Shown piece after piece: positions 1-64,000 of a stretch of 64,000 nucleotides of DNA; positions within the stretch are counted from its first letter, which is position 1, and every line of letters begins with the position of its first letter. The DNA comes from a virus: positions 49,369-113,368 of the IMG/VR virus record IMGVR_UViG_3300046328_000321. The stretch is one strand, 5' to 3'. The notes beneath the pieces were generated by a model that saw nothing but the letters and a program-made list of their open reading frames with translations, ran no database searches and was not told where the DNA came from. The translations under genes were made by a program, and so were the position numbers.

Positions 1-9
1 GTAAAATCG

Positions 10-411
10 TTGCAAACAATTGTGGATTCTCAGTTTGTTAAGACACTTTGTCTTATGGAACATGAGGATGTGTTAGAACTGGTAAATGAACATAGTTTTA
101 ATAATGAATTTAAACAAGCCATTCTTGCTATGGATGCAGCAATCCATGCAGTATTATGGTCTCGTGGTACTTATGATGCTCTGACCATATCTCATTTTAA
201 TCAAATTCAATCTGATAAGAATATAAAACTAGCGATGAGGAATGTATCTGTAACAGATGCATTCATGGAACGAAACCGTGAGAAGTTAAATTCAGCTCCT
301 TCTCATGTTGCTCGCTGGCAAATTATTCTTGAATCTGAATTTAATAACGTTGTGTTGATGGATCGTACCGTTGCTATTATTTTGAAAGGTGAAAAAAATG
401 GTAAAAGGTAA
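10..411 (+). CDS. Hypothetical protein (probably 5'-truncated by window)
   Basis: Open frame from window edge, overlapping start of tmk. Confidence 0.5.
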   Translation: MQTIVDSQFVKTLCLMEHEDVLELVNEHSFNNEFKQAILAMDAAIHAVLWSRGTYDALTISHFNQIQSDKNIKLAMRNVSVTDAFMERNREKLNSAPSHVARWQIILESEFNNVVLMDRTVAIILKGEKNGKR

Positions 412-1120
412 ATTAATCGTTATAGAGGGTGTGGACGGTGTGGGTAAAAACACACAAGCTAAATTCATGACAACCTTGTTATCAGAGATAGTTCCTGTAA
501 GGTTTTTCTCATTTCCTCAATACCATACAGAAACTGGATTAGAGATTTCAAAATATCTTAACGGCAAAGCATCTGATCTTACAAGAATGCAAATTGCTGA
601 ACTCTATGCTAATGACAGGTTAGCTGTAAGAGATGAAATCAATGAATGTCTTGACAAAGGTATTTTTGTAATATGTGATCGATACGTCATGTCTAACATA
701 GCGTTTCAATCATCTTGGTATCTTAGCCGTGATGGAGCTGGTGAGGAACAAGTCAAACTAGCTCAGAAAATAATTAACGATATTGATGAGTTAGAATATC
801 AGCAAAATCAAATGCCTGTTCCTGATTTGACATTGAGTTTGATTCTACCTGTAGATGTAACTATGGTTAGGGTTACAGGTAAAGATAGACGAGAATACAC
901 AGATGCAATTCAAGATATTCACGAAGTAGATGTGAAGTTACAAACACATGCTGCTGATTTTTTCAGTAAGATGGCTAACATGGGATTTTCAGAAACAATT
1001 AAAGTGATCAATTGTTGGAATTTTGTTAAAAAAGAACAATATTCTAAACAAGAGATTCATGAGAAAATTTGGTTTCCAAATGTTGTCAACCTCATTAAGA
1101 GTGTACGCGGGGATCGGTAA
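389..1120 (+). CDS. tmk: Thymidylate kinase
   Basis: P-loop IEGVDGVGKNTQ, FSFP, and ICDRYVMSNIAFQ motifs. Confidence 0.92.
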   Translation: MKKMVKGKLIVIEGVDGVGKNTQAKFMTTLLSEIVPVRFFSFPQYHTETGLEISKYLNGKASDLTRMQIAELYANDRLAVRDEINECLDKGIFVICDRYVMSNIAFQSSWYLSRDGAGEEQVKLAQKIINDIDELEYQQNQMPVPDLTLSLILPVDVTMVRVTGKDRREYTDAIQDIHEVDVKLQTHAADFFSKMANMGFSETIKVINCWNFVKKEQYSKQEIHEKIWFPNVVNLIKSVRGDR

Positions 1121-1625
1121 CAGAGATACACCTGAGTTCTACCTGAATAGAATGCGTAAAATAGCAACCCTTCTAGAGTTGCGAGGTTATGTGTTGCGAT
1201 CAGGTGGGGCAGATGGAGCAGACTCTGCTTTCTACGAAGGTCTGTCAGACAAAGCCAACGCTGAGATATATTTGCCATGGGATGGTTATAATGGTCATTC
1301 CCATAAAGCATGTATCCCAGCGGAAGCTTACAGATTGGTGGAAAATCTGGTGCCAGACTTTCAATACAGATCACAAGCTGTACAACATCTGTTTGCCGGA
1401 AATGCGCAACAGATATTGGGTAAAGATCTGGATTCACCTTCTGAATTTGTGATCTGTTATACCAGAGATGGTTATACAGGTCCTCACGACAGGAGCTTCA
1501 GGACAGGTGGTACCAAGATAGCCATAGACTTAGCAGTCAGTATAGGTATACCTGTGTTTAATATAAAAAGGATAGATCATCATAATACAGTGGTGAACTA
1601 CTTCAACGATGATCACCTCCTTTAA
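1080..1625 (+). CDS. DprA/SLOG-family Rossmann-fold protein
   Basis: YAGIGNR, LRSGGADGAD, YLPW, GGT..A...A..IPVFN motifs; start moved to ATG 1080. Confidence 0.75.
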   Translation: MLSTSLRVYAGIGNRDTPEFYLNRMRKIATLLELRGYVLRSGGADGADSAFYEGLSDKANAEIYLPWDGYNGHSHKACIPAEAYRLVENLVPDFQYRSQAVQHLFAGNAQQILGKDLDSPSEFVICYTRDGYTGPHDRSFRTGGTKIAIDLAVSIGIPVFNIKRIDHHNTVVNYFNDDHLL

Positions 1626-1631
1626 ATCCCC

Positions 1632-1668
1632 TTTGTAAAAATACATAGTCATATATACTATACTTGAC
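1632..1668 (+). promoter_or_regulatory. Phage bipartite promoter motif (TGTAAA ... TATACTATACTTGA) upstream of the ncRNA unit
   Basis: Same motif and spacing recurs about 16 times upstream of + strand genes in this window. Confidence 0.65.
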
Positions 1669-1716
1669 AATTGGGTCAATTTTTAATTGATACGGTTATT
1701 AAATGAGTGAAAACTT

Positions 1717-1790
1717 AGTCGTAATTCTCTGATGAGTTCTGCGACTTTAAATAAAAGAACGAAACACCGTCCACAAGACGGTGTAAGAAA
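1717..1790 (+). ncRNA. Type I hammerhead ribozyme
   Basis: Core CTGATGA 1729-1735; stem II GTTCT/AGAAC; GAAA 1761-1764; stem III CACCGTC/GACGGTG; GTA cleavage triplet ending 1785; stem I TTCT/AGAA; loop II GCGACT can pair with AGTCGT 1717-1722. Confidence 0.9.
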
Positions 1791-2112
1791 TGTGTTAGCT
1801 TACGGTGATTACACACCATAAATCTTATTGGCTTATGGTCTAGCTGATGTTCTAACCAAACGTCAAACCGTGTGTCTATAGTTAGTTTCGCGAAAGAATA
1901 CCCTTGGTCGGGATCTTAGCGCCGCTTCTATAGAAAGTTGTAAACTCTGGACTTGATCGCTCTAGAGAGCAGCCTATCATCCATTCGTATCTAATATGAG
2001 TGGATTTTAGAGTGCTATAAGATCTTACCGACTATCAATCTACAGAACAATGTCAGCAGTTTATTCTGCGAAAATGACTTTGGTTCTTGATTGATAGTCG
2101 GTATTTTTTTTT
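1786..2112 (+). ncRNA. Candidate structured non-coding RNA released by hammerhead cleavage
   Basis: No ORF >=60 aa; multiple stems; ends in perfect 15-bp stem 2026-2040/2089-2103 plus T-run. Confidence 0.6.
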
Positions 2113-2130
2113 TTCTTTGGAAATATAAAT

Positions 2131-2165
2131 AGTACCATACGGAGCATCTGCTCCGTATGGTACTT
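2131..2165 (-). terminator. Intrinsic terminator for the minus-strand virion genes
   Basis: AGTACCATACGGAGCA/TGCTCCGTATGGTACT hairpin just after the stop of 2174..2758. Confidence 0.65.
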
Positions 2166-2173
2166 TATTATGT

Positions 2174-2758
2174 TTATGTATAAGTAAATGAAGTATCCTG
2201 ACCTTCATGTAACTGGACTATTAACCCAGTAGCATCTGTACCAGCACTTACAACATCGATGGATATAATATCATCATCGTTTATAACAATACCGTTAGAA
2301 GGTAATGAATTGTTAAAATTTACAACAGCTGTTAGACTTGAGGTTTCATTAGCGTCAATAGACAGTAATGTACTTCCAGCTATATTAACACCATTCAAAT
2401 TTACTTGTATGGTTACAAGTCCCATATTTGAAGGTATAAAAACACTGGCTCTTACATGTTTTAACAAGAAAGTTCGTGGAGATCTTAAATAAGCTACATT
2501 AACGCCTGCGGTTATAAACGTAGTAGTGTCTTTATACGCTAAAGCTAAAACTAGAGGATTAAAGATAGGTGAGTATTTTTTAACTGTGTCAGATCGAAGT
2601 CGTTCACTTGAAATATCAAGTAATGCTGTCGCATTAACATCTGAGATATATGCATCTGTTTTATACTCATTACCGGTTTTAACATAGTAAAGAGTGGAAG
2701 CCTGTATGGCTGAAAGTAACGGTTTAGTCAAAACCTTAGCTATACTAAGAATGTTCAT
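2174..2758 (-). CDS. Putative tail fibre-associated/virion protein
   Basis: Beta-rich composition, C-terminal DDIISIDVVSAG..ATGL segment; last gene of a three-gene minus-strand operon. Confidence 0.45.
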   Translation of the reverse strand: MNILSIAKVLTKPLLSAIQASTLYYVKTGNEYKTDAYISDVNATALLDISSERLRSDTVKKYSPIFNPLVLALAYKDTTTFITAGVNVAYLRSPRTFLLKHVRASVFIPSNMGLVTIQVNLNGVNIAGSTLLSIDANETSSLTAVVNFNNSLPSNGIVINDDDIISIDVVSAGTDATGLIVQLHEGQDTSFTYT

Positions 2759-2770
2759 ATTGTTCCTTTT

Positions 2771-5700
2771 TTATTTATTCCAAACTCTAGTACAGTTTAT
2801 CTCAACAGTTTTACCTTCATCAGTGGGATGAAAAGTTAAAGTTAGAGAATCTGTATCTAAAGATATTTCACCTGGAGATGGTAAGGCACCAGATATGATT
2901 ACAGGGACCGTGTTATTATTAAGTTTGCCAGAAATAGCTGTATCTATAACCACTTCTTTACAGTTCATATCGAAAGATTCGGTACCCTGTAATTCATTTC
3001 CTAACTTAATGGCATTATCACTACCATTTGAAACTATGGTTGTAACACCACAGAACTTATCAGATACCACATGGTCATTGGTACCATCGTATCCCAAACC
3101 AAACATAACATCAAGTCTACTATCTGCTTGCCTTATTGCTGAAACGACTATTGTATAAACAGTGTTACCATTTTTAGTAATAAATATTGTTGTACCAATG
3201 CGTTTTATACCGACATTATCCGAACTTGAAACAGAGAACGATGAAATACCGGCAACAGCTCCATTTTTATTTGAGCTATCTCTAATGCTATAATGTAAGA
3301 CGTCACTTGTACATATGTTAACAGTAGAAGATGTGCTGAATAGTAAATAAATAAGTGGTCTATCACCACGCTTATGTTTACCCACACCTACAAAAGTAAA
3401 TCTATTTAAAATATTTGACATATCTGCACATGACACAGTCAACTCAAAATCACCCGTGACTTGTTTATCACCTACAGCAAATTGACCTACATTGTTACCA
3501 GGAAAAGTAACTCTATTGGATCCATCTAAATAAACATCTTTAGATTTAAATACAGAGTGCGCACTCACGATACCAGTGGGTAAATTGGATAATGCAGGTA
3601 CTGTATTGCTTGTAAGTACAGGTACACCAGTTTCTGTTCTTGTAAAGAATGTAGGTACTTTGATACTCAGCCTTGTAGCGTTATCTTTTAAAACACCTTC
3701 AGCTAAACCAAATTTATAATAATTACCAGAAATAAAAGATGTACCAGAAACACCGTTGGTAAAAGCTATGTTAATGCCGTATGCTAAGGGTTCAGGAGTC
3801 GACGATGTTAATTTAGAACCACTGTGATCGAGTTCCCAATTAGTCCCATTCCAACCATAATTCTTAGTACATATCCATCTAGAAGCACCACCGTGTGGGG
3901 TGTTGTTTAACCCAGCTGTAATAACACCAGCTCTGAAAGAGTACTTATCAATATTCAGATGTGCTATGAACATAGTGAATAAAACACCATCACTCAGCAT
4001 AAATGACATTTGGCAATCGTAATTTGAAGAATCAGAGACAATGTTACTACGTAACGTAGCATAGCTACCAGACGAATTATCGATCGATCTTAATATCGAC
4101 ATTACAGGGTAACCATAACCATTGTTACCACGTATCACTGTGTTGATAGTACCATCTAAATTAATAAGGTTATAACCTTCATTATTTTCAACTGTAAATC
4201 TATACCAAACACCATTATTTTTTACAAAATTGTAAGTTGATATAGACTTGTCACTTGAACTTGGGTAATTTGTTTTATTTACAGGTGATGTTGTTTGTCC
4301 AAATGTCATATAACTAACATGATTGTACAACCAATGTCCTTGTAAACCGTATATTTGACCTTTATTTCTTTTACAATCCTGATAATAACTGGTTACATAG
4401 TTAGATGTTTCAACAACGGTTGTATCTACCGACCACCAGAATCCCAGTTTGGTACTAGATTCTGTCTTATAAACACAAAGCATCTGATCTGCACTAGATT
4501 CGAAGTCAACAACTAGATAGTTGATATATGTATAATCAACAGGTATGAAAGGATTAGTCGTTGTGGAATCATAAAGGGTCCAACTTGTACCATCAAACGA
4601 AGCTAACGCGTCTAAACCAACTGCCCATATTTTATTATCATAACCAATGGCAACACCATTACAAGAACTAAAATTAGCATTTCTGTAACCTGTTACTGTG
4701 ACTTGCTGCGCGGTTAAAGAGACTCTCGGATTAACAGTCCATAATCCAGTATCCCGACAAGCTATAAACACAACATCGTTTCTAACTGCTATTTGATGTA
4801 TGTTAGTAAACGAACCAGTTATTCTCCAATATCTAGATCCAGGTATCGAATAAAGAATAATCTCATTTTTTTTCGGTAATAAAACACTAGAAGCATCGTA
4901 TGGTTTAGCTGCGGATATTTGTTCAGGTCCGTAAATATCAGGACTGACAACACCCATAACACCTTTGTTATTGTGAACAACAGCATAATCTGTGTCACTT
5001 AAAAGACCCGTGATAAGTTCAGGAACCTGTTTATTTTTAGGTATGAGATTATACCCACTAACATAATCAACACCATTACTAACCTTAATAAAAGGTTGTA
5101 CGCTATATTTATAAGAAGCTGATCCTACTGGACCACCCGTTGTAATTTCTAAAGAGATTCGTTTTGCAAAGTCTTTCCTAAAATATAGATTAGGATTATT
5201 TGTAATTTCCTCATTCTCCCAGTCTCCAGTTAACTGTATGGATCCGGAACCATTTGCAAGTGCGTCTATATCTAAGAAGTAGTCAGAATTAGTGTTACTA
5301 CTTTCAAAAGCATAACCAAATATGTTTTGTATCTTAGATCTGTTTCTATATACGTCTGAAAAATGTGTAAAATTTTGAACACGTTCTTCTCTGGTACCAA
5401 TAGAGTTAAAAATACATCCTGATCTTTGATTGAAACCTAGATTCACAGAACCATCTGCGTGTTTTAAAGAATAATTTCTTTTATTTATAACAGGAAGATT
5501 AATATTTGGAATTATGGTTTCAGTGTAACACGATGTTGTATTAGGGTGTGATCTAGTTGTTACTCTTACTATGTCTTCAGAAGAGTTTATATTTAAAATT
5601 GGAAAACAACTATAAGAATCAAAATAACCTAAAGTATTAGAATAAAAATTGTTAACCAACAGATTTTTTATCATTGACTTGTAAATTACCCAAGGGATTC

Positions 5701-6178
5701 CATTTGGGACATCAGTGTAGTCAAAAATAATTCTATAATAAATATCGTAATATTGACTTGTAGTTTGAATGCAAGGAGTAGCTAATTCAGTCAGTGTTAA
5801 TAATTTTCCACTGCTACTTTCTAACATCACAGATTTGATGGTTCTAGATACAGTTGAAGGAGGAGCAAAACGTGCCGAATATTGAAGTATCGCTGGTGTT
5901 GATTGTGTTTCATCAATGAAAGACCAGGCGGGGACACCAAATACATCACCAGAACGAACTAAAGACTCAAATCCATTTGAATCATTTGTATGAACAGTAT
6001 ATGGATACAAAGTAGGTTTATAAATCGCTGTGGATAATCGGACATTTAACTGTAGATTTCCACCCTCGACAGTAAAGTTTCTAATAAATCCATCACCTAT
6101 GATGTTTTTACATTCAAATTCATTTTCTACTTCACTGGTTTGAATATTTACAGCTTTGATTGTAATGATACCTTGCAT
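2771..6178 (-). CDS. Large putative virion/tail protein with beta-propeller-like repeats
   Basis: 1135 aa, S/T/N/G-rich, with propeller-like segments (IWAVG..LASFDGTSW, GWNGTNW). Confidence 0.55.
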   Translation of the reverse strand: MQGIITIKAVNIQTSEVENEFECKNIIGDGFIRNFTVEGGNLQLNVRLSTAIYKPTLYPYTVHTNDSNGFESLVRSGDVFGVPAWSFIDETQSTPAILQYSARFAPPSTVSRTIKSVMLESSSGKLLTLTELATPCIQTTSQYYDIYYRIIFDYTDVPNGIPWVIYKSMIKNLLVNNFYSNTLGYFDSYSCFPILNINSSEDIVRVTTRSHPNTTSCYTETIIPNINLPVINKRNYSLKHADGSVNLGFNQRSGCIFNSIGTREERVQNFTHFSDVYRNRSKIQNIFGYAFESSNTNSDYFLDIDALANGSGSIQLTGDWENEEITNNPNLYFRKDFAKRISLEITTGGPVGSASYKYSVQPFIKVSNGVDYVSGYNLIPKNKQVPELITGLLSDTDYAVVHNNKGVMGVVSPDIYGPEQISAAKPYDASSVLLPKKNEIILYSIPGSRYWRITGSFTNIHQIAVRNDVVFIACRDTGLWTVNPRVSLTAQQVTVTGYRNANFSSCNGVAIGYDNKIWAVGLDALASFDGTSWTLYDSTTTNPFIPVDYTYINYLVVDFESSADQMLCVYKTESSTKLGFWWSVDTTVVETSNYVTSYYQDCKRNKGQIYGLQGHWLYNHVSYMTFGQTTSPVNKTNYPSSSDKSISTYNFVKNNGVWYRFTVENNEGYNLINLDGTINTVIRGNNGYGYPVMSILRSIDNSSGSYATLRSNIVSDSSNYDCQMSFMLSDGVLFTMFIAHLNIDKYSFRAGVITAGLNNTPHGGASRWICTKNYGWNGTNWELDHSGSKLTSSTPEPLAYGINIAFTNGVSGTSFISGNYYKFGLAEGVLKDNATRLSIKVPTFFTRTETGVPVLTSNTVPALSNLPTGIVSAHSVFKSKDVYLDGSNRVTFPGNNVGQFAVGDKQVTGDFELTVSCADMSNILNRFTFVGVGKHKRGDRPLIYLLFSTSSTVNICTSDVLHYSIRDSSNKNGAVAGISSFSVSSSDNVGIKRIGTTIFITKNGNTVYTIVVSAIRQADSRLDVMFGLGYDGTNDHVVSDKFCGVTTIVSNGSDNAIKLGNELQGTESFDMNCKEVVIDTAISGKLNNNTVPVIISGALPSPGEISLDTDSLTLTFHPTDEGKTVEINCTRVWNK

Positions 6179-6190
6179 GATTTTCCTTAT

Positions 6191-7225
6191 TTAACCCAAA
6201 GAAGAGTATTCGAAAGCTTTGACTTCTACAACAGATTGAGATCCCAGAACATAACCGATAGATGAAAATAACATATCGTTAGCAGTATTATTGGATACAA
6301 GTTGTCGTTCAATGACTTCTAAAACATTAGATATTGATTCAACATATGTTAAATTTGTTACAATACCATGTTCTGAATCTGATGTATAAGTGGATTCTAT
6401 GGTTCGCGTAACAGTTTCTAAAACCTCATTTATACCAGATGTGTATTTAATAGATGTATTTACAGTAGTATCATCAGTTATACCTAAATCAGGATCTGTT
6501 ATAAAATTCAGAGAGGAATAACTTTTAGCAGACGTTTGACTTGCTTCGTAATTAGTACGTGAATAAAATTTATAACTAACATCAGTTAACAATCCGTTTA
6601 GATATAGCAATACAGATGATGCATCATTATAGAAAGTTGTACTTATAATAACATCATTACCATTTAATAGTTGGGTTAGCAATACGTCAGAACCAACCAC
6701 CTTAGAGTTTGTGACAAGCACAGCACGTTGTATGTCATTCAATGCTGCGGAACCAGGCGGTCTAAATGATGGTATTAAATCACTGAACGCATCATCTATG
6801 TACAATCCAGATTGGTGTGGCCCGTCTCTATACCCTAAATAAGTCTTTAAAATATCAGTAGGTACTGCGCTGACTAAAATCTGTCTAGACTTAACTATAC
6901 TTGTACCACGATCTAAAGTAAATTTAAATACTTTATTGTCTCGAACAGCAGGTTGTTGAAATAACACAGTCTGTTGATTTTGCGGCTCCAACCAAATAAC
7001 AGGAGTTCCAGTTAACTGTTCCCAAAGAAATGTATGATTTGTTAGATCTCCTATCAGCGTTGCATTTAATGTAATGATATCATCGCAAGAAACAGTCATG
7101 ACTGCATCAAGCTGTATAGAAATGTTATCGAGAACGTTTCTAAATATATGACTTTGTGGATTGACAAATGGCATAAATCCCTCTTTATTTACTATCAAGT
7201 AATCACAAGATGATCGTAAAATCAA
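6191..7225 (-). CDS. Putative virion protein with PKD/Ig-like domain
   Basis: ITLNA...FLWEQLTG...FKFT pattern typical of PKD-like folds. Confidence 0.45.
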   Translation of the reverse strand: MILRSSCDYLIVNKEGFMPFVNPQSHIFRNVLDNISIQLDAVMTVSCDDIITLNATLIGDLTNHTFLWEQLTGTPVIWLEPQNQQTVLFQQPAVRDNKVFKFTLDRGTSIVKSRQILVSAVPTDILKTYLGYRDGPHQSGLYIDDAFSDLIPSFRPPGSAALNDIQRAVLVTNSKVVGSDVLLTQLLNGNDVIISTTFYNDASSVLLYLNGLLTDVSYKFYSRTNYEASQTSAKSYSSLNFITDPDLGITDDTTVNTSIKYTSGINEVLETVTRTIESTYTSDSEHGIVTNLTYVESISNVLEVIERQLVSNNTANDMLFSSIGYVLGSQSVVEVKAFEYSSLG

Positions 7226-7360
7226 GACTGCTTGACATTAATAGTTTAACAGAGAATGTCGGTACCGACTTCCTGTATTTTTTTTTTTCTGTCTTTTAGA
7301 GAATATATTAATACTACATACTTTATTTGAACTAACTTTAAAAAGGGTTCAAATGGTTAA

Positions 7361-7969
7361 ATGATTATCAGGTTCAAATCTTACAGCCTAAAATATCGAA
7401 TCTCACCAATGTGTTTCAACGTTTTTCAAAATGGTGGATACCCAAGATTTAAATATAAACATTTTAGACAATTTATTCAACACGCTGGAATGTTGAAAAA
7501 CCATAAAGAAAGTAACATGACAATAGAAATCAAATTTAAAACCCGTAGAGTTGTTAAGAAGAGGTATAAGACTTACAACCCTGTGACCTTTGCTGTTCCC
7601 AAAGAACTAAAGGATAAGATCCGTCGGGTATTTGAGTTGACGATCGCAGCGATCAAGACTAACACTGGTACTGTCACGGATTGGTACAACGTTGCCTTTC
7701 GCACCAAGCATGCTCTTGAGATAGCCAAAGTAGTCTATACAGATGAAACTGTTAAAGAATTTCAAACCATCTTTGACATGTTGGTATTGAAAGCTTCTGA
7801 ACATGAATCGAATCTCAACTGGTTTCGATTCAATGAAAACGAAGTGGCGTTGGTAGAAGACATGCATGAAGCCATGTGTGTGATGGAAGACGATGTTACC
7901 AGACGTATACAGTTAGAAACCATACACATAACTGACAGGTACATGAAACAGTTTATAAACAAATCATGA
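7361..7969 (+). CDS. Hypothetical protein (start may be 7517)
   Basis: ORF behind the promoter motif at ~7295-7331. Confidence 0.6.
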   Translation: MIIRFKSYSLKYRISPMCFNVFQNGGYPRFKYKHFRQFIQHAGMLKNHKESNMTIEIKFKTRRVVKKRYKTYNPVTFAVPKELKDKIRRVFELTIAAIKTNTGTVTDWYNVAFRTKHALEIAKVVYTDETVKEFQTIFDMLVLKASEHESNLNWFRFNENEVALVEDMHEAMCVMEDDVTRRIQLETIHITDRYMKQFINKS

Positions 7970-8361
7970 ATCAATTAAATTTATTTACCAAACAGACAGG
8001 TAAACCCAAAAACAATTTACTAAAACCAGTTCTATCTCCTTCTAATATTAAACCCACTGCTTCAGGTTTATTTTATACAAGTATTGATAAAACATATAGT
8101 TGGGCCAATCGAATAAGAACTAACTATTGTTTTACGATTAAGGATAAAATTTCATTTGGAAAAGTTAAAATAGTTGAGTTGATTTTAAACCAAGATATTT
8201 TATCTGCTGAAGAATATAGTAAGCTTTCTAAATGGGAAAAAAGAAATGTAGATCATTGGTTAAATGAAGATAAAACAAAAGCCATGATTAAAACACCTAT
8301 GACAGTCAGAGTTCTGACAGAAACAGAAGCTTGGTACTACTGGGTAACTAAAGATTTTTAA
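7966..8361 (+). CDS. Hypothetical protein
   Basis: ATGA-coupled to the upstream ORF; followed by a terminator hairpin. Confidence 0.6.
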   Translation: MNQLNLFTKQTGKPKNNLLKPVLSPSNIKPTASGLFYTSIDKTYSWANRIRTNYCFTIKDKISFGKVKIVELILNQDILSAEEYSKLSKWEKRNVDHWLNEDKTKAMIKTPMTVRVLTETEAWYYWVTKDF

Positions 8362-8415
8362 AATAAATAAACATATTTTACAAGACTGAGCCACATTTGG
8401 CTCAGTCTTGTATAT

Positions 8416-8682
8416 TTATTTTTTTACATTATCATTCTGCTGCCATTTATCATCAATTGTGGCAAACCCTATATATGTTCCCACCACACCCATAACAAAA
8501 ATATAAAAAGGACCAGCAACAGCACCTAATTGCGTATTGTTGCTATATAACAACAGCAATGGAAATCCTAAACCAGCGAGTAGTGATAACCAAGCCATTC
8601 GTCTTCTATTTCTCCATCTGTCTTGTTGCATATAACCTCTTTGAAAATAATGAGTATACTTTATACTCAAAAAATTTATCAT
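8416..8682 (-). CDS. Small two-TM membrane protein, holin-like
   Basis: Basic RWRNRRR followed by two hydrophobic helices. Confidence 0.5.
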   Translation of the reverse strand: MINFLSIKYTHYFQRGYMQQDRWRNRRRMAWLSLLAGLGFPLLLLYSNNTQLGAVAGPFYIFVMGVVGTYIGFATIDDKWQQNDNVKK

Positions 8683-8788
8683 AAATTAACTGTTTGTAAA
8701 TTATTTTGACCACATGTATTTTAATTGAAGTTTGGTATTTCACCAAGCATTATTAACACATAGGCTAATAACCAACTGTGTTTAAATC

Positions 8789-9160
8789 ATGGCAATTTTT
8801 TACAAGGGTGTTTTACGCTCATTGTTGAATGATAACTTTCGTCCTGGCACTGTGACGAAAGACTTCAAAGAAGCGTTGCGGTGGGCAGAACGTATCAAAG
8901 GATCTGTTAAGAAGGGGCCTTCGCGACACATCAGTCATGGTAAGTCATGTGTCATCGAGATCATTTTTGATGAAAGAAAACTTCATCACCATGATGAGTT
9001 TCAAAAGTCAGGAGTGTCTGAACATGATCGAAAAAATTGTTGGACTTCAATAGCACATGTCAAAGCTCAGATCAACTCCAAAGTTGAATATCGAGTACTG
9101 ACAGATGAAGAAGTCTGGGACATGTTTACTCTCAACACGAGTCAATCATGTTTATTTTGA
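8789..9160 (+). CDS. Hypothetical protein
   Basis: ORF after the promoter motif at ~8693-8729. Confidence 0.6.
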   Translation: MAIFYKGVLRSLLNDNFRPGTVTKDFKEALRWAERIKGSVKKGPSRHISHGKSCVIEIIFDERKLHHHDEFQKSGVSEHDRKNCWTSIAHVKAQINSKVEYRVLTDEEVWDMFTLNTSQSCLF

Positions 9161-9393
9161 TTTTCACCCGTCACAAAGATCCTAAATGGATTAACAAAAT
9201 TGTGGTCTGCGATATCAGAACCCTTTTCAATCTTGCAAAAAGTCTGGACAGTTCTTCTGAAATAAAATCTTGGAACATACCAGAAATTCAGCGAAAAGGT
9301 GGAGTTAAGAAAGTTTTTGGTTGGAACGATAGGTCGGATCATTGGAAAAAATTCGACCTTAGTCTCACAGATGATGTCAGCGTAGTCTCTTAA
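9148..9393 (+). CDS. Hypothetical protein
   Basis: Fills the operon between neighbours. Confidence 0.5.
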   Translation: MFILIFTRHKDPKWINKIVVCDIRTLFNLAKSLDSSSEIKSWNIPEIQRKGGVKKVFGWNDRSDHWKKFDLSLTDDVSVVS

Positions 9394-9410
9394 AACAGAA
9401 AGGATCAATC

Positions 9411-10334
9411 ATGGAACGTTTCTATGGAAAGAAAGTGGAGATTCATTTCCACAAAAATTGTAAAGATGGTTTTACCTCAGCATATCTGTTCTACAGATAT
9501 ATGACAAATGTTTGCCGAGAAATCATCTTTACACCTGTTCAATATGACATGAGTCCTCCTATGTTGGCTGATGATGTTGATGCCTTGGTGATTGTCGATT
9601 TCAGTTATTCTGTTGAACAAACAGAAAAGTACAGAACTGAAGTTAAGAACCTTGTCTTCATGGACCATCACCTCAAAGCAGCTAAAGACCATGGAGGTTA
9701 TTGTTTTTGTGAAGTGAAGAGTGAATTTGGTCTATTCACAAAGATCATCAAAGAAGAGCGTTCAGGCGCTGGTCTCATGATGGATTTTTTGGAAGATATT
9801 GGGTTCGACATCATCGACATTCATAAAGAGGTAGCCCTCGCTGTGGAAGATCGGGATTTGTGGAATTTTAAACTTCCAAAAACAAAGTACTGGACACAAG
9901 TCTTGAACAACGTACATATGACGTTTGAGGCTTGGGATCAACTCTTAAATAACAAGGTTGCTTTGTCAGATGCATTTTCAAAGGCAGTTATTCAGGTAGA
10001 ACAGTATGAGTTTATGGTGGCAGGTTATGTCAAACATTCTGTGACTGTTAATACATCTGAGGGACCTATGGCTTTGATCAATTGTGCTTCTAACTTTGCA
10101 TCTTCTGTTGGTGAGACTTTGAGTAAAACCCATGCATTTGCTTGCATGTTCATTGTTTCACCTAAGGACAAAATTGTAATTTGTTCTCTGAGAAGTGACA
10201 AAGAAACAGGTGTGGACGTGTGCGCAATCGCCGAAAAACATGGTGGTGGCGGACATCGCAATGCTGCTGGATTCTCATTCAGCTTATCTGACACCATGAC
10301 TATGGCTAAGTTGATGGACGGATCTTTGTTTTAA
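9411..10334 (+). CDS. DHH/DHHA1 phosphoesterase
   Basis: H..C.DG, VDFS, MDHH, SLRS and GGGGHRNAAG motifs. Confidence 0.88.
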   Translation: MERFYGKKVEIHFHKNCKDGFTSAYLFYRYMTNVCREIIFTPVQYDMSPPMLADDVDALVIVDFSYSVEQTEKYRTEVKNLVFMDHHLKAAKDHGGYCFCEVKSEFGLFTKIIKEERSGAGLMMDFLEDIGFDIIDIHKEVALAVEDRDLWNFKLPKTKYWTQVLNNVHMTFEAWDQLLNNKVALSDAFSKAVIQVEQYEFMVAGYVKHSVTVNTSEGPMALINCASNFASSVGETLSKTHAFACMFIVSPKDKIVICSLRSDKETGVDVCAIAEKHGGGGHRNAAGFSFSLSDTMTMAKLMDGSLF

Positions 10335-10387
10335 CAAACTGTAAAAAAGAAGAGGGTAAACCTCTTCTTTTTTATTAAAGGATTAAA

Positions 10388-10774
10388 ATGAAACTATATT
10401 TTACCACAGATTTTCTTTGTGAGTTGATAGACCGTACTACCAAGAAAGTATTTTTCTCAGAAATAATTAGAATTAAACACATAGGTTACATTCATGAAGG
10501 TCAAAACATTGATAATTTTGATTTCACAAAAAACATAGGAGTAACTTTAGATTTTAAGAATGTGATATTATCAGCATTAGATGACCGTAGTAAATTTGTT
10601 CCGTCTTTGAAAAACACAGTAAAAACAAAAAATTTTTATATTGACATTTGTCAGCTGTCAAATACCACGCATACTGTTGAGACAGATGTAAAAAACGACA
10701 ACAATCCATATCTGATAAAAATTGTTGACAATTATTGCATAGTAAACATGTCTGACCTTTTTTTATCAAAGTAA
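10388..10774 (+). CDS. Hypothetical protein
   Basis: AAGGA RBS, ORF track. Confidence 0.55.
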   Translation: MKLYFTTDFLCELIDRTTKKVFFSEIIRIKHIGYIHEGQNIDNFDFTKNIGVTLDFKNVILSALDDRSKFVPSLKNTVKTKNFYIDICQLSNTTHTVETDVKNDNNPYLIKIVDNYCIVNMSDLFLSK

Positions 10775-10841
10775 CCTACATTGTGGAAATAAAAATTTCC
10801 ACAATGTAGGTCAATCTTTTAGAAGGAAACAAAAGGACAAA

Positions 10842-11279
10842 ATGCATTCATTTATAATAGATAAGACATTACCAGACTTTAAAGACTGTACGTGTCTTAC
10901 AACATTTTTCAATTTAATTGGTGAATATCTATTTCTGTGTTTCAGCAATGATACAGATGATGTTTATTTGTTTGATGGAAATTTTAGAATTTTAATGGAG
11001 TTTTCATCGGGCGGTGAGGTGTACTCTATAGCTACTGACTGTAAAACAAAAATAAAACTTGGATCATTTACAGCTCCACACAGCAATAAATGGGACAGTC
11101 AGTTAGAATTCACACCAAATTCTTCATTCAGTTTAATATTAAATGTTTTTCAACAACATGCTGAAGCCTACATAGAAAGAGAAAAGAAACTTTGTAAGTT
11201 TCTAATAAATGGTAAAGATCCACAGATCTTAAAAGATTTTATAGCTGGACATTGGGATAAATTCCCTAAGAAAGGTTAG
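10842..11279 (+). CDS. Hypothetical protein
   Basis: AAGGA RBS, ORF track. Confidence 0.55.
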   Translation: MHSFIIDKTLPDFKDCTCLTTFFNLIGEYLFLCFSNDTDDVYLFDGNFRILMEFSSGGEVYSIATDCKTKIKLGSFTAPHSNKWDSQLEFTPNSSFSLILNVFQQHAEAYIEREKKLCKFLINGKDPQILKDFIAGHWDKFPKKG

Positions 11280-11280
11280 T

Positions 11281-11511
11281 ATGTTCATCGTTTTCGATAT
11301 TCTTTATAAAAGTAATGGTGTTGAACGAATCGAAATGGCTGTATCTTCAGCTAAAGAAGCTGTGACAACTATCTGCTTACTATATGATCATCCCAGGGTC
11401 AAGGCTTTCAAAATGAGTCAATTTAGCCCTTCTGATTTGGGTATGGGTCCGAACGAAAATTATGAAAAATATCGTAAAGATAGTTTCACACAGCAAGACT
11501 ATCGAGATTAA
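11281..11511 (+). CDS. Hypothetical protein
   Basis: Operonic spacing. Confidence 0.55.
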   Translation: MFIVFDILYKSNGVERIEMAVSSAKEAVTTICLLYDHPRVKAFKMSQFSPSDLGMGPNENYEKYRKDSFTQQDYRD

Positions 11512-11523
11512 AAGAAAAATAAC

Positions 11524-11982
11524 ATGGAAAACGTTTTGAGAATGTACAAACAGCAACTTGATGAAATCATCCGGGAAGCTGAAAGCGACGGTGTGGTTCT
11601 GACCATTGAGTTGGTCAGCAAAAAGCCATTAGCTATGGGTAATCACCGTATGGTTTCGTTTGTTCGTGAAAAACGAAAATTAGCCACAGCGAATTCTGAG
11701 ATGCATAAAGCATTAGATGAATCTGTTAAACAGGCTGGTAGTGTTTTAGCCGGTGATTCTGTTAAAGAACCCCCGTTTAAAATTTCCAAGTCCTCTATCG
11801 ATCTGTATAGATGTGTATATCCCAGCAACCCCGCACTTCGTTTGGGTCAAACTTTTCACCAGTATTTCAAACTGGAAAAAATCACCAATCCCGAAGCTAA
11901 GGTACTTGCCGATCGTATTTACAACGCTGACGAGGTTGAGATCAAAGATTTGATTGACTACATCACAGATTGGAGCAATTGA
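11524..11982 (+). CDS. Hypothetical protein
   Basis: Operonic; C-terminal P.LRLGQ.F motif seen in small phage proteins. Confidence 0.55.
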   Translation: MENVLRMYKQQLDEIIREAESDGVVLTIELVSKKPLAMGNHRMVSFVREKRKLATANSEMHKALDESVKQAGSVLAGDSVKEPPFKISKSSIDLYRCVYPSNPALRLGQTFHQYFKLEKITNPEAKVLADRIYNADEVEIKDLIDYITDWSN

Positions 11983-12218
11983 TGATTCCGAAAAGCAGGA
12001 TCGCTGATGCGTGGAACAGATTCTTCAACATTCCACCCTTTAAAGACTATAAAGTCAAAGCCAGCAGTGAAGAAGAGCGTACGGCCATTTCACAAACTGT
12101 GGATCAAAAGAAACTTGCTTGCGACTACGACAAAATAGCCATGTCAGACAAGTGTACTTTCTATCTCACAGATGGTGAAGTGGTTTGCGCTACATGTGGC
12201 AAGACTATCAGAGTCTAA
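11970..12218 (+). CDS. Hypothetical protein with CxxC
   Basis: Operonic; followed by a terminator hairpin. Confidence 0.5.
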   Translation: MEQLMIPKSRIADAWNRFFNIPPFKDYKVKASSEEERTAISQTVDQKKLACDYDKIAMSDKCTFYLTDGEVVCATCGKTIRV

Positions 12219-12269
12219 AGAAGAACAGGCCGAAGCCTGTTCTTCTTTTTCATTTAAATAAGGTAACAC

Positions 12270-12596
12270 ATGCATACGTATGAAGAATTGATGGCCTGTG
12301 ACAAGTTCACTTTGGTTGAATACATCAAAGATCTGGAAACAGAACTTGAAGGATTAAGCACCAGAATAGGTCCTCTTATCATGTCAAAAGAATCTTACGA
12401 TAGAGTAGAGGTGGTGTTCCCTGACAATGTTTACAAACCTTTTGAAGAAATCATAGGTAAAGCTGTTTGGGAAATGCAAAATTTGTTACAACTGCGTGAA
12501 GCAGCAGCTGTGTCAGGAGCCATGCGTTGGTCTTGGTCCCAAGAAGCTGGTATTGTTTCCGATAATCCATCAGTTAAAAAGTTTCGTTATGTCTAA
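12270..12596 (+). CDS. Hypothetical protein
   Basis: AAGGT RBS, ORF track. Confidence 0.55.
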   Translation: MHTYEELMACDKFTLVEYIKDLETELEGLSTRIGPLIMSKESYDRVEVVFPDNVYKPFEEIIGKAVWEMQNLLQLREAAAVSGAMRWSWSQEAGIVSDNPSVKKFRYV

Positions 12597-12719
12597 ATGA
12601 GAGAGATCTATTTTACTTATTCAGAAGTTCAACATGGAATTTCATAAGGTCCGTGAAGTCAAATAAGGTAAATTTTATATATCTGAACAAGAATCCAGAC
12701 TGACATCTTTAAGAAGAAG

Positions 12720-13547
12720 GTGTCAAATACTGACTTACTATCGTTACCACCTCATCGAGAAAAGCAAATCGTGAAAATTCAATTTGACAACGAACAAACC
12801 TCAGTACGCCCACCTATGGATATCGATCTGTATAACAGGTGTGTTGATAAAACAATGGAATTTCTGAACTTCAAAGAAGATCCTAAAGATAAACGCAAAC
12901 TCGACAGGTACATCAAAACCAAGTTACCTAATCTGATTAAACTTCTCACCTATCCTGAACCAGGTGCCTTTACAGCCGTCAAACTGACGATCTCAGACAT
13001 GATGCATCTTAATGACGCAGGTGTCTTGAAACATCTGACAGAAGGATCAGCTATCGATAAAGCCAAGACTTATGTGTCTGAGTTGAAAATTATCGGAGAA
13101 GAGACTCTTGCTACAGGTAAAGTTCTACCTGTTTACTGTTATCACCCTACAGTGGAACATATGGTGAATTATTTTACCCATTGTTTCAACAACCATAAAG
13201 GTGACTTGATGGCCAGAGACCTTTTGTTCTTTAGCCCCATGGGGTTGATTAACAAAGAAGGTAATGTGTTGTCTGAACTTGAAGTAGCAGATACTATGAT
13301 CTCAGGTACTTATAAACTTAACGGTAAGTGGAGAGAATTCTCATCATGGATGGTTGCTCATAATAAAACTGTTAATAATACATTCAGCAGGGTTAAATAT
13401 ATAAAATTGTTAAAAATGATGCTGGCCATGTTGACTATAAAGGTTATATGGGATACCAAACAAAATGATAAAATGACTGATATAAGTATTATGAACCATG
13501 TTGAGTTTATTTTATCAAGTGTAACTAAAGACTGGTTATATGCATAA
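12720..13547 (+). CDS. Hypothetical protein
   Basis: 275-aa ORF. Confidence 0.6.
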   Translation: MSNTDLLSLPPHREKQIVKIQFDNEQTSVRPPMDIDLYNRCVDKTMEFLNFKEDPKDKRKLDRYIKTKLPNLIKLLTYPEPGAFTAVKLTISDMMHLNDAGVLKHLTEGSAIDKAKTYVSELKIIGEETLATGKVLPVYCYHPTVEHMVNYFTHCFNNHKGDLMARDLLFFSPMGLINKEGNVLSELEVADTMISGTYKLNGKWREFSSWMVAHNKTVNNTFSRVKYIKLLKMMLAMLTIKVIWDTKQNDKMTDISIMNHVEFILSSVTKDWLYA

Positions 13548-13640
13548 CCCTTTCTAAAAAGACACAATCATATAAACTATAATTGGTAATCTATCTCGGA
13601 TAATTTTTATTCCGAGATATTATCTAATGAAGAACAGATT

Positions 13641-13667
13641 GGGCGGATGGCGAAATAGGTAGACGCA
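13641..13667 (+). pseudogene. 5' fragment of a Leu-type tRNA (acceptor strand and D arm)
   Basis: GGGCGGA TG GCG AAATAGGTAGA CGC A; complementary acceptor strand TCTGCCC-A-CCA at 14603-14613. Confidence 0.75.
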
Positions 13668-13670
13668 AAA

Positions 13671-14168
13671 ATGGATAAAGAAAAACTTCTTGGATTATAT
13701 CCAGGTTACACTTCTGTTTTGGGACCTTACACAAGGCCGGACGGTAGAAAACACGTTATACTTAATAATTCTAACGCTTCTAACGGAACTAAGGGTAAGA
13801 CTAAAACTATCTCTTACCCCAAAGCCTTAATGGAAGTTGAATTAAATAAGAAACTCAATCCAGATGAAACTGTCGATCACCATGACAGAGATTTCACTAA
13901 CGATAACAGTATTAATTTAAAAGTGAAGACGCGCTCTTTACACGCGTCTGAAGATGCTTTACGAATTAAGGTAGAAGATATTAGATGTCCACAATGTGGA
14001 AAATATTTTACACCTAGTGTAAGTCAAAGAAATAAAGTAAACAGTATAATTGCTGGTCCATTTTGTAGTAAACAGTGTTCCGGGTTATATGGAACAAATA
14101 TTCAAAAAGGTATGCAGCCTTTTAAGAGAACAGAAATTAGAAAATATTACTATCGTAAAGATAAATAA
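13671..14168 (+). CDS. HNH homing endonuclease with C-terminal zinc finger
   Basis: ETVDHHDRDFTND..NL HNH motif; CPQC...FCSKQC. Confidence 0.85.
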   Translation: MDKEKLLGLYPGYTSVLGPYTRPDGRKHVILNNSNASNGTKGKTKTISYPKALMEVELNKKLNPDETVDHHDRDFTNDNSINLKVKTRSLHASEDALRIKVEDIRCPQCGKYFTPSVSQRNKVNSIIAGPFCSKQCSGLYGTNIQKGMQPFKRTEIRKYYYRKDK

Positions 14169-14191
14169 ATATTTTATTAGAGAACATTGGT

Positions 14192-14521
14192 GGCCCGCTG
14201 ATGAAATTGGTAGACATAACGGAAAACCAGAAAGTTAGTCCGCCTTTACTAGTAATAGTAAAGTAAACTGTGGGTGAACTCAGGAGAATCTAAAGCGCAA
14301 GCCATGATAATCGTGAGCCAAGCTAGAAGTACACTTCTAGAAGGTGCAGAGACTACTGGAAAGGTAAAGTCCTTTTAATAACCAGCTAGAGCGCCCACTA
14401 CCGTAATAGAATTTCTATCGGTAAAGAGATAGTCCATGTCCATTGGAAACTTTGGAACACATGCTTAAAATCCGTCGCTTCCGAAAGGAGCATTCCGGTT
14501 CGATTCCGGAGCGGGCCACCA
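14192..14521 (+). tRNA. trnL: tRNA-Leu(UAA) interrupted by a group I intron
   Basis: Joining 14192-14223 to 14464-14521 gives a cloverleaf: acceptor GGCCCGC/GCGGGCC, anticodon arm ACGGA-CTTAAAA-TCCGT, long variable arm, TTCGATT loop, CCA. Confidence 0.88.
14224..14463 (+). ncRNA. ORF-less group I intron (IC3/trnL-like core), 240 nt
   Basis: P AACTCAGGAGAA, Q AATCGTGAGCC, R GTGCAGAGACT, S AAGAGATAGTCC; P3 GTGGGTG/CGCCCAC; terminal G at 14463. Confidence 0.85.
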
Positions 14522-14543
14522 ATGTTCTCTTCAATCTTTAATA

Positions 14544-14613
14544 CTGCTCGTAGTTAAATGGATATAAAGCTTCTAAGTTTTAGTTCCAAGTTCGATTCCC
14601 GTTCTGCCCACCA
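14544..14613 (+). pseudogene. Chimeric pseudo-tRNA: degenerate Arg(UCU) body fused at the T-loop to the 3' end of the Leu fragment
   Basis: GCTCGTAGTTAAATGGATATAA...CTTCTAA...CCAAG TTCGATT then CCCGT TCTGCCC ACCA; T-stem and acceptor strands do not pair with each other. Confidence 0.6.
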
Positions 14614-14639
14614 TGTATTATTGTTTATTAATACACGAT

Positions 14640-14716
14640 AGGTCTGTAACTCAATAGGATAGAGTAACTCCCTTCTAAGGAGTAAGTTGCTGGTTCGAAT
14701 CCAGTCAGACCTACCA
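14640..14716 (+). tRNA. trnR: tRNA-Arg(UCU)
   Basis: AGGTCTG/CAGACCT acceptor, ACTCC-CTTCTAA-GGAGT arm, TTCGAAT loop, CCA. Confidence 0.93.
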
Positions 14717-14732
14717 TTTATTAATAAATAAC

Positions 14733-15398
14733 GCCGGTTTAACTCAGTTGGTAGAGTAATCGCCTTAAAAAAAAAATAATGTTTAAAAGGATTGATTATG
14801 TATAAAAATCAAAAGAGAAGATTAGATACTAACGGTTATATAATAGTTCACTGTCCAGAACACCCAAAAGCAATGAAGAACGGGAGTTTTGAAGGATATG
14901 TTTACGAACATGTTTTGATGGCAGAAGAAATTTTGGATAGATCTGTTAAAGAAGGTGAAGTAGTTCACCATCTTGATGAAAATAAAAGTAATAATTCCCC
15001 TGATAATTTATTGATTTTATCAAACCCAATGCATGTTAAACTTCATGGTTGGTTAAACAAACATGAAATAAAACCTAAAGAAAAACAAGAAGAGCGAATC
15101 AGATTAGGTTGTATCAGATGTAAAACATGTGAAAAACCAATTTTACCTAATTTAATATACTGTTCTCCTCAGTGCACATTCTTTGATAAAAGAAAATATG
15201 ATCATCCGAATAAAGAAACTTTGACTCAAATGGTCTGGTCTGAACCTACTTCTAAAGTTGCTATGAAATTAGGTGTTTCAGACAAAGCCATAGAAAAACT
15301 TTGTAAGAAATTTGAAGTTGAAAAACCTCCCAGAGGTTATTGGATGAAAAATAAATCAAAAGTGTAAGTCGTCTGTTCGAGTCAGACAACCGGCACCA
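14733..15398 (+). pseudogene. tRNA-Thr(UGU) split at the anticodon loop by an HNH gene
   Basis: 5' half GCCGGTT...ATCGC-CTT (14733-14766); 3' half GTAA-GTC-GTCTG-TTCGAGT-CAGAC-AACCGGC-ACCA (15364-15398); 3' anticodon-stem strand missing. Confidence 0.8.
14798..15367 (+). CDS. HNH homing endonuclease with zinc finger and C-terminal HTH
   Basis: YVYEHVLMAE...VVHHLDENKSNN.PDNL; CKTC..YCSPQC; KVAMKLGVSDKAI..PPRGYW. Confidence 0.88.
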   Translation: MYKNQKRRLDTNGYIIVHCPEHPKAMKNGSFEGYVYEHVLMAEEILDRSVKEGEVVHHLDENKSNNSPDNLLILSNPMHVKLHGWLNKHEIKPKEKQEERIRLGCIRCKTCEKPILPNLIYCSPQCTFFDKRKYDHPNKETLTQMVWSEPTSKVAMKLGVSDKAIEKLCKKFEVEKPPRGYWMKNKSKV

Positions 15399-15416
15399 AC
15401 AAACAAAAAGATTAAA

Positions 15417-15493
15417 GGGTGTGAAGCTTAAGTGGTATAAGCATCGGTCTCATAAACCGGAGATAGTCGATTCGAGTTCGACGGCACCCACCA
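15417..15493 (+). tRNA. tRNA with CAU anticodon (Ile2 or Met)
   Basis: TCGGT-CTCATAA-ACCGG arm, GTCGA-TTCGAGT-TCGAC, CCA; G7-G66 mismatch and A8 are atypical. Confidence 0.8.
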
Positions 15494-15519
15494 TTTAAAT
15501 TTAATAGAAGTACTTAACT

Positions 15520-15554
15520 AAAGCCCTCCGCTATTACTGCGGAGGGCTTTTTTT
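15520..15554 (+). terminator. Intrinsic terminator of the tRNA cluster
   Basis: AAAGCCCTCCGC/GCGGAGGGCTTT hairpin plus T-run. Confidence 0.85.
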
Positions 15555-15560
15555 ATTTGC

Positions 15561-16354
15561 AATAGGACTTACACAGAAATTCGTCAGCATTCACCGTTGA
15601 TGACACGGGACGGTAAATGTGCCGTCTCCACATGGAGCAAAGAATGAAACTTTTTATTGAGGGTGACAAATTCAAGGCAATTTGCAGTCACTGTAAAGAT
15701 TGGGTTGACACGACCTTCAAATATCGGGATGTGTCGTTCAGCAACGGTTCCGGTGTGGTGAAAGACATCCTGGTTGCGGTGTGCGACAGCTGTGGTCAAG
15801 TGGTGGCCACCCCGCCCCAGTCCACTCCAAAAATAAAGAAATCGCGCGCCAAAGCGCTCAAGTCGGTGGAAGTCAGTGTCCCAGCCACTCTGGACGATGC
15901 GGTGAACGTAGCGATGCACGCTATTGATGTCGACTTCTCACAAGAATTCAAAAAGAAGGCCTTGTGGCTGTTTGTGCGAACCTACGCCAATGGTCCTAAA
16001 GACCCGATCGGGTTGAAGGCGGAATATGCAGCCAAGATTGGTGCTTTTGGGAAAGTCAAGTCTCGGTTTTCTTTCAAGGTTTCAGAGGCGATGCTGGTGG
16101 ATCTCAAAAAGGCTTCCGAAACCTTCGGTGAGAATCAAACAGAAACACTCAAGATTGCCGCCTTTGACCTTTACAACAAAGTCATTGAGCAGAAAGACAA
16201 GCGGCTGATTGCCAAGCTGCGGGACATCGCCTACATGGCGTGAGCTGGTGTCACCGAAGGTCCAACTCTTTAGCCTTTGTCCTTTCCCACTATCCCAACT
16301 GCTCCTGCAGCCATTCCCTAGTGCATAGCGTAGAAATTATGCGTAGGTCCTATT
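15561..16354. mobile_element. GC-richer island bounded by imperfect 15-bp inverted repeats
   Basis: AATAGGACTTACACA (15561-15575) versus reverse complement of TGCGTAGGTCCTATT (16340-16354), 13/15 match; abrupt GC rise inside. Confidence 0.65.
15644..16243 (+). CDS. MqsA/YgiT-type zinc-finger protein, probable orphan antitoxin
   Basis: CSHC...YRDV...VKDILVAVCDSCG; GGAG RBS; host-like codon usage. Confidence 0.65.
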   Translation: MKLFIEGDKFKAICSHCKDWVDTTFKYRDVSFSNGSGVVKDILVAVCDSCGQVVATPPQSTPKIKKSRAKALKSVEVSVPATLDDAVNVAMHAIDVDFSQEFKKKALWLFVRTYANGPKDPIGLKAEYAAKIGAFGKVKSRFSFKVSEAMLVDLKKASETFGENQTETLKIAAFDLYNKVIEQKDKRLIAKLRDIAYMA

Positions 16355-16419
16355 TAAAAAGAAAACCTGGCTTTGGCTGGGTTTTCTTTTTTCCCTATAC
16401 ATTCATAATGTGTCAAAAA

Positions 16420-17019
16420 ATGAAAATTCCTTTATTTAAAAAGATTCCTCGAAGTGTCTATTTGGCATTTTCTGGGGGTGTTGATTCAACAGTATTATTA
16501 AATATTCTTCTTGAAAAGAAAATCGATGTGACATTACTTACAGTGGATCACGGAACTGACTACAGTTTTACAGAAGTTGAATTTGCTTTTGAGACTTCTG
16601 TTAGACATGGATTGGAAATCGTTTTTAAAGATATTCCTAAGTTTGATAAATCAACTTCTTTGGAATCTTTTTGGTCTAGAAAAAGAAATTTAATTTTTCA
16701 ATCCATGGATAAACCGGTGTTAACGGGACACCATTTGAACGATGCTGTTGAATGGTATTTCATGACATTTTGCCAGGGTAATGCCAGGGTTATTCATTAT
16801 CAGAATGAAAATGTGTTAAGACCTTTAATCATAACTCCTAAAGAGAAAATTATCAAATACGCAGAAGAGAGAAAAATAGAACATCTGACAGATCCGACCA
16901 ACAGCGACAGTGACTTTAATCTGCGTAACAAGATTAGAAATAATGTACTACCTGTAGTTAAAACAGCATTCCCAGGTTTAGAAACTACTGTTAGAAAGAT
17001 ACTCTTAAATTCAGAATGA
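16420..17019 (+). CDS. tilS: tRNA(Ile)-lysidine synthase-like PP-loop ATPase
   Basis: AFSGGVDS, VDHG, TGHHLND..E, RPL, DPTN...LRNKIR motifs. Confidence 0.85.
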   Translation: MKIPLFKKIPRSVYLAFSGGVDSTVLLNILLEKKIDVTLLTVDHGTDYSFTEVEFAFETSVRHGLEIVFKDIPKFDKSTSLESFWSRKRNLIFQSMDKPVLTGHHLNDAVEWYFMTFCQGNARVIHYQNENVLRPLIITPKEKIIKYAEERKIEHLTDPTNSDSDFNLRNKIRNNVLPVVKTAFPGLETTVRKILLNSE

Positions 17020-17034
17020 CATAAAGTTTATAGT

Positions 17035-17730
17035 TTGGTGTGTTGTTTTTTCTTAAGGGTTATTATGGTTAAACGAAATTATGCTTTAGAAGAATTGATG
17101 AAACGTGGTGTTATGGATGAACGTGACATTGACTACCTTGATCATTTAAAAGTACCCGAAGTTGAAGTGAACGATGTGGCTGTCGAAGGTATATTTCGTG
17201 CCGTGGTTCACGATGGAGCTACAGTTTATACTGATGCTTATCGTGAGATGAAGGGTTGGTTCCTTGGCATGGAATCCAAGCGCAAGTATATAGAAGAGAT
17301 CTGTATCGATTTGATCGACTGGCTCAAAGACAAAGAGCTTGAGGAAAAAGGTCTGGATCTTGATATGGGTACCTTCAAAACCTGGATGAAAACAAGTGAG
17401 ACCTTCTTCTGGAGGTACTATTTTCTTCTGGACGATGGCACCTGGAAACGCATTGAAACAGATCTGAGAACTGACCGTATCTCTGGTCTGGAACAGATGT
17501 ACGATATAAATTTTAAGGATCGTACTGAAATTGCCCGTTATCTTGATTCAGTCAAAGACATTAAAGGTTTGATAGAAGTTGTGGAAACTTATAAAGACAG
17601 ATCTAATAAGTTCTTCACTCTGATCTCTAAACGTAGGACTACAGTTAAGAGTTTCCCTTTTCAGGTTATTCTGTTGGGCGCTGCTGACTTACGCCGTACC
17701 GTGAAAAAGATTGTCAATTTGGCAATTTAA
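17035..17730 (+). CDS. Hypothetical protein
   Basis: ORF track; followed by a terminator hairpin. Confidence 0.6.
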   Translation: MVCCFFLRVIMVKRNYALEELMKRGVMDERDIDYLDHLKVPEVEVNDVAVEGIFRAVVHDGATVYTDAYREMKGWFLGMESKRKYIEEICIDLIDWLKDKELEEKGLDLDMGTFKTWMKTSETFFWRYYFLLDDGTWKRIETDLRTDRISGLEQMYDINFKDRTEIARYLDSVKDIKGLIEVVETYKDRSNKFFTLISKRRTTVKSFPFQVILLGAADLRRTVKKIVNLAI

Positions 17731-17821
17731 TCACTAAGATACCACAACCTATTGGGGTTGTGGTATCTTTTAAACCCCAAACTTCATCTATTGAAGTAAA
17801 TCATTCAACGAAAGAATCATC

Positions 17822-18151
17822 ATGCAAGTATATAAAGATCACAACGGACTTATCGTCAATAACTTTGAACAAGTACCACAAGACAAAGGACATCTGTATC
17901 ATGTCTTTCTGGCCGAATCCACAGCCTGTGTTTCTTTTCAACGCGGACCTGTACCTAACCATGGTGTTAACGGTTTGACCAACGAGTGTCTGTTAGCTAT
18001 TCTTATTCACAGAACGAGATTCATCAACGATCAATTTCCTTGTGAGGAAAACAGAATGGCCATTGAACATATGGAAAAAGCTCTTCAGAGTTTCAACGAT
18101 CGTACGAATAATAGAATTGCCCGTGGGGTAGAAGGTAAGAATCTATTATGA
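17822..18151 (+). CDS. tad1: Tad1-like immune-signal sponge (anti-Thoeris/anti-CBASS family)
   Basis: FQ.GP....GVNG..NE.L, C.EN..AI...E.AL, R...R..RGVEG match my recollection of the Tad1 family. Confidence 0.75.
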   Translation: MQVYKDHNGLIVNNFEQVPQDKGHLYHVFLAESTACVSFQRGPVPNHGVNGLTNECLLAILIHRTRFINDQFPCEENRMAIEHMEKALQSFNDRTNNRIARGVEGKNLL

Positions 18152-18319
18152 AAAATCAATAGAGGATATTGAAAGTACCTATATAGCCTGTAAGGTTTAC
18201 AGAATGTTAATCAACAGCTATTTTAATATTTAGTGAGATTGATCAGAATACCAAGGTCACCCCTGGTATTCTGATTAAATATTTCTTTTTGTAAAAAATC
18301 TCAATAACATATAATATAC

Positions 18320-18727
18320 TTGACAATTCTGTCAAATCCATATAAGGAAAGTATCATGTCCGATGATGTTAAAACAGTAACAGAGTTGAAAGAAAAGATT
18401 GACGCATTCTTGATGTTGGATATACCAACGATCAAGAATGAAAATACTGGAATTGTTTGGTTCAAAGAAAAGAAAGAAACAATCGGATACGCAGTTACTC
18501 CTGTGGATTCTGAATATTCCATAGCTGATGATTGTCCTACCACAGCTTTGTCTTATGAGCTTTCTGGATATTTGATTACCTCTGAAGGACAAGCTTGGTT
18601 TAGAAGACATACCATTCTAAGAACTATTTCTAACGATAATTATAAAATTATCAGAGGAGAATATGATTCTTTCGGCTGGTTGTCAGGTGTGTTGATAACA
18701 CCCAAAGGACGAGTTAGTTTCGGTTAA
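18320..18727 (+). CDS. Hypothetical protein
   Basis: Promoter motif and AAGGA RBS; C-terminal DSFGWL.G..TPKG.V.FG motif. Confidence 0.6.
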   Translation: MTILSNPYKESIMSDDVKTVTELKEKIDAFLMLDIPTIKNENTGIVWFKEKKETIGYAVTPVDSEYSIADDCPTTALSYELSGYLITSEGQAWFRRHTILRTISNDNYKIIRGEYDSFGWLSGVLITPKGRVSFG

Positions 18728-18823
18728 CTCTTGTAAAAGATTTCAGTCACATATATTCTATTTGAGCTATCGCTGTGGTTTAAGCTGATATATCTGTCAG
18801 TACTATCAGCTAAGGAGATAAAT

Positions 18824-18904
18824 GTGGATACCATCGACGTAGTTGTCAGCATTGGTAGTTTTATTTACATTATCTTTCTGGTGAAAGATACATTGAAAAA
18901 GTGA
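18824..18904 (+). CDS. 26-aa single-TM micropeptide MDTIDVVVSIGSFIYIIFLVKDTLKK
   Basis: Own promoter motif, AAGGAG RBS 6 nt before GTG, own terminator; absent from the ORF track. Confidence 0.55.
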   Translation: MDTIDVVVSIGSFIYIIFLVKDTLKK

Positions 18905-18907
18905 TAT

Positions 18908-18948
18908 AAATATATACACAGCCTGATAAGCTGTGTATATATTTTTTT
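18908..18948 (+). terminator. Repeated cassette terminator
   Basis: ATATACACAGC-CTGATAA-GCTGTGTATAT plus T-run; near-identical copies at ~24323, 47684, 48574. Confidence 0.8.
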
Positions 18949-19042
18949 AGCTCTTCTAGACTATCTCAATCACTTATACTTTATTTGAGCTATTATAGTT
19001 TAAACTGATGTATCTGTCAGTAGTGTATATAAGGAGATACAA

Positions 19043-19186
19043 ATGACTATCGTTACTAATCAAGAAGGTACCTTTCATTATAATGAAAAGGGTGAATATC
19101 ACCGTGAAGATGGACCTGCTATCAAAGATACGCATAGTGGTAAAAAATACTGGGTTTGTGGTGTTAAACAAGTAGATCTTGTTTAA
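19043..19186 (+). CDS. HRxDGPA-repeat family protein, single repeat (47 aa)
   Basis: MTIVTNQEGTFHYNEKGEYHREDGPAIKD...YWVCGVKQ; shared leader and RBS; absent from the ORF track. Confidence 0.7.
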   Translation: MTIVTNQEGTFHYNEKGEYHREDGPAIKDTHSGKKYWVCGVKQVDLV

Positions 19187-19358
19187 CTAATGTGTGGTGA
19201 TTTATATTTTAAATCTTTTTACAGATGTAGGTCATAATTTGAAACTCATGTTTTAAACCCTATAAAACATGATTCAATTGTTTATACATAATATCGTTTA
19301 TTAAAATAAACAGTAAACACCATTAACATTAAATTAAATCTAAATAAAGAGAACCATT

Positions 19359-20204
19359 ATGTTTCTTAATTTTCTTCAAAATAACAATACCACTGTTATA
19401 AAGACAGCTGACGATGCTAAATTATTTTTAGGATTTTTCAATGACTATAAACAAAATAGACAAAAAATTGAGAACAGATTAAAATATCTCTCAGGTGATG
19501 GAAACTCATCCATCACTATACTCACTGAACAACGTGATAATTTTCTAAAGCAAGAAAATATTTGTTTAACAGCTTTAACTAAATATGCTAAAAATCATCA
19601 CATGGCAAGTTGGTTTAAAGGTGTTTACGGATTAAGCCATGTTTTAGAAGCTGGTCTTGTTGCACATATTGATATAACAAAGGCTCCAACTGTCGGCCAT
19701 ATTTGGTCTTACTGTGGTTTAGATCCTAAAAAAATTGATATGATTGGTCAACAAAATCACAGTCAAACTTTAAAAAGAATTACTTGGTTAATAGGTTTTA
19801 GTTTTAAACATTTTAGTCATCATGATGAATGTCTATATGGTAAATTGTATCTTAAACGTAAAGAATACGAAACAAATAAAAATTTAAATTTAGAATATTC
19901 TAAAACAGCTAAACGTTATTACGACAGTGAAAAATATACAGATGATAAGTCTAAAGAGATATTAAAAAATGGTATGCTGACTGAACCACATATCGATGCT
20001 CGTGCACGTAGATGGACAGTAAAAATATTTTTATCCCATTTACATCAAGTTTGGTACGAACGTCATTATGGTAGACCACCACCCATGCCTTTTGACAATT
20101 CAAAACTGTCAGAAGATGATTTTAAACTATCTCATGAACATTTTGTTTCAAAACCAATTGCTAAAACAGATAAAAACACACTGACGAGCATACATGTATT
20201 GTAA
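19359..20204 (+). CDS. IS110/IS116-related Nop-domain protein lacking the RuvC domain (TasA-like)
   Basis: N-terminal coiled coil, then G..G....A.LVAHIDI..APTVGHIWSYCGLDP, YG.LY..RKEYE, HI.ARA.R..VK.FLSHL; no N-terminal DEDD domain. Confidence 0.65.
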   Translation: MFLNFLQNNNTTVIKTADDAKLFLGFFNDYKQNRQKIENRLKYLSGDGNSSITILTEQRDNFLKQENICLTALTKYAKNHHMASWFKGVYGLSHVLEAGLVAHIDITKAPTVGHIWSYCGLDPKKIDMIGQQNHSQTLKRITWLIGFSFKHFSHHDECLYGKLYLKRKEYETNKNLNLEYSKTAKRYYDSEKYTDDKSKEILKNGMLTEPHIDARARRWTVKIFLSHLHQVWYERHYGRPPPMPFDNSKLSEDDFKLSHEHFVSKPIAKTDKNTLTSIHVL

Positions 20205-20459
20205 TCAATAATGATGTCAGTTAATAATTTTCAATGTAATTTAAAATAGCTATAATACTATGGAAGAAAAAGTAGATCTTTTAATTCAAGAGGCAGGTAC
20301 GATTTCTCCCACTTAAATTTACCTTGACAAGTCATAACCGACCAAGGACGTAACGAGAATTTCTACCTATAGTTAATTGAATTAAATTTCCACCTACATC
20401 CTGTTTATCGGTAGTTTGTATGTTTTACATGCATTTAAATTTACCGATAAAAAATTGAA

Positions 20460-20499
20460 CTCCAGAGAAGCTTCGGCTTCTCTGGTTTTCTTTTTTTTT
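20460..20499 (+). terminator. Intrinsic terminator
   Basis: CCAGAGAAGC-TTCG-GCTTCTCTGG plus T-run. Confidence 0.85.
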
Positions 20500-20541
20500 A
20501 GAAATTATCTGGCCCTTAGACTTAACCAGGATGTTTTCATC

Positions 20542-20730
20542 ATGTCAGAATCTGAAACAATTGTAACTGAACTTAAAATGAGACTAACAGATTGTCAGAT
20601 AAGACTAAAAACTTTAGAAGAAAACTCTATAAGACAAACCAATGAACTTTCATATCTGGCAATACAGCTTGGTAAGATGGGTCTGAATAACACAGCTAAA
20701 ATACCCGCTCTGTTAAAACCTAAGGTTTAA
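20542..20730 (+). CDS. Small coiled-coil protein
   Basis: AGGA RBS; MSESETIVTELK heptad pattern. Confidence 0.5.
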   Translation: MSESETIVTELKMRLTDCQIRLKTLEENSIRQTNELSYLAIQLGKMGLNNTAKIPALLKPKV

Positions 20731-20810
20731 TAATATTTATAGAATTTATATGTAAATATGATTTTAAAATAAGTTTTATTTACATTCTATAACAATATGT
20801 TGGTGGTATA

Positions 20811-21512
20811 ATGACACGAATGACTTTACGTGAAATGAGTGAAATGGGAAAACAGCATAAAAAATCAACAGTTAACTATACGGAATTAACAAAATCGTAT
20901 AAAACAGGTCATGATATATCTTTGCTAGATACTATTGCTTCAGATTTAGATTTAATTGATTATATTAAAGCACATAAGAAAATATATTGTTTAGATGCAC
21001 ATTGTGTCCACCCTAATTATAGGTTAGATATAATCTATGCTTTAAATGTATTTGAAGGTTGTCAACATTATGATCTGACTTTAAAAGAAAAGAAATTAGC
21101 CATTATAGCTGCTCTTTTTAGAAATATTAAAAAGTCAACAGTTACTTCAAATGTGTACAGGCAATTACAGCAAGATGGTAGAAGTATTGATGTTAAAGAC
21201 ATAGATATTTTAGATACTGTATTTCATCTGAATAAACGAAAAACAAAACCATCTAAAAATGATACAGTCATATCTATGATTCTTTGGGATGCTAGATATA
21301 TGTATCTTTATAATCCAGATTTAAATAGATTAGATTATTTGCTAGAAGTGTTTCAGGGTAAAGAAGTTAATGAACTTGCTGCAAGTTACATGGCTAGAAA
21401 AATTATTAATATTGAATTTACTACCAATTGGGGCAGATTAAAAGCTTTTAAACTCAATTGGTCAGATGTTGTTATCAACATCTATAAAGATTGGAAAATG
21501 GCAGTTATTTAA
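20811..21512 (+). CDS. Degenerate HD-domain-like protein
   Basis: IAALF.N and ILWDA segments resemble the HD fold, but H/D ligands are not intact. Confidence 0.35.
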   Translation: MTRMTLREMSEMGKQHKKSTVNYTELTKSYKTGHDISLLDTIASDLDLIDYIKAHKKIYCLDAHCVHPNYRLDIIYALNVFEGCQHYDLTLKEKKLAIIAALFRNIKKSTVTSNVYRQLQQDGRSIDVKDIDILDTVFHLNKRKTKPSKNDTVISMILWDARYMYLYNPDLNRLDYLLEVFQGKEVNELAASYMARKIINIEFTTNWGRLKAFKLNWSDVVINIYKDWKMAVI

Positions 21513-21592
21513 ATATTGACACCTTACCACCTGAAAGGGTGGTAAGGTGTCTTCATCTTATTTTATATCTCAGTTCTATCGTTTGATAAGGA

Positions 21593-23722
21593 GTGAATAT
21601 GTCTAGTAATCCATTTTTGAAATCAGCAGATGAATATGATAGGGATATAGATCCTATCAAACATTATATTTCCCAATCAGCTTATTTTCTTCATAAGCAA
21701 AAAGGTAAATCCATAGCCTACTATGAGGAACAGCTAAGGAAAAAACTGTTTGATGGTTCTATTCCAGATATACGTAACCCCACCGTAACTCATTACGAAC
21801 GTGGAGAAAATGGTGACCGTTATGTTACCAAATCAGGTCTTTATCAATATATCACCGGTGTGCAAAAAACCAATAGAATCATAGCTCCTACATTCACTAC
21901 ATATTTATCATCCAAGGAACAACCTTCTATTCTTGTAGACTTTGTAGACGATAACGTAGCTGGTAGGTCTAAATCTAAGAAAGAAGCATTTGTTGCTAAA
22001 ACAGATGGTAACATGGTGCTGTTTGCCATCAAAGATAATGAACAGAATAATAAGAAGACTTATAATAACTCTTTGTCTGGTGCTTTTGGATCTAAGGGTT
22101 CACCTTTTTATAACCCAACAGCCCACAGTACTTTAACCAGCACAGTCAGAACAGAAAGTTCATTAGGTAATGCACTCAATGAAAAAATCGTAGCTGGCAG
22201 TAGACATTATAAAGACATCCAAACTACTTTAAACAATGTGATTACACTTTCAATGAGTGTGGATCAAGAGTTTAAAAATACTATTCATAAATACAAATTA
22301 CACATGCCTACAATAGATGAGACCATGGATTGTATTCAGTACTCATCTAAGTTGTATTGGTTAGACAGCAGAGGTACTGCCTCTATACGCAGATTAGTAG
22401 AAAAATTAGATGGATATGAAAGAGCTGCTGTGGTTTATATCAGCGATCTTTATCATATTCGTAAACATAATGAAAATTTCATCAGACAATTTTTGTTCAG
22501 AATATCCAGGAAAATTACTGATAAAATTTATGACGAACCCATTAAAGTCATCCATAATCTTGATGAAAGCTTTGTAAATTACGGACATCAGATATGTCAG
22601 ACAGAGATGAGAGGGTTTGGTAAGAAATATAATGAACTTTCTTTAGAATCTGTTAATACCGTAGCTGCTACTTGTGTGAACATAAAAACAATAGTGGATG
22701 AATATCTAGATTTCATAAGAAGTTTTTTTCTAACTAATAACGTACCTGCTAGTACAGCATTTATACCCAACATGATGCGTAGAGCTGTGGTTCTAAGTGA
22801 CACAGATTCCACCATGTTTTCAGTAGATGATTATGTGCAATGGTATTTTGGCGAATTGTGTTTTCACGATGAGGCTTTTGCAATAGCAGGTGCTGTAGTT
22901 TTTTTGGCTACTCAATGTATCGCGCATACGTTGGCTATTTTTTCTTCCAACATGGGTGTGGATAAGAAAAAGCTTTTTCAGATAGCTATGAAACCAGAGT
23001 TTGTGTTTCCTGTATTTGCCCAAACACCTGTATCTAAACATTATTTTACTTTTAAAACCATTCAAGAAGGTAATGTTTATAAGAAACCAGATTTTGAAAT
23101 CAAAGGTGTGCATCTGAAAAATTCCGCTTCCCCAGTGGAAGTGATTAAAGATGCCACAGGTTTGATGGAGAAATTACTTTTAGATATTTACGCAGGTAAG
23201 AAAATTAGATTGGCTGAAGTGATTAAACATATAGCCGATCTAGAAAAAACCATTATTAAATCTTTGCTTACTGGTGAGGTTACTTATTATAAGAGAAGTA
23301 AAGTCAAATCCAAAGAAAGTTATTCTCAAGATGAGGATCAGTCTAATTTTAAATGGCATAAATTTTGGCAACTTGTTTTTCAACCTACATATGGTGAAAT
23401 ACCCCTACCACCTTACAGTGTTTTGAAAGTACCAACCACAGTGACCAATATCACTGGGTATAAAGAGTGGTTAGATAAGATAGATAACGATTCTTTTAAG
23501 CAAGCTTTAATGGGATGGATGGCATCCCGTAATAAAGTAGATTTACCTACTTTATATATACCCATGGATTATGTATTAGCTAGAGGTATGCCTAAAGAAG
23601 CTTTGGCTGTGTTAGATGCAGAAAAAATTGTATTGGATCTTACAAGTACGTATAGACTTATATTAGGCAGTTTGGGATTTTACGGTAAAACAAACATGTC
23701 TTTGACAGCTCAAGGTTATTAA
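21593..23722 (+). CDS. Jumbo-phage family B DNA polymerase, polymerase subunit (phiKZ gp50-like)
   Basis: K..NNS.SG, SDTDS, KHY, EIKGVHL motifs; synteny. Confidence 0.88.
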   Translation: MNMSSNPFLKSADEYDRDIDPIKHYISQSAYFLHKQKGKSIAYYEEQLRKKLFDGSIPDIRNPTVTHYERGENGDRYVTKSGLYQYITGVQKTNRIIAPTFTTYLSSKEQPSILVDFVDDNVAGRSKSKKEAFVAKTDGNMVLFAIKDNEQNNKKTYNNSLSGAFGSKGSPFYNPTAHSTLTSTVRTESSLGNALNEKIVAGSRHYKDIQTTLNNVITLSMSVDQEFKNTIHKYKLHMPTIDETMDCIQYSSKLYWLDSRGTASIRRLVEKLDGYERAAVVYISDLYHIRKHNENFIRQFLFRISRKITDKIYDEPIKVIHNLDESFVNYGHQICQTEMRGFGKKYNELSLESVNTVAATCVNIKTIVDEYLDFIRSFFLTNNVPASTAFIPNMMRRAVVLSDTDSTMFSVDDYVQWYFGELCFHDEAFAIAGAVVFLATQCIAHTLAIFSSNMGVDKKKLFQIAMKPEFVFPVFAQTPVSKHYFTFKTIQEGNVYKKPDFEIKGVHLKNSASPVEVIKDATGLMEKLLLDIYAGKKIRLAEVIKHIADLEKTIIKSLLTGEVTYYKRSKVKSKESYSQDEDQSNFKWHKFWQLVFQPTYGEIPLPPYSVLKVPTTVTNITGYKEWLDKIDNDSFKQALMGWMASRNKVDLPTLYIPMDYVLARGMPKEALAVLDAEKIVLDLTSTYRLILGSLGFYGKTNMSLTAQGY

Positions 23723-23821
23723 ACCATATTCACTCCTCTTCTAGACTATTTTAAGTATACATACTTTATTTGAGCTATTACAGTTTAAACTGATGTATCT
23801 GTCAGTACTGTATATAAGGAG

Positions 23822-24316
23822 ATGAAGATGACTGTAATTACAAACCAGTATGGTACCTTTCATTATAATGAAAAGGGTGAATATCACCGTGAAGATGGTC
23901 CTGCTATAGAAGGTACCAATGGTGATAAAGCCTGGTATCTGAACGGTAAACTTCATCGCACAGATGGTCCTGCTGTCCAAGATGTGAGTGGTACTAAAGA
24001 ATGGTGGGTCAACGGCAAACGGCACCGGATCGACGGTCCTGCTATTGAAACATTAGGTGGTTATAAAGCCTGGTTCGTTAACGATCAACGACATCGTACA
24101 GATGGTCCTGCTGTCGAATATGTAAATGGTGATAAAACATACTGGGTCAATGATCAACACCATCGTGAAGATGGACCTGCTGTGGAAGGTGCGGATGGTT
24201 ATAAAGCCTGGTATCTGAACGGTAAACTTCATCGTACAGATGGTCCTGCTGTAATATGGATAAATGATTATAAACAATACTGGGTTAACGGTGTTAAACA
24301 AAACCCACCTGGTTAA
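23822..24316 (+). CDS. HRxDGPA-repeat protein, six repeats
   Basis: 22-aa repeats; cassette promoter and terminator. Confidence 0.85.
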   Translation: MKMTVITNQYGTFHYNEKGEYHREDGPAIEGTNGDKAWYLNGKLHRTDGPAVQDVSGTKEWWVNGKRHRIDGPAIETLGGYKAWFVNDQRHRTDGPAVEYVNGDKTYWVNDQHHREDGPAVEGADGYKAWYLNGKLHRTDGPAVIWINDYKQYWVNGVKQNPPG

Positions 24317-24368
24317 CTGATATAAATATACACACAGCTTATCAGGCTGTGTGTATATTTTTTTTGTT

Positions 24369-25178
24369 TTAAATACCAGGACTTATTTGCAGTCTAATAA
24401 ATCTACTATAATTCGTAGCAGAGTTCATGAAATTAACAGCTTGCCAAACTTCCCTTAATTGAGTCTGATACATTTCTTCACTATCTGCCAAACCATCCAC
24501 ATAATTCTTAAACGCACCCAATTCTTGACCACCAGACAAAAATGCCTGATCAATCCGAATTAACATAGTGTTATAAATATAAGCTTTAACAGCTAATTCA
24601 CATAACTTACAAAATACATGCCAAGATCTTGGATTGATATTTTCCATATTCTGTTCATTACCCACTACACATCTCAATACATAATAGTAATTGGGATGTG
24701 AGCTATCTCTAATAACTACAGTGGACCGCTCTACCAATTCAGCTGTAGCATTGGACATAATAGGTACCGAGGAGAAGGAATTACCTACTCTAGCAGCAAC
24801 ACCCAATACATCACTGGAACATTCATTATTAATAGCAGGAAATCCGTTGTTACCTATTCCATAAGGAGCTAATCCCACACTTAACACAGACATAATACTT
24901 CTATTATTCAATCTTTCAGGTGGGATGTGATATAAGAGACTATATCTGTCTATATATTCAGGATTTAATCCATCTAAAGGAATCAAAGTGATTTGACCTC
25001 CCACGATATTGGTGTCCAATACCACTCTAGGTTTAATAACTTTACTTAATATTTCAGAATCCATACTCACAGGAGCCATAGGTCTCCAAGATCCATAGTT
25101 AGGACGAAATGTTTCTTGTAACACTTGGATAGGTATTCTATATTTGACCTCATCCAAAGCTTTTGTCATGATGGACAT
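24369..25178 (-). CDS. Conserved phiKZ-like protein (gp52-like), probable virion protein
   Basis: Synteny between DNA polymerase and chimallin; LSGGQELG.FK motif. Confidence 0.55.
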   Translation of the reverse strand: MSIMTKALDEVKYRIPIQVLQETFRPNYGSWRPMAPVSMDSEILSKVIKPRVVLDTNIVGGQITLIPLDGLNPEYIDRYSLLYHIPPERLNNRSIMSVLSVGLAPYGIGNNGFPAINNECSSDVLGVAARVGNSFSSVPIMSNATAELVERSTVVIRDSSHPNYYYVLRCVVGNEQNMENINPRSWHVFCKLCELAVKAYIYNTMLIRIDQAFLSGGQELGAFKNYVDGLADSEEMYQTQLREVWQAVNFMNSATNYSRFIRLQISPGI

Positions 25179-25187
25179 AAAGTATCC

Positions 25188-26318
25188 TTATTTAGAAAAT
25201 TCATTAGCAAATATGATGTCATCCATAAACAGTTCATCTTTTTTCATAAAATCTAAACTGTTGTCTCTGTCTAATCTAGCAAGGTCATTTCTAAGATCTT
25301 GAATATAGAAATTATTTAATCTCCTACCCTTCTCAGGATTTTGAGTCAATAACAGTTCCATAGTGCGTCGTTTAGCCATTAACAAATACCACCAGACTTG
25401 TTTAGTAGGTGCTAAATCAGGCATCAAACCAAACTCTTGAAAGTCTTCTGAATAGACAGAAGGTATCAGTTTTAATACACTATAGTAATGCATAGGTTTA
25501 CGTTTTACATGTTTGACTAACTCATATAAGACATTATCCAAACTCGTATCTTGATCGATTATAGGAAAAGGGTGATTCTTATAAGTATCACCCATAGGCT
25601 GACCTGTTAGTAAATTATTAAACCTATTAAAGATCACCAACTCTAAATGAGATCTCATCATGTTAGGTAGCACATACCGCATGATAAATTGCGAGATAGG
25701 GGCAATTCCACCATCTGTATTTATTCTAATGTCAAGTTGTTTTTCATAAAAAGCACGATACATCAGTAACAGTTTAGGTATATCTATCTTGACATAATTA
25801 ATACCTTCTTCTGAATTATAATTAGGATTATCAGGTATTAGAAACCTAGTGTTACTTACATTGTGGGTAATAACCTCTACAGGTCTCATATTTTCCCAAT
25901 TTCTATAAGCTTCTTCTACATCAAAGTAATCAGAAACAGAAAGTAAACAAGTCAATCCTCTGTATAAAAAATCTTTTCTGAATCTTCCAAAACTAACTTC
26001 TGATGTAAGTTCGAAATGGCGAGCGTAGTTATTAACTCTTAAGTTATTAAGTTGGTTGAATCTGTATATATCCAAAGACATACCAGACAAAGCTGTTGTG
26101 ATGATCCTGCAAAATAAATGTTTACTTCTAACAGAAAATCCAGATGTCCTATAATAGTTTTCAATTTTAGTAATTTGTTTTTGAAAATTTCTTTTTATCA
26201 AATCAAATTGGCCTGGACGTATGAGGTCGTTGTTTTCTTGATAGTGTTTTGTGAACAACTCGTACATGATGATGTCTTTTTTAATAGAACTATAGGATTG
26301 CTGGTAAGATTGGAACAT
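25188..26318 (-). CDS. Conserved phiKZ-like hypothetical protein
   Basis: Long ORF divergent from chimallin. Confidence 0.6.
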   Translation of the reverse strand: MFQSYQQSYSSIKKDIIMYELFTKHYQENNDLIRPGQFDLIKRNFQKQITKIENYYRTSGFSVRSKHLFCRIITTALSGMSLDIYRFNQLNNLRVNNYARHFELTSEVSFGRFRKDFLYRGLTCLLSVSDYFDVEEAYRNWENMRPVEVITHNVSNTRFLIPDNPNYNSEEGINYVKIDIPKLLLMYRAFYEKQLDIRINTDGGIAPISQFIMRYVLPNMMRSHLELVIFNRFNNLLTGQPMGDTYKNHPFPIIDQDTSLDNVLYELVKHVKRKPMHYYSVLKLIPSVYSEDFQEFGLMPDLAPTKQVWWYLLMAKRRTMELLLTQNPEKGRRLNNFYIQDLRNDLARLDRDNSLDFMKKDELFMDDIIFANEFSK

Positions 26319-26553
26319 TTTTTACGGATAGTGTACTTATAATATGGAACTTAACGTTCAATCAATTCAGAGGGTAACCTCTGAGTAAATCATTGGTCGC
26401 GAATTTTCCCGTTTCTAAAAAAACTAGGACTTACATACTTAATATGGAGTCGCTGGTTGATTAGTTTCAACGGGTAGTTCTACTTAGTCTTTAGTCATAA
26501 AGGCTGATTGTGCACAATCATTATTTAACTTCCATACTTCAAGGAAAATCAAA

Positions 26554-28389
26554 ATGGCTATCATTCACGACGACAAAATCACCACCTCTGCTCCTAAGGT
26601 ACAAGACCAGCATGTTAATACCAACACTGCTGCCGTACAGCGTAATAGCTGGAACTTTGGTTCCGGTGGTAATATTTTTGCGGCACCTATTGGTCGCAGT
26701 ATCGGTTCAGAAGTTTACAACGAGCTGAAAGGTTCGCTGATTGAGATTTATAAGAATGCTCAAAGTGATGCGTCTATCTCCATCTTGGACATGGATAATC
26801 AAAACGAAAGTGCTCTTGCATTTTCATGTCTGATTGTTGCCATGCGGTTGAAGAACGTCCCCAATAAGGTTGCATATCACATTCTGATGTTGGAAGCTAC
26901 CGGTGAACGTCCAAATCCAGTAATCCAATATAATGGATCTAAGCAGATTGAACTACATCGTACTGCCGGCGATGCGATCGATGATATCCTTATTGGTAAG
27001 GCAAAGAGTATTGTTCAACGTGCATTTCCTTCTCATGAAACCCATTATACCGACACCACTGTCGTACCAGCGGGTTTCAATATGAAGGACAAAGCGGCTG
27101 TATACAAGTTGGCGTTGAATGCTGGTCTAGCCAACGGTACCGAATTGGAAACTTCTTCCAACACGTTCCAGGATCTGAATGTGAGTCAGATTCCCCAAGG
27201 TCAGCAATTGGTAGTGAACATGACCTTCGGGTCCACACCCATCGCCGATGATGTCGGTAACCTGATGCGTTCTGACTTCCAATTGAGCTTTGCTGCACAA
27301 AACAGTAAAGCTCAAAACAATCAGTCGTTGAACAGTGGGGGTCGTGAGACTCGTATTGCTGACGTGGCTGGTTTTGTGGAAATGCTTTGGGCACCTGTGG
27401 AACCCATGGTCAATCCATACATGCCTGTGCAACAACGACAGACACAGAAATTTGCTGCTCGTTCTGTCATCACCAGCATGACTTCTACACACAGCTATAC
27501 TCCTGGATCTATGCTGTTGGCTGTGGCTATGTTGGACGCTTTGGCTCTCCATAATAACTATTACCAAGTCTTCCGTCCCTCTATGACGAAAGATCTGGAT
27601 ATTCGTGATGTGGGTGCCCTGAATATTGAAGGTAACTACGATAACAACCCAACCGGTGTGTCGTCTGTACTGGATACCAAGTCCTCCAGCTTCTCTCATG
27701 AGAACCTGGGTATGTTCTTGAATGCTTTAGTGCGTCCTGGTATGTTGGTGGCTATCGATTGTCCAGTCGGCGGTGCTCAATCTTGGTATACAGGTCTGTA
27801 CGATGCAGCTTCCACTCGTGGTGGTTCTGCCTATGACATCTTATACACAGCTGCGCAAGAACTGACGAATGGTAACTTTGCTCGTTTGTTCCCCAAGGGT
27901 GCACAGATGTTCTTGGATGCGGGTAATCGTATTCATACGGGTATCTATACTGATCGCCAAGGTGCTCAGCGTGATATTCGAGATATCGACTATCTTGCAG
28001 CAGCAAACATTCTGGGTGCTAATAACGTGCAAGCGTTGCGTCAGTACACTGAAACATTCTGGAATCAGAACATCAGCTTGGCTGAGCGTTTGTCGGATCG
28101 TAAGCGTATGATTTCCAGCATGACCAACGAGACTGCTACTTTTACCGGGTATGCAAATCGAGTTACTTTTTCTGGTACTTTCATCGAAGCACTACGTAAA
28201 GGTATCCAGGCATGTAACATGAATGTACGGATCAACAGTCCGATGAGCGGTGCAGATTTCAACGCTCAACGCGGCGTTGCAACATTTGCTAACGCAGGTC
28301 TGATTGTACCTACCGGTTCGTTCATGGGTTTTGGCATTGCTCCTCAACACATGCAAAACATGATGCACATGGGTGGTTACCGCTATTAA
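26554..28389 (+). CDS. chmA: Chimallin, phage nuclear shell protein
   Basis: 611 aa immediately upstream of nvRNAP beta'; RI..G.Y.D..G..RDIRDIDYLA motif; highly expressed codon style; strong terminator. Confidence 0.88.
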   Translation: MAIIHDDKITTSAPKVQDQHVNTNTAAVQRNSWNFGSGGNIFAAPIGRSIGSEVYNELKGSLIEIYKNAQSDASISILDMDNQNESALAFSCLIVAMRLKNVPNKVAYHILMLEATGERPNPVIQYNGSKQIELHRTAGDAIDDILIGKAKSIVQRAFPSHETHYTDTTVVPAGFNMKDKAAVYKLALNAGLANGTELETSSNTFQDLNVSQIPQGQQLVVNMTFGSTPIADDVGNLMRSDFQLSFAAQNSKAQNNQSLNSGGRETRIADVAGFVEMLWAPVEPMVNPYMPVQQRQTQKFAARSVITSMTSTHSYTPGSMLLAVAMLDALALHNNYYQVFRPSMTKDLDIRDVGALNIEGNYDNNPTGVSSVLDTKSSSFSHENLGMFLNALVRPGMLVAIDCPVGGAQSWYTGLYDAASTRGGSAYDILYTAAQELTNGNFARLFPKGAQMFLDAGNRIHTGIYTDRQGAQRDIRDIDYLAAANILGANNVQALRQYTETFWNQNISLAERLSDRKRMISSMTNETATFTGYANRVTFSGTFIEALRKGIQACNMNVRINSPMSGADFNAQRGVATFANAGLIVPTGSFMGFGIAPQHMQNMMHMGGYRY

Positions 28390-28417
28390 TCTGTTACCGT
28401 GAAAAGTAACTGAGTGT

Positions 28418-28456
28418 AAAGATACCCAGCTTCGGCTGGGTATCTTTTTTTTTTTT
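28418..28456 (+). terminator. chmA terminator
   Basis: AAAGATACCCAGC-TTCG-GCTGGGTATCTTT plus T-run. Confidence 0.9.
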
Positions 28457-28548
28457 CTGCTATATAACCTTTGAAAAATATACTAATACTATATACTTTA
28501 TGTGATGGTATTTCCTAATATCATCAAACAACCAAAGGAGTATCGCCT

Positions 28549-31380
28549 ATGCCTGTCATACAGGAAATCATTCAGTTTGATGATATGTTTCATAAACTAC
28601 ATCACACACCTACTCTTATTAACCACATAGCTTGCGCCACATTGGAAGATAGGGAGAAGGTAAAAGAAATTCTTACCACTCATCTTAACAGTGATCAGAT
28701 AAGTTTAGTACCTTCATGTCAATGCGGAGCTACTAAAGGTGAATATTCCAAGAGTATGGTTTGTCCCGTCTGTAATACAGAAGTAAAAACTTCTGTGACT
28801 ACAGATATCGAACCAGTAGTCTGGCTGAAGCAACCAGAGAGTGTGGATAAGTTGATCAGTCCTATCTTTCTGATGATGTTAATCAAAAGGTTTACCAAAT
28901 CAGGATTCTCAGTGATCGAATGGTTATGTAATACAAATTACTCTTCGACATCTAAACCTCCTGATAAAGTATTAGCTAAAATCCAGACATGTGGGATTGA
29001 ACGAGGTTATAACAACTTCGTTAGGAATTTTGATCCTATTATGGATTTGTTGTTTTCATTCATTGAGTTTGCTCCTAAAACTCAAAAGTTTGAAATGAAA
29101 CAAGAAGACAAAATAGATCATTTACAACAACTAATCAGAGATCACAGAAACGCGATCTTTAGTGAGTATTTACCCATCCCAAATAAGATCATTTTGATCT
29201 TTGACACCCAGCCATTAGGGACTTATACTGATCCTTCAGTAATGAAAGCTGTGGATGCTATTAACACAATGGTGTCCATTGATCGAGATTTCTATGATCA
29301 GAGTTCAAAAACCAAACAGAACCGTACGATCAAAGCTTTGATGTTACTTTGTGATTTTTATAACGATACCTTATTGTTAATGGCACATAAGCATGGTCAT
29401 TTCCGTAAGCACATGTTTGGTAGTAGAACCAATTTTTCTTTCCGAGCTGTAATCACATCGATTACAGCCGGTAAGAATTATGATGAGATCGAAGCTCCAT
29501 GGTGTATGGCAATCACAGCATTCCGTATTCATTTGTTGAATAAACTTTTGAAATACGGTATGGGTCATAACGAAGGGTTAGGATTTTTGTATAAACATAC
29601 GTACAAACACCATTCTCTTCTGGAAAGATTCATGCAGGAGATGATTGATGAGACCCCAATGAAAGGTATTTTCATTTGTTTGCAACGCAATTAACTATTT
29701 AGGTTGCCTTTATCAGTAATGGTAAAGTAAAATTCTCCTTAATTGACGGGAACATCCTGCTAAAAACTTGTACACCAAACTACAATAGAAATATATGTAG
29801 CGGCCAAGGTAACTACTTGGGTATGGTAAAAGAAACAAGTCTGGGATAATCCGCAGCCGAACTCTTAACCAGAAATGGAAAGAGATGGGTTCAACGACTA
29901 GTCGAAAGACGTAACTCTTAGCAAGAGTGAAACAGGAGACCCCTTTTGTATAAAAGGGTGAAGATATAGTCTGCTCTCGTATGAATAATACGAGCGGGTG
30001 TCGTAGCACACCGGGTAAAGAGAGTAAGCTGTTTAAGCTGAGCGACTTTACTGGACAATGGCCGAGTTTGTTACAAGGGTCAGCTCAACGAGTGAAAATC
30101 ACAAAGTTCAAAACTAACCCTATGGACTTGACTATAGGGATGCACATCTTAACAGTGCGTGCTAATCATTATTGGCATTTAACCAGGTAACTGGTTAAAG
30201 AATCTCTTCGAATTGCTGGAAACTCCTTAGAGTCTCATTACCACTGCGAGCTGTAAAGCAAAGCCACGGTTTAAAAAGTATGAGAATTGGACAATCAGCA
30301 GCGAAACTTCCTACGGGAAGTACGTTCAACGATCATCGGAGTTACGCCCGAGTAGAACCTCAAGCGAGGAAGAAGTGGAGAGCACCCTACTATTTATGAG
30401 GGTGAAGATATGATCTGTTCCTGTATGAAAATACAGGCGGGTGTCTTAGCACACCGAGTAAAGAGAGTAAGCTATTATAGCTGAGCGGCTTTACTGGACA
30501 ATAAGCCAAATGCTGATCAAAAGGTCCTCTTAACTTGCGAAGGTTAAGATGTATTTCCTGAATTGCTGGGAACTCTCGTTAGACTGTTGAACTAAAGCGG
30601 AGTGTGAAAACACAAACGTAAATGTTTGAAAATCAGCAGGTAGAGACAATCAGCAGCTAAGACGCTAAAGACAGTTGTGAAACTGGCTATGCGTAAAGTT
30701 CAACGACTATCCGGTAGCACGGAGTAGACCCATGAGGGTCAAAGTAGGAAACGTCTCTAGGAAGACGGTGATATAGTCTGCTCTCACATGAGAATGTGAG
30801 CGGGTGTCAAAGCACACCGGGTGAGGAATCGAAAGATGGCTTCACTGGACAAAAGGTTTGATGGTAGAGTATTGCCATCTCTAAACATTCTTAACTGCGG
30901 GAAACTCCTTAGAGCTTTGTTGACCAACCTGTGGTAGAAATACACACAGCGGCTGAACTAACTATTCAGATATGGTAAAACTAACAAAGATTGGACAATC
31001 CGCACCGAAGCTCCTAACTAAGTATATTAACATATACTTACATGGAGTGTGGCCAACGACTATCCCGTAAGGGAGTACACTCAAGCGAGTGGAAACAGAA
31101 TGTACCGAAAGGTAAAGATATAGTCTAATCAGATATGAAAGTATCTGGATCCTTAAGCAAGATCGATGAGTAGTAGCGTACTCAGGTTGGTGCTAGAGAG
31201 TTATGGTTTATGGATGCTCTCAACGTATCCATAGCTCTTGATCAGAAAATGTCAGATATGTGGTATCCACTTTCACCGGAGTTCAACATCTTCCAAATGA
31301 CAAAACCATTTCAAGTATCGGGAAACATAGCGATCCCTAAACCTAACATCGCTACCATTTCATCTTGGTTGGAAAACTAG
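28549..31380 (+). CDS. nvRNAP beta' catalytic subunit (phiKZ gp55-like), spliced, ~477 aa; exons 28549-29691, 30062-30163, 30506-30517, 30857-30865, 31213-31380
   Basis: N-terminal zinc ribbon, RKH.FG.R..FS.RAVI; splicing restores QRN-PSL and PNAD-FDG-D in frame. Confidence 0.93.
29692..30061 (+). ncRNA. Group I intron 1 of nvRNAP beta' (370 nt, ORF-less)
   Basis: P1 GCAAT/GTTGC with U.G; P AATTGACGGGAA, Q AATCCGCAGC, R GTTCAACGACTA, S AAGATATAGTCT; terminal G. Confidence 0.92.
30164..30505 (+). ncRNA. Group I intron 2 of nvRNAP beta' (342 nt, ORF-less)
   Basis: P1 GTGCT/GGCAT; AATTGCTGGAA, AATCAGCAGC, GTTCAACGATCA, AAGATATGATCT; terminal G. Confidence 0.92.
30518..30856 (+). ncRNA. Group I intron 3 of nvRNAP beta' (339 nt, ORF-less)
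   Basis: Short P1 GAT/GTC; AATTGCTGGGA, AATCAGCAGC, GTTCAACGACTA, GATATAGTCT; terminal G. Confidence 0.9.
30866..31212 (+). ncRNA. Group I intron 4 of nvRNAP beta' (347 nt, ORF-less)
   Basis: P1 GATGGT/GCCATC; P10 AGAGTATT/GATGCTCT; AACTGCGGGA, AATCCGCACC, CAACGACTA, AAGATATAGTCT; terminal G. Confidence 0.92.
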
Positions 31381-31381
31381 T

Positions 31382-32005
31382 ATGTATCAAATCAATGTAG
31401 TTGAAGCTGCACCCATGGCTTTTGATTACCTTGCATTCCCTAACCAGTCTCCGATAACCGCTCTGTATTTCCAAAACCAACTTCAAAACTTCAACGCTGC
31501 GTTGACTGAAACTGGTCAAAGATTTATGCAAGGTGCGAGAGAACTCTATCAGCGTATCAACGACAGTACAGCCATCCGTATGGCTAAAGCTGCCATACGA
31601 CATGCTAAAGGGATGTATCAACCTAATGTTATCATTCAGATAGACGACATCGAAGGATTTAGAAGTGCCACACCCATGATGCAAAACTACATCATGGCAC
31701 AACCTGATCTTCGAGACTTGTATCATCAACAACGTGTAAACGGATACAGTGATACGTATATAGACATTGATCCTCAACGAAATTATGGACAACATTACTA
31801 TTATCGCAGGGTAATGGATGGTGTGGTACAAGATACTGAAGTCGATGGTGAATTTCAATGGGTAGCTAAACAATATTGTGACGAGCTTCTAGAAGGTCAT
31901 ACGGATTTGACCAATCAAGAACGTCATGACATCTTGTTGACCTGGGACAAGATTCAAGCGATCCTAGCTGAGGAACGTGATCCTACAGACATATTCGGTA
32001 ATTGA
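31382..32005 (+). CDS. Conserved phiKZ-like protein (gp59/Imp3-like by synteny)
   Basis: Position after nvRNAP beta'; MQNYIMAQP..R..Y and C-terminal DPTD motifs. Confidence 0.5.
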   Translation: MYQINVVEAAPMAFDYLAFPNQSPITALYFQNQLQNFNAALTETGQRFMQGARELYQRINDSTAIRMAKAAIRHAKGMYQPNVIIQIDDIEGFRSATPMMQNYIMAQPDLRDLYHQQRVNGYSDTYIDIDPQRNYGQHYYYRRVMDGVVQDTEVDGEFQWVAKQYCDELLEGHTDLTNQERHDILLTWDKIQAILAEERDPTDIFGN

Positions 32006-32091
32006 CAACATAAAAATACAGGGGGAAATCCCTGTATTTTTTTTTTCACTAGCTGTCATCATGTTATGATCTTTTACAAATAAAGGCTTAT

Positions 32092-32502
32092 ATGACTTTA
32101 TCAGCTACCATGCCAAGTCTTAGTACAGATGGTTGGGTAAACAGTAGTCTTAAGACAGCGGACTATCTATTTTCACATTTCTTTGCTTCTGACTACAGTC
32201 AAACTTATGTCTTTCCTGGTCAAATTGCTTCCTTTGCATATATCCTACACAGCAATCAAGGTAATATACAAGGTACCATGACTGCTCTTCGACAAACTTT
32301 ATCTACTTATTTCAGCAAGTACTATAAAGATGTGATTGTGGAAGTGGATGACAGTCCTACAGTATCGGGATCGAGTTTTATTGCTTTAAACATTTTCATG
32401 AACTTTACTGATGACAAAGGGGTGATTCATTCCTTAGGTAAAATGATTGAATACACTAACACAACTGTTAATAAAGTTGTTACTCTTAACAATGGACAAT
32501 AA
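32092..32502 (+). CDS. Conserved phiKZ-like hypothetical protein
   Basis: PSLSTDGWV..SDYSQT motif; synteny. Confidence 0.55.
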   Translation: MTLSATMPSLSTDGWVNSSLKTADYLFSHFFASDYSQTYVFPGQIASFAYILHSNQGNIQGTMTALRQTLSTYFSKYYKDVIVEVDDSPTVSGSSFIALNIFMNFTDDKGVIHSLGKMIEYTNTTVNKVVTLNNGQ

Positions 32503-32504
32503 TC

Positions 32505-33032
32505 ATGGAAAATAATCTACAAAAAGAATTAGAAGATAGTATCAACCAAGGTTTCAAAGCTTTGGTATCTGATATACCTGTGGCTAAATTACCTGAAGAA
32601 ATCTTCTCTAAACATTTTCTTCCTTATTTCTCAGGTGAAAAAACCCCTACTCAAGATAAACCTGTTTTTGCCGAATGGATATCTGTAGCTGGTACTCCTA
32701 TGTCTCCTGTCGATATCATCGATAAAAACAACGAGGTACTATTCAGAGTACCACCTATGTTTGACACAGGAATGATGACTCAGTTGCAAGGTCGTACCAT
32801 GCGTGAGATCTTTAAACAATACGAGTTGTATAACAACAACTTACCTCAAGTAGCCAATAATTTCCTGACCAAAGCTTTAACTGCTAAGTCTGAAGGTTAT
32901 GATTCTGTGTCTTTAACCAAAGCCCAAGAAGAATGGAATAGTATTCTTCAGCGATATGACTTAGGTGAGAAAACTAAGATTGCTGAAAAAAATGCTAATG
33001 TGCAAATAGATGATGATTTAATCTATGACTAA
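32505..33032 (+). CDS. Conserved phiKZ-like hypothetical protein
   Basis: LPE..F..HFLP.F, W..VAG, LF.VPP motifs. Confidence 0.55.
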   Translation: MENNLQKELEDSINQGFKALVSDIPVAKLPEEIFSKHFLPYFSGEKTPTQDKPVFAEWISVAGTPMSPVDIIDKNNEVLFRVPPMFDTGMMTQLQGRTMREIFKQYELYNNNLPQVANNFLTKALTAKSEGYDSVSLTKAQEEWNSILQRYDLGEKTKIAEKNANVQIDDDLIYD

Positions 33033-34173
33033 ACTCAAGTATTTGGTGTTGAGTGATATACATCTAGGTAGTAAGAACAACACCACTGCTGAGATCATCA
33101 ACAACTTAGATATTTTTTTTAAAAACTATACTCAAGACGGTGAGTTTTCCGAGTTGGATATTATTTTCATAGCAGGTGATTTGTTCGACAGATTGCTTGA
33201 CATGAACGATGATGACACACATTTGATCAAACTTTGGTTAGACAGATTTTCTCGTTATTGTTCTAGATTTGATATTTCGATAAGAATACTGAAAGGTACG
33301 CCCAGTCATGATTGGAATCAATCTGCTCAGGTAGAAACAATTTGGAAAATCTCTAGATTGACAGGAGATTTCAAATATATAAATACATTATATATAGAGT
33401 ACATGGAAAAACATAATATCCATGTACTCTATGTACCTGATGAATGGGCAGGTACTACTGAAGAAACTTTAGAACAAGTTAAAACTCTAATGCGTGAGAT
33501 GCAGTTAAAACAAGTAGACATTGCTATCATGCATGGTTTGTTTAACTATCAACTACCTGGTATAGGTAAAGCTTCTAGTAAACACGACGAAGTTTCTTAT
33601 CTTGAGATTGTCAGGTATTTTATTAACATTGGTCATATTCATACTCATTCTACCTATGAGCGCATATTAGCTCAAGGATCTTTTGACCGGCTGTCTCACG
33701 GTGAAGAAGAACCTAAAGGTGGTATGATCATGATCATAGACCCTGATGAGGGAAACAAATATTTCTTTATCGAGAACAAGGGTGCTAAGATTTTTAAGAC
33801 TATTACCTTAAAGAATGCAGATGTTGAAAAATCAATGGAATTTATAGAGCGACAGCTTTTAAAGATTCCTATAAACGCATATATTAGAATTAAGGCAGCT
33901 AAAGATCACGGTGTTTATATCGGATTTGAAGAACTAAAAATCAAGTTCCCTTTTTATAATTTCAGCAAGAAAAGCATAGAAGATGAAGAGGAAGCTGCCT
34001 ATAATTCTCGTGTCAACGATATGCTAGATCTAGAATACACATCCATACAGATCGATAGAGATAACATCCAAATACTTTTATGGGATGAAATTTCTAAAAA
34101 ACATATATTTAACACACAGCAACAAGCTATTTATAGTCGAGTCGTCGAAAGTACTTTAGCAATTACAAGGTGA
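33025..34173 (+). CDS. SbcD/Mre11-like metallophosphoesterase nuclease
   Basis: SDIHLG, AGDLFD, GTPSHD, MHG, GHIH. Confidence 0.88.
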   Translation: MTKLKYLVLSDIHLGSKNNTTAEIINNLDIFFKNYTQDGEFSELDIIFIAGDLFDRLLDMNDDDTHLIKLWLDRFSRYCSRFDISIRILKGTPSHDWNQSAQVETIWKISRLTGDFKYINTLYIEYMEKHNIHVLYVPDEWAGTTEETLEQVKTLMREMQLKQVDIAIMHGLFNYQLPGIGKASSKHDEVSYLEIVRYFINIGHIHTHSTYERILAQGSFDRLSHGEEEPKGGMIMIIDPDEGNKYFFIENKGAKIFKTITLKNADVEKSMEFIERQLLKIPINAYIRIKAAKDHGVYIGFEELKIKFPFYNFSKKSIEDEEEAAYNSRVNDMLDLEYTSIQIDRDNIQILLWDEISKKHIFNTQQQAIYSRVVESTLAITR

Positions 34174-34176
34174 TAT

Positions 34177-35028
34177 ATGAACCCTTTATTTAACAGAGAT
34201 ATTTCTGCATTTCCCTTAAGCATCGGTACGTCACTTGCATTTGAGTCTGTCTTTACAGGCAGACTCCCTGCTTTTGACCCAGAGCGTACAATACCTAACA
34301 AAGTCATACTGAGTAGCTATGATAGTTGTTACATTAATATAGCTACTCTTTATAGAAACATAGCTGGTGCTGTAGATAAAGAAGTCAAGTTACAGTCTAA
34401 TGAAAATCATTATGCAGAAGTAGTAGAACAAGAAATGGATATCATTCAAAGTTTGTTCAAAGTAGAAGGTGGGGGTACAACTACACCTATTTTCTATACC
34501 ATGACTTATGACAAAGCTGTTTCTAAAGCAAAATCTAAGATTGTAGATCTGCGTCAAGACAGAACAGATCTTCAGAAGCACGAAAGAGCTATTTTGGTTA
34601 AAACCATAGAGAAGCTTAAACAGATACCTTCAATTGAAAAGTACAAAGATTATCTCAAGACTTCTATTTCAACCAAAGCTTTGATCATGACTCATGTACC
34701 TTTTGATCTTCTGTCTCATCAAAAAATGGGTAAGTTGGATCTACTAGAAAGCCATACAGGTAAACTGAAACCTAGATATGAATGGGGGAGTAAATTTTAT
34801 CCTTTAGGTGATCGAGATATGTCACACCTACCTTTTATTGAAAAATTGCTTTTAATCTTTGGTGATAAAGTTTTGATACAACCCGCATTGACAAAAATCA
34901 GACAGCAAGTTTACGATGTTTCTATAAAAAGAGGTTGGACCTCCATGACAACAAAAGCCAAAGTAGTGATGGACTTATCTACAGATATTCCTGAACCCAT
35001 GATAGCTCGTATGTTGGCTCAGCTATAA
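34177..35028 (+). CDS. Conserved phiKZ-like protein (gp66-like)
   Basis: PLSIGTSLAFE, TL.RN, LLESHTG motifs; synteny. Confidence 0.55.
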   Translation: MNPLFNRDISAFPLSIGTSLAFESVFTGRLPAFDPERTIPNKVILSSYDSCYINIATLYRNIAGAVDKEVKLQSNENHYAEVVEQEMDIIQSLFKVEGGGTTTPIFYTMTYDKAVSKAKSKIVDLRQDRTDLQKHERAILVKTIEKLKQIPSIEKYKDYLKTSISTKALIMTHVPFDLLSHQKMGKLDLLESHTGKLKPRYEWGSKFYPLGDRDMSHLPFIEKLLLIFGDKVLIQPALTKIRQQVYDVSIKRGWTSMTTKAKVVMDLSTDIPEPMIARMLAQL

Positions 35029-35086
35029 ATTAATTTCCCTAATAATGTATTGATTGTAAAAACACTAACCATTTTAAGGCACCATC

Positions 35087-35776
35087 ATGTCAACAGAAAA
35101 TAATTCACCTAAAGTTATCGAACCTCCAAAAATCAACGAACTTGCTAAGTTCTTGATGTTTGCACCTAATCCTAACAACGCAACCCGTCGCAGTCGTTTG
35201 GTATGGGCCATTCGCGACGGTAACCCCCGCATCACAATTTGGACCAATGATCCTTCTGATAAAGACGGTCGTGGTTCTATCAATGCCCCGATGAATCCTG
35301 AAACCTTCTTCATGTTTTTAGATATGTTTGAAGAGATTGTCAAGGGTGAAAATAATAAGAAAATGTCAATTGACATGTTGACGGCAGTACGCAGTGAAAA
35401 TCCAACTGAACGAAATGTCAATCCAGAAAAGATTCCTTTGTCTAAATTGTTCTTCGGTAAAGATGATCAAGGGTTGGCCTGGATGTCTGTTATTTCTCTA
35501 GAAAGTGATACCCGTCCACGTTTAAAATTCACATTTCGATTGTCTGATTATCACAAAATCTATCGGTCTGATGGCAGTGTTTTGTCAGAAAGTGAAGCTT
35601 CTTGTCTACACGCATTGTCAACTATTCGAGCCATCCGTAGTATTTATACCCAAAACGTTAATTTCTACAAACCGCCTTATGATAAAAATGCGGTCATGGG
35701 AAGTTATGGTAAGAAACCTTTTGAATCTAAAACTTCATCAAAATCAATTGCTAATTTTGACGACCTAACTTTTTAA
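35087..35776 (+). CDS. ChmC-like nucleic-acid-binding protein (gp67-like by synteny)
   Basis: Immediately upstream of the gp68-like gene; GNPRITIWTN motif; disordered tail ending FDDLTF. Confidence 0.55.
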   Translation: MSTENNSPKVIEPPKINELAKFLMFAPNPNNATRRSRLVWAIRDGNPRITIWTNDPSDKDGRGSINAPMNPETFFMFLDMFEEIVKGENNKKMSIDMLTAVRSENPTERNVNPEKIPLSKLFFGKDDQGLAWMSVISLESDTRPRLKFTFRLSDYHKIYRSDGSVLSESEASCLHALSTIRAIRSIYTQNVNFYKPPYDKNAVMGSYGKKPFESKTSSKSIANFDDLTF

Positions 35777-35880
35777 TACCAACTTTACAGACAGGCCCTC
35801 ATTAGAAGGGCCTGTCTAGATATTTTAGGTAGTATATATTTTACTTGAGCTGTATATCAACTTCTTTAAGAAAGTAACAA

Positions 35881-37434
35881 ATGCGAATAGTGACAAGTAT
35901 TGCTCAACAAACACCAAAAGCCATGGTTGAACATAAAGGTCAAACAATTGACTTTCAAGTCAGTGTGTTTGGTAAAGGGGCCATGATTTCAGATGAGGAT
36001 GATGATGTAGATTTGAAAGACGATGTCTTTCATTATTTAAATTTCTATTGGTCAAGTTTGCCTGCTGAAGATCAGGATAAACTATTTGAAGTTTATGGAC
36101 GGTTGAAAGAAATATTGACACTTTCGTACACCATATCAGAATTGAATGAAAATTTAGCAAGAGCAAGTGCTGAACTTTTATCTTTCCATAAACTCGATAC
36201 TATTAAAATGTGGATGTCGTTCAGTTCTGGGATTATGATTCCAGAAGCTTTTCTTCCAGATTACATTCCCAATACGGATAATAACTCAACAAGAGAAAAA
36301 ACATATACTAAGTCCGATTATGTTGGTCTTGTATCTTTGTCATTGGCTTTGCGTTGTATGATTCCAATTTGGGGTGAATACATTGCGGGTACACGACGTT
36401 CCTATGGTAACTATTATAAAGAGTTTTGGGCATTCATGTTGTTGAAGTATTCTGATATTCTTCACAGCTTAGACATGCAAAAACTGAAAATTTATATTGA
36501 AAACAATCTTGCTCAATCAAAAGACGACAGTGAAAAATTACTAAATGTACTTCCAATTGAAGATTACCCGCAATGGTTGTTATCTCTAACAGTAGTTAAG
36601 AAACTTTGTATCGGTGATATTTCAGGCAATTATCCGAAAGATCCACAGTACAGTTTAATCAAGTACATTTACAAGTTCTTGATGCAACGTATTAAATCAC
36701 CTGAAGCTGATCACGCTAACAAAATTCAAAAGAATCGCTTGGATGAGATCGGTCGTGATAATAAAGGTACCGTCTTAGAACGATACCGTATGAAAACAAA
36801 TTTGTCACCGGGTGAGGTGGTAGAACTAGAATACTCCGTAGAGAATCTTCCCTATGTGGCCAGTCGACTGACCACTAAGATGACAGAAGAAATTTTCACA
36901 TCTGCACAACATACTTGTTGTCAACTTCGTGACCATCAAATCACAGACGTACAGGTATTGTTGTTATCATGGGTGTTAAAACCTGTTATATCTCCAAGAG
37001 GAATTCCTTATCTTAACAGAGATATTATCATTCAGTTACTTGGTGTGTTGCAAAGTGTTCTTTGGGTTCGAGGACATAAATATTTGGCATTATTGGTTTC
37101 TTCTTTTCCGAGAATTTCAGATAGGGAATATGTCTTAGCCCCACAAAGTTCTAAAGACAGAATTCCTAAGGAGCTCTCAGATAAATTGGAATCATTATAT
37201 CCTTATAGTAAACCAGTTGGTCGAATCACCACAGGTAAAGTTTCCAATTACGCGTTAGAAGCTATTGAACAAGTTGTGACTGCTTTGGTAGCTCATAGTT
37301 GGGTACCTACAGCTGAAGATAAATGGCTGAAGGAAGTTTTAGGTTCTAACAGTCGTGTATTTATTATCAAGTCAGACATTAGGTCTGATTTATCAAAACT
37401 GCTCATTGAGTTGGGCGAAAGGAGTTGGTCATGA
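35881..37434 (+). CDS. nvRNAP promoter-specificity subunit (phiKZ gp68-like)
   Basis: 517 aa; TY..SDY..L...LR.MIPIWGEYI motif; synteny. Confidence 0.7.
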   Translation: MRIVTSIAQQTPKAMVEHKGQTIDFQVSVFGKGAMISDEDDDVDLKDDVFHYLNFYWSSLPAEDQDKLFEVYGRLKEILTLSYTISELNENLARASAELLSFHKLDTIKMWMSFSSGIMIPEAFLPDYIPNTDNNSTREKTYTKSDYVGLVSLSLALRCMIPIWGEYIAGTRRSYGNYYKEFWAFMLLKYSDILHSLDMQKLKIYIENNLAQSKDDSEKLLNVLPIEDYPQWLLSLTVVKKLCIGDISGNYPKDPQYSLIKYIYKFLMQRIKSPEADHANKIQKNRLDEIGRDNKGTVLERYRMKTNLSPGEVVELEYSVENLPYVASRLTTKMTEEIFTSAQHTCCQLRDHQITDVQVLLLSWVLKPVISPRGIPYLNRDIIIQLLGVLQSVLWVRGHKYLALLVSSFPRISDREYVLAPQSSKDRIPKELSDKLESLYPYSKPVGRITTGKVSNYALEAIEQVVTALVAHSWVPTAEDKWLKEVLGSNSRVFIIKSDIRSDLSKLLIELGERSWS

Positions 37435-38891
37435 ATTTTATCGGTATGTCTAAACAATCTTTGCGTGTGGCTAAACTCACCATGCAGGAGACGGGTACTT
37501 ATAACCCAGTACATCAGCGTCCCTATATGACGCATGTTTCAGGGGACTTAATGCAGTCTATCGGTCAACGTCTAGAACAAGTTGGTAATAACACTATTTC
37601 TGGATCTGTGCTGGGTGGCATCGCAAGTTCGATCATGTCTCCATCTGCCACTCCTGGTAATGTGGTGCAAATCCCTTATGGTTGGGCTGAGCGTCGCATT
37701 CGTTTCATTCTTGAAGTCCATGCGACGAGCAATACAGGTATCACCACCATCTTTTATTTTCAAGGTTTCACAGACCATTTGGGTGTAAGTGTTAATGGAC
37801 ATGTAGATCCTAATATGAGTTTTGTACTTAACAGTTATATTCGAGTTAATCGAATTGAGCAGTTGGGACCTATGGGGTACACAGTGCGCGACACAGTGAC
37901 TCAATCGTCACAGGTGATCAACCCCGATCCATCGGAAGCCATGAAACAGACGTACAAAATGCGTCCGCAAGAAGTATTTACAGGCATTCAATCCGGATAC
38001 ATTGAGAATGCACACAGCTACACAGAACCAGGCGTTGGTTTTATTGATGGACGATTGCGTTTAGGTACAGAAGCTATTGGTAGTAATAGAGATAATAACT
38101 TACCAGCTTCATACGTAAGTAAAGTTTTTGAATCGCATCGGCAAGCGTGTGCACTTGCAGATTTTGGTCAAAATGACGCGGACATTTTGACACGAGGTAG
38201 TCAACTGGCTCTTGACACCATGATAGGTGAGAATCCGTTTGTTCGAGCCTTAGGTGCTGTTCGCGGTATGATGAATGCTACAACATTCACATATGGAGAT
38301 CTGATGAAGATTGACCCTAATACATCCGCTGTGACCAACATGATTCGTTTAGGATACACACATCAAACGGCGGTTCATCAGACTGGTCAAACTGAGTATT
38401 GGAATGGAGCTAATCGTGAAACTGTAGTGGCTACTATGTTGTCCAATGCGGTACCAGCCATCATGATGAGTTTGTTCATTTCAAAAGTGTCATTCATGAG
38501 TACTAACCACAGCTCTATGGGTCAAATCCATACGCAATTATTGGGTGGTTCTTCTGTAACTGCTGCTGACATGACCCACGCATTTCAGATTCTTCGAAAT
38601 CGCTTAGATAATGAAATCTTCATGGATATCTCTTACGGCGGTCAACAGTTGTACACCTTAGAAATGGAAGTAGATATTTTTGGTGAGACAAAAATTAATA
38701 TTGCCATCGACGGTGGTCCTTCGATTATCTATGTGACACCATCATTCTGCGATGGTTTGCTTGTACCTGTTTTGGCTCCTAATCGTCAGGTGTTCGATCA
38801 CAACGTACATAATTTCGAACAAATGTTTAAAGTTGTAGAACAAGTATCGACACCAATGCAAACTGGTAATACCATCAATAACACAATCTGA
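37425..38891 (+). CDS. Phage-nucleus import factor (gp69/Imp1/PicA-like)
   Basis: ETGTY....RPY, IP.GW.E.R.RF.L, PSFCD.L..PV motifs; synteny. Confidence 0.65.
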   Translation: MVMNFIGMSKQSLRVAKLTMQETGTYNPVHQRPYMTHVSGDLMQSIGQRLEQVGNNTISGSVLGGIASSIMSPSATPGNVVQIPYGWAERRIRFILEVHATSNTGITTIFYFQGFTDHLGVSVNGHVDPNMSFVLNSYIRVNRIEQLGPMGYTVRDTVTQSSQVINPDPSEAMKQTYKMRPQEVFTGIQSGYIENAHSYTEPGVGFIDGRLRLGTEAIGSNRDNNLPASYVSKVFESHRQACALADFGQNDADILTRGSQLALDTMIGENPFVRALGAVRGMMNATTFTYGDLMKIDPNTSAVTNMIRLGYTHQTAVHQTGQTEYWNGANRETVVATMLSNAVPAIMMSLFISKVSFMSTNHSSMGQIHTQLLGGSSVTAADMTHAFQILRNRLDNEIFMDISYGGQQLYTLEMEVDIFGETKINIAIDGGPSIIYVTPSFCDGLLVPVLAPNRQVFDHNVHNFEQMFKVVEQVSTPMQTGNTINNTI

Positions 38892-38901
38892 AAGTACCAC
38901 C

Positions 38902-40272
38902 ATGAAATTGCTATCAGTTTATCAAGCTATTCTAGAATACGCAACAATGTCTGCGGATATCAAAGGTTTTGTGCATAATAAATACGGCGCAGACTCGAAG
39001 GAACCTGTGTTGATTGAAGGTAAGCAACTTGTATTACCGTATAGTGAACAGCTTCGAAATTTTGATCCAGACGCTAAAATGATCTTTCACCCTATGGCAG
39101 AAAATATTTTCAAGGGTGAGTCTGAGGTCATCAAACATTTGAAAGAACGTATCATGACCAAAGCTAATATCAGCTTTGCCATGATCTTTCAATCACTGTT
39201 AAACATTCTGGCAAGTCCGGATCTGCATTCTCAGATGAATCCTCAGCAGGCTGAATTGTTCAATATGGGAATGGATGCAGATGTAAAGGCTTTAGCTAAT
39301 TTTACCCGCATCATGACACAAAGTTTGAAGACGAAACCAGATCGCGGATTCATCTCTTCATATCTTAATCGTGGTGCAAGTTATGAGGGTAAACGTTGTA
39401 CTCGTGTAAACGTGGTGTCGTTTCCTCTATATGAACAATTGACCAAGGAGAAACCATCTCCAAATGGTATTACAATTGACCATCTGCGTGTGAAGGATCG
39501 TGAATGTTTCATTAAGTTGTATGAATTTATCTTTCCTGATCTGGAAAAAATTGAAGTCTATAACTACGGTACTAATAATACCACAGCACCTTACTTAGAT
39601 GCTTTGTTATTGGGTTCGACTAAAATCACATCTCGATTGAATGATCTGGTAGAGCTCTATGGGGACTATATTGGAGATACTGAGAAAGTATTGTTTAGTA
39701 CAGACTGGTATGACGATGTAAAATCCATGGAGTCATTGAAATCTGATATTCTTCGTATACCTGTACAGTATGGCAGCGATGGTACTTTGGCACCTCAAAC
39801 AGTTGTAGAACAATCGCAAGATAATAAAACTCCTGTAGTAAATGTGTCTCAGATGTCCACAATGCCTGTTGCTCAATCTCAACGTCAAGCAGTTGCCCCT
39901 GTTGTAAAAGGTAAGATCAGTTTCCAAGATGCGGTGCAAAGTAACGGAGTGGCTCAACAAATGCAGTATCCACCACAGCACATGATGCCTGTCGGATATC
40001 CTCATCAGCAACCCATGGCTCCGGTGGGATATCCGCAACATCAACAACCTATGATGCAACCGCATCCTCAACAAATGCAACCTCAAATGTATCAGCAACC
40101 TATGCAACAACCTATGATGCAACCTATGATGCAACCGCAAATGTATCCTCAACAAATGCCTATGCAGCCTCAGATGTATCAGCAACCTATGCAACAACCG
40201 ATGATGCAACCGCAGACTAGTATGGGTAGTTGGCCAGCACCAGCTGCCGGATCACAAGTCTATTATAGATAA
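38902..40272 (+). CDS. gp70-like protein with Q/P/M-rich C-terminal tail
   Basis: K.LVLP, FHP..ENI..GESEV motifs; low-complexity tail. Confidence 0.65.
   Translation: MKLLSVYQAILEYATMSADIKGFVHNKYGADSKEPVLIEGKQLVLPYSEQLRNFDPDAKMIFHPMAENIFKGESEVIKHLKERIMTKANISFAMIFQSLLNILASPDLHSQMNPQQAELFNMGMDADVKALANFTRIMTQSLKTKPDRGFISSYLNRGASYEGKRCTRVNVVSFPLYEQLTKEKPSPNGITIDHLRVKDRECFIKLYEFIFPDLEKIEVYNYGTNNTTAPYLDALLLGSTKITSRLNDLVELYGDYIGDTEKVLFSTDWYDDVKSMESLKSDILRIPVQYGSDGTLAPQTVVEQSQDNKTPVVNVSQMSTMPVAQSQRQAVAPVVKGKISFQDAVQSNGVAQQMQYPPQHMMPVGYPHQQPMAPVGYPQHQQPMMQPHPQQMQPQMYQQPMQQPMMQPMMQPQMYPQQMPMQPQMYQQPMQQPMMQPQTSMGSWPAPAAGSQVYYR
39955..40215 (+). repeat. Imperfect coding tandem repeats (QPMM / QPQMY)
   Basis: Repeated CAACCTATGATG and CAAATGTATC units. 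Confidence 0.8.
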
Positions 40273-40334
40273 CCTAATAGGTTAAATAACCCAGAGCCCC
40301 ACAAGGAGCTCTGGGTATATTTAAAACATATAGG

Positions 40335-40658
40335 TTATTTTTTTGTACGGTAAATGTCTTTAATGGATTCTATCTCTGTGAAGTCTGGCAGTATTATGGC
40401 TGTCATGGTGGATCTATAGTTATCACTACTTTCCAAACCATTGACTCTCATAACTGTATAATGATATTGTTTGTCAATACCCAGTTCATCTAAAAGACCG
40501 TAGAAGTCACCTCTGTACTTATCCAACAAATGTGTATCTATGACTTTAAACTGTGTGTTTGTATTTCTCAAATAAGTTAAATGAGATTCTACTGTGTTGA
40601 TGAAACCTTCTTCAAAATAAAAAGTTTCAATATTAGGAAGTTGTTTAAGGATGTTCAT
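40335..40658 (-). CDS. Conserved small LysM-like phage protein
   Basis: KY.GDFYGLL..LGI...YH...MRVNG motif. Confidence 0.5.
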   Translation of the reverse strand: MNILKQLPNIETFYFEEGFINTVESHLTYLRNTNTQFKVIDTHLLDKYRGDFYGLLDELGIDKQYHYTVMRVNGLESSDNYRSTMTAIILPDFTEIESIKDIYRTKK

Positions 40659-40738
40659 GATAGATTTTATTCCTGTATCTATAACATCTAGGTTACATAT
40701 ACTTTACTTGACTTATATCCCTTCAATAAAATTGTATC

Positions 40739-41242
40739 ATGAACATCTTTGTTCTGGATTTAGATCCTAAGACATCAGCAAGATATTTGTGTAATGAACA
40801 TTGCTGTAAGATGGTTGTGGAATCCGCTCAAATGTTATCTACAGCACACAGACTTAAGTCAGATGACACAGACGGACTTTACAAATTAGCTCACATCAAT
40901 CATCCATCTACTATTTGGACCAGAGAATCGGTAGAAAATTACTTGTGGCATTATGAATACTTTTGCTATATGGCAGAAGAGTATGAGGAACGTTATGGTA
41001 AGATTCATTTAACATACATGATGTTAAAGAACAGACTTCAGTTACCTCCAGAGAAAATAACGGAAACTAAAAGGACTCCGTTTACTTTGTGTATGCCGGA
41101 AATTTATAAACAGGACGATCCCGTTCAAGCTTATAGAGCTTTTTATATAGGTGAAAAACTTAAGTTTGCTCACTGGTCTTTACCATCAACAATACCATCA
41201 TGGATCATCAAACACGTAAGGAACAATCATGCAGAACAATGA
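40739..41242 (+). CDS. Pyrimidine-dimer DNA glycosylase (DenV-like)
   Basis: MNIF.LD.DP, H..KM..E.AQMLST, H.NHP...W.RES, AYR.FY motifs. Confidence 0.8.
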   Translation: MNIFVLDLDPKTSARYLCNEHCCKMVVESAQMLSTAHRLKSDDTDGLYKLAHINHPSTIWTRESVENYLWHYEYFCYMAEEYEERYGKIHLTYMMLKNRLQLPPEKITETKRTPFTLCMPEIYKQDDPVQAYRAFYIGEKLKFAHWSLPSTIPSWIIKHVRNNHAEQ

Positions 41243-43711
41243 ACTGAAACTTCAATATGTGGGTATACAAGGACTTAATTCTTACTGTATGCATAATTCA
41301 TCATCACGAGCTGTGATGTTTTCTTCTCACATTGGACAACGTCTGGTAATTGAAGGAGCTCAACAGAAACTTGTACAAACTGGGCTTGAACAAGAATTTG
41401 GTAAATATACGTTCAATGTCAAGATGCCTGAGAATGGTCGTATTGTTGCTATCTTAGACAGGTATCCTCGTGGTGTAGGTAGTAAATCTCTTAATTTCAA
41501 TCCAGAGACCTATGTCTTCTTTGAACGTGAAGACAACAAGCAAGTAGATTATATTCTCATCCCGTACAAAGCTCAGTTCCATCAGAATTTTGGTTTTAAG
41601 TACAAGATGAATAAGAAAAATATCGGAAAGCTTCAGCCAGGTGCTTATATTGCAAAAGATACTATTTTTGCAGACAGTCCTGCTGTTTCTGACAATGGTA
41701 ATTTCATGTTTGGTATCAATGCCAACATTGCCCTGATGTCCATTCCCTCAGTGGCTGAAGATGGCATTATGATCTCCAGAGACTTTCTACCTAAGTTAAA
41801 GTTCAAGATTTATGATACTCGACAAGTCAACTTTGGATCTAAACAATTTCCATTGAACCTTTATGGTACTTTGGATGAAGTAAAACCATTTCCTGAGATC
41901 GGAGATAAGATTCGAGAAGATGGTATTTTGATGGCTTTTAGAGACTTTAACACAGCTCTGTCTCCTGTTGAAATGTCTAAGATGGATTTAATGGAAGTAG
42001 ATCACACTTTTGATGAATGTGTATATGTACGAGGTGGTGTGGGTACTGTGGTTGACATTAAGATTACCAGAAACAACTCACCTATTAAGAACATGCCTGT
42101 GGAAATGTCATGTTATCTGAACCGTTACTGGGAAGCCAATCAAGCTTTTTATAAGAAAGTTATTGATTTAGAAGCCGGTCTGCGTAAAGATAACCGAATG
42201 AAATTTGGAACCACTGATATTTTAACAACATCAAAGTTTGATAAATTAGTTTATGAGGCTATGGTGCATACTAACCATAACTTCAATCAGTTTAAACAAC
42301 CTCTTCAACTCCAATCACGTAAGTCTACTGTAGACGAATACCAGATACAATTTACTATTGAATACACCATTGAACCCTGTGAAGGATTCAAATTGACTGA
42401 TAATCACGGTTTTTACTAGCCGCTTTTGACAGAGATGTCAATCGATCATTTTCCTAATTGCGGGGAACCACCTAAAGCTTCATTGACCAACTTAGTTACG
42501 AAAGTAAGTTAAGGGCTACGCTAACTACGTAGGTATGGTAAAACTAATGAAGATATATGGGCAATCCGCACCGAAGCTCCTAACTAAGTATATTAACATA
42601 TACTTACATGGAGTGTGGCCAACGACTATCCCGTAAGGGAGTAGGCTCATGAGAGTCGAAATGGAAAGCGTCCTACTGTTGAACAGAGGATGAAGATATA
42701 GTCTGTTCCTACATGAAAGTGTGGGTGGGTGTCACAGCACACCGGGTGAAGAATCGAAAGACGGCTTCACTGGACAAAAAGGGAAAAGGTGTTATTTGTA
42801 AAGTAGAAGAACCTGAGAACATGCCTGTCGATGAAAATGGCAACCGTGCCGACATCGTCATGGATGCAGCTTCTACTATCTCACGTATGAACTTAGGCAG
42901 GCTTTACGAGCAACACATGGCATCTGCCTTGCGCGACGTTACTCAAAATGTTCGCATGTTGTTTGGATTTGAACGATTGAAACCAACATCCATTAAAGCT
43001 GAGAATTTGCTAGACAGTTTTCCAATTCAAAAGATCGAAGAAGCTCATCAGTACGTGTTAGGTTTCTATAACCTTATTTCAGAAAAGCAATATAACTTTT
43101 ATTCTAAACTGACAGATCCTAAGCAAATTGCCGAGCATATCTGTGATATCATATCCGATCACGTTTATGCATATATTCCTATTGATAAACAGATCAGTAG
43201 TAAAGATATCGTGAAACGCATCGAGAATTCCATATACAAACCCGTTTATGGAAAAATTACCTATCGAGGTAATTCTGGTGAGGTCGTGCTTACTGAACGA
43301 AATGTGCGCATTGCTCCTTTATACATGATGTTATTGGAAAAAATCGCTGATGATTGGACAGCTGTAGCCACTGGTAATCTTCAGCTACATGGTTTACTGG
43401 CTCAGGTCAACAGACGTGAAAAGCATTCAAGACCTCATAGGAACACTCCTGTTCGCACCATCGGTGAAACAGAGGGACGTTTATTTGTAGGTTATTGTGG
43501 AAGAGAAGCGGTCGCTGAGATGTTGGATCGTTCAGGTAATCCTCTTGTACAAAGACACATGACTAGGAACATTCTTGAAGCCAATCGTCCAACAAATATC
43601 AATGAGATTGTAGATCGTAACTTGGTTAACTACGGTAATACCAAGTCTGTACAGATCATCAACCATATGTTTACTTGTATGGGTTTTAAAACCAAATACG
43701 TTCCAGAATGA
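41229..43711 (+). CDS. nvRNAP beta subunit (phiKZ gp71-73-like), spliced, ~703 aa; exons 41229-42410 and 42782-43711
   Basis: SSSRAVM, EDG; splicing restores KLTDNHG-GKGVIC; SRMNLG and GETE motifs. Confidence 0.92.
42411..42781 (+). ncRNA. Group I intron of nvRNAP beta (371 nt, ORF-less)
   Basis: P1 CGGT/GCCG with U.G; AATTGCGGGGAA, AATCCGCACC, CAACGACTA, AAGATATAGTCT; terminal G. Confidence 0.92.
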
Positions 43712-43718
43712 GAACATC

Positions 43719-45725
43719 ATGATAAATGCAAGAGAAATTTGTAATAAACCAGTAGAAGAGTTGGTCCATCTTCCTATCAAATTCAATCTGGTTTTTGAAG
43801 ATGGGTCAACTGTAGCAAGTAGTCGTAATAAGACTATTTATAATTGGTATTTCTGGCAGATCCATCGATCTTATCCAGGATTACCTTTGACATCTCGTCA
43901 CTGTGTGGAGAGTATACTTAAAGGGCAACCTTTGAGTTCGGATACACATATAGAATTACTTAGTAAAATAGCCGAGGACACTGTCTGGCATTTCAAACTG
44001 AGTAATCCTGCCGATCGTGAAGTCCTTAACAAACTGATTTATCAAATTACCAACAACATCCATGATAAGGTAACATGTACAGCTGAGGCTTCTGTATCAT
44101 CCATTGACATTCTTGATTTCATTGAGGTAGTAGATCACCCAATGGTCAAACAAATCAATGATTCCACACAACCTCATAATGATTCAATTGTTGACAGCTA
44201 TAATAAAATTTTAACTATTATTAAAAATAATGATGAACTGGCTAATAACAATTTGGCTAGAGCTGTACGATCAAAGATGGTAAATGCCAACCAGGTGACA
44301 CAATGTGTTGCTGTGCGTGGATTCATGACTGAAGTAGATGGTAAGATTCTTCCTACTCCTATTATGAGTAATTTCACAGAAGGTTTTACTCGATTACACG
44401 ATTATGTCGCTGAGTCAAGATCAGCTGCTAAGAGCCATTATTTCTCTGAGTCCCCTCTGGAAGATGCTGAGTATTTTGCTCGACGGCTTCAACTATTGTG
44501 TATGACTGTAGAACGACTGACTTATACAGACTGCGGAAGTAACGAGTACATGGAGTGGTTGGTTCTTCCTCCTACTAAAGATGAAAACGGAGCAACTGTT
44601 TATCAGGGTGATTTAGCTTATATGGCTGGTAAATATTACCTAGACGAAACATCAGGATCTTTAAAAATGATTCGTGGGGATGATCCGTCACTTCATGGTA
44701 AAATTCTAAAAATTCGGTCTGTATTAGGTTGTAGGGAATCTGATAAACATGCAGTTTGTGCCGTGTGTTTTGGTGGTTTATCCTTTAATTTGTCAGCATA
44801 CACAAACTTAGGTCATATTTGTGCAGCTACGATGACTCAACAGACTTCTCAATCTGTGTTGTCAAACAAACATTATCAGGCAAGTTCGGTTTCTCCAACG
44901 ATCAATTTATCTGAAAACACAGGTAGATTTTTCACACTTACCAAGGAGAAAACAGGTTACATTATGGATGGTAAGTATAGAAAATTGAAACCAACAATTA
45001 CGATCAGCCGCGAGTCACTTCCAGGACTTGTAGATTTACACATTGCTCAAGATGTAACAAAGATTAATCCTACACGGGTATCTGCCATCACAACCATTGA
45101 TATTTGCATCACGGATACTAAAGGTAAGCAATTGGTAGATACAGTTGATTTGTCACAAGGTAATCGTGGGGCTAATTTATCACAAGAGTTCTTGTACTAT
45201 CTCAAGGACAATGGATGGCAGACTGATGCAAGAGCTAATTTTGTGTTAGATTTGGCTAAGTGGAACTTTAGTCTTCCATTGTTTAAGATGCCTGACATCG
45301 AATATTCGTTCTCAGATCACTCTAAACAAGTGGCGGAGATCATCGAATCTAAATTGGAGAACTTAAACGATCGTCAAACTCCAGAGTCAGCGGTTTATAC
45401 ACTGCAACAGCTATTCATGTTGGTCAATGCTAAGCTCAATGTAAATATAGCGTGTTTGGAAGTAATCATCTACGCAAGTATGGTGAGTAAAGCAGGTACT
45501 TATGGTTTGTCTCGTGGATCTGCTGAGGCTGTGATGTCAATCGCTGCTCGCGTTATGAAGAACCGCAGTCTATCTGTGGCATTTGCCTATCAAGGCCAAC
45601 AAGATGTCATTCTAAATCCGTCAAGCTATTACAAGCTGGACAGACCAGATAGTCCGTTTGATGTGTTCGTAATGCCTCATGAGGTACTCGAAGCAGAGAA
45701 ACAGCGTAGAATGATGTCAGTCTGA
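43719..45725 (+). CDS. nvRNAP beta' C-terminal subunit (phiKZ gp74-like)
   Basis: ESRSAAK, EYFARRLQL, DCGS, RS...C...VC..C.G, Q..LS.KH motifs. Confidence 0.88.
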   Translation: MINAREICNKPVEELVHLPIKFNLVFEDGSTVASSRNKTIYNWYFWQIHRSYPGLPLTSRHCVESILKGQPLSSDTHIELLSKIAEDTVWHFKLSNPADREVLNKLIYQITNNIHDKVTCTAEASVSSIDILDFIEVVDHPMVKQINDSTQPHNDSIVDSYNKILTIIKNNDELANNNLARAVRSKMVNANQVTQCVAVRGFMTEVDGKILPTPIMSNFTEGFTRLHDYVAESRSAAKSHYFSESPLEDAEYFARRLQLLCMTVERLTYTDCGSNEYMEWLVLPPTKDENGATVYQGDLAYMAGKYYLDETSGSLKMIRGDDPSLHGKILKIRSVLGCRESDKHAVCAVCFGGLSFNLSAYTNLGHICAATMTQQTSQSVLSNKHYQASSVSPTINLSENTGRFFTLTKEKTGYIMDGKYRKLKPTITISRESLPGLVDLHIAQDVTKINPTRVSAITTIDICITDTKGKQLVDTVDLSQGNRGANLSQEFLYYLKDNGWQTDARANFVLDLAKWNFSLPLFKMPDIEYSFSDHSKQVAEIIESKLENLNDRQTPESAVYTLQQLFMLVNAKLNVNIACLEVIIYASMVSKAGTYGLSRGSAEAVMSIAARVMKNRSLSVAFAYQGQQDVILNPSSYYKLDRPDSPFDVFVMPHEVLEAEKQRRMMSV

Positions 45726-45770
45726 GGACATAGAAAAAGTCTACATATGTAGACTTTTTCTTTTACCATC

Positions 45771-47318
45771 ATGGAAATAAATGTAGATAAACACTTTCAC
45801 CTGGTTAAATACACACATTCATTTAGTGTCTCTTTACCATCACCCAGAACTGTAGCCATGTTGCTTAAGTTCTGTATTAAATTTGTTCAAGTTAATTATG
45901 TTAACGTAGGTAATCGACAAAATGTGATTCAAAAAACCTACGCATGGAAAAATAAGTCCAGTACAGAGTTTCGATTTCACATAGCTCAATATGCAGATTT
46001 CCAAAAGATTTTAGCATATGATCATTTTGACGACAGTATGTACACCATTGCAGAAGCTGAACCCTATGAAGCTGTAAAGTGTGACATTAAGTTAAACCCA
46101 GGTTGGGAATTGAGAGACTATCAAAAAGAAGTAGTCGATTTCTGTTCCAATAAGTATGAAGGTGATTTTAACAGTAGATTGGTGTCTTTACCAACAGGTA
46201 CAGGTAAAGGTATAAGTTCATTAGCGACAGCCGCTAATTTAGGTGAACGAGTTTTTGTTCTCGTATTACCTAAGTATATTGAGAAATGGGCAGAAGAGAT
46301 CACTTCAGTTTTAAATGTCAAACCTAAAGAAGTGATGACGGTACAAGGTGGGGATCAGCTAAAAGGATTAATTTCTTTGGCTTCAGATGGACAGCTCACT
46401 AGTAAATTCGTCATTTGTAGTTTGACCACATTCATGTACTATATAGATGCTTATTCACAATCTGTAGATGAGTTTGCTGCAAGTGGTTATGAATGTAAAC
46501 CTTGTGATTTTGCCAAAATCATTAAAGCCGGTACGATGATCGTGGATGAGGGACATCAACATTTCCATGCCGTATTCAAAGCCCTTACTCACATGCACAT
46601 CAATAATCTGGTGTTTCTGACGGCCACTTTGGTGTCAGAAGATGCATTTATGAAAAGGATGTATCAGCTTATATTCCCCAAACAGATTCGTTTCGACAAA
46701 ATCGAAATGAAAAAATATATTAAGCTATATCCGATCAGTTATGAGATGTCTGATTTTGCTAATTCTAAGATACGCACGTCACCTTATGGGAGTAACAACT
46801 ACAATCATATCGAATTTGAGAAAAGCTTGTGTAAAAATCGACGCAAAAAAGATAATTATTACACCATGCTAAATCGGTTAGTTAAAGAAATGTATATAAC
46901 CGATAAAAAAGAAAACGATAAACTGGTTGTGTTCTGTGGAAGTATTGATATGTGTACGGAGTATAGTAACATACTCAAAGAAGAGTATCCTAATTTAGAT
47001 GTAAGAAGATATGTGGAAGACGACCCTTATGAAAACATCATAGAGGCAGATATACGTGTAACTACTATCCAGTCAGGTGGGACGGCTATTGATATTCCCA
47101 ATTTAAGGGTAGCGATCATGACTGTTTCTGTAGATAGCCCTGTATCTAATTTACAAGCGTTAGGAAGACTTCGAGAATTAAAAGATCGAGATGTTAGATT
47201 TTATTATCTATATTGCGTTCAAATACCAAAACAAGTCCAATACCACAGAAATAGAAAAACATTATTTGAATCTAAAGTAGCTTCTATTAATGAATTACAT
47301 TATCCTAGTTTGATTTAA
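45771..47318 (+). CDS. Superfamily 2 helicase (gp75-like)
   Basis: LRDYQ, PTGTGK, DEGH, TAT, QALGRLR. Confidence 0.88.
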   Translation: MEINVDKHFHLVKYTHSFSVSLPSPRTVAMLLKFCIKFVQVNYVNVGNRQNVIQKTYAWKNKSSTEFRFHIAQYADFQKILAYDHFDDSMYTIAEAEPYEAVKCDIKLNPGWELRDYQKEVVDFCSNKYEGDFNSRLVSLPTGTGKGISSLATAANLGERVFVLVLPKYIEKWAEEITSVLNVKPKEVMTVQGGDQLKGLISLASDGQLTSKFVICSLTTFMYYIDAYSQSVDEFAASGYECKPCDFAKIIKAGTMIVDEGHQHFHAVFKALTHMHINNLVFLTATLVSEDAFMKRMYQLIFPKQIRFDKIEMKKYIKLYPISYEMSDFANSKIRTSPYGSNNYNHIEFEKSLCKNRRKKDNYYTMLNRLVKEMYITDKKENDKLVVFCGSIDMCTEYSNILKEEYPNLDVRRYVEDDPYENIIEADIRVTTIQSGGTAIDIPNLRVAIMTVSVDSPVSNLQALGRLRELKDRDVRFYYLYCVQIPKQVQYHRNRKTLFESKVASINELHYPSLI

Positions 47319-47395
47319 AATATACAGATGTAAATTTATCATAGAGTAAGTTTTACCAGACTCATTATAATTTAAACAACTAAAGGACATAAGAA

Positions 47396-47677
47396 ATGCA
47401 AATCATTAGAAATAAGAATGGTGTATTCTATATTAATGATAAAAACCAATTTCATCGTATCGATGGTCCTGCTGTTGAAACATTAGGTGGTGATAAGCGT
47501 TGGTATCAGAACGGTAAACTTCATCGTATCGATGGACCTGCTGTGACATGGATAAATGGTTATAAAGCCTGGTATCTGCATGGTCAGCGACATCGTGAAG
47601 ATGGACCTGCTGTCGAATATCCAGATGGTAGTAAAGAATACTGGCTCCATGGTGTTAAACAAGATCCACCTGTTTAA
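47396..47677 (+). CDS. HRxDGPA-repeat protein, three repeats
   Basis: 22-aa repeats, shared C-terminus GVKQDPPV. Confidence 0.8.
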   Translation: MQIIRNKNGVFYINDKNQFHRIDGPAVETLGGDKRWYQNGKLHRIDGPAVTWINGYKAWYLHGQRHREDGPAVEYPDGSKEYWLHGVKQDPPV

Positions 47678-47816
47678 CTGTATAAATATATACACAGCCT
47701 GATAAGCTGTGTATATTTTTTAGCTCTTCTAGACTATTTCAGTTACACATACTTTAACTGAGCTATTATAGTTTAAACTGATCTATCTGTCAGTACTATC
47801 AGCTAAGGAGATAAAG

Positions 47817-48236
47817 ATGACTGTAGTTACTAATAAAGAAGGTATCTTTCATTATAATGAGAAAGGTGAACTCCATCGTACAGATGGTCCTGCTGCGGAA
47901 TATGTAAATGGTGATAAACTATGGTTTGTTAATGGTCAACTCCATCGTGAAGATGGACCTGCTGCAGAAGGTGCAGATGGTGATAAAGCCTGGTGGGTCA
48001 ATGATCAACTCCATCGTGAAGATGGACCTGCTATCGAATATGTAAATGGTGATAAGCGTTGGTATCTACATGGTCAACTCCATCGTACCGATGGTCCTGC
48101 TGTTAAAACATTAGATGGTTTTAAAGCCTGGTATCTGAACGGTAAGTATCATCGTATCGATGGTCCTGCTGTCGAATATCCAGATGGTACTAAAGAATAC
48201 TGGGTTAACGGTGTTAAACAAAACCCATCTGTTTAA
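47817..48236 (+). CDS. HRxDGPA-repeat protein, five repeats
   Basis: 22-aa repeats; cassette promoter and leader. Confidence 0.85.
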   Translation: MTVVTNKEGIFHYNEKGELHRTDGPAAEYVNGDKLWFVNGQLHREDGPAAEGADGDKAWWVNDQLHREDGPAIEYVNGDKRWYLHGQLHRTDGPAVKTLDGFKAWYLNGKYHRIDGPAVEYPDGTKEYWVNGVKQNPSV

Positions 48237-48270
48237 CTGATGTATCTGTCAGTACTGTTAATTAAAGGAG

Positions 48271-48564
48271 ATGAAGATGACTGTAGTTACTAATCAAGAA
48301 GGTACTTTTCATTATAATGAAAAGAATGAGCTCCATCGTGAAGATGGACCTGCCATCGAAGATGCAGATGGTTATAAAGGCTGGTATCTGAATGATAAGC
48401 TTCACCGGGTTGATGGTCCTGCTGTGGAAGATGTGAACGGTTACGGTTATAAAGCCTGGTATCTGCATGGTCAACGCCATCGTACTGATGGTCCCGCTAT
48501 TGAGCGGGCGGATGGCTATAAAGAATACTGGTTACACGGTGTTAAACAGGATCCACCTGTTTAA
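48271..48564 (+). CDS. HRxDGPA-repeat protein, three repeats
   Basis: Repeats; leader fused directly to the preceding stop codon. Confidence 0.82.
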   Translation: MKMTVVTNQEGTFHYNEKNELHREDGPAIEDADGYKGWYLNDKLHRVDGPAVEDVNGYGYKAWYLHGQRHRTDGPAIERADGYKEYWLHGVKQDPPV

Positions 48565-48706
48565 CTGATATAAAAATATACACAGCCTGATAAGCTGTGT
48601 ATATTTTTTTCCTGTTTGTAAACTATTTCAGTCACATATATTCTATTTGAGCTATCGCTGTAGTTTAATTCACATCTCTGTGAAACTATCAGCCAAGGAG
48701 ATAGAC

Positions 48707-49063
48707 ATGAATTTCGTAAACCTGTGCCCCCACACCATCCACATCTGCAACAGCAGATTTATTGTCTCATTTCAACCCTCGGGCATCGTAGCCCGGGTAA
48801 CGGCAGCATATGAAACCCTGCCGTCCCTGGCAGGATTTCGTGTAAGTCGACAAGTATTCGGGGAGGTGGAAAACCTCCCTGATCCAGCTCCTGACACCAC
48901 GTATGTCGTGTCAGGAATGGTTTTGGCTGCTCTCAAGGGCAGTCGACCTGATGTCGTGGCTCCTGATACAGGAACCACACAGGTCCGTTTCACACCGGCC
49001 GACGAAGCCGCCGGGCTCGGCAAAGCTGGTCAAACCCGCTATGTCACAGGTTGGGTTTCATAA
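48707..49063 (+). CDS. Conserved small phage protein (NLxPHxI family)
   Basis: VNLCPHTI...PSG.VARV...LP......YVVS..V....R.DV.AP; AAGGAG RBS. Confidence 0.65.
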   Translation: MNFVNLCPHTIHICNSRFIVSFQPSGIVARVTAAYETLPSLAGFRVSRQVFGEVENLPDPAPDTTYVVSGMVLAALKGSRPDVVAPDTGTTQVRFTPADEAAGLGKAGQTRYVTGWVS

Positions 49064-49205
49064 CCTAACCTGGATCACATCTTAACTTTACGAACGTTAA
49101 GATGTGATAAGAATGGCCAATTAACCCTGTCGCCTGGCCAGCAAAAAAGGGATTGAATTAACTGTTTAAATGTATAATCGTACATACAGTTAAATAGGAG
49201 AAACC

Positions 49206-49460
49206 ATGGAACTAGTCATTCCAATGGGAGTCGCGACTCACTACGAGTCGTGGACTGACGAAGCCGGTGATGGCTTCATCCTCTGTGACAGGTCGGTCAA
49301 ATCGACCGTGGACGGTAAAGAGGTTACCGTGACAGACCGGTGGGAATCCGGTCCCTGTAACTTTGACAGTGTGCTTGAAGCCACTGTCAAAGTGGGGGGA
49401 GAGATTGTGAAAGCAATCTCTGTCGAAGCCTCAGAAGGGAGATACATTATTTCTCTCTGA
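49206..49460 (+). CDS. Hypothetical protein
   Basis: AGGAG RBS; terminator downstream. Confidence 0.6.
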   Translation: MELVIPMGVATHYESWTDEAGDGFILCDRSVKSTVDGKEVTVTDRWESGPCNFDSVLEATVKVGGEIVKAISVEASEGRYIISL

Positions 49461-49502
49461 GAGAAAACACTCCAACCCTTACAGGTCGGAGTGTTTTTTT
49501 TT

Positions 49503-50951
49503 TTAATTTTTTATTAAGTAAATAGGAGACAATATTTTAACAGAAGAAAAGTTTGTAATTATAGTGGGATTTATAATATATTCACCAGCAGTCTGTCCAT
49601 TTAACAAAACAGTAATAGGTACGGACATGCTCTGACCATAAGTGGTAATTACCATTATTCCACTCTCTCCCACTTTACTAAGTTCCCATTCTACAGCTAA
49701 TGTAATTTCTGTAGGCCAAATACTATTTAGAGGTTCTAACTCTATAACAGAACTATTAGATGCAGTATGCATTCCATTATTAAAAACAGCATTTGAAACA
49801 GTTTTTAATACAGGTGGCTCACTGTAAGAATTGACCATGGTAAATAAAACAGATTGAGACCATTCTGACCAATTTGATAAACTACCGCGATGTCGAATTT
49901 TTAGTTCTAAAGTTCTACCAGACTCTAAATAGTTAAAAATTTCACACACTTTTCCCGATGTTAAAAATACATTACTCAATACAGATACACTGTCCACAGA
50001 CCATTCTGTTTCCACATGTCTATCGTTAGCAGAAATTGGTTTGAACAACGATGTTTGCAATAGATCGTTAGGTAAAACATTATCACTTCCATAAACTGGA
50101 AATGTGATATCAGGTGTAAAATTAATTATACTGTTTGAAAAATTACTTGTATTAAATCTTCTGACATAAGACCAATTACTATGTCCAAAATTGATATCGC
50201 GATATCTTATTTTTAAGAAGTATTCAGCAGATTGATTTAAACCTTGAATGAGAAAGTTATTATTCAATATTGGTACATCAATTCCATAGTCCACAATGTT
50301 ATTAAATTGATTATCTGTAGAGACTTGATAATCAACACCAACAGCAGAGTACACTTTACCTTCATAACTGCCGGTGGGTAGAGTGTAAGAAACTGTAAAT
50401 TTATTATTGTGTATTACTAAGTTTTGTGTCGGATGAGAAATAGTTGCTATGGGTAAAACAGGATTACTTAATCCAACTCTTATAAGGAAATTATGATCAT
50501 TTAATTTAAAACCATAGAGACCACCTGATCCTACGATTAAAGAATTTGGAGATGTATAGGTAATGACATTATCGTTTCTAACTACAGTACCAGCTCCCAA
50601 GACCAACAGACTTAAATCATAAGAATTTTTACTATCATAGTTGGTGATAGTATACGTGGCAGAAGTTTCCACAGATAAAGAAACTGGACCTAAAATAGTT
50701 GGTCTTTGTTTTATGGACTTAGGTAAAAATACTTCAGGTATGATTCCATATTCATTTAATTGAACTGGTCCACCTGCACGATTGATTGAATTTTTATCAA
50801 TACCATTTAAATTTTGCAAAGCCGTATTGACTCTTGTGGCACTTGTACCACCAATATTTAAATTAAAAAGTCCTTCATGAGAACCTGGTGCTTTTGCATT
50901 AACTATACTTCTCATTTCGATATTCCTTAAAAGATAATTTAATCCTATCAA
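49503..50951 (-). CDS. Virion/tail protein with Ig/FnIII-like domains
   Basis: YTITNYDS, Y...IRY......S.WS motifs. Confidence 0.55.
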   Translation of the reverse strand: MIGLNYLLRNIEMRSIVNAKAPGSHEGLFNLNIGGTSATRVNTALQNLNGIDKNSINRAGGPVQLNEYGIIPEVFLPKSIKQRPTILGPVSLSVETSATYTITNYDSKNSYDLSLLVLGAGTVVRNDNVITYTSPNSLIVGSGGLYGFKLNDHNFLIRVGLSNPVLPIATISHPTQNLVIHNNKFTVSYTLPTGSYEGKVYSAVGVDYQVSTDNQFNNIVDYGIDVPILNNNFLIQGLNQSAEYFLKIRYRDINFGHSNWSYVRRFNTSNFSNSIINFTPDITFPVYGSDNVLPNDLLQTSLFKPISANDRHVETEWSVDSVSVLSNVFLTSGKVCEIFNYLESGRTLELKIRHRGSLSNWSEWSQSVLFTMVNSYSEPPVLKTVSNAVFNNGMHTASNSSVIELEPLNSIWPTEITLAVEWELSKVGESGIMVITTYGQSMSVPITVLLNGQTAGEYIINPTIITNFSSVKILSPIYLIKN

Positions 50952-51006
50952 AAGATTTGCCGAAACAAAGATAAAGAGGGTTTGACCCTCTTTATCTTAT
51001 TCTTTA

Positions 51007-51696
51007 TTAAGAATTATAATAGTTAGCAATACGTTGTTTAGCTTTCTCAGAAAAACCTTCAGCAAAAGTACGAGAAATACTTACACGTCGTACATCATCC
51101 TTACGAGTTGCCGGATTGCAAGTTGTGATGACCAAATTTATAACGCGTTGCATATTACTGAGTTCATCCAAACCCCATACCCATTGATCAGCAAAACGAT
51201 ATACATAACGATCATTAAATACACCGTTGATGTTTTGATGCACGTAAGCCAGTAAAACAGACCAAAGCTTTTTAAATTCAGCTTCTGGTGCACCTTCAAG
51301 TAGAGTTTCGAAAAGTTTCCAAAGACCGTACTGTTGACGAGCACCATCTTCAGGACTTACTGGAAAACCAGGCTGCATCTTAGCCACATAAAAATCTAGA
51401 CTGGCCATGGTCATTTTTTCATAAACAGTACCAGACTGACGCATCTTTTCAAAAACACTAGAAAAATCATTGGTAACAGAAGTGTTTATCGTGATGGGTT
51501 TAACCTCAACGTTTTTGACAACAACTGGTGCAACAGAAATGACCGGAACTTCCATCACAGGAGTTGTTTCAGCCGTCAATTCAGAAGTGTTTTCAATAAC
51601 TGGAAGGGTGTCAGTGGTTTCATTTTCTTCAGTGGTCATAGGTTTCTCCATTACAGGTGGTTTAACGTAAAGCTTCTTAGCTTGGAATTTATTCAT
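51007..51696 (-). CDS. Conserved phiKZ-like hypothetical protein
   Basis: Y..KM.PG......GA..Q motif; synteny. Confidence 0.55.
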   Translation of the reverse strand: MNKFQAKKLYVKPPVMEKPMTTEENETTDTLPVIENTSELTAETTPVMEVPVISVAPVVVKNVEVKPITINTSVTNDFSSVFEKMRQSGTVYEKMTMASLDFYVAKMQPGFPVSPEDGARQQYGLWKLFETLLEGAPEAEFKKLWSVLLAYVHQNINGVFNDRYVYRFADQWVWGLDELSNMQRVINLVITTCNPATRKDDVRRVSISRTFAEGFSEKAKQRIANYYNS

Positions 51697-52550
51697 CGAG
51701 CATATCCTTCTGATAATGATTTTGTTTGTGTTTCGGCATCTGGGTTAAAACCTATATAGGTATATAGACGATGTTCAGCATCTGGTCGAACTAGATTGAA
51801 TACAGGAATTCCAATTGCATCTGCAATGGCAATTGCATTACCAGAATTACCTGTCTTAAAAGTTTTTTCAATTGCCTTTTCAGTGCCATCTTCGGTCCAG
51901 ACTATCAGGAACATAGCAGGACTTTTACCTTCCTTGCCTAAAACCAATCGTACATTTTTAGCAAGGAAGGTTTGAACCACGGGTTTTAATGTGTCAAAAG
52001 ATGTGTGAAACATTTTAGCGACACCTTTGACAAAGTCAGAAGTATAAGTAAATTTACTCTGCTTGCCATCGAAATCTTTAAAAGGTAAATGTAATTCTAA
52101 CTTAGTAACAGATTTTTCAATCACATCCTCTAAACCTTCCATACCTCCGGTACGTAGGATGTAACCAGCTTTCTCAAGATTACGTCCAATGCGTTGTACT
52201 TGGGGTTTAAAAGACTCAGGCATCTCTTTATTACCAGTAGCTGCATAAGGTTTATATAGATAGGGTTCTTCTTGCTCAGCAGGAGACTTAGGACGGAAAC
52301 CACCATTGTTACCTTGAAAACCACCAGAACGCTGTTGGTAACCACCGCCTGGTGTGTGAGGTTTCTTCTGATAACCGTTAGCTTGGTAACCGCCGTCACT
52401 GCGATCTTTAGGATAACCGTTGTTGTTATAAGATTGATGAGGTCCAGAGTTCTCTTGTCTTGGTTGATAACCATCATTACGTGGTTCTTGCTCACGTTGC
52501 TGGTATGGTTGTTGAGGGGGATTGTTTTCGCGAGGTTCAAAGAAACTCAT
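51693..52550 (-). CDS. DprA/SLOG-family protein with N-terminal Q/N/G-rich disordered region
   Basis: YAATGN, ILRTGG, HLPF, P..FL..WT.DG, IPVFNL. Confidence 0.65.
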   Translation of the reverse strand: MSFFEPRENNPPQQPYQQREQEPRNDGYQPRQENSGPHQSYNNNGYPKDRSDGGYQANGYQKKPHTPGGGYQQRSGGFQGNNGGFRPKSPAEQEEPYLYKPYAATGNKEMPESFKPQVQRIGRNLEKAGYILRTGGMEGLEDVIEKSVTKLELHLPFKDFDGKQSKFTYTSDFVKGVAKMFHTSFDTLKPVVQTFLAKNVRLVLGKEGKSPAMFLIVWTEDGTEKAIEKTFKTGNSGNAIAIADAIGIPVFNLVRPDAEHRLYTYIGFNPDAETQTKSLSEGYAR

Positions 52551-52561
52551 TTTTTATTCTC

Positions 52562-53866
52562 TTATGAAAAATGTTGATCCAAAGAAATCTTAGCTGTTGA
52601 CAAAACTACACCATGCATGCGCTTCATGGATGAGGTCATGATGATTGCAGAAATTTCTGTCAAGGGAATAGAGAGACCTGTTGGCAATGTCGAAAGCTTA
52701 GCGCCTGCACAAACAGAGCAAATAGTGTCACCTTTTAATTTACAAAACATAGGTGATCTGACAGCGATGGCTTTACCCAAATAGACACCAGCTTCTTCAC
52801 CTGTATTTACTACTTTAGATCCACCTGTTAAAACTGTTTTTCCAATTAACTGTTTGTAGTTAGATTTATCATAAATACGAGTTAGACCTAACTTAGACCC
52901 ACAGTCTCCTTCTTTAATGGAAAAATTATTAGCAGCTCTCAATAAAGTTTTGGCAGACACACCGCCTTTAACAGTTTCAGCTCCTCGAAAGAAACTGGCC
53001 ATACGAGCGTCATTGACCATAGAAGTCATGTCATCAGGATCTGTAGACCATCCGTCTACAAGAGAGTTAGTGATAGGTTTTTTATTACCACCCTCATCAA
53101 AAGAAAGACCCTGACCCAATGTGAGAAACAGTTTTTTTCTAGCGATATTTTTAATTTTACCTTTGACAAATTTTCCATCAGTGGGATCATCTGCCATATA
53201 AGCGTCATCAAAAGCTTTTAACTCACCTTCAAATTTAGCTAATTCAATTGGATCGTTTAACTTACCATCATATTTTATCATTACCTGTTTCTTAAAAGCG
53301 TCGATACCGGTAGGTTTACGAATGTTCTTACGAGTAGCTGATAAAGAAACAAGATGGGAGAAATCTCTCACATATAACATAGCATCTGTGAACTTGATAT
53401 ATTCGTCCACATAGTAATAAGCGTCTGATCGATCTGTTTCATTTTTAGGAGTATCTCTAAGTTTATCTACAATTATATTCTCAAAAGTACTCACAGAAAT
53501 AGTACCGGTCTGATAAGGAAACTTAGTGCCAAAAGCTTCTAACACAGTGACAGCATTTAAAAATAAATTACCAACACTGGTTTCAACAGGCTGTTTAATG
53601 TTAGGAGCCCAGGTCTCATCCGCCGTGACTCTTTCTGAAAATTTAAACAGAGGTTCACCAGGTTTGGGACTGTCTTCAAATTGTTCAAAGATAGATTCAC
53701 TATTTATATACCCAAAACCAAAAGGTTGGCATATAGGTTTTAAATAGTAAGAATCTTTAATACTATCTGTATCTGGTTTCAGAATGGCAAAACATCGAAT
53801 CACCCAATCGTGATCGCTGTATTTCTTATGTTTAAGAGCTAGTTTTAGATAGTCTATTCTTTTCAT
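52562..53866 (-). CDS. Virion RNAP beta' subunit (phiKZ gp80-like)
   Basis: R..S..RG.ET..GG, DCGS, RSPMFC...ICSVCAG, MK.MH motifs. Confidence 0.85.
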   Translation of the reverse strand: MKRIDYLKLALKHKKYSDHDWVIRCFAILKPDTDSIKDSYYLKPICQPFGFGYINSESIFEQFEDSPKPGEPLFKFSERVTADETWAPNIKQPVETSVGNLFLNAVTVLEAFGTKFPYQTGTISVSTFENIIVDKLRDTPKNETDRSDAYYYVDEYIKFTDAMLYVRDFSHLVSLSATRKNIRKPTGIDAFKKQVMIKYDGKLNDPIELAKFEGELKAFDDAYMADDPTDGKFVKGKIKNIARKKLFLTLGQGLSFDEGGNKKPITNSLVDGWSTDPDDMTSMVNDARMASFFRGAETVKGGVSAKTLLRAANNFSIKEGDCGSKLGLTRIYDKSNYKQLIGKTVLTGGSKVVNTGEEAGVYLGKAIAVRSPMFCKLKGDTICSVCAGAKLSTLPTGLSIPLTEISAIIMTSSMKRMHGVVLSTAKISLDQHFS

Positions 53867-54692
53867 ATACAGCTTTCTGGTATTCGTTAAAATTAGCTAA
53901 ATGAGCAGCCAGTCTATTTTCCACTATACCGATCACATTCATTTCATCAAAGAAAACATGACTGTATTTTCTGTAAGCTAAAATAGGACTGTTGTAACCC
54001 TCTGGGGACATATAGAGTAAGGACAGAATGTTCCAAGCCAAACCATCCATATCACCGACATCTATGCTCTGTATAAAAGATGCATAGACTATAAGGTTTT
54101 GACCCAAGAGCATTCCGCTCTCGGTCAGTTTAAGACCTAACAGGTCATTGCGTTTAGTGTATTCTTTCAAGTCTTTAAGTATTTTTACATACTTTTCTAC
54201 TTTTGGAATTGATTCTTCTATTTCTTTAGTTTGTAAATATTCTTTAAGAGTTCTCAAGACAGTAGGTCTGAATGACGCTATAGCTGTCATCACATCTACA
54301 ACTTCCAATGTGGAGAGTTCACTAATGATAAAAGCAAGAATCTCTTCATCATTTTCATTAGACTCTAACGCTATTTGAAAAGGTCTAGAATCTTCTAAAT
54401 GTTGCACTAAAAACAATGCGGATAAAATTTCATTCTTAATATATAAAGAAGTACTATTGTACGTTTCGATCGTATGGGCTTCTAATATACTATCAGCTAT
54501 GAGATGAATGGCTTTATATACCCCATCTTTCTGTTCTACTGAAGTCATATTACTGTCCATAATGACTTCAATTAATTTTTCTTCATGATCTTGATTGTTA
54601 AAAACTTCAAACAGTTCAAATGAACGTTTGATGTCCTCAATGGTTTCAGGTGTGAATTGGTAACCAACGAACTCAGATATTAGTTCATTCAT
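53832..54692 (-). CDS. Hypothetical protein
   Basis: Long ORF overlapping the vRNAP subunit start. Confidence 0.6.
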   Translation of the reverse strand: MNELISEFVGYQFTPETIEDIKRSFELFEVFNNQDHEEKLIEVIMDSNMTSVEQKDGVYKAIHLIADSILEAHTIETYNSTSLYIKNEILSALFLVQHLEDSRPFQIALESNENDEEILAFIISELSTLEVVDVMTAIASFRPTVLRTLKEYLQTKEIEESIPKVEKYVKILKDLKEYTKRNDLLGLKLTESGMLLGQNLIVYASFIQSIDVGDMDGLAWNILSLLYMSPEGYNSPILAYRKYSHVFFDEMNVIGIVENRLAAHLANFNEYQKAVYEKNRLSKTSS

Positions 54693-54778
54693 AATGCTTT
54701 CTCACTTTGATAAAAAATAAGTCTCAGAATCATACTATAGCTCCAGGGCTTAATTTCTTTTGACAACAAGGATTTAAA

Positions 54779-55357
54779 ATGACACAAGCATACAAACAAA
54801 AACCATCTCAAGGACCTGTAACATTCCCTCTTTTGCAACAGCTTATGGATCGTGCTGGTATTGTACCAGATGAGAAACCTTTCACAATGCTTTGGGAAGA
54901 ACTTGAGGAACTTTACAATGTAGTGGCTGGTGGTCTTATCGATCAAGCCATTTCTGTAAATCAAGCAATTGGTTTGTTTAAGCAATATGCTGTAAGCATG
55001 AATTCAGAACTGACTATTACAATACAAGGACTGACTCGTGACATTGAAACCATGACACAAGAACTCATGGCCATTCATAAACACCATGTTGGTAAAGTTG
55101 GTAAAGTGGGTGATGATGACATTTCAGCTTTTTTGACTTTGGGTTCAGACTATAAGACTGCGGCTGATCGTATCCAATCACTTTTAGTTTCACCTATGCT
55201 CACAGTGACTGAACATTTGATTGAAATGCAAACACAGCTTCAAGCTAAAGTAGAAGAAGATAAGAAAATGAAAGATTTGGTGGATCCTACTGTTATTTCT
55301 GACGCTATTGTCAAGACAGTTGAAAACACAACTAAGGGAGTTATTGTAAATGAGTGA
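54779..55357 (+). CDS. Hypothetical helical protein
   Basis: AAGGA RBS; operonic. Confidence 0.6.
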   Translation: MTQAYKQKPSQGPVTFPLLQQLMDRAGIVPDEKPFTMLWEELEELYNVVAGGLIDQAISVNQAIGLFKQYAVSMNSELTITIQGLTRDIETMTQELMAIHKHHVGKVGKVGDDDISAFLTLGSDYKTAADRIQSLLVSPMLTVTEHLIEMQTQLQAKVEEDKKMKDLVDPTVISDAIVKTVENTTKGVIVNE

Positions 55358-56882
55358 AGAACTTAATGTGAAAATTGATACTAACGTATCTTTAACCACT
55401 GAAGAACTGCCTAAAGGTGTTCCTGTGATCGACGAACCTGAACATGAATCTCCTACTGTTGTAGAAGAAGTTATTCATGGTGATGGTTCATGTGTGATGG
55501 ATTATGAATATTCATCTGTAACAGACAGTGCTCCTGACACCATTGCCCTTCCTTCAGATACAGCCAAACGCACTCGTGAAATTGTTTCTGGTATTCCTAA
55601 CATCAATATGTTAGATAATCCAGAGTCTCGTAAATGGGCTAGTGCGCTGACTGAAGGTCTGGGTCGTACTATGTACTCAGATGTGTTTGGTGACACAGTT
55701 ACAAAACCTGGTATTAACTTCAATCAAAAAATTGAATATAAAGGTACCAGTCTGAATGCGGCTTCTCCTAAATTCAAAGCTTTAGAGAACCAGCAGATCA
55801 AAGGTGAACGAGCCATCATCCGAATGATTTCTCAGTTGGGACTGGGTACTTTGATCCAAATCCCTCTGTGGCATACTGGTATATGGGTAACAATTAAACC
55901 TCCGACTGAAGCTGAATTGCTTGAATTGAATCGCATCATGTTGAATGATAAAATTCGTTTTGGACGTTTCACTCATTCGTTAGCTTTCTCCAATGTGAGT
56001 TCATACACCACGGATCGTTTGACTGACTTTGCTTTAAGCCATGTTTACGATACAACACTAAAGTCTGATGATCTAAATACAGAATTGTTGAAGACTACTA
56101 TTGTTTCTCAAGATATTCCTACTTTGATCTGGGGTTTGATGTGTTCGGTATATCCTCGTGGATTTAAATACCAACGAGCGTGTGTGGCTGATCCTGAGAA
56201 GTGTCATCACGTTTTGGAAGAGACTCTGAATTTATCCAAGCTTCAGTGGGTCAACACAGCTCCTTTGACTGAATGGCAAAAAGCTCATATGGCTTCTCGT
56301 CAGGCACGTACAAAAGATCTAGAATCCGTCAAACGCTATAAAGAAGAACTCGCCACCACCCATAACAAACGTGTCTCTGTCGATACCAGCAATGGTAGTA
56401 AAATTTTCTTCACGCTACGTACTCCTTCTATTAAAGAATACGTAGATGCAGGACATGTTTGGATCTCTGATATGGTTGAGTCAATGGAAAAGGCTTTGAC
56501 TTCTGAGACTTCATCTACAGAACGTGAAGCCATGCTGACTAAATATGGTCAAGCATCAGCCATGCGACAATATCGTCACTGGGTGGAAAGTGTAGAGATT
56601 GGTACTAATATTATCTCTGACCCAGAAACTATCTCTCAGTCTCTGGATGTTCTGTCCAGTGAAGATATGATTCTAGGTAACTTCATTAAAGAAGTGATTT
56701 CTTATATCGGTGAAAGTACGATCTCTGTAATCGGTATTCCTGTATATGACTGTCCTAATTGTGGTAAAAAACAAGAGGTAGAACATAAACTACCACGTCA
56801 TACCAACATCATTCCGTTGGATACTATGACAGTTTTTTTCGACCTCTATACTCAGCGTCTAACGAGATTGACCGAACGCTGA
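55350..56882 (+). CDS. Conserved phiKZ-like protein, possible tail/baseplate assembly chaperone
   Basis: IPLWHTG.W, YP.G, C-terminal CPNCG; TTTTTTC slippery site near the 3' end. Confidence 0.55.
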   Translation: MSEELNVKIDTNVSLTTEELPKGVPVIDEPEHESPTVVEEVIHGDGSCVMDYEYSSVTDSAPDTIALPSDTAKRTREIVSGIPNINMLDNPESRKWASALTEGLGRTMYSDVFGDTVTKPGINFNQKIEYKGTSLNAASPKFKALENQQIKGERAIIRMISQLGLGTLIQIPLWHTGIWVTIKPPTEAELLELNRIMLNDKIRFGRFTHSLAFSNVSSYTTDRLTDFALSHVYDTTLKSDDLNTELLKTTIVSQDIPTLIWGLMCSVYPRGFKYQRACVADPEKCHHVLEETLNLSKLQWVNTAPLTEWQKAHMASRQARTKDLESVKRYKEELATTHNKRVSVDTSNGSKIFFTLRTPSIKEYVDAGHVWISDMVESMEKALTSETSSTEREAMLTKYGQASAMRQYRHWVESVEIGTNIISDPETISQSLDVLSSEDMILGNFIKEVISYIGESTISVIGIPVYDCPNCGKKQEVEHKLPRHTNIIPLDTMTVFFDLYTQRLTRLTER

Positions 56883-57301
56883 GTATTAATAACATTACAC
56901 ATCCTGAGTTTGGTGCTGGGTTCAGTATAGATGCTTTTAGAGATAAACTCTTTGGGAATCTGCCTAAGTTAGACAGAACGGATGTGAAGATAGTGCTTGG
57001 AGATCTCTATGAAACAGAAATAGGGATATTCAATCATTTCGGTCAACAGGCTAAATCTAAACCTCTTGCCTCTGTGGCTTTTCATCCTATCGAAGATATT
57101 AACGATGGAAGTGGGTTACAACTGGCCATGCGTGTGTATGTAGACAGAGGTATACGGGAATACTTTGGTTTGTCTTTTGAAGAGTATCTGGCCGTACCCA
57201 GAGATATTCATGAGATGATGAATCAAGTAGCTCTTGAGTATATCAAGAAGAAGTCTGCTGCCATGACTAATATAGAGAATGAATTAAAGACACAGACATA
57301 A
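56840..57301 (+). CDS. -1 frame extension of the upstream gene (track ORF 56984..57301)
   Basis: Frame open from the slippery heptamer to 57301; no start codon before GTG 56984. Confidence 0.55.
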   Translation, partial: RPLYSASNEIDRTLSINNITHPEFGAGFSIDAFRDKLFGNLPKLDRTDVKIVLGDLYETEIGIFNHFGQQAKSKPLASVAFHPIEDINDGSGLQLAMRVYVDRGIREYFGLSFEEYLAVPRDIHEMMNQVALEYIKKKSAAMTNIENELKTQT

Positions 57302-57533
57302 ATACCCTATCCACCTTAGGGTGGATAGGGTACTATGCTGCACTTTTAACTATCGACGCACTCACGGGAAAAAACTCCTGTGTTTTACGTTATGTGAAAC
57401 ACAGGAGTATAAACGGTGTATTATCACCGAATCCACCTCAAGGACATCACGACAACACTGGAAACCAGCATCTTCACTCTGTCATAATATAGACTTTCTA
57501 ATACCTTTCAGCCATTTAAACTTTATTTGATCA

Positions 57534-57962
57534 GTGACTCAATTCTTAAAGGAAAGTATCATGAACTTATTGCAGAAACTCTACCAAACCTCTCGACAGA
57601 CTGATCGTCCATTTGTATTCAGCAAAGAACTAGCGACTGTATTCGTCAACAAACATGCATACATAACTTCTCACAGCTTCCATAAGAAAGTTGGGTGTAA
57701 CATGTATGTGCGGTATGTGTTCTTTAACTCAGATCACTTATTCGCGTATGGTTGGGAAACAAAAACCAAAGTTCTTGACAGCGTACCCGCTACAACCTAT
57801 CTGCCTACAAAGATAGTTCCACGACCTGGTGTTGAGGATGGCATCATTGCTGACTTCGAAACATACCTGAATGTTTTTGAAAGTGAAGGTAATGTCATCT
57901 ACAGCTTGAATCAGCTGTTGGATGTATTTGATTGTAAACCAAACGGGGATTTAAAAACATGA
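57534..57962 (+). CDS. Hypothetical protein
   Basis: AAGGA RBS before the internal ATG; terminator downstream. Confidence 0.55.
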   Translation: MTQFLKESIMNLLQKLYQTSRQTDRPFVFSKELATVFVNKHAYITSHSFHKKVGCNMYVRYVFFNSDHLFAYGWETKTKVLDSVPATTYLPTKIVPRPGVEDGIIADFETYLNVFESEGNVIYSLNQLLDVFDCKPNGDLKT

Positions 57963-58084
57963 AAATTCGCATGGGTTGTTGAAAGAAAACCTGGCTTCGG
58001 CTAGGTCTTCCTTTTTTTTATCTTTGTAAAATGTTTCAATGATATATAATTTACTTGAGAGTTGCAATGGTTTAAGTTGACGTA

Positions 58085-58804
58085 TTGTCGATACCATTTG
58101 CTAAGGAGACTCTAATGTTGAACCTTATGTCTGAGGCGTTTTTTGTGGTTGTCACACTGTGTGCGGTGGCTGATATCCAGCTTCTGCTGACCCTTAAGTT
58201 GGGTCTGGGGAAGATTGTTCGAAGGTGGGTCACCGCCGCTGCGACAGCCACGGCTGTGGTGATGAAGTTGGTCGGTACCACGCTGGTGCTCTTCTGTACC
58301 AGCAAGGGACACAGGACTAAGTTTGGTCGCAAGACCAGCATGGTCTCTGTCCCTAATTGGGACTGGCTCACTGTTCTGGCCAAGGATGCCAGCGGCAAGT
58401 TCCAGGTCCATAGTCTTGTGGGTTACACCAAAGCCATGGGCGGAGCCTTCGCAACGACGGTTAAACGTCACGACATGGTGTTCGTGTTGAAAGGGTATTA
58501 TAGTCCTGAGACCGAACGCTTCGTTACGGAGCATGAACTCGGCCATGTTCGTCACAACCATCTGCCTCGCATGATGGCAGTGGGTCAATTTGGTGTCATG
58601 GATCAACCCAAGTTCGAGGTGGAAGCAGACATGCACGCCGCTTCTGTGGTGGGGTGGTCAAACGCCTACTACGCCTTGACAGAAGTTCAGCAGAAGATCT
58701 GTCAAGAGTTTGGCCGCGAGGCTGAAGATGGTGTTCGCAAGATCGCTGTTCGTAAGGTAGCGATGATGGAGAAGTGGAAGTCCACATCCATGATCCCTGT
58801 CTAA
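58085..58804 (+). CDS. Putative HExxH zinc metallopeptidase-like protein
   Basis: F...HELGH and E.EAD..A motifs; promoter motif and AAGGAG RBS. Confidence 0.6.
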   Translation: MSIPFAKETLMLNLMSEAFFVVVTLCAVADIQLLLTLKLGLGKIVRRWVTAAATATAVVMKLVGTTLVLFCTSKGHRTKFGRKTSMVSVPNWDWLTVLAKDASGKFQVHSLVGYTKAMGGAFATTVKRHDMVFVLKGYYSPETERFVTEHELGHVRHNHLPRMMAVGQFGVMDQPKFEVEADMHAASVVGWSNAYYALTEVQQKICQEFGREAEDGVRKIAVRKVAMMEKWKSTSMIPV

Positions 58805-58858
58805 CCAACAGGGAAAAATAACACCCCAGCCCACAAGGCCAGGGTGTTATTTTTTTTT

Positions 58859-60586
58859 TCAGTCTATCAAATCCAATAACTGATAAGGCTCAGGCATCTT
58901 AAACATGTTGGTACAATACTCCAATGAGTTTGTAGAACCCAACACCATATTCAGATTCTGCATCCTAAACACACTCTCATCCACACCGTTGATATCGATG
59001 ATCTCTCTGTGTGTCGTGGCTTTACTTACATTGCAGACAGATGTCGCTGATGGGTAAGCAGCTGAACTATCTGAATCGTAGACAAAAGCTCTGAAGTTAG
59101 TTTGTATGGTCGGATCTTCTTCAATAAGATTTAATCCCAATACAGACATATAAGAAGGTAATGTAACGATCCATCCTGCTAAAGATAGACAGCGGGCTCC
59201 TTCATCATAGATTAAATCATCTTCGTCACCCACATCTTCGTCCAGAGTAATGTCTTCTTCCATGTCTTCAGCGATAACTTTATCCCTGACCATTCCAACA
59301 GTACCTAAAATATGATCTTTTTTACTATTGGCAAAATAAAAAAAAGCATCTGCAATTTTTTTAGGCTGTGAATTAAATCTGCTAAACTCAGTTGTGTCGC
59401 AAGAAGAAGTGAAGGCATAGGCAAGATCTGTAGTTTTAGCATCCAGTTCTATCATGGAAATACAATCGAACATGTTATAAATAACATATTCCATCTTGTA
59501 ATGGGACTGCATAAAACTGTGCCATTGAGCTTTTTCATAGGCATCAGCCTCTTTGAACTTTAATTTACGTATACCAAGTTCAAGATTTAGAATCCAATCC
59601 AAAGAATAGTGCGGTTGTTCTGCTTTAGCCAATCTTAACAATTTGTAAACACACATAGCATCAATTACATAAAAAGATGCTGTTAAGTTTAAAGTATGCC
59701 ATTGAGCAGCAATGTTGATAGGCATGACCTTACCAGAAGCTGTCACTCGTTTAGTTTTACCTAACTTATAGTTACAAACTCTGTAAGTTTTAGGTATTGC
59801 AGGGTCACAAAAAATATCCGCAGGGTCCAGACCAGCATCTTCTATCTCAGCTATGATCTTAGGAATATCGTAATTAATGTTCCAGATGGCTAAGATATCT
59901 GGCTTAATTTGATGCAGTCTTTTAAAAGCTTCTGTGAATGCGGCAATGTTATCTTCTACAACCAACAACTCACATTCTAGATTATGTTTTTCAATATATT
60001 CTTGTATGTACTTTTTCTTGCAAATGTCATACAAAGATTGTATATCAGCCAAACCTGAAATATATTCTTTAGTAACGGCTGTAAAACATTTACCTTTACT
60101 GACAATAGTAATAAGGACAGTTTTATTATGTCCTATCACCATATCAGTTTCAATATCAAGAAAAGCCAGACTATTAGCAGACACGCATCCTGGATGTTTG
60201 GTTTTGTAGTCATTTTTAATAAACGACATAGAAGAAACATCAGCACCGTAAACATAAGGAGAAACTAACAGTTCTTTCAAATGTTCTTTGGTCCAAGATT
60301 TATCTAAAGCTCTGGCTATGTTGTTTCTCAAACTGGATTCGGTACATTCAAACCTATCTAACTTAGAGATGCGCTCACATTCTTTTTTTTGTTTATGATT
60401 GCGAAAAGCTCTTTTAGTAATCCAGTAAGGTCTTTTATAATTTTTAATCAAACGAATGCTTGGTACTAAAGTCCCATCTGAGAAATGTGTGACTTCTTTA
60501 ATCAAATGGATGTCTTCAATGTCCGGGTGGATGCTCGGAACATGAACGACAAATTTACATTCTTTGCCCTTGATTTCAGTAGTCAT
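58859..60586 (-). CDS. DNA polymerase B exonuclease/N-terminal subunit (phiKZ gp82-like)
   Basis: DIET, WNINYD, YN.FD, D.D..AAYPS motifs; start moved to MTTEIK. Confidence 0.82.
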   Translation of the reverse strand: MTTEIKGKECKFVVHVPSIHPDIEDIHLIKEVTHFSDGTLVPSIRLIKNYKRPYWITKRAFRNHKQKKECERISKLDRFECTESSLRNNIARALDKSWTKEHLKELLVSPYVYGADVSSMSFIKNDYKTKHPGCVSANSLAFLDIETDMVIGHNKTVLITIVSKGKCFTAVTKEYISGLADIQSLYDICKKKYIQEYIEKHNLECELLVVEDNIAAFTEAFKRLHQIKPDILAIWNINYDIPKIIAEIEDAGLDPADIFCDPAIPKTYRVCNYKLGKTKRVTASGKVMPINIAAQWHTLNLTASFYVIDAMCVYKLLRLAKAEQPHYSLDWILNLELGIRKLKFKEADAYEKAQWHSFMQSHYKMEYVIYNMFDCISMIELDAKTTDLAYAFTSSCDTTEFSRFNSQPKKIADAFFYFANSKKDHILGTVGMVRDKVIAEDMEEDITLDEDVGDEDDLIYDEGARCLSLAGWIVTLPSYMSVLGLNLIEEDPTIQTNFRAFVYDSDSSAAYPSATSVCNVSKATTHREIIDINGVDESVFRMQNLNMVLGSTNSLEYCTNMFKMPEPYQLLDLID

Positions 60587-60679
60587 GGTAAAGAGTGGTT
60601 GGTTGTTATACACATAACATCTGACCGGAGCATGGTTTTTTCTTTTTCCGACCACCCAGACATCATAGGAGATATTATA

Positions 60680-62029
60680 ATGTTTTTAGAGAGAAGAAAT
60701 AAATTTAATTTTGCCATGGAAATGATCGATTTCCAAAACGATAAGTTTGGTGAACGGCTTGAAGGCGTGGTCACTCGAATCTATAAAGTCATTGACAACA
60801 CCATCGGTATCACCAGTGATCGTGTGGCATTACTATCTGAAACTAAAGAATTGGCTATGTTAGTCAAGTCTCGTTTGGGATTTGGTGTGGATATCATCAC
60901 ACATAAAGCTTTAGCTGCTGTGATGCCTTTTTATGGACAGGCTCATAGCATCTTTATTCCTAAAAAATGGCATGGTGAATTGGCTGATGATTTTGTTCAA
61001 GAACAATTAAATGCAGTCAAATCAAATAAAAAAGATAAGGGTACTGTTAACACAGCCGAGGCGAGAGTCGGGGGTGTTTTTGCAGATGTAGTTATTCAAT
61101 TGTTTATAGATTTTCTTCAGTTAAAGAATGTTTATAGATGTACCCCTGCTGAAACCACAGGTATTATGCTGCATGAGCTTGGTCATGCTTTTTGCGGTAT
61201 GGAATACAGCGATCGCATGGACACCAATAATCAGGTATTAGCTGATTTAACTAAAGCAATATTGGGTAAAAAATCTAATAAAGATGTTAACTATATTTTT
61301 AGAGAACTTAAAACTGTTAACCCAAAGATTAAACGTGAAGAAGCAGATAAACTAATGTCTTCAGATAAGACAGTGGCTTCTTATAATTGGTTTAAGTATA
61401 TCATTGATATCTCTGGTGACGGCACTGGTACTCAGATAGAAAATGGTAAGTATAGTTCTACTAGTTTTGAACAAATGGCCGATAACTTTGCCAGTCGATT
61501 TGGTTACGGAAGACATGTTACCACCGGTTTAGATAAATTAATTAAATCTGGATGGTCACCCGAAAAACAACGAAGTGCTTGGTTGTTTTGGCAAATTTTT
61601 ATTTTAATTGGTATTGTAACCATGGTTTGGTGGTTAGCTGTTGCTATTTCTGGGGGTTTCTTACTTGAAATATTAATAGGTGCACTTTTAACGGTCATGT
61701 TTGTTTCAACGTCTGGTGAGGATGGTAGGGACTACACCTATGATAAATTAAAGTTACGTTATATACGAATCCGTAATGACCTTGTGGAATCTCTTAAAGA
61801 CCCCAAGATGGATAAAAAAGAAGTTAAGACAATAGTTGATAACATCTATGTCATAGACGGATGTATCAAAGAAACTTTTGAATATAATAATTTGTTAGAT
61901 GGTTTCTTGAATGTGTTCTGGAGTTCAGATCGCAGAGCAGGTAAATCTATTCAAGAAGAACAACTTCTTGAAGAATTGGCTTCTAACATGTTGTTTGTAA
62001 GAGCAGCAGAACTTCGTCTCAAGATTTAA
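60680..62029 (+). CDS. Virion protein with HExxH motif and TM segments (gp83-like)
   Basis: LHELGH, EQMAD.FASRFG, hydrophobic helices; AGGAG RBS. Confidence 0.6.
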   Translation: MFLERRNKFNFAMEMIDFQNDKFGERLEGVVTRIYKVIDNTIGITSDRVALLSETKELAMLVKSRLGFGVDIITHKALAAVMPFYGQAHSIFIPKKWHGELADDFVQEQLNAVKSNKKDKGTVNTAEARVGGVFADVVIQLFIDFLQLKNVYRCTPAETTGIMLHELGHAFCGMEYSDRMDTNNQVLADLTKAILGKKSNKDVNYIFRELKTVNPKIKREEADKLMSSDKTVASYNWFKYIIDISGDGTGTQIENGKYSSTSFEQMADNFASRFGYGRHVTTGLDKLIKSGWSPEKQRSAWLFWQIFILIGIVTMVWWLAVAISGGFLLEILIGALLTVMFVSTSGEDGRDYTYDKLKLRYIRIRNDLVESLKDPKMDKKEVKTIVDNIYVIDGCIKETFEYNNLLDGFLNVFWSSDRRAGKSIQEEQLLEELASNMLFVRAAELRLKI

Positions 62030-62037
62030 GGATTAAT

Positions 62038-62499
62038 ATGTTACTCACTCTTAATGCAAAATCAAATGAATTTTTGGTAAACATTGGTTCTACAGGTAAG
62101 TCTAAAACCAAAGGTGTGACTTTAGGTTTGGCTCGTGCCATTGCCTATCGATTAGATCTTCCTCCAGGTCCTGTGGAAGATATCTTTCAATATTACCGTA
62201 CCGAACATTTAACAGATGTATCTCGTGATGTGGGATCTATTAATGAGATCTGTTTGTTAGATACCTCTGCCGTATTAAAAGAAGTAGAAGCTTTCTACAT
62301 GTTTAGATGCCAGGCTGTCTATGATAACGGCATGTTCCATACTCAAAGCACTATTGGTAATGGTATTATAGATATATTTAAACTGTACAAATATTTCTCT
62401 GAAGAAACTCTGAACTTCATGAAAGACAACTCTATGGAAGTGTCAGTTATGAACAATGGTTTTTTGAAAGTATTTGAACAAATAAAGAAAGTCAATTGA
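62038..62499 (+). CDS. Conserved phiKZ-like virion protein
   Basis: Operonic; synteny. Confidence 0.5.
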   Translation: MLLTLNAKSNEFLVNIGSTGKSKTKGVTLGLARAIAYRLDLPPGPVEDIFQYYRTEHLTDVSRDVGSINEICLLDTSAVLKEVEAFYMFRCQAVYDNGMFHTQSTIGNGIIDIFKLYKYFSEETLNFMKDNSMEVSVMNNGFLKVFEQIKKVN

Positions 62500-62500
62500 T

Positions 62501-63598
62501 ATGTTAAATGATGACATCATGGACGATCTGGAAAACTCTGTGGTAGATCACGATTTAATTCAAGCTCCATCGCAAATTACCTCCAGCTCCAAAGCAGTTG
62601 TACTTATCGGTAATCCCAAAGACCAAACAACTACACCTTTAGTTACTCACCAACTAACCCAAGCAAACGTACAGTTTCAGATAATTGGTCAACACAGCAA
62701 CAAGATAATCGAAATGCAAGCTGTGCATGACGAAATTGCTGCCGAGGGTGTGGTATCTAAAATAGATGTGGCTTATGCTCTTGAAGAATTTCCACATCTA
62801 CTTGGTACTAAAATGAGTTTGGAGCAATTTACAAATAGTAAAACCAAAGTCAACTACGATATGATCATTTCTAATATGAAGCGTTCTATTGGGTTGGAAG
62901 AAGCTTTACTATTTGAAAATGCTAAGACTTTTCTTAAAGATCCGATGGACATGGCTATCGCATCTGTGGCCGTTTTGTTATCTGATCATTTACCCGCTGT
63001 TAAAAACACAGGAAATGATCTTCATATCAACGCCAAAGATATCGCTTCTAAATTAGAAGGATCTAAACATACTGTAGTTAAATATAAAGAAGAATTTAAA
63101 TCTTTCTTAAATATTCCTATACGTGAGTTGATTCCTGATATGTTCATAGGTGGTACCATGGATCAGGAAGCTTTTAAGAGAGCCGTTGCTAATATAGAAA
63201 TTGTTTATGAATGTAAGGCTTTAAAGACTTGTATCGCCAGTGTGATCTATGGTGAAGATCTTAAGAACGTATTTTCTTCTGAAAACATGCGTGGTGAAAC
63301 TATTCACGATCTGTCTTTTAAAGATCTATTAAACTTTTTTTCCAATGAAAAGTTTCCTGAGCTTTTCATTGGAATTGAAGATACTCTAAAAGATCTGAGT
63401 ACTAAGTTAGACTTTCTAAAAAATAGTGCTAAAACTGAAACAGCTACTCCTATTGAACTCCATAAATTTCTCATTGAAAACAATAGCATGTTCGTCAGAA
63501 CCATGAGAACATCTGTGACTATTGTTAATGCTGTATTTAGTTTAGGTCAATTAAATTTTAATACTCGTATTTTATTTGAAGAGCTTAAGAAAGCTTAA
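62501..63598 (+). CDS. Putative head protein with protease-site-like motifs
   Basis: AAE/ALE/SLE/GLE (S/A/G-x-E) motifs typical of phiKZ-like processed head proteins. Confidence 0.5.
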   Translation: MLNDDIMDDLENSVVDHDLIQAPSQITSSSKAVVLIGNPKDQTTTPLVTHQLTQANVQFQIIGQHSNKIIEMQAVHDEIAAEGVVSKIDVAYALEEFPHLLGTKMSLEQFTNSKTKVNYDMIISNMKRSIGLEEALLFENAKTFLKDPMDMAIASVAVLLSDHLPAVKNTGNDLHINAKDIASKLEGSKHTVVKYKEEFKSFLNIPIRELIPDMFIGGTMDQEAFKRAVANIEIVYECKALKTCIASVIYGEDLKNVFSSENMRGETIHDLSFKDLLNFFSNEKFPELFIGIEDTLKDLSTKLDFLKNSAKTETATPIELHKFLIENNSMFVRTMRTSVTIVNAVFSLGQLNFNTRILFEELKKA

Positions 63599-63735
63599 AC
63601 AACATATTTTTCATATCAAGCCTACGTAGGCTTGATATGAACCTTTTATAACATATCTCAATCACTTATACTTTAACTGAGCTATTATAGTTTAAACTGA
63701 TCTATCTGTCAGTACTATCAGCTAAGGAGATAAAG

Positions 63736-64000
63736 ATGACTATCGTTACTAATGAAGAAGGTACTTTTCATTATAATGAAAAGGGCGAATACCATCGTGA
63801 AGATGGACCTGCTGTAGAATATAACAATGGTACTAAAGAATGGTATCTGAATGATCAACGACATCGTGTAAATGGTCCTGCTTTTGAACGGTCAGATGGT
63901 TATAAAGCCTGGTTCGTCGACGATCAACCACATCGTACAGATGGTCCTGCTGTTGACGATGTAAATGGTTATAAAGCCTGGTTTGTTAATGGTGTGTACC
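63736..64000 (+). CDS. HRxDGPA-repeat protein (runs off the window end)
   Basis: Same promoter and leader; MTIVTNEEGTFHYNEKGEYHREDGPA. Confidence 0.8.
   Translation, partial: MTIVTNEEGTFHYNEKGEYHREDGPAVEYNNGTKEWYLNDQRHRVNGPAFERSDGYKAWFVDDQPHRTDGPAVDDVNGYKAWFVNGVY

Follow-up and report, generated by a model that had tools for sequence, protein, structure and literature searches.

Four tandem group I introns and two micro-exons in the predicted catalytic-loop region of a chimallivirus RNA polymerase gene

Introduction

How many self-splicing introns can an essential viral gene carry, and can a catalytic site that is cut into fragments by them still be assembled? These questions are raised by a locus in a 64,000-nt stretch of DNA (the window), which corresponds to positions 49,369-113,368 of the IMG/VR record IMGVR_UViG_3300046328_000321, a metagenome assembly of 113 kb that is only about 43% complete. 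An earlier note had proposed that four tandem group I introns at 29692-31212 interrupt the catalytic motif of an RNA polymerase gene, and direct reading reproduces these coordinates exactly, with four full-length matches to the group I intron family.

Identity of the phage and of the interrupted gene

The features of the locus, all on the same strand, are given below in window coordinates, with intron scores obtained with Infernal against Rfam RF00028 (gathering score 50), as throughout this study.

26554..28389, + strand: gene of chimallin, the phage nuclear shell protein (Pfam PF25677 Chimallin_Phikzvirus, E 5.9e-30)
28549..29691, + strand: exon 1, 381 aa, ends CAA CGC AAT (LQRN); phrog_2987 positions 1-380; 7OGP_A residues 52-399
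29692..30061, + strand: intron 1, 370 nt, group I, no ORF, in-frame TAA at its start, terminal G; 79.1 bits
30062..30163, + strand: exon 2, 102 nt, PSL...VRA, PSLLQGSAQRVKITKFKTNPMDLTIGMHILTVRA; phrog_2987 positions 381-413; colinear with the intron-free FLC9 and AgentSmith proteins
30164..30505, + strand: intron 2, 342 nt, group I, no ORF; 87.7 bits
30506..30517, + strand: exon 3, 12-nt micro-exon CCAAATGCTGAT, Pro-Asn-Ala-Asp (PNAD), first catalytic Asp; direct reading
30518..30856, + strand: intron 3, 339 nt, group I, no ORF; 68.5 bits
30857..30865, + strand: exon 4, 9-nt micro-exon TTTGATGGT, Phe-Asp-Gly (FDG), second catalytic Asp; direct reading
30866..31212, + strand: intron 4, 347 nt, group I, no ORF; 68.4 bits
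31213..31380, + strand: exon 5, DALNVS...WLEN, then stop, third catalytic Asp; phrog_2987 positions 422-475; 7OGP_A residues 441-493

The adjoining chimallin gene identifies the source, by homology, as an uncultured nucleus-forming giant phage, a chimallivirus, and the gene directly downstream as the counterpart of phiKZ gp55; the same order is found in phiKZ (gp54 for the shell, then gp55), Goslar and FLC9. On this neighbourhood and on protein family matches, the interrupted gene is assigned to the beta'-N subunit of the non-virion RNA polymerase (nvRNAP), phiKZ gp55 family, PHROG 2987. Exons 1, 2 and 5 match phrog_2987 with E-values of 3.9e-103, 1.7e-6 and 1.4e-6, respectively, while the virion-type paralogue belongs to another PHROG (2986). 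Exon 1 also matches chain A of PDB 7OGP (PHIKZ055 / PHIKZ056.1; E 6.6e-50), the solved phiKZ nvRNAP chain, which is a fusion of gp55 and gp56.1. A Pfam search with the exons gave no useful match. When GenBank phages were searched for near-identical DNA, only a 42-nt match to the intron core was obtained, in unrelated phages, so that no close cultured relative was found.

Exon-intron organisation

The four introns fall within 123 coding nt around the Mg-binding NADFDGD loop, and each of the three catalytic aspartates lies on a separate exon (exons 3, 4 and 5), as had been noticed before. Direct reading also bears out the 12-nt and 9-nt lengths of the two micro-exons and the form of the junctions: all are in phase 0, the upstream exons end in T (AAT, GCT, GAT, GGT), and the introns end in AATGG, ATAAG, AAAGG and TTATG, that is, with the terminal G (omega G) in all four, directly followed by the next in-frame codon. 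Conceptual splicing of the five exons yields a 477-aa protein, and it is only in this product (...VRAPNADFDGDALN...) that the NADFDGD loop exists. The protein aligns without gaps to the intron-free homologues from FLC9, AgentSmith and FLC4-3B. The fit to PHROG 2987 leaves exactly 8 profile positions for A+PNAD+FDG, and in 7OGP_A the matches to exons 1 and 5 are separated by 41 residues, which equals 34+4+3.

A single composite intron spliced as a unit, comparable to some fungal twintrons, was considered and ruled out, as PNADFDG would be removed with it; yet the 21 nt for this peptide encode exactly what is otherwise missing from the protein, and show no base change in a relative described below.

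Group I intron features

RF00028 gives four separate matches, each covering the full model (positions 1-253) with 68-88 bits and E-values from 1e-16 to 2e-22, which is far beyond chance. As RF00028 scores sequence plus structure, these matches indicate a conserved group I catalytic core (P3-P9, with the guanosine-binding P7) in each of the four introns. The introns are only 54-61% identical to one another; the 3' ends of introns 1-3 are nearly identical.

A U.G pair can be drawn at each of the four 5' splice sites (P1). In intron 1, exon GCAAU faces the guide GUUGC (29703-29707), in intron 2 exon GUGCU faces GGCAU (30174-30178), and in intron 4 exon GAUGGU faces GCCAUC (30874-30879). The P1 of intron 3 is short, consisting of exon GAU with GUC (30524-30526) plus one pair on the intron side, C1-G6. 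For P10, the loop AAA of intron 3 can pair with the UUU at the start of exon 4, and in intron 4 the sequence AGAGUAUU (30866-30873) can form 8 bp with the 8 nt that open exon 5; a convincing P10 was not found for intron 2. The first 3 nt of exon 4 can thus serve the P10 of intron 3, while its last 6 nt serve the P1 of intron 4.

The introns had been described as devoid of ORFs, and indeed none longer than 98 aa is present in the four, this longest one being antisense; at 339-370 nt, the introns are filled by the ribozyme. No homing endonuclease gene was found inside them. A free-standing HNH_3 gene is located elsewhere in the window, at about 14903-15025.

Of several possible explanations for these observations, we clearly favour one in which the nvRNAP beta'-N gene is cut by four independent ORF-less group I ribozymes, the cluster having been built by homing or recombination, and we hold this to be highly probable. 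Splicing of all four introns is predicted from the sequence. Each intron would fold on the primary transcript, select its 5' splice site via the U.G pair in P1, and leave by the usual two guanosine-dependent transesterifications; only after the removal of all four would the 477-aa protein have its catalytic loop intact. With micro-exons of just 12 and 9 nt, adjacent ribozymes would have to share them. Exon 4 has exactly 3 nt for the P10 of intron 3 and another 6 nt for the P1 of intron 4, so that the introns are probably removed one after another and not all at once.

Relatives with and without the introns

An independent metagenome contig, L089, encodes a protein with 80% identity and carries the same four introns (RF00028 65.7-84.5 bits). 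Between the window and L089 the micro-exons are identical at 21 of 21 nt, whereas only 45% of the codons for other conserved residues are identical (P about 0.003). A further relative, L004, has introns 2 and 4 only, and PNADFDG is contiguous (ccaaatgctgattttgacggt); the absence of intron 3 from this relative fixes both of its boundaries. In L006 all four introns are absent and the same codons are joined. Where site 2 lacks an intron, it reads ...GTGCGTGCT followed directly by CCAAAT.

An assembly artefact, in which similar introns were merged into a repeat-induced chimera, has to be considered for a contig assembled from a metagenome, the more so as the introns have stretches of similar sequence in common. 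We regard it as extremely improbable: the introns differ from each other too much for this (54-61% identity), exactly the expected codons are restored at each junction, and introns 2 and 4 occupy identical positions in two independently assembled relatives, one of which has all four introns.

The orthologues from L089 and L004 reach 79-81% identity for intron 2 and 82-85% for intron 4. Intron 1 shows only 70% identity between the window and L089, no closer than paralogous introns are, so that the four-intron state may have been put together by transfer instead of being shared through common ancestry. Between L089 and L004 there is a tract of low divergence over exons 2-5 (pS 0.225, versus 0.73 for the whole gene), a pattern that would be expected after homing or recombination.

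Selection and covariation

The comparison of the window with L089 points to strong purifying selection on the interrupted gene, with pN 0.12 and pS 0.82 for the gene as a whole, and pN 0.05 and pS 0.79 for exons 2-5. The predicted P1 helices of introns 1 and 4 are supported by covariation between exon and guide. For intron 1 the pairing is GCAAU/GUUGC in the window and GAAAU/GUUUC in L089; for intron 4 it changes from GAUGGU/GCCAUC to GACGGU/GCCGUC, and a P10 pair changes from U-A to C-G. In L004, exon 4 reads TTTGACGGT, with the matching guide change in the intron (columns 6/21). Compensatory changes affect 10 of 87 predicted pairs in intron 2, 33 of 91 in intron 3 (from three related introns), and 20 of 107 in intron 4, an exon-guide pair among the latter.

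These data bear on the possibility that the gene is decaying or non-functional, with at least one intron that no longer splices, and that the phage depends on another copy, located in a part of the genome that the record does not cover. The incompleteness of the record leaves room for such a copy, and the minimal P1 of intron 3, the lack of a clear P10 in intron 2 and the lower RF00028 scores of introns 3 and 4 (about 68 bits) might be taken as signs of decay. Nevertheless, we consider this very unlikely, as every exon has an open frame and is colinear with the homologues, purifying selection extends to exons 2-5, L089 keeps the layout with the micro-exons conserved at every base, and the intron helices are maintained by compensatory changes. 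The earlier note had named an intact second copy of the subunit as one of the findings that would overturn its proposal; a search of the 113-kb record revealed none.

A hot spot of introns in chimalliviruses

In the chimallivirus nvRNAP, a stretch of approximately 45 codons around NADFDGD is a recurrent hot spot of introns. Of 80 relatives in IMG/VR, 28 (35%) carry at least one intron within this short region, at the same recurrent sites, while the other 52 have none here. The maximum detected in this survey was three introns, in three relatives; the independent contig L089 has four. Micro-exons of 9-12 nt also occur in several of the IMG/VR relatives. The occupation of sites is polymorphic: each of the four is filled in various relatives and empty in 52 of the 80, the site of intron 1 is also filled in L011, L012, L032 and L089, and L004 lacks an intron at sites 1 and 3, both of which are filled in the window and L089. 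The earlier judgement that this arrangement is extreme for a phage can thus be kept in part: the window is at the top of the range, but this range is a continuum. Selfish phage introns are known for this habit, and among the cases compared here the window is the densest variant.

Intron 2 of L004 carries an ORF for a 532-aa HNH endonuclease (phrog_59, E 8.5e-15), which has no match anywhere in the 113-kb record, and insertions of 1.2-1.7 kb are found at the hot-spot sites in L013, L027 and L030. Most likely, introns bearing endonucleases inserted one after another, through homing or recombination, where the DNA of the gene is most conserved, and the endonuclease genes were lost afterwards while splicing-competent introns remained. 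These could not be lost imprecisely, as this would kill the polymerase.

Possible functions and implications

Protection of the conserved site from CRISPR spacers, one of the roles proposed before, is a weak candidate: chimallivirus DNA is already shielded inside the phage nucleus, and splicing would in any case yield an uninterrupted mRNA. Of all the proposed roles, it is only the protection of occupied sites from homing endonucleases that seems to receive support from comparison with relatives.

One might extend this to a picture where, in nucleus-forming phages, the active-site codons of RNA polymerases are a battleground for endonucleases carried by introns, and ORF-less introns are stacked at every hot spot as layered immunity to the endonucleases of rivals, with the side effect that the ordered and rate-limiting splicing of micro-exons of 6-12 nt gates the time at which active polymerase appears. 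Such stacking might be tolerated because the phage nucleus separates transcription from translation. We put this forward tentatively, as a speculation that is more likely wrong than right.

A related proposal is that the cluster is adaptive and not just selfish, either by conferring immunity to the homing endonucleases with which co-infecting chimalliviruses cut empty sites, or because four splicing steps in order, or the skipping of exons, limit or time the active polymerase. Introns that are long or bear endonucleases do occupy the same sites (the HNH ORF at site 2 of L004, gp56 in phiKZ, Goslar_00186, and the insertions in L013, L027 and L030), and eight of the nine introns of the 113-kb record are inside genes for RNA polymerase subunits. 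Furthermore, the length of every exon is divisible by 3, so that the 102-, 12- and 9-nt exons could be skipped in frame. The endonuclease of a PhiPA3 intron has been found to harm the intron-less phiKZ (PMC11620839), and near-identical intron 3' ends, as in introns 1-3, are the situation in which exon skipping occurs in Twort and SIOphi (PMC3073962, PMC11878797). On the other hand, purely selfish homing predicts the occupation of a hot spot equally well, 52 of 80 relatives do without any intron at this place, and skipped products without catalytic residues would be waste or poison. An adaptive cluster is, in our opinion, unlikely, and we retain successive homing or recombination of selfish introns as the preferred explanation.

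On this preferred explanation, the locus would illustrate how large a load of self-splicing introns an essential viral gene can bear: two of the three aspartate-bearing exons are shorter than the usual substrate helices of a ribozyme taken together. It offers a natural test bed for how adjacent group I ribozymes might share a 9-nt exon, for a possible enforced order of splicing and for possible in-frame skipped, inactive products. There is also a practical aspect, as gene callers will report the subunit as truncated and without its active site, so that jumbo-phage annotation needs intron-aware models.

Comparison with known systems

It had been stated before that single introns occur in nvRNAP genes of phiKZ-like phages, and this is correct for both cultured phages compared here. 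In phiKZ (gp55/gp56/gp56.1), the same gene next to the shell gene has an intron in the same motif, between APN and ADFDGD (RF00028 core 75.6 bits). However, this is one intron of about 1.4 kb with an endonuclease gene (gp56, HNH), it occupies a site (N/A) that is empty in the window, and there are no micro-exons, the three aspartates being on a single exon. Splicing of this intron was not detected by ONT-cappable-seq under the conditions tested (PMC10914365). In Escherichia phage Goslar, a cultured chimallivirus, the same gene (Goslar_00188) is located next to chimallin and has a single annotated intron (ncRNA Intron_gpI, Goslar_00187) with the HNH-NUMOD1 protein Goslar_00186, as opposed to four ORF-less introns and two consecutive micro-exons in the window.

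PhiPA3 gp210 is a mobile group I intron at conserved catalytic aspartates in the gene for a vRNAP beta subunit (Birkholz et al. 2024, PMC11620839). It differs from the window in the subunit affected, in being single, and in its active HNH endonuclease, which the introns of the window lack. Homing endonuclease introns at active-site codons of chimallivirus RNA polymerase genes have a role in phage-phage competition (PMC11620839), and the hot spot described here ties in with this recent work, in which intron endonucleases are the weapons of one chimallivirus against another during co-infection. In the literature searched, we found no micro-exons between phage group I introns, and no chimallivirus introns beyond those of PhiPA3 and phiKZ.

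Several related group I introns within one phage gene are known from Staphylococcus phage Twort, where orf142 has three introns and exon skipping (PMC3073962, PMC11878797), and from DNA polymerase and terminase genes of Bastillevirinae, with up to three introns and exon skipping in SIOphi (PMC3073962, PMC11878797). Alternative ligation, by which an exon is dropped, is thus documented. The genes are different, the maximum reported is three introns per gene, and exons of 9-12 nt were not found in the literature consulted. Crass-like phages of the Zeta group and Jug phages resemble the window in that their core genes hold many group I introns. A genome can have up to 14 of them, an MCP gene is split into five fragments, and Jug phages have a mean of 18.5 introns per genome; splicing in such intron-dense uncultured phages has metatranscriptome support (PMC7886860, PMC12880540). 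These are not chimalliviruses, and their introns are spread along genes and not concentrated in one catalytic loop, with no micro-exons described.

A parallel to the spacing comes from fungal mitochondria, where self-splicing introns are separated by exons of 18 nt (group I) or 1 nt (group II), and their stepwise "ratchet" removal is backed by RNA-seq (PMC12308204). Those are organelle genomes with other intron lineages, mostly endonuclease-bearing, so that by analogy the resemblance may indicate a possible working mode, the stepwise removal of tandem introns, rather than common descent.

Gene identity and exon–intron layout

The IMG/VR viral record that holds the window is 113 kb long and about 43% complete. 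It encodes chimallin at window positions 26554–28389 (Pfam PF25677, E 5.9e-30), which identifies the phage as a nucleus-forming jumbo phage (chimallivirus). The gene that follows starts at 28549, and its open frame ends at 29691 with the residues ...LQRN. The 381-aa product of this frame matches PHROG 2987 ‘RNA polymerase beta subunit’ over profile positions 1–380 (E 3.9e-103) and also residues 52–399 of PDB 7OGP chain A (E 6.6e-50), the phiKZ non-virion RNA polymerase beta'-N subunit, whose entry name joins PHIKZ055 and PHIKZ056.1. Direct reading of the sequence and scripted joining of the proposed exons gave the following layout.

Exons and introns of the beta'-N gene (window coordinates)
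28549–29691: exon 1, 1143 nt, ending ...LQRN
29692–30061: intron 1, 370 nt
30062–30163: exon 2, 102 nt, PSL...VRA
30164–30505: intron 2, 342 nt
30506–30517: exon 3, a 12-nt micro-exon, CCAAATGCTGAT (PNAD)
30518–30856: intron 3, 339 nt
30857–30865: exon 4, a 9-nt micro-exon, TTTGATGGT (FDG)
30866–31212: intron 4, 347 nt
31213–31380: exon 5, 168 nt, DALN...WLEN, then stop

The four tandem introns thus lie at the coordinates proposed in an earlier note, and Infernal, the check suggested there, matched the Rfam group I intron model RF00028 (gathering score 50) four times, separately and full-length, with 79.1, 87.7, 68.5 and 68.4 bits for introns 1–4. As that note had also described, every junction is in phase 0, each upstream exon ends in U and each intron in G. 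The joined product of 477 aa aligns without gaps through ...RNPSLLQGSAQ...VRAPNADFDGDALN... with three uninterrupted homologues (from Burkholderia phage FLC9, Bacillus phage AgentSmith and Ralstonia phage FLC4-3B). Exactly 8 positions of PHROG 2987 (414–421) separate the exon 2 and exon 5 matches, and A+PNAD+FDG fills them. In 7OGP_A, 41 residues lie between the parts matched by exons 1 and 5, which equals 34+4+3. These exact counts bear out the two micro-exons proposed to build NADFDGD and, together with the gap-free product, confirm the four-intron, micro-exon layout in full. An intact second copy of the subunit had to be considered, and no other gp55-type gene is present in the 113-kb record, about 43% complete.

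Close relatives and selection

L089, an independent metagenome contig (80% protein identity), has four introns inserted at the same bases as in the window, with four RF00028 matches of 65.7–84.5 bits. The IMG/VR contigs L004 and L005 are identical to each other and share 77% protein identity with the window. They have introns at sites 2 and 4 only; their ccaaatgctgattttgacggt is uninterrupted, so that intron 3 is delimited on both sides. At site 2 their intron measures 1991 nt and carries a gene for a 532-aa HNH endonuclease (phrog_59, E 8.5e-15). The more distant L006 (40% identity) is intron-free.

Between the window and L089, pN is 0.12 and pS 0.82 for the whole gene, with synonymous sites saturated, and 0.05 and 0.79 for exons 2–5. 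The P1 and P10 pairings at the splice sites, as we read them from the sequence, are predicted as follows. In P1 of intron 1, exon GCAAU pairs with the guide GUUGC, and in that of intron 2, GUGCU with GGCAU, plus three further intron pairs. Intron 3 has only GAU with GUC, plus C1-G6, and its P10 would place AAA of the P1 loop opposite UUU of exon 4. Intron 4 pairs GAUGGU with GCCAUC and has a P10 of 8 bp, AGAGUAUU with GAUGCUCU of exon 5. Exon 4 (9 nt) would therefore be split exactly, with 3 nt for P10 of the upstream intron and 6 nt for P1 of the downstream one. Because the micro-exons are shared by neighbouring introns in this way, removal of the introns is probably sequential.

The guides follow changes in the exons, from GCAAU/GUUGC in the window to GAAAU/GUUUC in L089 (intron 1) and from GAUGGU/GCCAUC to GACGGU/GCCGUC in L004 (intron 4), where a U-A pair of P10 is also replaced by C-G. 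Compensatory changes are frequent within the introns: across three sequences of intron 4 they affect 20 of 107 predicted pairs, in the family of intron 3 they affect 33 of 91, and in intron 2, 10 of 87. We take the low pN relative to pS, the tracking guides and the frequent compensatory pairs as evidence that the interrupted gene works.

In the micro-exons, the window and L089 agree at 21 of 21 nt. As only 45% of conserved-residue codons are identical elsewhere in the gene, the chance of seven identical codons in seven is about 0.003, which suggests that P1/P10 pairing further constrains these bases or that they were recently converted.

Recurrent insertion sites

A profile of the protein gathered 80 IMG/VR relatives. 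The motif lies in one open frame in 52, and the other 28 (35%) are broken within about 45 codons. Placed with an HMM built from the 52 intact proteins, the breaks fall at recurrent points.

Recurrent break points around the NADFDGD loop
After QRN (site 1): L011, L012, L032, window
Before [P/L/F]NAD (site 2): L007/8, L014, L068, window
Between N and A (phiKZ site): phiKZ, L052, L071
Between NAD and FDG (site 3): L012, L013, L021, L045/46, L058, L063, window
Between FDG and D (site 4): L007/8, L014, L025, L030, L034, L059, L083, window

RF00028 matches confirmed introns in most broken loci, with three each in L027, L032 and L068; among the relatives surveyed, only the window and L089 have four. 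Micro-exons recur as well: a 12-nt GAT TTY GAC GGT (DFDG) in L027, L032, L067 and L082, FDG in L063, and two of 11 and 12 nt in L068. At L014:5700–6160 and L063:5700–6200, ambiguity over TTA and T means that no frame-restoring junction combines U before the intron with a terminal G, suggesting either non-canonical splice sites or boundaries that differ from the simple reading.

The 113-kb record contains nine RF00028 matches, eight of them in RNA polymerase subunit genes, including the four described here. The others are listed below (G000:C1, coordinates of the record).

Other group I introns of the record
G000:C1:11435–11960 and 11967–12330: two introns (76.5 and 63.9 bits) in the beta'-N paralogue (PHROG 2986; G000:C1:9920–12489, L087:921–3490), about 37 kb upstream and outside the window, reading ...HLGRLGAD, intron, TTCGAT (FD), intron, GDTMSL...
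G000:C1:15897–16186 (L087:6898–7187): intron in a beta gene (PHROG 3148), 86.3 bits
Window ~42411–42781: intron splitting ...TDNHG/GKGVICK... in a beta gene (PHROG 3295, 41229–43711), 76.4 bits
Window 14208–14456: ninth match, in a tRNA gene region (tRNAs at 14640–14713 and 15417–15490), 62.4 bits

The 6-nt micro-exon of the PHROG 2986 gene supplies exactly the two residues at PHROG positions 485–486, and the ORFs flanking the 15897–16186 intron jointly cover PHROG 3148 ‘RNA polymerase beta subunit’ (positions 4–1050 and 1052–1422). Near the ninth match lies a free-standing HNH_3 endonuclease gene (~14903–15025, 34.6 bits), the sole endonuclease domain found in the record.

Origin and possible roles of the introns

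Introns of the same site are 79–82% identical, as against 54–61% for paralogues; by a gap-tolerant measure the orthologues of introns 2 and 4 reach 81–85% over a background of about 70%. Intron 1 is only as similar to its L089 counterpart as background, so site 1 may have been filled twice, or its intron swapped for another. Introns of different genes have modules in common: intron 3 is 79% identical to one in the other beta' gene, and long stretches of the 42411–42781 intron recur in introns 3 and 4. Near-identical counterparts of its P5-P6 region and 3' end occur in introns 4 and 3, making these introns mosaics. Between L089 and L004, pS is 0.225 in exons 2–5 and 0.73 over the whole gene, exon 1 having diverged; we interpret the low-divergence stretch as a tract of recent recombination or homing, such as homing leaves. 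Within L089:5962–7312 and L004:5140–7764, intron 2 is 98% and intron 4 96% identical. Further differences are introns 1 and 3 and the HNH gene, each found at only one of the two loci.

The sequence, the signs of selection and the comparison with relatives lead us to infer that introns 1–4 are spliced, and the best reading is that they are splicing-competent remnants of introns that invaded a hot spot one after another. Since then, their endonuclease genes would have been lost, leaving a gene functional only once four splices are done. Adaptive roles are possible in addition. Occupied sites might be immune to rival endonucleases, an idea indirectly supported by published work (PMC11620839) and by relatives whose introns at these sites carry endonuclease genes. 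The introns might also act as a timer or allow exon skipping, for which two points speak: the precedent of Twort and SIOphi (PMC3073962, PMC11878797) and exon lengths that are all multiples of three.

Comparison with known phage introns

It is well established that group I introns occur at active-site codons in phage genes, this one included. Single introns in phiKZ-like genes, mentioned in the earlier note, are borne out by phiKZ itself, where gp55 stops at ...APN and is followed by gp56 (HNH) and an RF00028 core (75.6 bits); the downstream exon reads ADFDGDQLN... and takes in the annotated gp56.1, and PDB chain 7OGP_A confirms the gp55-gp56.1 fusion protein. The public record (NC_004629, 47923–50761) gives gp55, gp56 and gp56.1 as separate CDSs, and annotates neither the intron core (~50168–50489) nor the true start of exon 2 (GCTGATTTTGACGGCGAT...). 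Goslar is similar: an Intron_gpI is annotated at the corresponding place, together with an HNH gene.

Published precedents include three introns in one phage gene (PMC11878797), phage genomes rich in introns (PMC7886860, PMC12880540) and mini-exons between organellar introns (PMC12308204), and our literature search found no paper on tandem introns with micro-exons in the phage RNA polymerase loop. With four introns and two consecutive micro-exons, a layout also kept in a second contig (L089) and accompanied by a 6-nt micro-exon in the paralogue, this gene is the densest case so far.
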